Below are positions 1-64,000 of a DNA stretch of 64,000 nucleotides, in pieces. A program made the position numbers and the translations under genes. Location of the stretch: the NCBI RefSeq assembly GCF_033153115.1, contig NW_026889753.1:4402001-4466000 (forward strand), read 5' to 3'. Under the pieces are notes generated by a model that was not told where the DNA came from, did not search any database, and was given only the letters and a program-made list of their open reading frames with translations. Position 1 is the first letter of the stretch; each line of letters opens with the position of its first letter. Origin of the DNA: Saccostrea echinata (taxonomy: Eukaryota).

Positions 1-877
1 TTCTCCGTAGATGGAATAGCAAAACCAGTCACGACTATTCGTCCGTCCTTAAAGGGAGGTAAACAAATTGGTCTACAACCTTTACAGGCGGCAAAAATAG
101 ATATTCGATTTTTCATTTCCAGAACTAAAGGGTCACCTGGATTGACAAACAATGTGCGCCCAGTAGGCGTCCTTATAATATCAGCTATATTGCACGAAAA
201 CATGGTCCGGTTTGTTTCGGTACCATCTTCTCTATATTCTATAATTTCAGGTCCAGTGTCTAACACAACAAGAATTTTATCGTTTTCAGTTGGAAACATT
301 GTGAATATTGGCGGATGTCTGTCTTCTTCTGAGCTATTGGCCATTTAATTTGTCCTAAAAGCAGATACAAGTTTTGCATTAAACTGCGTCCTAATTGCTT
401 GACCGGAAAATAGGAGATGAAAGGGAACACTCGCTTCGTCTGTTAGATCTCTATCGTCCAAATCTATTGTGTCATCTTTATCTGATTCGGAATCGGTACA
501 GTGTTTGAACTTTCTCCGGCTAACTTTAGTGCTAGGGTATGGGATTTCCTACAAGATGGACAATGTTTTTCTGAGCAATGGGAGCATGTCTTTAGAATAG
601 CCTCTTCATAGCATACACTACAGCACAGCATTTCTGGTTGGTCGGGTGGACGAAGGTGAACGAAATAATTGTCAAGTAAACCATCCAAACCCTTCTCCTC
701 AAGCGTATGTGTCTGGCGGCAGACAGGGCATTTTATTTCATCAAAATCGTTCGTTTTCTTCTGGTATCCCTTTAGGCAGGCTTTGCAGAAGGTGTGGCGA
801 CATGGCAAAATTTTAGGTTGGGAAAAGTCGTCCCAGCATATGGCACATACATTTTCTTCTTCAGACGTCTCAGACAT
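1..877 (-). pseudogene. TRIM-like RING/B-box/NHL-type E3 ligase gene, disrupted (frameshift plus premature stop); 3' end runs off the window
   Basis: 877-464 encodes a C3HC4 RING (CAIC..CRHTFCKAC..CPVC) and a B-box-like Cys/His cluster. Near 500 a shifted frame continues (TDSESDKDDTIDLDDRDLTDEASVPF, cf. SDSNDEPIPF in the neighbour), hits TAA at 347-345, then stays open to position 1 (..CKGCRPICLPPFKDGRIVVTG, cf. KDCDPLKMCSIQQDRILVLG). Confidence 0.75.
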
Positions 878-896
878 CTTTCCATTACTTGTTCAC

Positions 897-1373
897 CTGT
901 TAAAATAAAGCTAAAGAAATGTCATCAATGAAATGAATTCGATATATTTATTTCCTTGTATCTAATACGTAAAAGCATATATTCAAAGTTGTCAATTTCA
1001 TCCACTTAATACAAAACGAAAGTAGAAAACTATGTTGACGAATGTTGCGTTCTTGTTCAAGTATCAACAAATAAAAATGAAATGTTTTAATTTACCTTGA
1101 TGTAGTAATTAACGACCTAATTAGCTAGTTCCTAGCTAGCCGGTGGCTACCGAAAAGTTCTTGTGAGTAGTCAGGGATTTTCATAATATAAATAAGTAAG
1201 TAAATAAGCTATTTAAACCTCGTTGATCCTCAATTACGATACTTTTATCAATTAAAAGGAAATCCCCAATGTCAAACCGAAAGTCAGTAGTACTGTATTC
1301 ATGATATTCATGATATTTATAAATTTATAACTTGCCAAAATCTTCTAATAATTTTCATTTATGTCGTGAACAG
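897..1373. promoter_or_regulatory. Compact bidirectional promoter region with putative 5'UTR introns for both TRIM-like genes
   Basis: Minus strand: donor AG|GTAAA at 1095 and acceptor ttttaacAG at 897, 20 nt before the ATG. Plus strand: donor GTGAGT at 1163 (or GTAAGT at 1196) and acceptor cAG at 1373, just before ATG 1378. Confidence 0.4.
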
Positions 1374-1377
1374 GACA

Positions 1378-2871
1378 ATGGAGATATCGATAGACGATGC
1401 TCGAAAATGTTCTATTTGTCTGGACAGTTTTAGATGTCCAAAGATGCTGCCATGTAAACACACATTTTGTAAGCGGTGCATCTCAGGTTACCAAAGAAAG
1501 TATAAGTCAGATGACGAATTCCAGTGCCCACTTTGTAGAACCGTATTGGTGTTACCGGAAAACGGTGTTGCGGGATTCTGGGATAATTATTTTATCCGGG
1601 ACATATTCCCTGAACGTGTCTGTGAAGTCTGCAATGCAGAGGAAGATGACGTAGATGATTGTGACTATTGTGACAAGTATCTATGCTCCTTCTGTGCACC
1701 TGAACATGTATGCAAAAGACCACGAAAAGAAATTAAGAGACAAAGGGAGGACCCATCATTCCGTTCTTACTTGGATTCTAATTCTGACTGGGATTCTTCC
1801 AGTGTTTCTGAGAGTAATTCTTTATCTAGTGATAGTAACGATGAACCAATTCCCTTTGAATTGCGTAAACATGGACCAACAACTATCGTGAAGACTGTTT
1901 CCATGGAGATTTGTATCCAGATATCTGAAGAAGAATGTATATCCTCTATATTTCAAGTATCAGAAGACGTATCGGCATTTCTAACATTTGGCGGTTTTAT
2001 TTGTCGCTTTTTTGACACGCGTGATGGTTTAACCTTGAGTGAAATTTCGATTGTTGATGGGGCTACAGATGTTTGTGGTTCAGGGGATGGCACAATTTTT
2101 TCATTACTTCGAAATTGTTCCTTGGTTATGAAAACGACGGGTAATGGTGCCGATGTGTCCGTGATTTCTATTAAGGATTGCGATCCTCTGAAAATGTGTT
2201 CAATTCAGCAGGATCGAATTCTTGTTTTGGGGATGGGAAACCGATCAACTATTGTTGGGCAAATTTTAGACAATGGAGGCAAAGAACTCGACAAGTTTAA
2301 CTTAAATGTGGAATTCTATCCTCACTCTCTTGCTGTTAACGATAGCTGTTCTGTTATGTGTATACTGTACGCAGAAATAAATTTTGTAGATATCAGGGGC
2401 ATGGATGGACATTTAATCAAGAGATATTCTGGATGCACTTTAGAGCAAATTGAAGAAGAATTCAAGCCACTTTCAGTTACATCTTTCGCAGATGACAGTT
2501 TTCTTGTGTTGAACGGGTCGACTAAATCTTTACACATTATTTCACCAACAGGTGATTTCATGGGACTGGTCATTTGTGAAAACTGTGATAAACCGTGCAG
2601 TATTTATCGAGACAATGCCAATAAGATATGGATAGGGGACAGTGAAGATGGTACCCTGAAAGCCTTTGCCGTGGATACTTACTGTAATGTGTTTCCTGGC
2701 CCGGAAAATAATATAGAAAGATTGAAACTAAGAAAAGATAGGTATCAGAGGCCATCTTACTTACATCGAACCCCCTCTTTATTACGCTTTAGGCGTCGAC
2801 ACGAACCATTCCTGGGATTTTCTCGGAGATCAGGAGATTCGTCTGAGGGAGAGGAATTTCCTTTTATATAA
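1378..2871 (+). CDS. TRIM-like E3 ubiquitin ligase (RING + B-box + Ser/Asp linker + NHL-like beta-propeller), single coding exon
   Basis: ~497-aa ORF from the first ATG at 1378 (the track start at 1366 is GTG). RING CSIC..CKHTFCKRC..CPLC; B-box CEVC..CDYCDKYLCSFC..H; NHL-like repeats (FYPHSLAVN, FKPLSVT, KPCSIYRDNANKIWIGD); AATAAA near 3090. Confidence 0.85.
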   Translation: MEISIDDARKCSICLDSFRCPKMLPCKHTFCKRCISGYQRKYKSDDEFQCPLCRTVLVLPENGVAGFWDNYFIRDIFPERVCEVCNAEEDDVDDCDYCDKYLCSFCAPEHVCKRPRKEIKRQREDPSFRSYLDSNSDWDSSSVSESNSLSSDSNDEPIPFELRKHGPTTIVKTVSMEICIQISEEECISSIFQVSEDVSAFLTFGGFICRFFDTRDGLTLSEISIVDGATDVCGSGDGTIFSLLRNCSLVMKTTGNGADVSVISIKDCDPLKMCSIQQDRILVLGMGNRSTIVGQILDNGGKELDKFNLNVEFYPHSLAVNDSCSVMCILYAEINFVDIRGMDGHLIKRYSGCTLEQIEEEFKPLSVTSFADDSFLVLNGSTKSLHIISPTGDFMGLVICENCDKPCSIYRDNANKIWIGDSEDGTLKAFAVDTYCNVFPGPENNIERLKLRKDRYQRPSYLHRTPSLLRFRRRHEPFLGFSRRSGDSSEGEEFPFI

Positions 2872-3554
2872 GATTGTCTTACTAGTATATGACATTCTTT
2901 TCTCTTTCGTAAAACTCTTGGAAGTCATTTATAGCGTTTGTGTGTAAAGACATGAACCAAAATTTGAAGTGTTAAATTGCGCCATTATTTCATCTTCTTA
3001 ACAGTATAGTTTTTTAAGTACAAGTATTCCTAGACTGCATTTATGTACGTTCTCTGACAGATGCATATTGTACGTAATTGCTTAAAAGCAATAAAATACA
3101 TTATAACATACTAAGAACTCGAGAGCTTCTCGGAATTCAGAGCTGGCATTCAACATAATTACCCGGTATAATGTTTTACAATGTAGAAATAATTTCTGAA
3201 ATAACATACATGGTAACATACTTTATTGCTAAGTAAAAATGATTTTATTACACAATAGATATCATGACTTTATATAGCTAATAAATACTGTTCACATCGT
3301 TTTATGCCATCTCTCGTAGTATAATCTTGGAAAGTTCTTTTTTTTCGAACAGCAAGTACCATTGACGGAAACCATGGATTTTGCGTCCATCCTGTTTGGA
3401 CACAAAATTCCGTGGCTTGCGCCGATGAGTAGGTAGAAGAAGCATCTCTTTGGGTATATCATCAATAGTTGTGTCGCCACCAGGAATTGTAACAAGCAGC
3501 AAAAGAAAGAGGAATCGAAAACGTACACAAAAAATAATGTTTACTGAATAGAAA

Positions 3555-4226
3555 TGTGGTAGTATACGATGCACGGCATCCTACTAGCTTGGACTAGTGG
3601 GTTAACCCTTTAGCTCAATTGGTATAGCACTGGACTGGCAAGCTAGATCCCCGGGTTCAATCCCAAGCGAAGGTACTTATATGTCTCTGTTACATTTGGC
3701 GCCCACGTTGAAAACCGGATATTCTCTGGCGGGTGAAAGTGATTGCCCACAGAACTTCGCCCCACAGGCGTCGGCACTCCAAAAGAGATGAGGACATCTC
3801 TTTCTCTGGAGGGGGATAATGTGGTAGTGTAAGATGCACGGTATCCTACTAGCTTGGGCTAGTGGGTTAACCCTTTAGCTCAATTGGTATAGCACTGGAC
3901 TGGCAAGCTAGATCCCCGGGTTCAATCCCAAGCGAAGGTACTTATATGTCCCTGTTACATTTGGCGCCCACGTTGAAAACCGGATATTCTCTGGCGGGTG
4001 AAAGTGATTGCCCACAGAACTTCGCCCCACAGGCGTCGGCACTCCAAAAGAGATGAGGACATCTCTTTCTCTGGAGGGGGATAATGTGGTAGTGTAAGAT
4101 GCACGGTATCCTACTAGCTTGGGCTAGTGGGTTAACCCTTTAGTCAATTGGTACAGCACTGGACTGGCAAGCCAGAGGCCCCGGGTTCATTGCCAAGCGG
4201 AGGCACTTATATGTGTCTCTGTTACA
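3555..4226 (+). mobile_element. Tandem non-autonomous LTR retrotransposon in miniature with tRNA-derived LTRs (Helenus/TRIMp3-type): LTR-int-LTR-int-LTR
   Basis: LTRs at 3555-3694, 3820-3959 and 4085-4226, all TGT..ACA. Identical 125-bp internal domains at 3695-3819 and 3960-4084 start with PBS TGGCGCCCA and end in PPT GGAGGGGGA. 4-bp TSD GAAA at 3551-3554 and 4227-4230. No ORF. Confidence 0.93.
3604..3674 (+). promoter_or_regulatory. tRNA-derived Pol III internal promoter inside the LTR (repeated at ~3869-3939 and, degenerate, at ~4134-4204)
   Basis: A box TAGCTCAATTGG at 3611-3622; anticodon-like arm CTGGA-CTGGCAA-GCTAG; B box GGTTCAATCC at 3654-3663 at tRNA spacing. Acceptor and T stems pair poorly, so this is not a functional tRNA. 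Confidence 0.8.
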
Positions 4227-5771
4227 GAAATAGGTACACTACCATAAATAACCGTGTCCTATTTCATATTTTTAAATAAATATCAGTAAACGACTCAGTA
4301 GTACAACTCCCAAAGCTCAAGCTGGCACGACCTTATACCCTGTGTTACATTCCAAAAAAAAGATAATAGGTGCCTTGCATTATGATTTTAGTGTTGGGGT
4401 TTCCATCTAGCTTGATCTGCGTTAAGTTCTTTATGTCCAGTTGGTAAAGCGTCAATTCACATCTTATTCAACAAAAAGGTTTTTTTTTCAGTTTACGTGA
4501 TGTTTTTTATTGATTTTATTTTTAATGTCAGTTTCAAAATAAATCACCATACTTAATTGAATACATCATATTTGACAGGCTTTCATATGCAGGTAAGAAT
4601 ATGCCGATTTTTCACTCATGTAAAACCATTTACTTGCTTCTTGGTTAAGATTTAGAAATAAAAAAATGATGTGACAGCAACATTTATTTCATTCATCATT
4701 ATTTAATTGAATTTAAAGAAGAAGAAAAACGCAAAGAAAAAAAGCGACAAAACGATTTTTTTTTAGTAATAAAGATATTTAATCAACTAGTGTCAATATC
4801 CTTTGAGGAAAATGGGTTCGGCTCTTCTTTGTGTGTTGTTCCAAGTGCATGTAATATTATTTCATCCGGGGTAACTTCATTCAAATGGAGTTCATTGTTT
4901 TAAGGAGAACAAACTATTTTTCTTTCAATCAAATTTTCCTCCTTGAACGTTTAAACTTGTTGATTTCCTTCATTTTTCTATTGCTTATATGAAAATGGCT
5001 GCATACCACTCCGTATCAATGCGCCACCACCCAACTGAAATTTTTCAGTTTAAATTACTGAAAATAGTAGCTACATTCAAAACTGACACATTAATACATT
5101 ACAGTTTAAGTATTTAAATCCTCTGATATAATTATAACAGAATTATACGCTTCCCGTTTGAATGGTTCTTATGGATATTTTCTTTTCATTGAAAATGTGA
5201 TATTTTTATAATATGTACAAAGTGTAATAGTTGCTGCACACATAATAACCCAGTTCAAGTCATGTCTTTATTTTCATACCATGTGAGATGAAACAGGAAA
5301 TGATAATTTTAACTAGGAACTAACAATGTAGAAGTGTTCCATTCTATTATAACTTACTAAACGAAATAATAAAGTTTTTTGTGGTCTCAGTGTCACTGTC
5401 AATCTACATAGAGATAAAATGAATATAGTCTAATCGAATTAAACACGAAATTTAAAGTACATTTTATATTTTTTCCAAGTAGCACCTGTGAAAAAGTTGA
5501 TGATCAATTACATATAAAATACCTAGATTCATTATATAATTATGTAAATTAAACCAAATCAATAAAAAAACAAACAAACAAAAATGTTTTTGAATTCTTT
5601 ATTTTGTTATTTGTCCCCATGGCTTAAAATATTAATCTTTGCATTTCCTTTTTCTCAGTCTGTAATTCGAGTGGTTTTAAACCAGCATGAAGTAGGATAG
5701 TATCACAGTAATATGCATATGATTTTAAATAAATAATACATGTAAACAAAACCAGGTTTGATTTGATTCGG

Positions 5772-7814
5772 TCACAAATTTTTCTCAACTTCTTCAGTTG
5801 TTTTATCTATTGTTTCTTGCATCATCTTCCTCACTTTGTGTACAAAGTCATTGAGGTCATTTAAGGTTAAACCTTTTGTAGGAATGGGCGGAAGACACGT
5901 CACAATAACAGTACCTGTTGATGAAAATGACGTCACAATGAGCAACAACAAAAAAACGAGTAAAAAATTTTAATTTGCAAATAAATACAATCTGATTAAA
6001 AACAGATTGCAAATAAAAACTAGATAATTACGTACCTTGTTTAAATATTTTCTTCTTTTTATCATAAAAATGGCGATAGCTAGAAGTAACCACAGGAAGT
6101 ATCGGGATCTGGAAAGGAATTAAATCAGTGTAACTGAAGTCCAAAAAGTACACAGCAAAAATATGAAATTCACGAACAGAATATGCAGAGCCATTCGAGT
6201 CTCTATTGTTTTTGGTATCTGGTTAGTGGTATTACCTGCGCTTGAATTGCCATCACAAATGCACCCTTCTTGAATGGCAACATTTCTTTCCCCATGTGAC
6301 GAGTTCCCTCGGGGTAAAACTGAGGTTTTAACTGTACATAAAGAAATTTGGGTTTCATTTCTCCATGAATGATACTGTATACAGTATTTTAAAGATATTT
6401 CTGACTTCGAACATTGATTTACGACGTACCTTAAAGAGCTTGAACGTTATACCTTACAGAGGCGAATTGTGAAAAAAAAAAATCAAAGAAAGAACTGTTC
6501 TAAAAGAGAAGTAATTTTGGTTCTTATTTATGAATTAATTTCACCCAATCTAATTAAAATTAGATGTTCCGAGAAGCGGTACGGATTCGGAAAATCTAAT
6601 TTTAATTAGATTGAATTTCACCGTATGAACCAATGAACTAAGAGGTTTTAATGTGTCTATATCTATAAACAATTTTATTATTCATATTACTAGTATACCT
6701 TTTCTTTGACAATTCTATCCAGAGCGCTATTGAGAGACTTTTTAGCACTCTCCGGGTTGCTCCTGTCTACAAATATAGCACCAGTACAGTAGAAAGCGAT
6801 ACCAAGAAGACCTGAGGCATAGAGGAGGGATTTCTTCAATATAACAATGGAGCCCTTATAATTCCCAAGCTGGACCATGACTGAAAAACAGACATCACAG
6901 AAAATGAAGAAAAAGTACATTGAGTATTTCTGGAATTAAAAGAAGAAAAGACAAACCAATTTTATAAATCGAAAATATTATTAATAAGTTAATATTCAGT
7001 TGAACTGTATTTACTTACAATTTCCGTCAAGAGAGCTCTGATGGTTAGAAATGATGATACAGGCGAAGTCATCATCGACATACTTCTGACCCCTAACTAT
7101 GTACTTAGTCCCAATCAGGTACTTATTGGCTAGTTTTACACCAATGCTGAAAAACCTGAAAAACAGAAAATAGTAACGTCAACAGCATATATCTCTCTCC
7201 TTCAGACATACATGTAGAAATCGTATACTTATTCGAAAACTACCCTTGTTCCATACTTTTAAGTTTCCGGGATTGTCCATTAATTGTTCTTTTTTATTTG
7301 TTGAATGGTGCTCTTGAAAATAATTACCGGTATTTATATCCGCGATGTATCTTTAATATTTGTTCTATGTTGATCTCAAGAGGGTAGGTAAACGGAAATT
7401 GTGTAAATGATCCTTGGCAGTTTGTAATTTACACATGCTAGTTAACAAATGGACTTTGGAATCATGTTATGTACGAGTGATATCGTTAAAAACATAATAA
7501 AAAACAAAAATAAACGAGATAAAAAAAAAAAAAAAAAAACAAGAATAAACAAGATGACAAAGTGACAGAAATAAGATTTAAAACATAATGCTAGAAAATA
7601 ATATATACATGTACCTTCTATTTGATGGTATGCGTCCATAAAATAGCGATGAAATGATAGGAAATATTGAAAACACCTGCCAACTTAGATTTGCAATCAA
7701 ATGTTTTGTATAAAATTGAACTTGATCATAAAATATCCATGTCACTATTCCAACGAGTAACGTAGCTATTATCACTGAATATGAAATCCCAAGTATCCCT
7801 TCACTTTCCATCAC
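5772..7814 (-). CDS. AGPAT1: 1-acyl-sn-glycerol-3-phosphate acyltransferase (AGPAT1/2-like LPAAT), 6 exons, 276 aa
   Basis: GT-AG exons 7814-7615, 7155-7019, 6880-6699, 6331-6236, 6108-6036 and 5914-5772 join in frame (831 nt). Motifs NHQSSLD, FVDR, YPEGTR, PFKKGAF, IPILPV. The symbol denotes the AGPAT1/AGPAT2 family, not a resolved orthologue. Confidence 0.92.
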
Positions 7815-8623
7815 TTTTGGTTACCTCTCAAAAACATCACAGATCGACTCCACGTGGAATGTTTATTTTCCTTTTTAAATATAAAACTACTCGGCAAAGA
7901 AAGAATTAGTCACAGTTAAGATTAGCAGGGTACAATGTCCAAGGTATATAGTTCCTTCCACCGCGGGTTAATAAATAACGACACTTCCATTCGAAAAAAG
8001 GAGGAAGTGTTGGTTTTTTTGTGTGCGTGTATTGCCTACGGGGTATATGTATATCTAACTACAAATATACATATACATGTATTGTACATATAGATCTATG
8101 TGATAATATGTAGTCTGCCATGCTGTGAGCTTCTATTAGTATTTACTCAGTACAAACCTTTGTAATATGCGTGAGGCGTTGACCTCACATATATCTTATC
8201 AACATTTAAAATCTGAGATAAAATGTCAAGTTTGTCTAAATAGGTCAAATTTTCTGCAAAGAGTCTTATTTGTGTCAAGAGTCCGAGTTACTTACATGAT
8301 ATGAATACACTGCAATTCATCATGTTCAATATACCAAATATTTCATTAAATCGATTCATTTCAGGGACATAACTTAATGTTCATAAACCAGGGACCTATA
8401 TACTAGTATATAGATCCCTGATTAAACATATGTACATTCCTTCAATCATAATATATATACTTAGATATTATGAACATATTTAATATGTTAATACATCCAT
8501 AAGAAGGAAATAGGAAATACGAAAAATACTTCCTTATTTACTTCCGATTAATCATTAATTAACTTCCGTAAATATAACTCGGGATCGGCATTCCGAATAT
8601 TAGATTGCACGTGACCCGGGAAA
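7815..8623. promoter_or_regulatory. Divergent AGPAT/DPP7 intergenic region, probable bidirectional promoter (duplicated at 13369-14177)
   Basis: 809 bp between opposed ATGs. E-box TCCACGTGGA at 7849-7858, ETS-type ACTTCCG at 8540 and 8562, CLEAR-like GCACGTGAC at 8607-8615. Confidence 0.55.
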
Positions 8624-8798
8624 ATGAATTGGTACGAGCTTTCATTAGTTTCAAAACTGTTTGCGATTCTTCAATATTTCTCATTCATTTGTGGACATTC
8701 CGTTCCTTATAAGGAGTTGTTTGTAGATCAGCATGTAGATCATTTCAACTTTGTGTCATTCGGGCAGCACACCTTTAAAGAAAGATATTTAGTTCAAG
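8624..8798 (+). CDS. DPP7: DPP7 coding exon 1, upstream duplicate copy
   Basis: Signal-peptide-like start then YKELFVDQHVDHFNF..TFKERYLVQ (S28 family N-terminus); donor AG|GTTTGT; identical to 14178-14352. Confidence 0.8.
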
Positions 8799-10248
8799 GT
8801 TTGTATTGTGATTCTGATGACTGTGGTAACTAGAGAATGTATTAATGTTTTCTTTTTTTACCGTTGAAAATGTAATACAATTTGAATTTTTATAATCTAA
8901 TCTGTTTAAAAAATGAAACGTGAATTTTAGTCACATAAAAGAGGGCATTTGTACATCATATACAGATTTGACAGCATGATTAAACAAGTTGCCTGTCAAA
9001 CCGCTATCAGTAAGTGACATATAATATCTAGTATTAATTCACCTAAGAAAGGAAATTAAGATTGTTAAAACGTCTCAAATAATATCTTAGTAATACTTAT
9101 GTTAGGCCAAAAAGAAAAGATTGTAAATGGTATGCCTGCTGGGGCAAGCACAATTGTGTATTTATCAGGTCCAGTCAAAAGACTATTTCTACCTATGTAG
9201 ATATTAATAGCTACCGGTACTTTTACCTACTTTTTGCTTTATTTGCGTTTCGTGGCCAAACACTGGAACGACGCAATATGGCAAGTACCAAATACAGTCA
9301 CTCGAGACAAATCCTAATCACAGTTAGAATACGTCCCATTATATCGATAGTTTCTAAAAAATAACCCATATAAAGACAAATATTCAACTCATTTTCTCTT
9401 GGGTTTTTTTTTCTTGCTTGGAATTTAAATTGGTTTTGACATTAGGAACTCTCTAGATTATTCATAGTAGTGTAGATTAGAGTTATCTGCCCCTGTTTAT
9501 TTTGCTGCATTGCCAGAAAGTAACTCAGTAAAGTCTCTTTGAGCTTACGATAAAAAAACAAAGTTATGGGTATAACGAAAACTCCAAAAAGCAATGGATT
9601 TTTAACGCAGAAATTAATTGGTCATACGGGCCAGTAATATAGCGAATTGCATTGGACATTTCAATTTTCTATTGATTTTGCCAGTAGGACCAATGGTTTT
9701 TGGAAACTCTGTATTACATACTGGTACCATAGCTTACGCTTTTAACTTCGATCAACCTCTTCAGTCTAACTGCACAAGACTATGTCACATGACGTCGTAT
9801 ATGTTATTTGCATATATAACAAGTCTAGAAAGTGCTAATTGTTAACAAAGAGCATTTATTCTACAATCTATATGTATATGCGATTTCCATTTAAATACTT
9901 TTATTTGGTTATCACAAGAATGCAACTGAATGTGGTGCAGGTTTTGTCTTAAGAGCTTGCAGTGTGAACATGCAGTGCTTTGTCCTAATATTTGTGAGTA
10001 AGAGAAGGTCATTGCAACTGCCAGTGTGGAATTTTGTGGTTTATTCAGCTATGGTTTTGGAAGGCACAATTTTTTATAGCCCATTAATGGAGAATTTAAA
10101 AAATATTATTTCTGGCTGAGCTCTGCAAAACTTAGACAAGCCCACTTCTTGATCTCAATTCAACTTTTACAAAGGAATTAATAGTGAAAAAGTGAGATCA
10201 TATTATATATCATGTTATATACAGATTCCGCTATTTTAGTTAATCATT

Positions 10249-35269: not shown

Positions 35270-36211
35270 ATGGAGTTCCGAGCAGAAAGCTTGGTAACGG
35301 TGTTCTTTACAGCTCTTATTGTCTGCTTCAATACCCTCACTCTTCTGGTCATTGTGTGGACAGAATCCATTCGGAACATCAACAAAATCTACTTTGCCTC
35401 TCTGACAGTGTCAGACCTTTGTGTTGGGGTGTTTATCACACCATTTGCAGTTTTCAGCTCTTTCAGCAACTCATGGATTGTCAATGATGAAAAATTCTGC
35501 CACATCGAGGCCTACCTTCTGGTAATTTTCTTCATTGCAGGTTTGTATTCCTTAGCATGGATCAACGTGGACCATTATCTTGCCATCAGAAAACCACAAC
35601 GACACAAAGTTGCCATGACAACTGCCCGTTCCCTGTGCTGGATCATATTTGTATGGATTGGGGCTGTCAGTTTCTGCAGTCCCACATTGTTCTCTTTCAA
35701 GAAACAAGCAAAGTATTATGAAGAGGTTTTTCTGTGTTCCATAAATGCTGGTTCTCATAAGCCATACTTTGTAACCGCTGGTATACTGGTCATCTTGCCT
35801 GCTTTCTTTGCATTGGTGTCCACCAATGCGTACCTCTTTACAAAGTCATTCCGTAAAAAGAGACACATGTATCAAACCATTCTGATAGATACAGCCTCAC
35901 GACCAAATAACTATTTCATGAACTTCATAATTTCCATGATTTTTCTGATTGCATGGATTCCATGGCTAGTACTACAGATATATGGTGAATGTATAGAAAA
36001 TATTTCTGATTATCCGCATTCAGTGCATTTTTATTTGTTGTGGTTTGGAATTGGAAATTCCTTTTACAAATTTTTTGTGTATTTGGTTTGGAGTCGTGAT
36101 TTTCGACGTGGTCTACGAAAACTCTGTTGTCATAATGATTGTCGGTGTCCAGAATGCTCAATGCCCCAAAGTGCAAGTTTAAACTTTGTTACAGTGACTG
36201 CAGGAAAATAA
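35270..36211 (+). CDS. Orphan class A (rhodopsin-like) GPCR, GPR21/GPR52-like, single coding exon nested in DPP7 intron 2
   Basis: 313 aa from ATG 35270 with seven hydrophobic segments: TM1 Asn, LTVSDL, TM3 Cys, DHY, TM4 Trp, AWIP, TM7 WFGIGNSFYKFFVY, helix 8 FRRGLRKLCC. Splice acceptor tttacAG at 35227. Confidence 0.9.
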   Translation: MEFRAESLVTVFFTALIVCFNTLTLLVIVWTESIRNINKIYFASLTVSDLCVGVFITPFAVFSSFSNSWIVNDEKFCHIEAYLLVIFFIAGLYSLAWINVDHYLAIRKPQRHKVAMTTARSLCWIIFVWIGAVSFCSPTLFSFKKQAKYYEEVFLCSINAGSHKPYFVTAGILVILPAFFALVSTNAYLFTKSFRKKRHMYQTILIDTASRPNNYFMNFIISMIFLIAWIPWLVLQIYGECIENISDYPHSVHFYLLWFGIGNSFYKFFVYLVWSRDFRRGLRKLCCHNDCRCPECSMPQSASLNFVTVTAGK

Positions 36212-37782
36212 TATCTATATTACGATAAAATGTAACACTGCCCTATTAGTAATACATGTCTGTTTAAAAGCAAAGCTATGTCAAACCCATAGGGAAAGAT
36301 ATTGCTTTGTCATTCATTTAAACTAGTTTGAAATTGTAATCAATTTTAATTTCTTGAAAGCACAATGTTTGACTTTATTGGCTTAAATGAATTTAGTTTT
36401 TGGACTCCTTGAAACATTTGGTAAAGTTTCATGTAGTTCGATAATACTTATACCTAGATAACAAAAATTGGCATTTTCCAAATTTTTGGGTTTTAATTGG
36501 TGGAATATATCATTTCAGATATATATCTCTGGAGCAATATCATAGAAGTAGTATAATACAATTAATTATTATCACTCAAAACCAGTCTAGTAAAACTTTG
36601 TTATAGGCCTTAGGTCCTCTAAAAGTAATCATATGTCCAGTAAGAAAATAATAGACTTGCGTGCCCCAACTGTAAATTCTACAGAAGTTTGTAAAATGTC
36701 AACACAAAGACTTACTATCTCCACTTAATCTTTGTCAATAGCATTTCGTGGAATTGCACTCCATTTTGTGATCATCACATCATTACCAGTTTGCAAGTCT
36801 AAAAATATTGGGTGAAGTTCATCAAGTTTGGACCAGCCATTGATTTTTATCTAATGTAAACTACTTTTTAATAGCTTGGTGATATTGGTGAGATTTTAAG
36901 AGTCATACATGTCTCTTATTTATAATTAAGTGACTATATTAATTTTAGTTCATTTTCATAAGCTTGCTGTGATGTTATAAATTTATGCTGTGATAAAAAA
37001 TGGAATTCCAGAGCATCATTTTTATCCATGTATATCCAAGCATTAACCAATTTTTTTTATATATATAAAAAAGCACCATTTAAAATTGCACACTCAGTAA
37101 ATTTTATAGTGCAAATTGTTACTTATGACACTTGTATGAATAAAGAGTAGTATGCAGAGGTAGCAAATCAAACACACCCATTTAAATGTAAACATCAACA
37201 TCAAACACTGGTGTTTGATGTAATGTTGCGAAGAATGTTTTTGTCATTGAATTTTAAGAATTTTCATGTAAGTTCAATGAATTCTTTATTTTTGAGTTAA
37301 ACTAGAAAATTAGAATTCTAAACAAAATGGCAATGGAACTGTGTCCATTTCCCTTTGAATAATATCTGTTTTATGATAGCTAAATTATTAAATCAGATAT
37401 TTACAGGTACATGTTTCTGGTATAGGCTTTTTGGTTAACACAGAATACATGTAATGTATGCATTATACATCTTAGCTGGCTACTGAAATTTTTTTGAAAA
37501 TATGATAAACTGATCATGGTGTTGATGCCATTTTCTTTATCTGTTGCAATTACCTATTTGTTTGTAATTGCATTGATAATTCTTGTTTATTTTAATTATT
37601 TGATATTCATGAAAATCTTTGTTCATTATATTTTATAATATTGATGTATATAAGTTGATTTTTCTATACATGTATATTGTGTATTGTTTCTCATTTGAAT
37701 TTTTCGTCTCAATGAGACCGACACCATTCCAAACAATTTCAATTCCTTGCGTATAAATAAATTCCAGGGCGAGAATGGAGTA

Positions 37783-37961
37783 CCGTATATACTCGCCTAT
37801 AAGTCAGATTTTTGGGAGTTAAACTTTGGTCTAAAACTCTATGGCTGACTTATAGGCGAGTTATAAAAAGATTGGTATTTTAGAAAGTCAATCCTTCTAA
37901 TATAAGCTTCAAAAATACAGCCGACTTATAGGTGGACCGACTTATAGGCGAGTATATACGG
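37783..37961. mobile_element. pogo/Tigger-type MITE
   Basis: Perfect 23-bp TIR CCGTATATACTCGCCTATAAGTC with TA on both sides. Confidence 0.88.
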
Positions 37962-38847
37962 TAAGTGTACTTATGTATTTATATCATTACTGATTGGTTC
38001 CCATGTACTTATGATTAGAATTATATTTTGTCCACCATATTGTTTGAGGAAATCAAATAATGTTTATGTTGTAAGTAGTCACAATTTTTTGGCTGCAAGG
38101 AAAAGGTTCAAGAAGGTGCTGAAGTTTTTTTTTTTTTTAAAAAGAGATTGAAATAAGCTATGTTCAGTTACTCAGCTTTTGAAGTCACATGTTTTTATAT
38201 TTTCCAATATGCATGGCTATATGTACCCTAATAAAAACACTCAAAGTAACTATAAAATATGGATGTAGTTGTTTTCTTTTATAGAAATATGCAATGTTGG
38301 CATGCAGTGTGTTTCAAGTGGTAGGCAATTCACTCTGTGGAATCGATACGCTTGAAATTATTTCACATTTGGTTTGTGTCAAAAAGATAGTTCTTTCATG
38401 GTTCTATTAAAACAAAATACATGTAATTCTATAGACAGAAGTGATGAATCAAAACCAAAGGTTTAGTTTTGGTGAACATGCAGTATAATAACTACATGAC
38501 CATTTGTTAAGCAAACTATTATTTCCATGGCATTAAGTCTTATAAAAAAAAAAGATAAGTTGGTACAGAAGTATCATTGGCAATATATTACTTATGATTA
38601 CAGCTTAATGTATGATACCATTGTGTTACTGATCTGGAATGGACAGTTTCCCCTGATAAGTTGCAACTTCATCTGGCAAGATGAGAATGTCAGCATTATC
38701 TCTTGTGAGAATTGGTATTCATCATACACTGTTCAAATGGCATACAAGCTGAAAAACAAAAGGCACATTTCTAGATTACATGTATAGTATATATGCATCT
38801 ACCTGTGCAGCCAAATCTGACCTAACAATTATGAACACTCAGAAAAT

Positions 38848-39150
38848 GTGAACACTCAGAATTGAGTAAGCCCACAGCTCCATTATAAATGTGAACACTG
38901 AGAATTGGGTATGCCCACAGCTCAATTATAAGTGTGAACACTCAGAATTGAGTAAGCCCACAGCTCCATTATAAATGTGAACACTGAGAATTGGGTATGC
39001 CCACAGCTCAATTATAAGTGTGAACACTCAGAATTGAGTATGCCCACAGCTCCATTATAAATGTGAACACTCAGAATTGAGTATGCCCACAGCTCTATTA
39101 TATTAGTGTGAACACTCAGAATTGAGTATGTTCACAGCTCCATTATAAAT
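38848..39150. repeat. 43-bp minisatellite, 7 copies
   Basis: GTGAACACTCAGAATTGAGTAAGCCCACAGCTCCATTATAAAT units start at 38848, 38891, 38934, 38977, 39020, 39063 and 39108. Confidence 0.93.
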
Positions 39151-40486
39151 GCTCCATCCTGCTTGTCATTATCATTAATTTGCAATGAAAATAACATAAA
39201 ATTTATAAAATTGAAGATAATAAAATTTTTCTGATTTGAATTAATCTAGATAAAAATCAGATAAAAACTATTGCGATACCAATTAAAGAGGAAAAAAATT
39301 ACATGTGTGTGAAACGTGTATTTTAAAAAAAAAAATATGAACCTGCTAGACTGATTTCATCTATATTTGGTAACTCTAATGGTCAGCTAGAATAAACAGC
39401 ATGCTGAGGGCAGATCAGATCTCTCCACAAGTAATGTTATGGGTAACCATCTTCATGTTGATATGATTAGTCTCTATCATGACATGGTAATCTGTATGAT
39501 TGTCAAAATATTGTTTCTCAATGCCTCTTGATGATTACTCTGAAATCACTCATTTTTGAGGTGATGTCATTTTTGTTGTTTTCGTGGTAAACCCCACGAA
39601 TCCATGGCTTCACCAAATAATAATTAAATGTACAATATGTCCAATATTTTTTATCAAATCCCCATGAATCAATATTATTCTTTAAACCACAAAAATTTGA
39701 ACTTCAAAAATAATGATTTTAACAGTATCTGATTTAAGTGGGATTTATTAATTATTATTTGTTTTTTTGTTTCTGTTTTTGTTTTTTATTTTTAATTTAG
39801 AAAATATCAATTATTTGGCAATGCTTTCAGAGCGAAAAGGTAAAAAAGTTCATGACTCTTATGGATTTTCTCACCATCACAAAAGACCTGCAGCCAAAAG
39901 TATTTGTATGGTATCCCAAGTGGCAGTGACACCTTAAAAGAATCCACTTTTTCCCGCTGAATAAGGCCAAAGCAATCAAGTACAGATAGATTCTGGCCAA
40001 TCAATGGGCTGGTCATTAGAGCTATCCCAGAAGACTTAAGGTTTTCCATGATAGATGATGATTAATTTCCTCCCAAATCCTACTTGTCAAAGGGTGAAGA
40101 AAGATCATTAGAAGCAAATAACTGTTGATTATTGGATTTGGTTCCTTTTTACTGCTACAATGAATCTTCTCTGACCCCTCTCCATGTTAAAGTGGTATAT
40201 CTTAGTGGTTTTTGGAGAGTTATTAATGTATTCATGGAGGCAGACATAATGTAATTTATGGTTTTTGACATATTAATGGATCCTGTTGCTTATATGGCTT
40301 GTAGATTTCATGGCTAGTTTGTTGTGATTTATTACCTTTGATCAGGCCTGATATACGGCTTAAGGATTCCATTTTATGTAACAGAGCATTTTGATATATT
40401 TTTGCCATTTGACAGCTAGCTAGTGGAAAGGACTTGTGCATCAGATTCTAAAGGTGGACTCGGTTTCATTCCAAAGTTTACTTACT

Positions 40487-40870
40487 TAAGGAATGAATTT
40501 AATACTGTAGCTACCCAAGTTATACTGTATAACGATTAACCTGGGTTGGGGCAGTTTACGCTTTTTAAACCGCAAAGCTGTTTATAAAAAAGCGTAAACT
40601 GTTCCAACCCATGTTATATACTGTAGATCACTAAATTTTCACGACACCTTATTTTTGCGAGATAGTCATTGACTCTTTATTTAATAGTGAGACAAAATGT
40701 TCATGAATAGTGGTATTGCTCTATATAATCTTATCAAATACTATTATATGCGAGAATGAAATTTTCGCGAGCACACTGTCTCGTGTAATTAGGCAAAAAT
40801 TAAGTTCTCCCAAATAAAAAGTTATTTACAGTACCAGTATAACTTGGGTAATTATTAAATTCATTCCTTA
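40487..40870. mobile_element. Palindromic (fold-back) repeat interrupted by a TA-target MITE at 40621-40831
   Basis: TAAGGAATGAATTTAATA..ACCCAAGTTATACTG pairs with CAGTATAACTTGGGT..TATTAAATTCATTCCTTA; central hairpin CAGTTTACGCTTTTT / AAAAAGCGTAAACTG. Confidence 0.7.
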
Positions 40871-42207
40871 TAATTTTCCATCATTAAGTGTAGAAAATAA
40901 GATAATTTCTCCTTCAAAATGTACATAATTTAAATATAACGTCAAGCGGAATGATATGTTTTTGATGCAAGTCATTGTGAGTACTGATGTAGGAAAAACA
41001 GGTTATACAATATAAACTAATTTTTTAATCCAATAAAATGACGCATAATAACCAAAATTAAATTAATAGAACTTACCCAAAGTACAAACTAAAAGTGAAG
41101 TGGATAATCAGGAAAACCATATTTGAGTCTTCCATAAATGGCCCTGTATATTGTAGCACAAAGTAATGAGAGAGACACTGATAAAATCATTCATTTTTAA
41201 CTGCAGCTGGTCACAAATTCAAAAATTGGAAAGCCTTGTCTAATGAGCCTTTTTGCTTTGGACTCAAATATTGTTTCAGCACACAGTAATGAGAGAGACA
41301 CTGCTATAAATATCCATTTTGAGTTTTTAATTTAATATGATTCAAATCATCATGACTCTATACCTTCTATAGGTAAAGTTAAAATCTTGTAACTAATCAT
41401 TCTCTGTTCTGTTCAATTAGCAGGTCAAATGTAAATGCAGATTCTTTTTAAAAAGTCTTTCAGTTTTCTGCTATTGAACACTTAGTATTTGTAGATTCCA
41501 ATTCTGTAATGAACCTTTGCCTTTATGGGGAAGGATAATAATTGGTACATTTCATAAATAATTTATGAACAGAAAAATTAGAGGCAGAAAATATAATCAT
41601 TAGATATTCATGAGATTGTCTAAATATAATGCCAAATGATATGTTGATTAATTATTCATTACTTAATGATTACGTAAGTAACTTCTGGAATTCTGATTTT
41701 ATTTTTACATGAAAGAGGAACCCAGTTCTTGTATCGTGATATTCTAAAATATTCAGGCTCTGAAGCTACAAATTACTGTAAACACAAGAATGCAGACCTC
41801 TTTTGATTTTGAATCAATTTGATGCTGTGAGAGTAAAATGAATGGAGGGCATAAATCTGCGGAAATTTTGAAATAGCTCACAAATCAATTGCAGCAATTA
41901 TTGCATGTGAAATTTATTCGCCTATTCTTTCAATAATACCGGGAAAATATTTATTGTTGCAAGTATAAAGATAACTTTTTAGTCTTTTTATACAGCCATG
42001 TGAAGTACTTAACTAGTTGTTCCAAGGAATGCATGTGTCTTCTTGCATAGCATCATTAAAGATGTAAATAAATCTAACAGTGGCCAGGTATTTACATTTT
42101 CATTACCTTTGGGGGGGGGGGGGGCACAACCAAATAGAAACAAGAAATTTCTTTTGAAAGGGGGATGTCATCAAATGTTATAAAAGGAGCACAATGATAA
42201 AAAAGTA

Positions 42208-42904
42208 CAGTAAAACTCGTTTAGTACAAACATGGATATAGCGAATTTACAGATATAGCAAAGTTTTTTGCAATCCCCGGCGAAATTCTTAACAATTCCT
42301 TGTAAACTTTTATGGATATAACAAACTAGGATATAGCGAATTTACAGTTATAGCAAAATGATTTTGTGTCCCCTAGGAGTTAAATATAACGTAATTTACA
42401 TTTTTTATAGATCTTTCAAATATCTTAATTTTTAAAATGTTGAACTGACAATAATTTCGTAAGTATTTATATTTGAAACTCAATTCATTCTTAAACTTTT
42501 GAACTCCAAGATAAATTTTATAATTATACTTCCCTTAATACATTTGGTAGTCACGCTTGAAGGATAAAATTGGTATAACAAATTTGCTATGCATACTTTA
42601 ACAAATTCGTTATGCAGATATATTGAAGTACGGAAAAAGTGAAGTAAATTGGCAGGTCCCCAGAACTTCGCTGTATCCAAGTTTTACTGTAAATACCTTA
42701 TACAGGGATATTTTCACCCCCGTTTTATTTTTCGCCCCTTTCACCCTAGTCATAAGTGTGCGAATTTTAGACAGGATGAATTCAAAAAAAAAAAGCATAA
42801 TTTCTTAAACAAAACTGTGACTAGGTGAAATTAAAATGGGGCAAAATTGTTTGCAAGTGTGAAGGGGCAAAAATAACATGGGGCAAAAATAACCCTGTAT
42901 ACAG
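42208..42904. mobile_element. Two abutting Tc1/mariner-type MITEs (42208-42689 and ~42696-42904)
   Basis: TA|CAGTAAAACT..AGTTTTACTG|TA, followed by TATACAGGGATATTTT..AAAATAACCCTGTATA. Confidence 0.65.
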
Positions 42905-42984
42905 TATATACATGTATTGGCAAAATTATTGGGGGGAAATGGCTTTCCATTGTTCGCTATTTTTGAATGCATAAACTATTTTAA

Positions 42985-43392
42985 TTTTAGCTCTACTGGT
43001 CAGAGACCGGAAGAGCTTTTGCGATAGTAAGGTGTCTGTCTTGTCTGTAAACAATTTATTTTCAAAAGGCTACTCCTCGTACAGTTTTGATCTGATTTCA
43101 ATATAACTTAGCACACAAGTAGACTACACTAAGATACATAATTCTTTTTATCGGTTTTTGATTCGATGAACGTTGTGCCACGGTTACTAAAACTAGAAAT
43201 TTCTTTGAAATACTTTCAAAACACTATACTCCTACTACAGTTTTGGTCTAATTTCAATATAACTTGGCACAAAAAGAGACGAAACCAAGGATTACTTTCC
43301 TATTGAGTTTTTATGACTGTTCCAAAGTGCTACTTTTCCTTTATTATAAATAGAAACCAATAGAGCTACAGTCTTGTCAGAGACTTCTGGTT
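42985..43392 (+). mobile_element. Short HINE-like element
   Basis: TTTTAGCTCTA start, TAGAGCTA subterminal inverted repeat, two ~156-bp internal units, 3' hairpin AGTCT..AGACT. Confidence 0.55.
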
Positions 43393-44232
43393 TATATAAG
43401 CCTTGAGAAGTAAAAATTGCTTATACAAAGTAAATTGAATGGTAAAAAGCAGATCAGAGACCTTTGTGGTTTGGTCTTGTCATTACTGCGTGTAAGCAGG
43501 TGCAGTATTGTTACTGCTGAACATGGCAGAAAATGATAACTATTATTGATATTTACTCTGAAGCAAAAGCAATTGGATGTGCGTTATCAGTGTCGATTGT
43601 GTTGGTCTTGATGGGCCTTTAATAACACTCGCAGCTTAAGAAAGCAGACACCCTTGAGAGGACAATTTGCTGGGAACCTGACTGGAATATGTCAATTCCT
43701 ATCTGAGGTTCAGCTGATGTTGTTGTACAGTAGGTGACAGGTTTTCATTCTCATTCAATGTTTCTTTCATGTATAGGTCCATGCAGGTCTACTGTTTCAA
43801 CCCACACATCTCTGAAACAGCTTATCTGGAAGTTTCACAAATTAGAACTGTTGCATTCATTCATACATTGAATGAGGTCTATATATCTGCTATCAATTTT
43901 TTGTAGACTCAATTAAAAGTGTGCATTTGTAGTTATATTTTTGGTGTTTATTACAAAGATGCTGACACAACAGTATGCACAGTAAACAAGATGATATTTT
44001 GAAAGTGAATATTATTTAAGGTCATAAATTTCAAACGTATTTGACCTTTAATTAAGTTGTGCATAATGAATGGGACTGACAGAAACTGGATTTTTTTTTA
44101 ACAAAAAAGTAGCTTAGAACTATATGAAAGCCATTTGGTGCCAGATAGAAAAAATATTTTATCTGGCAGTCTCCAGAAATGTTTCTGGCGGCTGCCAAAT
44201 AATTAACCAAAAACCCCAAAAAGTGACAAAAA

Positions 44233-45655
44233 GAGCAAGGGCCACTTAGGGCCTTTTTTGGCCCTGTGAGTTTCTGAAAAATCTAAACTGCTCAGTTTTG
44301 ACAATGCAGTATTTATCACTTGGACCCTTGGTGACCGTGTATCTATTGATTCAGAACATGACGTAATTTAATCCATTAATAAGTCAATGCATTATGTCGT
44401 CATGAAATGCATCATTTTTACCATATCCTGTAAATTCCTTTAAAAATGGTCAAAAGTTGGAGTATTTTTTCAATATTTTATATAGAGCATAACCTCTGAT
44501 CCAAAATATGCAATTACATAATGAAAGGTCTGTTTCTTAAGATCATGGAACAGGTTTTAATTTTTGGATCGAGGGCTGTGCTCATATTTTAATTCTTTGC
44601 TGAATGTAGTCAAATATGCCTGTTTTCTGCAAAATTCCAAAACATTGCATTTTCACAAAGCCTGTTTTCTAATACCTGAATTCTCAAAAAGAAATTTTGT
44701 TATAGGAAATGAGAGCGCTTAAAGTCTCTACTTCATTTTTAGCTCACCTCAACGAAGTTGGGGGAGCTTATGTAATACCGTCGGCGTCCCAGGTTAAGGT
44801 TTTTGGAGCAGTTTTCTTTTCAAGTACTTCTATGCCCTATATTAGTCAGAGATGCATGGAGGATGCTTCTAGTGTGTTTCATTGTACCAGTCAAGGTTTC
44901 AGATGCTGCAATTTCAGCTAAAGAATGACCAGGTTAATGTTTCTGGAGCAGGTTAAAGTTTTTGGAGCAGGTCTCATTTCCAAGTAACTATAAGCCCTAT
45001 ATTGACCAAACTTGCATGGATGATACATCTAAGGATGCACACTACTGGACTTGCTTCGGATGCTGGATCTGACCTATATTTTCTGGATGAGTGACCAGGT
45101 TAAGGTTTTTGGAGTAGATCTCATTTCCAAGTAACTAAAAGCCCTATATTGACCAAACTTGCATGGATGATACATCTAAGGATGCACACTACTGGACTTG
45201 CTTCGGATGCTGGATCTGACCTACATTTTCCGGATGAGTAACCAGATTAAAGTTTTTGGAGCAGATCTCATTTCCAAGTAACTATAAGGCCTATCTGAAC
45301 CAAACTTGCATGGATGATGCATCAAGGGACGAACAATCTCAAAACTTGCTTCGGATGCTGGATTTGACTTACATTTTCTGGATGAGTGACTAGTTTTAAG
45401 TTTTCAGATAAGTCTATTCCCAAGTAACTGCAAGCCCTATCAGACCAAAATTGCATAAATGTTGCATCTAGGGATGCACACTCCTAGATTATTAGTTTAG
45501 TGTGGGTCACTTTGCCTTACTTAAAGACAACATTCGTTGAGGTGAGCTCTGTAATCTCTGATTACGTATGTTGATATATGAAATGGGACATAAGGTGATA
45601 GTCAATTAATCGATACAAGAACAGGGCCATTTTATGCATAAAGTGAACCTAGCTC
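44233..45655. mobile_element. Sola-like MITE with a nested HINE (44736-45572, ~147-bp satellite core)
   Basis: Aligns with 26162-26742 apart from an insertion at a T-run that starts AGCTCACCTCAACGAA and ends TTCGTTGAGGTGAGCT plus a hairpin. Confidence 0.8.
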
Positions 45656-46701
45656 TTTCTACTTTGACCCAATTAAATCTTTTAAAAAATGAAGGACAAT
45701 AAAATGTCTATGCCATAACTTCTTGACTGAACCCTTGACTGAAGAATTTCAAATGTGGGAAATAGAACAGCTTTATTACTTAAGGTAGATGCAATGCACC
45801 GTAAAGCCCCTGTCATGAGTTAGAGCTATTTCAAATAAAAAAAAAATGCAGGAAGTCAGGGTTCATTCATTCATTTATAAGTCATAGGATATCATCTTAA
45901 TTCATGTTTATCGGCAATTGTTTTGAGCATCACAACAATCATGGCTGCAGAACAATATTCAATTATTCATGGACCGTCATACAAAACACTTGCACTGCTT
46001 TTGTTTATTCATGTTAAATCATCAAATTTTGTGTTTTGTAGGACATGTACTTGAGACACTGTGAGTGTTCTAAGTTAATGCTGTGTCCTTCAATAAAATT
46101 CCTACAACTTACCATGAATTTTATTTGAATCAATAGGGAAGTTGTACAGGTTTGCAACATTACAGAAAAAAATACAAAAACTGAATAAATTTGAAATACG
46201 TAATTTTTCCTGCAAGATTGCAACTGTTATATCCCATAAAATACAACAAAGACATTTTATTGCTTATATTGCTTATATTTATATCTTTTGTTGAATTATT
46301 TTTAACCATTAATCTTCCATATTTGGAGAAATAGATGACTTAAAAAGAACTAGTCCTACCCACAGGTATAGATTTAGAAGTCATTTGTTTTTTTCTCTAG
46401 ATAACAGCCATGAGATTTTTGTAAGAAAATCAATGGATGCATTGCAGATGAAAACAAAATACTCATAAAGAAGGACAAAAATTGCAATGTAGGACATTTT
46501 AGTCTTGCAGAAGAATTCAAAATGCTGAAACCTATTAATATTAACAGATTATGTCTCTCTAATGAGCTATATCAAAACAGATTAGGTGGAAGTTACATCA
46601 TGTCACATCTAGACAATTTACCAAAATTGCCAGCTTTACACATTGTTTAGTATGGTAGACACATGACAAATGATGATATGTTCTTGGACTTTCATTTTCA
46701 G

Positions 46702-46865
46702 CGTTTCTATGGGAAATCATTACCCTTTGGGAACCAGAGTTTTTCTCATCCATATATTGGGTTGCTGAGCATTGAACAGGCCCTCGGGGATTATGCAGTT
46801 TTGTTGACCACCCTGACACAGGAACTGAATGCTACTTCCTGTCCAGTTATCACCTTTGGTGGAAG
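46702..46865 (+). CDS. DPP7: DPP7 exon 3
   Basis: RFYGKSLPFG..LLSIEQALGDYA..PVITFGG(S), AG/GT flanked. Confidence 0.92.
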
Positions 46866-47255
46866 GTTTGACAATATTTTTTTTTTTGGAGTTGTTGCCT
46901 TCACAGTTTGAAAAGATTTAAATAAGATATAATGAAGTGAAACACCCATTTATAATTGTTATAAAAATTATTTTATTCCTGGTATTATGTGCATACAAAA
47001 GTATGTTTGCAATTATTGGAAAAACAATTAAGCTCATTCTACATGTTTGTTGATATTTATTGATATGATTAAAAAAAATGACTGGCTGAAGTGAAGATGC
47101 CAAGATAATAATATATCATCACAATACTGATTTGACAAATCCTAGTTCTGCTTCATAACTTTCTGAATAAAAAAAAAATAGTTAACCAAACTGTTGATGA
47201 AGGCAATGTCATGACATTTGATATATTTTTTTTTTGTTATTATTTTTTTTTTTAG

Positions 47256-47391
47256 CTATGGGGGGATGTTAAGTGCCTATATAAGATTCAAGTATCCAAA
47301 TCTGGTAGCAGGAAGCATTGCAGCAAGTGCCCCCATTTATCTCCTGGCCGCGGACTCGAAGAGGGATTTTTTCTGGGAGGATGTAACTAAG
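47256..47391 (+). CDS. DPP7: DPP7 exon 4 (completes the catalytic GGSYGG motif)
   Basis: (S)[35 protein letters not shown]. Confidence 0.93.
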
Positions 47392-48334
47392 GTAATATTG
47401 TTTAATGCAGTAGTTATGATCATTATATTAAGGTTAAATATATTGAAAACAACTTTGTATGGTTATATTGTCATGGCTGGAATCTCAAGAATTGTTATTG
47501 TTATAGTCACATAAAAATATGTCTTCACAATATAATTTTCTAAGGCTAATGTTTTTTATGGCAACTGTCTAGATTAATTTCCCTTGAATGTGCTCTTTTT
47601 TGTGGAAGTTTGATATAGCTAGTCCAAATTTCTTCAGAGAATTTTGGGTATAATTTCAGAGAGTAGACAAATAATTGCCACCTCATAAACATAACTAATC
47701 TTTTTTTTGTCAACAGGATTAACACCCCATTTTTTGTAATCATTCTCTCAACTTTTTACCAACAAAGAACTACGCACGCTAACTCCAATTCCTGCCTACA
47801 TTTTAAACCCATTTAATTCTATACTAATGGCAATTTGCTCATAAAATCTTTGTTTAATGCAAAGAAGAGTTCAATGGTAATTGATTAATAATTTTGATAC
47901 AAGTGTTAATAGTTAATTTAAGTCTTCATTTCAGATCATTTTATAAGGGGGTAGACGATGTTTTCCATTGAAATCAGGCAGGAGTTGTTAAAAATATTTT
48001 CCGTTTTCAGTTAATTTCTATGGTGAAAGACACAGGTGTTACCAAGATTATAAAGTTATCTCTTTTTGTTTTCCCAAAAAAGTAACGTTTTATGAAAATT
48101 AATATAAATATCTATATATAAATATGAAAAATCATTAAAATATGTTAACTCTTGAAAATTGACTTGGAGGTAGGTGGGAGAACAATACTATCGTTAGCAG
48201 TTCTTTATTGTGCTATAATGTGCATTTATCATCACGTCATTGTCCCCACCTATAGGTTGAATGGTTCTATAAAAACCAAGGAGTTCCCATAAAAGACAGA
48301 TTTGGATTGATAGATCAGAATACAGTTAAAAAAG

Positions 48335-49272
48335 TTTTTTATGCCCTGCCATGAATGGCCAGGGCATATAGTGTTTGTCATGTCTATCTTCCATCCTTCT
48401 GTCTGTCCATCCCTCCATCTGTCCTTCCACCACACTTTGTGTTTTAACCTGTTTCAAAGAAACTATTCAATATATTTTTATAAAACTTTATATGCTGATG
48501 CATATTATTGAGAGCTTTTCAATGTCATTAAAATTTTTGTACTTGACCTTCACTTTGACCTTGATCTTGCTTTTCTTAGTAAGTATTCAGCTCAGTTTCA
48601 AAGAAAGTATTTAAGATATTTTCTATTAAAACTTGTATGTTGATACATACTGATGAGAACTATTTTACTTTAACAACATAGTTTGACCTTGACCTTTCCT
48701 TTTGACCTTGACTTCACTTTCCTAAAATTTGTGTTTAGTTAAGTTTCAAAGAAATTATTCCAAGATATTTTTATCAAACCTTATATGCTGATACATACTG
48801 ATGAGAACTATTGAACTCCAGCAACATTTTTGGCCTTGACCCTTCCTTTGACCTGGACTTCACTTTTCTTAAATTTGTTTCAAAGAAATTATTCAAGATA
48901 TTTCTGTTCACTGTATCAACATTTTTTAACCTTTTCCTGTCACCTTGACCTCACCTTTTCTTAAAATAATGTTAAGCTCAGTTTCAATGAAACTATATAA
49001 AGATATTTTAATCAAATCTAATATGCTGATACATATTGGTAAGAGCTATTCAACTACATTAACATTTTTTACCTTGATCTTTCCTTTGACCTTGGCTTCA
49101 AAAATGTATTCAGCTTAATTTCAAACATTCTCACAATGTCAAGGTTCTGTGATTTCGGAACTCTATTTAAAAGTTATTTAAAAGTTGGGCTAGAAAGCTA
49201 CTATTTCATTTGTTCCTAGTCTAGCCTTGAGCTGCTTAGGGAGGCATCAATGTTTCACAAACACATCTTGTT
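48335..49272 (+). mobile_element. Diverged HINE with a ~146-bp satellite core
   Basis: TTTTTATGCCCTGCC..GGGCATA head, GTCC microsatellite, TTGACCTT repeats; 3' end GGCATCAATGTTTCACAAACACATCTTGTT shared with 23600-23630. Confidence 0.7.
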
Positions 49273-49470
49273 TTAGTGTAGCTTTATATAGGAAACAATT
49301 TTAAAAGGTATAACAATAACAAATTTAACACAGCTTAGACCAAGAAATATTAAATGGTATTTAATCAGTGTTTAAAATTTTAAAATGAAGCAAAGTCTCA
49401 GAATTTTGTCTTTCTTTGATCTATGTAATGATTTCTTAATATTGCTAAATTTGGTTGATTATTTTTGTAG

Positions 49471-49555
49471 GATTTTAATGCAGTTTCTCCAAAATGTGTT
49501 GACATAATAAAAAAAGCATTTGTACAAATGGATGTGACTTCCACCAAACCTGGAG
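49471..49555 (+). CDS. DPP7: DPP7 exon 5
   Basis: DFNAVSPKCVDIIKKAFVQMDVTSTKPG; phases 0 and 1 fit the neighbouring exons. Confidence 0.85.
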
Positions 49556-50958
49556 GTAAATGTTTGATAAATCTTTCATGCTGCCTAGTACATGTTTTGA
49601 ATGCCATTCATCTAGGGCAATGACATCAAATCCTTTGAATCATAGATAATTGGTATACTTCAGTTCATTGTTCTATTGATTATTCCATATAAAGCAGTCA
49701 GAATATTTTTGTTAGATAGATAATTATGTAACATTATATGCAGGTTCCTGGCCTGTAGTCAACATCTTTGTTCCTGAATTATAAATGAATCACTGCAGGC
49801 AGACATGTAGGCCCATCTACAGTGCACATGTTAAAATGTCAGAGAGTCTAATATATAGTTATTTAGACACACCCCTTCATTTTATGATATAATCTGTTTT
49901 AATATGCTTCAGAAAATATTCACAGTAAGGCCAATTTTAAAATAATGTTTGTTTGCCTTATCCCGACTTAAGATGATAAAATTGGGTCGATAGGTAGGTG
50001 AAAAAAAAATTTCCAAGAAAATTTCAAGATCAATGCTAAATTTTTAAATTCTGTTATTTGGAATGCATTAAAAAAAATAATTGCTTCCTGGAGGTTAAAA
50101 GAAGCTTTGAGTCAGGCCATTTTTAGCCAGTCGGTAAGATGGGGCAACCAGACTTTTTTTTAAAGATGGCCTAGAATACTTGTATTGCATTGATTTATTA
50201 TTATTTGTGCTTAGAATTTTAAAATCTCTGCATGGAGTCAAATTAGATAAGATATTGGGAAAACAGTCCAAGTTTTTCAATAATCACCAAGTACTTCTCA
50301 TTAATTTGAAGTTTTTATGTGGACATTAAGTCTATATTTGTATCCCTAGTGCAACAATAGAATCTTCATGTGATTTAGATTTACTTCAGTCGTGTATTGA
50401 CAACAGAAATTGGTACCTAATTACTGGGCTGCTGTTAGAGAACGATTAAAAAAAATGAACATGATTTAAAATAACTGTTAAGAATGAAACGGAACAGTAG
50501 CTGACAACACTCAGTACAAATCTAATTTGGTATATATAGATGTTCTGTCACATGCAACTTATAGTAGATTGTGTTAGGTCTACTTAATGTATGAAATTGC
50601 AAGGAGTGTTGACACATATCAGTATTTTACTTACATTTTAAAGACATAAAAAGCATGTAAAAAAAAATATAGGATGCAGTTCCAGAAGAAGAAAATCAAA
50701 TAAGCACTCTTCTGGTAAATGCACACCATTTTCAAAAATAAAATTGCAAGAAGTGCAACAGAGTGTGTGAGATTTGAAACTTCCAAGCATGCAAGGCTGG
50801 ATTTTTAGGTGTGGTTTGTGATTACTATGCTATGACAAGCTAGACCTTTGTGCTTGATGAGCTTACGCGATGGTAAAGTGTCCATTGTCTATCTGTCTGT
50901 AAACAATTTTTAGGTAATTACATGCATACAGATATTTAATTAAAAAACAACATTGTAG

Positions 50959-51125
50959 GTCTGAAACAGTTGTCCACTACATTTGGCCTTTGTAAGCCGA
51001 TGACCTCTAACACCGACTACCGTCACTTTCTGGGATGGATAAGAAATGCCTTTACCTACCTAGCCATGATGGATTATCCATATCCGACATCCTTCATGGG
51101 TAATCTTCCAGGATACCCTGTAAAG
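50959..51125 (+). CDS. DPP7: DPP7 exon 6 (remaining exons lie beyond the window)
   Basis: GLKQLSTTFGLC..WIRNAFTYLAMMDYPYPTSFMGNLPGYPVK, AG/GT flanked. Confidence 0.92.
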
Positions 51126-52030
51126 GTAGACAATAGCATTGTTCTTCCTAATTTCTTCCAAACAATTTTACACCTTTCCATTTCTTTGTCTGCATGATGT
51201 TCATCTTTTGTATCTTTGTTTGTTTTGTACATATTTTATTGACAATGTGTCAAAGGGATTGGACACAAGTTCTAAAAACTTAGATATTCCTCTCCCATTT
51301 TGTATCTTTAGGTGACCTATCACTGTTTGTTTGGTCAGTTGTCATGCAGTGACCCTCGTTTGCATTCCCCCTAAAAGTTGATAACATTTTCAGCCTAATC
51401 TCAAATTGAAATTACCATATAGCAAGAATTCTTAGCGGGGTGCTAAATTTGGCTTATTTTAGTGATTTTGAAGTAGTCCACTAAAACTTTAATTGCTAAA
51501 TTTGCATCTTTGCATACAAATACTGAATACAAGAAAAATAACTTTGATCAGTCCATTGTAAAACAATGTAGCTTTCATCTGGTGTTGGTTTTCACTCAAA
51601 CTCTTGCCTTAATCAGTAATCAAATGTATATTAAATGTACTGAAACTCATCTACACTGTGAATTAACATCCTCTCTTTTGCAACATCATGGGACTGTGTG
51701 TCTGCCAAAAAAAGTTCCACCAAAATTATTGGCATACCTTTGAGCAAGAAAATGCCAAATTTTATGCCTACTGTATGGTATATCTTCTAAAATCATGGCT
51801 CCTGATCATTTAGCAAACATTTTACATGTTCGTATTCACACTCTTGAAATATAAGCCCCCTACAGAGATGAAAAAAATTCTGTCTCTTCAGGTCCAGGTT
51901 TTAAGCTTTAAAAGTGTGACATATATATAGGTTAGTTAATCATATTTGGAAACACATACTCTGGTGAGCATCAAGGCCCGTGAACCTATTGATTTGTTTT
52001 GCAGTCTTTATATGTCATGAGTACCTGTGT

Positions 52031-52232
52031 CAGGGATGGGGTTATTGAAAAAAGTGACTGTAATTGACTGTAATTAATGACATTTTTCTAAGTCAATTTA
52101 TGTAATTTGTAATTGATTTTTTTTCAGTTACAAGACTTATAATTAGTTATTGTAAGTTAAGTGACAAAAAGTAGGAAAAGTATCAATTGTAATTTAATTA
52201 ATCATTTTCCAATGTTATTTACCCCATCCCTG
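52031..52232. mobile_element. hAT-like MITE
   Basis: TIR CAGGGATGGGGT / ACCCCATCCCTG; flanks ACCTGTGT / ATGTGTGT (6 of 8 match). Confidence 0.7.
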
Positions 52233-53676
52233 ATGTGTGTCGAAATGATTGATTCTATCGACTTACTTTACCCCATAGAAAAAATCTTTCAATGATAATT
52301 GCTCGTGGAAATGTATGTCCTTAAGCAGCACAGTTTATGTATCTGTTTCATTTCATATTCTTTGAAAATATGAATATTTCCACTTGAATAAAAGTGCATG
52401 TCTAGTTTTAATAAAGCTTAGCTTCAGCAGAATGGCATTTGAATGTAGTAGATCTGAAATTACATGTTACCAGTTATAGTTTCAAGAGAGCACATGATTT
52501 TGCTTGATTTTCAAACAGAGCTTCGACATCTTTAAATTGTTCTCAGATGAATGAGTAAGATTAAGAATAATGAAACTCAAATGTTCAGGATTTATAGTTG
52601 TTGTTACAGTAAAGCCAACTAATTCTCTTTGAAATATACACCACATTGATACAACTTTCATGAATATGCATTTAAATCTCTTAAGGTTTGAGAACAAATC
52701 TAAAAGTGAAATTAGCTTTTTACACATTAACCAACATAAAGACAAAGGCAGTTGGGAAAAATATAAATTTAGGTGACAAAAAATGAAAACTGCGCTTTCC
52801 TTGATAATGAAAACAATGCCTGCTTCCAGAAGAAATAGATTTCTATCCAGTGGTATGGAGAAAAAACTAGAAAACATTATTCTCAAGGAAAAACAATTAA
52901 ATTTCTAATCAGTTTCTAACAAAAGTCATTTGGTTTGAAGACATTCCAATTTTCCATCTTTACATTAAATTCATTCTAGTTAGCCTGATCCTGAAGCAGC
53001 AGATTACGCCAGAAGTCAAATTAGAAGTGGGAAGGCACCGTTCTTAACAGTCAGTGATTGATTTATGCTTACAATGTACATCAGGAAGGTTTTAGGGGAG
53101 CGTCGATTGTCAGGAAATTAACTGTTTATCTTCTAATGTATTTCCTCCAATTTTCTGAATATATATATAAGATATACTAGCCGTTGATACAGTAGGGGTT
53201 TTATATGTGTGAGCCTTAGACTGGTTAAGGTACCAGTCACACATTTTAGCAATCATTGACCAAAAAATTCCAGAAATTTTAATAAATACATGTAATATAT
53301 ACAGTTTGAAGATAAACAGATAATGTTTATCATAAAGAAATTTATCCTGTTTATGTTTTTTCACAATGAAATATACTGTATGGAGATAACGAACAGTATT
53401 CAAGCTCAAAAGTCCATTCAAACAACACAAAGCAGGAGCAGAGCAAACACGGACCTCTTAAACATCATAGGTGGGATCGGGTGCCATGGAGGAGTGAGCA
53501 TCCCCTGCCAATTATGGTTTATTATTGAAGATATATAATTACAGTTACACCTCATTATCTCAATCTCTCAATGGGACAAATAAAATTCCAGGAAATCCAA
53601 GGGTTTGAGAACATTGGGGTTAAAATATGTTAAAAAAGTGGTTGGAACCTCCAACTACTTCAACATATCCATAGTA

Positions 53677-54712
53677 CGCAGCACAGTTAAGGCTACAAAA
53701 AGGGGGTGGAGTCTAATTTGTACGGGAAATTTTAACTATGACATCATACAAAACCAACAATTCTTAAAAATATTACAAAATGAAATGATTTGCTATTTTA
53801 AACAATAGGAAACCATCAAACTACATCTAAACTTACTATAACAAGCTGTTACATCTTTAGTTAAATTCCACATAGCAAGGTATAAACAAGTCACTGATCG
53901 CGATGCACTTGTCGATATGACGTCATTTCGTAAAACTTGACGCAGTTTGTATGCAGTGAGAGGCGGATCAAGAAATATTTTCACAACGAAAAATGTATTC
54001 TATAATTAAATAATTATTTTTTAAAGATATTTGAGAGGTCATTAACTTGGATGCAATGTCTTCTTAATGATTTTATTCATATATATTCCGTATATTTCCT
54101 ATTTAATTGATACTGCCGTATATTTGTATGCAAGTACATCGGAGGGTAATGTAAGGGTCTTAATAAATCGATCTAGTGCAAGGGCATGCACTCAATGGAT
54201 CACAATAAGCTTTTACAAATAAACTCTAGAAGTATTAAGGTATCTGAAAAGTGCTGCGATCCTGGTGAAATCTTGAAAATGAATTAATTATATCTATATT
54301 TAATGCCGTTGACCAGCAAAAAATACAGAAATACAGAATGCGGTCATATAAATTCGATTTTAACAATGGAATAGCAGAATCTGTAGAGGATTGCAGCACT
54401 TTTCAGAAACTATGATGCGTGTTGAAAATATTTATACTCTAAATTTAGAATTTTAACTTGATTATGCCCTTGCACTAGTGAAATTTATAGTTGACCTCAA
54501 TACTGTAAGTATATGTGCTATATCACGTGACTGCCGCATCACGTGACAAGTCTAAATATAAAATCTTATCGTCCTCAATATGTAGTTATTAACCATAATT
54601 ACATTTGTCGGATATCAATAAATTACTGAAAAGAATCGCCATACTGATTAAGAATATATTTTTAATCACAAAAATTGCTGATATTTCCATTGCACACCTT
54701 AACTGTACTGCG
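53677..54712. mobile_element. TA-target DNA transposon inserted into a MITE
   Basis: TA|CGCAGCACAGTTAAGG..CCTTAACTGTACTGCG|TA; the flanks rejoin into a copy of the 25666-25840 MITE. Confidence 0.8.
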
Positions 54713-55766
54713 TATTCTAATTCAAGATATCAATGTTTAGCATACAAAAGTTCAACTATACAAGGATGGACATAGACTCTAAGATAGTTTGATAGAATAC
54801 AGGTTATGATTTAATCTACCTGGAGTACAAGTTTGTAGTCTAGTTAGGATGAATAAATATTAGGGATGTCTACGATATTATCCCTAATATTAGGGATGAA
54901 TAAATATTAGGGATGTCTACGAAGATTGAAGTATTCTCTCAGTTTAATAGTTAAGACTCCAACGGATAATGCGAATACTTTATTCCAAGGCAATTAATGA
55001 CCTATCATTTGGTCTCACTATTGACAAAGTATTTTTTCTTGGTTACTTTAAATTCAAGGTAATAAATTATTAATTTCTAAAACCATCATGTGTATTGGTG
55101 GCTCACAACCATTCAGTTGACATAACACATTATAGTAATAAGAGCAGAATTTTAAGTTAATAAAAACCAACATGTAAGTATACATGCATGAGATCATTGA
55201 TCAAGTGACCCATAGCAGTAATTATCAATCTGCTGATAAATGCTATTCAAAATTTTGATGAACTGTCAACTTGAAAATTAACATAAAAATGCCTATGTCT
55301 TTTCTAAAGTATAAATAGCCTTAACTGTATCTATTCTTCCCATTTTTAGAAGTAATTTTAAAATTAAATGATTTCATCATTTTGATTTAACAGCAATTGA
55401 TGACTTTAAAGTTAAAATTTTATAGGAAAAAAATCAGAATGTGAGCAATTGTGTTTTTGGTCTGGATTATAATATTATATTATAATTGTAGCGTTTTCAC
55501 CTGTCTGAGTTTGAAGGATAGGATAAATTATTTTACTAGGTCGTATCTTTAACATGAAATGTACATATTGAAGCCTCATAATTGCAGAGTTACTTTTCCC
55601 CAATCTAATTCAAGTCTGAATACATTTTTAACAAAAAGCTTATAAATTAAAACAATATAGGCTGTCTATAGCGGTAATTTTCTTTAAATCATTAAAAGGG
55701 ATGCTAAAACATATTAATAAATTGACACAAAATAAAAAAAAATTTAGTGTATTTGTCCTAATTTAA

Positions 55767-56543
55767 TGAGGCCGAGTCTATTTCCAGTGCGCATGACTTT
55801 GCGCAGCTTTTTAGTTTCATGCAGGCGTATCTGCAACATAACACCTATCCAAGTTTTGTAATTGTAACACAAAATGAACATTATCTGTAATGTTTATGGG
55901 TCTTAAAATGTCCTTTTAAGACAATATTTAGGAATAAATGCTGAAACGGCTTTCACGACATCACTGTTTTCCGATTCTGTAAGCAATGCATGATGCTAAA
56001 GAATGATCCTTGACTCGCTTGAGTATTCAAGATGTCTATATATGGACATTTTATTAAACACTGTTGACAGAACATCAAAAGAAACATACCAGCAATCTAA
56101 ATGTTGTTATAATTTTTACCAAAATAATTCATCTGCGCCAATATATACAAAATGCATGCTGCAATATGGCAAATTTAGAGGAATTGGGCATTGGGAAAAA
56201 ATAAACTTTGTAATATAATTCCTAGACCAAACCAGATGGTCAACTTTTTTGAAATTTCACAATTTGCTGACTTTTTACAATAACTTTCATATATTTGACT
56301 GAAAACAAAATCCCTAGGCTAGAAGTACAAAAAATATGGGGAAAATGGGATAATTTGGCACTTTTCCAACAAATTCCCATAGGGTCCAATAGTAAAATTT
56401 GACAACTTTTAAGATGGCCCTCTCAAAAATCGGGATGGTAAACATTTGATATTTTTATCTTAAAATAATTAATATAATAGTAAAAATACATTAAAGAAAA
56501 TTTATCAAAATATCTAGGGTAGAAATAATTAGACTCAGCCACG
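55767..56543. mobile_element. TTAA-flanked non-autonomous DNA transposon
   Basis: TTAA|TGAGGCCGAGTCTA..TAGACTCAGCCACG|TTAA. Confidence 0.6.
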
Positions 56544-57046
56544 TTAAGTCAAAGTCTTAAACATGGTTATGGCAATTTAAATGAAAGAAATTGCAAATGC
56601 AAAAAGACAGTATTTCTTTCTGATGTAATCAGAGATCTTTATGTGTCCCCTGGGTCAAACACTCGGAGACTGCATGTGCAGCTTAAGAGAGATGTTATTG
56701 TAGTAAAAAGATATCGGTTAAAATGTGGATCGACCTACGATAAAACTAATAGATTCAGCAAAATAAAAGAATAGAGAGAAGCAAATGCCAGATTTAACAA
56801 AAACAAAGCATGTTATAATGGAGATGAGTATGCATGATCATTGGACCAAGTTAAAATTTCCACATGAAAAATCAGCTATGACATTACATAATTCCACTTT
56901 GTGATATCTTGTGAAACATGATCAAAGCTGTTCGAAAGATTATTAAGTGAAAAATAAACTTTTAAAAGGCAACTTTAACTGCAGAGTATGAAAATTTTTG
57001 CACTTCAATGTATAGAAAACTCTTTTTCAACATCATGTAATAAATT

Positions 57047-59279
57047 CCCATACCAAACCATTCTCACAATTTGCTCATGAGCAGTTCAAGTGAGGACTAA
57101 CCAGATTTGCTCACGTGAGTTGCTCATGTGAGTCTCATGTGCAATTTAACATGCAAATTAGGTGAAATGCTCACGTGAGCAAGATTCTGCACATGAACAT
57201 TTTTTGCTCATGTGAGGAATCATTTTGCTCACCTAGAATATTGCTCACATGAGGCTCATTAGTCTCATGTGCAACAATTGCTCACTTGAACAAACAACAA
57301 TAGAATAAAATTTAGATTACAAACATAATATATAAATGTTTGTTTAAAATATGATTCGTCAATAATATTGAACATTTTAAATATTCTTGAGCAACATGTA
57401 AATACATGCATAAATGTTCAGTGAACTTCATTTTTCAAACTTAAAATGAAATAAAAATCAAAATTAAATTAAATGAACAACTGATATATACTACATTAAA
57501 CACATTTCTCTGTATTAATCTTAATTTATGTACAAAACACATTATTGTATAAATTATCAAAAAGTTAGATTTCCAGTAGTTTTCCACTAGAACATCCAAT
57601 GTAAATGTCCATTCAACAGTTAATTTTGGACTGCACTAGATGGATTAAAGTTGTCTCTGATATGTCAGGATATGTAGATTTTTTTCCAATTCCTGAATGC
57701 GTGGCAATCATACTTGGGTGTGAAATAAATATTCCTGCAGTCATAAGAATCATAATCATTTCATCAAGTTCCTTTTCCTTGCGAGTGCCAACTTCAGAAC
57801 TCCATGTATATGTAAGGGGCCGGGGTTAATCTGCAGATCCCTCAATCAGCAACTTTTATCTGCCAAAAATTTGAATTTATAGTTATTATATTTTTCATGG
57901 TTCAATTGGTCATGAAAGGCCAGTCAATAAAAATCATATGCATCAATATTAAGCAACTTCTCTTATCATATATAAATTATAGATTACTGCACTGAGCTGT
58001 TATGTACACTTTGACCTAATCTAACTTACCATATTTACAGTTCTTAAAAGAATCTATAGAGAATTAATTTGCAATACATAAAGGATTTTATGTTTGATCC
58101 TATATTCAGAACTATAATTATATAAACATTAATTACATTCTGTAATGACGTAAATTCATGTTCATATATTAAACTTTGATTACTGATAACATCTAAATTA
58201 AGTATTAATTAATAATTAACACACAAACATATTATGTTTTAAAATTAGTATTTATCTGAAATGAGAGGGGGATTATAATTAGCCTGTGCACTTACCCTTT
58301 TCTCAGTGTACTTTAGTACCCTTTTCTCAGTATACTTTAGTACACGTACCAGCAAATCTTTGAAATTTTCCTATATATATATCACAGTAATTTTTCATTG
58401 TGGCTGCATGGTCATTCGTAATTGATCTTTAATATTTCCTCATCTCATGGACATAAGATACATTTGTAACTTTTAAAATGTTGACATCCAGTTCAATATG
58501 GTGATGACGTGTATTTCCCAAAGCATATTTCACTTCTTTACTGTATAATTCTACCGGTATATACTTTCATGTCCCTCACAAACATTTTGGATTGAAATTT
58601 TGAACTGGTCTGAAAGTGCGCACAAATCCTGACTGGCTCCCCTCATTGGATACTGCCCTGGTTTTAAGCAACTGTGGGGGACACAACAGGTTGTTTAGGT
58701 AGAGGAAAGCATTTGCAAATTGATGGAATGAAGATTAGAAGCTCAAGAAATTAAGAAATTCCTGCCTCAGGCCCCCAATTATTTGTGATGCTATCATCAG
58801 GAAGCATTAATAGTTAACACATGGGCAATTGTAATGAAGGCTTGTAAAAGCTTGGACCACACAGAGTGACAAAGTATTGTATTTCCTTACGTGAGCATTT
58901 GAAATGCTCACATGAGGAAATGAGACTTGTAATTCTTTGGTTTTGGTTCTACCTGTAATACTGAATTTTGACTATGTCCAATTTCCTAACCTCTTGCTCA
59001 TGTGAGAAAACTGAACTTAGAAAAATTACTACCAATGCTATATCTTTATATTAAAGGCTATTCATACGTGAGCAAATGAATAGACTTTTGCTCATGAGCA
59101 TCCAAGTGAGCATTATTTTGCACATGTGCATTTTGGTTAGTATTTTCCTCCCTAACAGAGACTAACAATCTGCAAATGAGCAAAATCCAATTCTACCTAA
59201 TTTGCATACATTTCTTACTAGATTCTCATGTGAGTCTCATGAGCTGCTCATGAGCATTTGTTAGAATGTTTGGTACGGG
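57047..59279. mobile_element. Non-autonomous CACTA/EnSpm-type transposon
   Basis: ~37-bp TIRs CCCATACCAAACCATTCTCACAATTTGCTCATGAGCAG vs (rc) CCCGTACCAAACATTCTAACAAATGCTCATGAGCAG; TT on both sides; many subterminal TGCTCA(C/T)(G/A)TGAGC palindromes. Confidence 0.8.
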
Positions 59280-59702
59280 TTGGAACATGCATGCATGTCT
59301 CAAATTAAATGTATTCAAAAATTCTTGTTTAGCAAGTAAAGCAAATGATATAAAAAAAAATAAAGGAATCTACTTTCCAAACAAAACAGCGTACACTGCA
59401 AGCAAAACAGTCTATTTCATCCTGCGTGCTCAAATAATTATTCTAACCTTGCTTTATACAGTCAAGTCCATGACGGAAAACCGTCCGATCTAAAAGTTAC
59501 AAGTATTGGATGGAAAATCCGTCCTAAAGAAAAGGATGGTTTTCCATCCTTCAAATGAAATGGATGGAATTCCATCCAAAATTATTAAAATATCCCTGAT
59601 AGGATGGCAATTCCATCCATACTTCATCATATTTTAAACAAAACAAACATATTAAAATTTCAAAAGCTATTATCACTAATTATTGTAATCACTGGTCAAA
59701 TT

Positions 59703-60446
59703 ATGGAAGTTTCATTTCGAAGACGCCAAAGATGGCGTAAGAAAGTTCAAAGATTAAGAAGAGAAAGGGGATGGGACAACGTATCGGACAAAGTTATCCT
59801 CTTCTTCTCAACAATTAATGGGTAAATAAGTTTTACATGTTGTACCATGTTTACATGTTTTAACAATGATTAACTTGTTAACCGTACACATAGTAAGCTT
59901 TATGCATTTTATATGATTGGTTTCTTCAGCTTTTCAAACAATTGTGAAGTGTATATTGGTAAAAGTAAATCTTAAATATTATATTTTAGTTCTAAGTTTT
60001 GAAAGTAGTACTCTAGCCTTAACCATGTTAACACAAGATATATAAACAAGATATTTTGCCCTTTTAGATACCATCACTTCAGAATCATGCCAACGCAGTT
60101 TAGCTGGAATCATCCATATATGATGGAATGCATTCCCGAGCCTACAAACAGAAGGGACCCTCTAGCTGTCTTAGTGAAAGAAATGGGGGTAAACATAACA
60201 ATTGGACGGGTTCCAAAGGACATATGCAATGTCATTTCCCTTGAGATGAGAGTGACACAGAAGCTTAGGAGGACATTTTGTCTGTATATTGGGACACACC
60301 ATAATGAAGGCCCAGTACCAAGTGGGGGACTGAAACTCCATTGTGTTTATGTGTTGGAGTTTAGCAATGACACATCTTACAGACGACTTGGGGAAGTTGC
60401 CAGTTTTTTGAGGAGACATGTACCATCTTCATACATATATCTGTGA
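59703..60446 (+). CDS. Stand-alone HIRAN-like domain protein, 2 exons, 165 aa
   Basis: Exons 59703-59821 and 60068-60446 splice in frame (INGYHHF). HIRAN signature EPTNRRDPLAVLV..IGRVP, then GGLKLHCVY; Arg-rich N-terminus. Confidence 0.72.
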
Positions 60447-61161
60447 CAGTTAAGAGACTTGTTGGCATAAGTATTATGATCACTTTCATTTCATAAGCAT
60501 GATAAGCATAATCATCGCTGTTGTTATTATCATATTCTACATCATGTACATAATTTTGAATGAAAAACATTTGACATGTTTGAATGCTTTATTCATTTTG
60601 TTTAATCAAACAGAAGTAATTTCTTCAGAAACCACATTCAGTAAACCATCTGACACAGACAAGAGGGTCAACTGTTCACATAAAATGTTACCATGGTTAC
60701 TTTATTTTGTGTTATAAAGTAATGCTACAGTGAATCCAGGAGGAAAAAAACCAAATTGACAAATATACTACAAATGATGTGTGAAATAAAGTCATGTAAA
60801 TGAACAATTTAAAACCACTATTTGATTGATCAAATTTTAAAAAAGTGCAGATCATCAGAGGAAGGTTCTAGTTCCTATATTATCACAATTATTTATTTGG
60901 TATTAATCATGTTTATAAACATTGTTGAATAGGAAAAGTTGAAATTATATAGGATAAACATGACAAAAACACTGTTGGCAGGTAAATTCAATATTTCAAA
61001 CAAAATTCAAACATTCCTTTACCAAAAGTTCAACAAAGATCACCCTAACTTGCAACATAAAAAAAAACTAAATCATCCAAAATACTAGTGCACATGAAAT
61101 GAAAACAAAATCTTTCCATTCTAACATTGGTTTTAACATTGTTGTACACTTCAAAGTAAGT

Positions 61162-63343
61162 CTACTGCTTCTTGCTTCTTCCTCTGCCTCTTCCCCTGCC
61201 TCTTCCTCTTCCTCTTCCCTGCTTTTTTCCCGATTCCTCCACTGATGACGTCTCTTCCTTACCTTTTTCTAATTCTTCTAATCTTCTTTTCACCGGCTTT
61301 CTTTTCTCTCTCAGGAAAATCCTGGATTTCAAATTTATTACAGTGTCTTTTGAGATTGCCAGTAAGTCTTCTCCACCTGTAGGAATCATGCTTGTCAGTT
61401 CCAAATGTTGTTGCTCTTTGACAGGCATTTGAGAAAACCCTGGGAGGAAACCCAAACCTGTGCCATGTGTTGCTTTGTATGGCGATGGCTGCACAACGTT
61501 TTGTTTAATTTTAGCTTTGTTTATTTTTTTTAGAATGGATTCTTCTCTTGTTTCAATCATCGAGTCCTTGAAATCAATAATGTTTTTGTTTTCTTTAAAG
61601 TTCCTAACGAAGTCTTCACTTCCTGAGAAATGCACCTCTGCACCTTTTTGGATAAGTGCAAAATACCTCACGTCTTGATTGTCGTTGGCAAACGCAGCCA
61701 TTTTCTCAAAAACTTTCAGTCCCCTACTCAATCTCTTTCTCTCCAAATCTTTCTTCCTTCTCTGCATGTCTGTGGGTGTCCCTGTTTTCTTTGTGACAAA
61801 TTTCCCACTTTCTTTGTCTCTTATTTTTTCTACAACAAAATTTGAATATCAGATGCTGCCAATAATGTCAATATTTAAACACACCCTTTACCAAAATAAT
61901 AAGCATCTTCTGAATTATTATCAGTTCACTGTTGATGATTTGTCATTTTTCTAGGAAAAATCATGTTAAGGACAAAAAAAATGAATCTACATGTATAATA
62001 AACTACTTATTTTGATAATTTAGATGTCAGACTTACTAGCTGCAGGAGTTGCAACAGTGAATGTCTCATCATCTTCTTCAGTTTGTTGTGGTTGTGGAAT
62101 ATTATCTAAATTTTTTAATTTAAAATACTCATATTAATTCATTTAGAATTGTGTAGCAAAACACAATAAAATAGGTGTCACAATGTTAAATTTATTTTTA
62201 TTGTTAATAAATAACCTTTTTTTTAAAGCAAACCAAGAATGAATAAATAATATACCAGTGCTCTGCATGGTAACAGTCAGCAAACTCTCTTCCTCACCAT
62301 CAAATGTTATATCTGGATCTAAAAAATAGGGAAAAAAACAAATAATACCTTAGATAAAACAAGGTTTTACAAGATACATTTGCTTGACATTTAAAACCGA
62401 CATATGATATAAAAAAGATTAATGATTTAAAATTATTTGAAAAAAAAAACTAACCAGGGGCTGAACACTTATGCAAATAGAGCTCTGTGCTTATGGTTGG
62501 AATCAAGGGTGCATCTGTGCTTATGGTTGGAATCAAGGGTGCATCTGTGCTTATGGTTGGAATCAAGGGTGCAGCTGTGCTTATGGTTGGAATCAAGGGT
62601 GCAGCTGTGCTTATGGTTGGAATCAAGGGTGCAGCTGTGCTTATGATTGGAATCAAGGGTGCATCTGTGCTTACGGTTGGAATCAAGGGTATACCTGAAG
62701 TATAAAGAGTTTAAATTAAATAGAAGAAAACATGCATATTTTTAAGGATGTCAAATAATAACAATTATTATGAAATACATAAGGATACCGTGATTAATTG
62801 CCGGGGCTTCATCATGCTCATTTTCCTCTGTGAGTGATTCTGTTAATATAAAATAAATTAAGATTTGTTTAAAGTAATATAAAAAATACAAAGCAATTAA
62901 AAGAAATTTACATTTTTTTTTACCAAACTGAAGAAAGATGTAAAACATGTATAAAGAAAAACAAAACAACATACCCATACTCTGCATGTTCCATGTTATA
63001 ACCGGTGACAGTCTATCTTCTTCATCAAGACCAGTACCAGATGCTAAAGGTAATTCTTGGAAGATAAGACAAATATTAAACCTTTTCTTGCTAATTGTAG
63101 ATTTTTCACAAAGATTTTGAAACATCTTAGATTTATATTACCTGTAAATATTTAAAGTATAGAATGTGAAATTGGAATTGAAAAGAATTTACATAATAAA
63201 ATTACCTTGCATATGACAAGATGATGATTCTTGTTGAGGAAAATGACCATCACCATGATCCCTCTCACCTCCAAGGATCAGATCTTGTAGCACTTGAAGA
63301 TTGTCATTCTGACTGGTTAGATCATACTCATCCAATAACTTGT
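61162..63343 (-). CDS. Multi-exon uncharacterised protein (transposon ORF2-like): acidic low-complexity exons, basic last exon ending in GR repeats; first exon(s) not seen
   Basis: GT-AG exons 63343-63206, 63055-62975, 62839-62789, 62694-62455, 62318-62256, 62105-62037 and 61829-61162 are all phase 1 and join into one open frame. Confidence 0.75.
62485..62690. repeat. 30-bp coding minisatellite, ~7 copies (APLIPTIST[D/A] on the minus strand)
   Basis: TGTGCTTATGGTTGGAATCAAGGGTGCA(T/G)C units inside exon 62694-62455. Confidence 0.93.
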
Positions 63344-63527
63344 CTATGAATAAGCAATAAGGTAATAAGTATATCTGAAAATTCAAATCTGTATAGTAAA
63401 ATATGTTACTTTTTTCCAAACTGAAAATATTGTTAAAGTTATTGAAACACCAAGGCAAGGAACTGTTAAATTAAATATACTACATTCTACACTGACTACA
63501 ATCTGAATATACCTGCTTTAAACAAAT

Positions 63528-64000
63528 CTAGTCCTGCTCCATGTCTGGTTCATTATGAAATGGAACATGCTCTTCGTTGATGGTTGGCAATTGTTGGGCT
63601 ACCGCCTGTGATACTTCTTCCAAAAATATTAAATGTTGCTCTTTTAAATTTGATTTAACTTTTATAAGTCTGTCAAATAGCTTCATAAAGTCTTTTTTAG
63701 AGTTTTCATGTAGCAGTTCAATGATATCCAATATTTTGTTGTCAATTTCTTGAACAGAGAGTGCCGAATCGGCTGAAAATTTGTCTCTTTCATCCACAGT
63801 GATGTACACCGGGTGATGCAAAGTTGGATCATTCGGGGGAGTTTGATGAAGTATCATATCCAATATTCTATAGGATCTCTTTCGATTTGCTTCTGACGTA
63901 AAATTCACCAGTTCCTGACATAACACATGTCCACTTAGGGATGTAAGTACTGGTCCATGGCAGTCCGATTCAATATACTTTGATTCCCTCAAATGACATC
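63528..64000 (-). CDS. C-terminal part of a long ORF entering from beyond the window; putative transposase or other transposon protein
   Basis: Open for at least 154 codons with globular, helical composition (ELVNFTSEANRKR..PVYITVDER); stop at 63528. No catalytic motif is visible, so the call rests on context. Confidence 0.5.
   Translation of the reverse strand, partial: CHLRESKYIESDCHGPVLTSLSGHVLCQELVNFTSEANRKRSYRILDMILHQTPPNDPTLHHPVYITVDERDKFSADSALSVQEIDNKILDIIELLHENSKKDFMKLFDRLIKVKSNLKEQHLIFLEEVSQAVAQQLPTINEEHVPFHNEPDMEQD

What the first reader, a model, noticed from the sequence alone, without database searches (positions are those of the whole stretch)
3555..4226. Miniature LTR retrotransposon whose LTRs are built around a tRNA-derived Pol III promoter
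Seen: three ~140-bp TG..CA LTRs and two 125-bp non-coding internal domains; PBS TGGCGCCCA-CGT two bases after the LTR; PPT GGAGGGGGA before the next LTR; 4-bp TSD GAAA. About half of each LTR is a tRNA-like module with A box, anticodon arm and B box. Known: this PBS is complementary to the tRNA-Lys(CTT) 3' end, 4-bp TSDs are common for animal Ty3/gypsy integrases, and Cassandra elements carry 5S-derived LTRs. From memory, tRNA-LTR miniature elements with 4-bp TSDs in animals have been described as Helenus (TRIMp3), so the class is probably not new, though this family may be. Inference: a SINE-like promoter on an LTR chassis, transcribed by Pol III and mobilised in trans by a gypsy element. The module resembles tRNA-Thr (AGCACTGG..CCAG) although the loop now reads GGC.
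Basis: partly seen in the sequence, partly recalled or inferred. Interest (0 to 1): 0.88.

Follow-up and report, generated by a model that had tools for sequence, protein, structure and literature searches.

The report
Old Helenus tRNA-LTR miniature retrotransposon copy

Summary
There are three TG..CA LTRs (140, 140 and 142 bp) and two identical 125-bp internal domains. A tRNA-Lys-type PBS sits two bases after the LTR, a GGAGGGGGA PPT precedes the next LTR, and the flanking 4-bp TSD is GAAA.

The kind is known. It is Helenus (TRIMp3; Kojima 2024, PMC10886601). It belongs to the oyster lineage Helenus-3_SaGl / Helenus-1_CGi / Helenus-2_CVi, and younger copies have the same 141/125/407-bp dimensions as Helenus-3_SaGl.

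The own genome holds about 220 LTR motifs and 70 internal motifs. Fifteen of 27 full copies have perfect 4-bp TSDs, of 13 different sequences. Median LTR-LTR divergence is 1.4%, against 7.9% in the window copy.

Young copies score 39.9 bits on Rfam tRNA, with no acceptor stem. The window copy scores 19.5.

New here:
- The middle LTR is a mosaic: its 5' part matches the 3' LTR and its 3' part matches the 5' LTR. The array is therefore a late duplication of one old insertion.
- Several loci join Helenus LTRs to the internal regions of conventional Ty3/gypsy elements, exactly at the shared PBS or PPT.
- No autonomous element with Helenus LTRs was found.

Pol III transcription remains untested, because no usable RNA data were available. 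Interest is low to moderate.

The parts
3551..3554 (+). Left copy of the 4-bp target site duplication, GAAA
   Evidence: the same GAAA lies directly after LTR3.
3555..3694 (+). LTR1, the original 5' LTR: 140 bp, TGTGG..TGTTACA
   Evidence: It differs from LTR3 by 11 substitutions plus indels.
3583..3609 (+). Two small palindromes upstream of the A box: CTAGC-N4-GCTAG and GGGTTAACCC
   Evidence: I5, I6. By eye they are also present in the published oyster and nemertean Helenus LTRs. Their function is unknown.
3605..3675 (+). tRNA-like module of LTR1. A box TAGCTCAATTGG at 3611-3622, B box GGTTCAATCCC at 3654-3664
   Evidence: Rfam tRNA 19.5 bits. Younger family members score 39.9 bits.
3695..3819 (+). 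Internal domain 1, non-coding. TT spacer, PBS at 3697-3708, PPT at 3808-3816
   Evidence: The PBS form TGGCGCCCA-CGT is listed under tRNA-Lys-CTT in Fig. S2C of PMC10886601.
3820..3959 (+). LTR2, a mosaic. Positions 1-39 match LTR3 and positions 60-140 match LTR1. The switch lies in 3859-3878
   Evidence: 4 sites are shared with LTR3 only, then 11 sites with LTR1 only, plus 1 private change.
3870..3940 (+). tRNA-like module of LTR2. A box 3876-3887, B box 3919-3929
3960..4084 (+). Internal domain 2, identical to domain 1. PBS at 3962-3973, PPT at 4073-4081
   Evidence: 125 of 125 positions identical.
4085..4226 (+). LTR3, the original 3' LTR, 142 bp. The A box has lost one base (4141-4151) and the B box has two substitutions (4184-4194)
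   Evidence: There is no Rfam match at E <= 1.
4227..4230 (+). Right copy of the 4-bp target site duplication, GAAA

Best explanation
Window 3555-4226 is one old insertion of a Helenus-type TRIM, a non-coding miniature LTR retrotransposon. It belongs to the oyster lineage published as Helenus-3_SaGl / Helenus-1_CGi / Helenus-2_CVi.

Shown:
- It inserted once, making the 4-bp GAAA duplication.
- Its two LTRs then diverged by about 8%.
- Much later the LTR-plus-internal unit was duplicated. The middle LTR carries the 5' part of the 3' LTR and the 3' part of the 5' LTR.
- The family is dispersed and was recently active elsewhere in the genome.
- It has solo LTRs.
- It uses a tRNA-Lys-type PBS and a PPT.

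Inferred:
- Copies are made by reverse transcription and integration in trans by Ty3/gypsy elements that use the same tRNA-Lys primer and make 4-bp TSDs.
- Two conventional gypsy families with their own long LTRs are found physically joined to Helenus at the PBS, which makes them candidate helpers.

Inferred, about 0.55: the template RNA is started by RNA polymerase III from the A and B boxes of the tRNA-like module, a few bases upstream of LTR position 51 (about window 3595-3605). In this family it reads through the element, which has no T4 run on the sense strand.

The window copy itself is probably dead. Its tRNA-like module has decayed, most of all in LTR3.
For: - Anatomy.
- Dispersed copies: at least 40 full copies, 147 LTR/PBS junctions against 0 for the control, 219 LTR motifs against 70 internal motifs.
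- TSDs: 15 of 27 are perfect 4-mers, 13 different sequences, and several others match at 3 of 4 bases.
- Age: median LTR-LTR divergence is 1.4%, with zero differences in four copies, against 7.9% in the window copy. Other copies are 95-98.8% like the family majority; the window copy is 90.9%.
- tRNA origin: Rfam 39.9 bits in young copies.
- Comparison with a second Helenus family in the same genome: A box/D arm 17 of 20, B box/T arm 19 of 23, 3' terminus 8 of 8. The anticodon arm is 6 of 15, the upstream region 11 of 48, the tail 3 of 22.
- Published match: same motifs, same PBS form and same 141/125/407-bp, 4-bp-TSD dimensions as Helenus-3_SaGl.
- Gypsy link: L042 and L043 carry gypsy PR-RT-RNaseH-IN or gag between Helenus LTRs, with junctions at the PBS and outer 4-bp TSDs.
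- T runs: T4+ occurs on the sense strand in 2 of 27 copies and on the antisense strand in 25 of 27.
Against: - There is no RNA evidence of any kind. The only public run found holds other copies as contigs of uncertain type.
- Lack of T4 runs is not significant on its own: 38% of shuffles also lack them.
- The second Helenus family in this genome has a T5-T6 run right after its tRNA-like module, inside the LTR, and a T4 in its internal domain. That would stop most Pol III transcripts before the PBS.
- The gypsy-Helenus chimeras can also arise by integrase-independent annealing of cDNA ends to any resident PBS or PPT (PMC11042837). That would not show trans-mobilisation.
- Identity to the published consensus was counted by eye, not computed.
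Confidence: 0.85

Rival explanations
1. The element is a Helenus TRIM, but its template RNA is made by Pol II or by read-through from neighbouring genes. On this view the tRNA-like module is a relic of an old SINE or tRNA insertion, or serves another purpose such as RNA structure or chromatin. It is not the working promoter.
For: - Family 2 in the same genome has a canonical T5-T6 stop directly after its tRNA-like module inside the LTR, and a T4 in its internal domain.
- No RNA data support Pol III here.
- Kojima 2024 also states that the promoter is not validated.
Against: - Conservation between families is concentrated on the A and B boxes and the integrase termini.
- The region upstream of the module is under 50 nt, with no TATA box in the young copies.
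- The family in the window lacks sense-strand T4 runs.
- Cassandra, the 5S analogue, is reported to be transcribed from its Pol III promoter (as cited in PMC10886601).
Confidence: 0.3
2. The three-LTR array arose from a cDNA of this very copy, not from unequal crossover between its two LTRs. The cDNA rejoined its own locus by annealing at PBS/PPT homology, the integrase-independent pathway of PMC11042837. In that case the mosaic LTR2 is a regenerated LTR: U3 from the 3' LTR, R-U5 from the 5' LTR. The switch interval 3859-3878 (LTR positions 40-59) would then mark the transcription start.
For: - The mosaic has exactly the polarity that reverse transcription predicts.
- The switch interval contains the expected Pol III start region, just upstream of and at the tRNA-like +1 (LTR position 51).
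- Other loci show tandem-like joins at the PBS or PPT: L016, L020, L042, L043.
- Li et al. 2022 found that most such insertions form tandems at resident copies.
Against: - Unequal crossover gives the same polarity.
- The 21-nt interval is also the longest tract of identity between LTR1 and LTR3, where crossover is most likely.
- This copy's promoter boxes are decayed.
- There is only one array to judge from.
Confidence: 0.3
3. The 141-bp tRNA-like LTR really belongs to an autonomous gypsy element, and the 407-bp form is only its internal-deletion derivative.
For: L042 is a 7198-bp unit with PR-RT-RNaseH-IN between two Helenus LTRs that differ at 2 sites, and it has a TSD of ATAA. L043 has gag between Helenus LTRs.
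Against: - Both gypsy parts have their own LTRs: about 1055 bp (gypsy-A) and about 520 bp with a TATA box and AATAAA (gypsy-B).
- Canonical copies of both, flanked by those LTRs, exist elsewhere.
- L042 lacks gag and has an inverted 5' gypsy LTR.
- No second copy of either composite was seen.
Confidence: 0.03
4. It is a short 265-bp satellite, or a cluster of tRNA genes or pseudogenes, and not a transposon.
For: The period is 265 bp with 2.5 units, and there is a tRNA-like match.
Against: - TG..CA ends, a PBS, a PPT and a TSD are all present.
- Dispersed two-LTR copies have independent TSDs.
- There is no acceptor stem and no ARAGORN call in the window or in 11 loci.
Confidence: 0.01

Closest known systems
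Helenus-3_SaGl (Saccostrea glomerata), with Helenus-1_CGi and Helenus-2_CVi; Kojima 2024, PMC10886601
   Same: - Young copies have the same layout and sizes as Helenus-3_SaGl: LTR 141, internal 125, total 407, TSD 4.
- Same LTR ends, TGTGGTAG..CTCTGTTACA.
- Same upstream palindromes and the same tRNA-like module.
- Same PBS with a one-base gap against tRNA-Lys-CTT, and the same PPT GGAGGGGGA.
- By eye, this genome's family differs from the Helenus-3_SaGl consensus at roughly 8 of 141 LTR positions and 4 of 125 internal positions. The window copy differs at roughly 13%.
   Different: The family majority differs by a few percent from the published S. glomerata consensus, so it is probably a sister species' version. 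The window copy is an old, decayed, tandemised member.
Cassandra (plant TRIM with 5S rRNA-derived LTRs)
   Same: It is a non-coding TRIM whose LTRs contain a small-RNA gene-derived internal Pol III promoter. It forms tandem arrays (PMC7215508, listed).
   Different: Its module is 5S-derived, not tRNA-derived. It is found in plants, has 5-bp TSDs, and shares no sequence with this element.
biv-TRIM (Satovic et al. 2019, PMC6934838)
   Same: It is a TRIM of bivalves with solo repeats and tandem arrays of the form TDRx_I(x-1).
   Different: Its terminal repeats are 202-218 bp. No canonical PBS was identified and no tRNA-like module is described, and the authors did not detect it in Ostrea edulis. 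It is a different family.
tRNA-derived SINEs (SINE2)
   Same: They have a tRNA-like head with A and B boxes, are short and non-coding, and are mobilised in trans.
   Different: SINEs have no LTRs, PBS or PPT, and are copied by LINE target-primed reverse transcription. This element has all the LTR-retrotransposon parts.
Tandem elements made by integrase-independent insertion (Tf1/Tf2; Li et al. 2022, PMC11042837)
   Same: The joins lie at PBS/PPT homology and give LTR-internal-LTR-internal-LTR arrays at resident copies. This is the architecture of L043, L042, L016, L020 and possibly of the window array.
   Different: It was shown experimentally only in fission yeast, with a bias also seen for HIV-1. 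Here it is only a structural resemblance.

Membership tests
Helenus (TRIM with tRNA-derived LTRs; Kojima 2024) | TRIM architecture: two short LTRs around a short non-coding internal part | tested here: met
   LTRs are 140-142 bp and the internal part is 125 bp. Family copies are 404-409 bp.
Helenus (TRIM with tRNA-derived LTRs; Kojima 2024) | A tRNA-like sequence with A box (TRGCY..YGG) and B box (GGTTC) inside the LTR | tested here: met
   Rfam tRNA scores 39.9 bits in young copies and 19.5 bits in the window copy. A box TAGCTCAATTGG, B box GGTTCAATCCC.
Helenus (TRIM with tRNA-derived LTRs; Kojima 2024) | PBS next to the 5' LTR and PPT next to the 3' LTR | tested here: met
   TGGCGCCCACGT lies two bases after the LTR, and GGAGGGGGA lies before the next LTR. 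The same PBS form is listed under tRNA-Lys-CTT in Fig. S2C.
Helenus (TRIM with tRNA-derived LTRs; Kojima 2024) | 4-bp TSD in animal members | tested here: met
   GAAA in the window. Fifteen of 27 copies have perfect 4-bp TSDs, of 13 different sequences.
Helenus (TRIM with tRNA-derived LTRs; Kojima 2024) | Sequence homology to a named family (Helenus-3_SaGl lineage) | tested here: met
   15-mer motifs from the window occur in the DataS1 consensus sequences of Helenus-3_SaGl and Helenus-1_CGi. The full published sequences read alike by eye.
TRIMp3 (TRIM with a working Pol III promoter) | Transcription of the element by RNA polymerase III | not testable with these tools
   The only run found is contigs of uncertain type holding other copies. 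The author of the class also calls this unvalidated for Helenus.
Functional tRNA gene | Complete cloverleaf with an acceptor stem and a consistent anticodon | tested here: not met
   The Rfam match covers only model positions 8-63. ARAGORN finds no gene in the window or in 11 loci.
Cassandra | 5S rRNA-derived module in the LTR | tested here: not met
   At E <= 1 the only Rfam match is tRNA.
biv-TRIM | Terminal repeats of 202-218 bp, no canonical PBS, conserved TGATCCCAAAGGAC in the inner domain | tested here: not met
   The LTR is 140 bp, a clear PBS is present, and the motif is absent from the 125-bp internal domain.

The most novel reading that the evidence does not exclude
In this genome Helenus LTRs are repeatedly found joined to the internal regions of conventional Ty3/gypsy elements that have their own Pol II-type LTRs. 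The joins lie exactly at the shared tRNA-Lys PBS or at the PPT (L042, L043, L016, L020), and the composites L042 and L043 carry outer 4-bp TSDs.

If these are template-switch products made inside one particle, they would be the first direct sequence evidence of which gypsy families package and copy Helenus RNA.

If the window's mosaic middle LTR is likewise a regenerated LTR (U3 from the 3' LTR, R-U5 from the 5' LTR), its switch interval maps the transcription start to LTR positions 40-59. That is just where a Pol III type-2 promoter would start.
Probability: 0.3. Interest if true: 0.5.

Novelty: new member of a known kind. Interest (0 to 1): 0.3.

Why it matters
For annotation it matters in a small way. 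These elements look like tRNA pseudogenes and like 265-bp tandem repeats, and they should instead be masked as Helenus TRIMs.

For transposon biology the class is already published. Two questions stay open: whether Pol III really makes the template RNA, and which autonomous elements move Helenus. The chimeric loci and the mosaic LTR found here offer sequence-level handles on both, but they do not settle either.

Tried and rejected
- RNA evidence. The look-up of sequencing runs gave one run of uncertain type with 7% of the words. Laying it showed only contigs of other, 85-93% similar Helenus copies and nothing on the unique flanks. It gives no information on expression, starts or strand.
- An autonomous element with Helenus LTRs. 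L042 looked like one but was rejected. Its gypsy part has its own 1055-bp LTRs, one of them inverted, and lacks gag. Canonical copies elsewhere carry those LTRs. L043 is likewise gypsy-B sequence with its own LTR.
- A shared 47-nt leader between gypsy-A and Helenus. This was rejected, because the canonical C9 copy of gypsy-A matches only through the PBS (query positions 1-72).
- Absence of sense-strand T4 runs as evidence for Pol III. It is not significant: shuffle P = 0.38.
- Within-family conservation of the A and B boxes. It is uninformative, because the copies are 95-99% alike, so a cross-family comparison was used instead.
- Fetching more genome DNA.
Identities to them are counted by eye.
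- A column majority of the non-coding TRIM copies was computed in scratch only to measure divergence. It is not reproduced here. No consensus of any gypsy element was made.

Full report
**1. What is in the window**

- LTR1 is 3555-3694 (140 bp).
- Internal domain 1 is 3695-3819 (125 bp).
- LTR2 is 3820-3959 (140 bp).
- Internal domain 2 is 3960-4084 (125 bp).
- LTR3 is 4085-4226 (142 bp).

Each LTR starts TGTGG and ends TGTTACA. The internal domain starts TT, then TGGCGCCCACGT, and ends GGAGGGGGA plus TAA. GAAA flanks the whole on both sides (3551-3554 and 4227-4230).

LTR positions 51-121 match the Rfam tRNA model over its whole length, but only at 19.5 bits, below the gathering score of 29. 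ARAGORN calls nothing.
- The A box is TAGCTCAATTGG (3611-3622 and 3876-3887).
- The B box is GGTTCAATCCC (3654-3664 and 3919-3929).
- In LTR3 the A box has lost a base and the B box has two substitutions.

**2. It is a transposon family, not a local repeat**

- The 265-bp unit finds at least 40 dispersed LTR-internal-LTR copies on many contigs of the 923-Mb own genome.
- The 19-nt LTR/PBS junction occurs 147 times (up to 1 mismatch), against 0 for the reversed control.
- An LTR motif occurs 219 times and an internal motif 70 times, with both controls at 0. This ratio of about 3:1 means solo LTRs exist.
- Of 27 full copies, 15 have perfect 4-bp TSDs, of 13 different sequences, and several more match at 3 of 4 bases.
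- The two LTRs of a copy differ by a median 1.4%, and by zero in four copies. Most copies are 95-98.8% like the family majority. The family was therefore active recently.
- The window copy is among the oldest: 7.9% LTR1-LTR3 substitutions plus indels, and 90.9% to the majority.

**3. The tRNA-like module**

In young copies it scores 39.9 bits (E = 1.6e-5) on Rfam tRNA over model positions 8-63. That covers the D, anticodon and T arms but no acceptor stem. ARAGORN finds no tRNA in 11 loci. It is tRNA-derived but cannot be a tRNA.

The anticodon loop reads CTGGCAA.

A second Helenus family was found by accident in the same genome. Its LTR is 117 bp and its internal part about 92 bp. It has a full cloverleaf with a GGT loop and a T5-T6 run right after the module.

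Aligning the two families gives the following identities:

| Region | Identical positions |
|---|---|
| A box / D arm | 17 of 20 |
| B box / T arm | 19 of 23 |
| 3' terminus | 8 of 8 |
| Anticodon arm | 6 of 15 |
| Upstream region | 11 of 48 |
| Tail | 3 of 22 |

The promoter boxes and the integrase ends are thus what is kept between families.

**4. It is a published kind**

Kojima 2024 (PMC10886601) defines Helenus as TRIMs with tRNA-like LTRs, a PBS and a PPT, and 4-bp TSDs in animals. The paper reports 51 families in pteriomorph bivalves and proposes the name TRIMp3.

Motifs from the window occur in that paper's DataS1 in Helenus-1_CGi, Helenus-2_CVi and Helenus-3_SaGl. Read side by side, the LTR and internal sequences are plainly the same family. 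Helenus-3_SaGl has the same sizes as the young copies here: 141, 125, 407, TSD 4. The PBS with a one-base gap is listed for exactly these families under tRNA-Lys-CTT.

By eye, this genome's family differs from the Helenus-3_SaGl consensus at about 8 LTR positions and 4 internal positions.

biv-TRIM (PMC6934838) is a different element, with repeats of 202-218 bp and no clear PBS.

**5. The three-LTR form is secondary**

LTR2 agrees with LTR3 at the four informative sites in positions 1-39. It agrees with LTR1 at all eleven informative sites in positions 60-140, and it has one private change. The two internal domains are identical.

So one old two-LTR insertion was duplicated late, with a switch in 3859-3878. 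Unequal crossover between the 3' LTR and the 5' LTR gives this pattern, and the switch interval is the longest identical tract between them.

The same polarity is also what reverse transcription produces: U3 from the 3' LTR, and R-U5 from the 5' LTR. Integrase-independent annealing of cDNA ends at PBS/PPT homology is known to build tandems at resident copies (PMC11042837). In that case the switch interval would mark the RNA start, at LTR positions 40-59, which contains the expected Pol III start. One array cannot decide between the two.

**6. Search for the autonomous partner**

Among 20 further junction loci, L042 holds a 7198-bp unit with an open 1118-aa PR-RT-RNaseH-IN stretch. It lies between two Helenus LTRs that differ at 2 sites, and its TSD is ATAA.

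It is not an autonomous Helenus, for these reasons:
- The inner part has 1055-bp repeats of its own, here inverted.
- These repeats are the LTRs of a conventional gypsy family, gypsy-A. That family has a canonical copy on C9 and many solo LTRs.
- gag is missing.
- The gypsy-A LTR ends CCTGTTACA and is followed by AATT and the same gapped PBS. Similarity to Helenus in the canonical copy stops after the PBS.

L043 reads, in order: Helenus LTR, PBS, the gypsy-B leader, gag and part of pol, the gypsy-B LTR, PBS, the Helenus internal domain, Helenus LTR. Its TSD is ATTT.

gypsy-B has an AT-rich LTR of about 520 bp with a TATA box and AATAAA. By my recollection its 18-nt PBS is a perfect complement of the tRNA-Lys 3' end; this was not computed. 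It has an open gag and an open pol of at least 937 aa in L052.

L016 and L020 show further foreign internal regions joined to Helenus LTRs at the PBS and at the PPT.

These composites fit either of two routes:
- one extra minus-strand template switch at the PBS between co-packaged RNAs, or
- annealing of cDNA ends to a resident PBS.

Only the first would prove trans-mobilisation. Either way the result agrees with Kojima's expectation that the helper does not share its LTRs with Helenus.

**7. How it most likely works**

Shown: the element has the structure of an LTR retroelement, it was integrated with 4-bp TSDs, it amplified recently, it forms solo LTRs and it forms tandems.

Inferred:
- tRNA-Lys priming.
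- Copying and integration by Ty3/gypsy proteins.
- Pol III initiation from the A and B boxes.

The family in the window has no T4 run on the sense strand in 25 of 27 copies, while 25 of 27 have one on the antisense strand. However, 38% of shuffles also lack T4.

Family 2 carries a T5-T6 run inside the LTR. A Pol III template in that family would need read-through of its own terminator. This is a real difficulty for the TRIMp3 model, and I rate the Pol III step at about 0.55.

No RNA evidence could be obtained.

**8. Verdict**

The kind is already published, and this is a further member, probably in a host not listed by name in the paper. The window copy is old and decayed.

The mosaic LTR and the PBS/PPT chimeras are modest new observations that deserve a genome-wide follow-up. 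Interest 0.3.

**Limits**
- Comparison with the published consensus sequences was by motif search and by eye.

Noticed in passing
L033, L034, L038, L039, L044, L046, L048, L049, L050 (for example L038:311-640): A second Helenus family in the same genome. Its LTR is 117 bp, almost all of it a full tRNA cloverleaf (Rfam 30-48 bits, model 1-71, loop GGT), and its internal part is about 92 bp. It has the same CTGTTACA end and a tRNA-Lys PBS. A T5-T6 run sits directly after the tRNA-like module, inside the LTR.
   Followed up: partly
L042:13-7210 (- strand; G000:C15:14217512-14224709): A 7198-bp composite: Helenus LTR, 16 nt of PBS, an inverted gypsy-A LTR with PBS and Helenus internal positions 20-47, gypsy-A pol without gag, a direct gypsy-A LTR, Helenus internal positions 95-125, Helenus LTR. 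The TSD is ATAA.
   Followed up: partly
L043:328-5129 (G000:C28:5473227-5478028): A 4802-bp composite: Helenus LTR, PBS, gypsy-B leader, gag, partial pol, 5'-truncated gypsy-B LTR, PBS, full Helenus internal domain, Helenus LTR. The TSD is ATTT. Both junctions lie within the PBS.
   Followed up: partly
L016:1905-3265 and L020:1300-1500: A complete Helenus copy is followed (L016) or preceded (L020) by the internal region of another, unidentified element. The join is exactly at a tRNA-Lys PBS in L016 and at the GGAGGGGGACAA PPT in L020. A further Helenus internal motif lies 2.5 kb downstream of L016, at C14:3127719.
   Followed up: partly
L044:~165-520 and L040:~420-740: Head-to-head structures. 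In L044 an LTR, an 18-nt tRNA-Lys PBS and an inverted LTR follow one another. In L040 an inverted 30-nt LTR end replaces the 5' LTR of a copy that still has a TATA TSD. They look like integrated aberrant (snap-back) reverse transcripts.
   Followed up: no
L032:333-970: An element whose 5' LTR is family 1 up to the B box and then family 2, with a family-2 internal part and 3' LTR. The flanks do not match as a TSD, which suggests recombination between the two families.
   Followed up: no
window 3583-3609 (and the same place in LTR2 and LTR3): Two small palindromes lie just upstream of the A box: CTAGC-N4-GCTAG and GGGTTAACCC. By eye, the published nemertean Helenus-1_LiLo has CTAGC-CCAG-GCTAG and GGGAAATTCCC at the same place. 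The stems are kept while the inner letters differ, which hints at a conserved hairpin or dimerisation-type signal.
   Followed up: no
G000:C56:9857886, 10038692, 10124057, 10209426, 10311896: The Helenus internal motif, with the same single mismatch, recurs five times at 85-181-kb spacings, three of them near 85 kb. This suggests a large tandem segmental duplication on that contig.
   Followed up: no
G000:C36:5580816-5581835 and G000:C5:3510565-3511584: The same 1-kb piece of gypsy-B gag (query 643-1651, 96%) occurs at two loci with identical ends. The C36 one ends about 25 bp before a Helenus LTR. It may be a propagating Helenus-gag composite.
   Followed up: no
window 1366-2871 (+) and 35267-36211 (+): There is a 501-aa single-exon RING-finger (C3HC4) open frame ending 684 bp upstream of the element. 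There is also a 314-aa rhodopsin-family 7TM receptor open frame (Pfam).
   Followed up: partly
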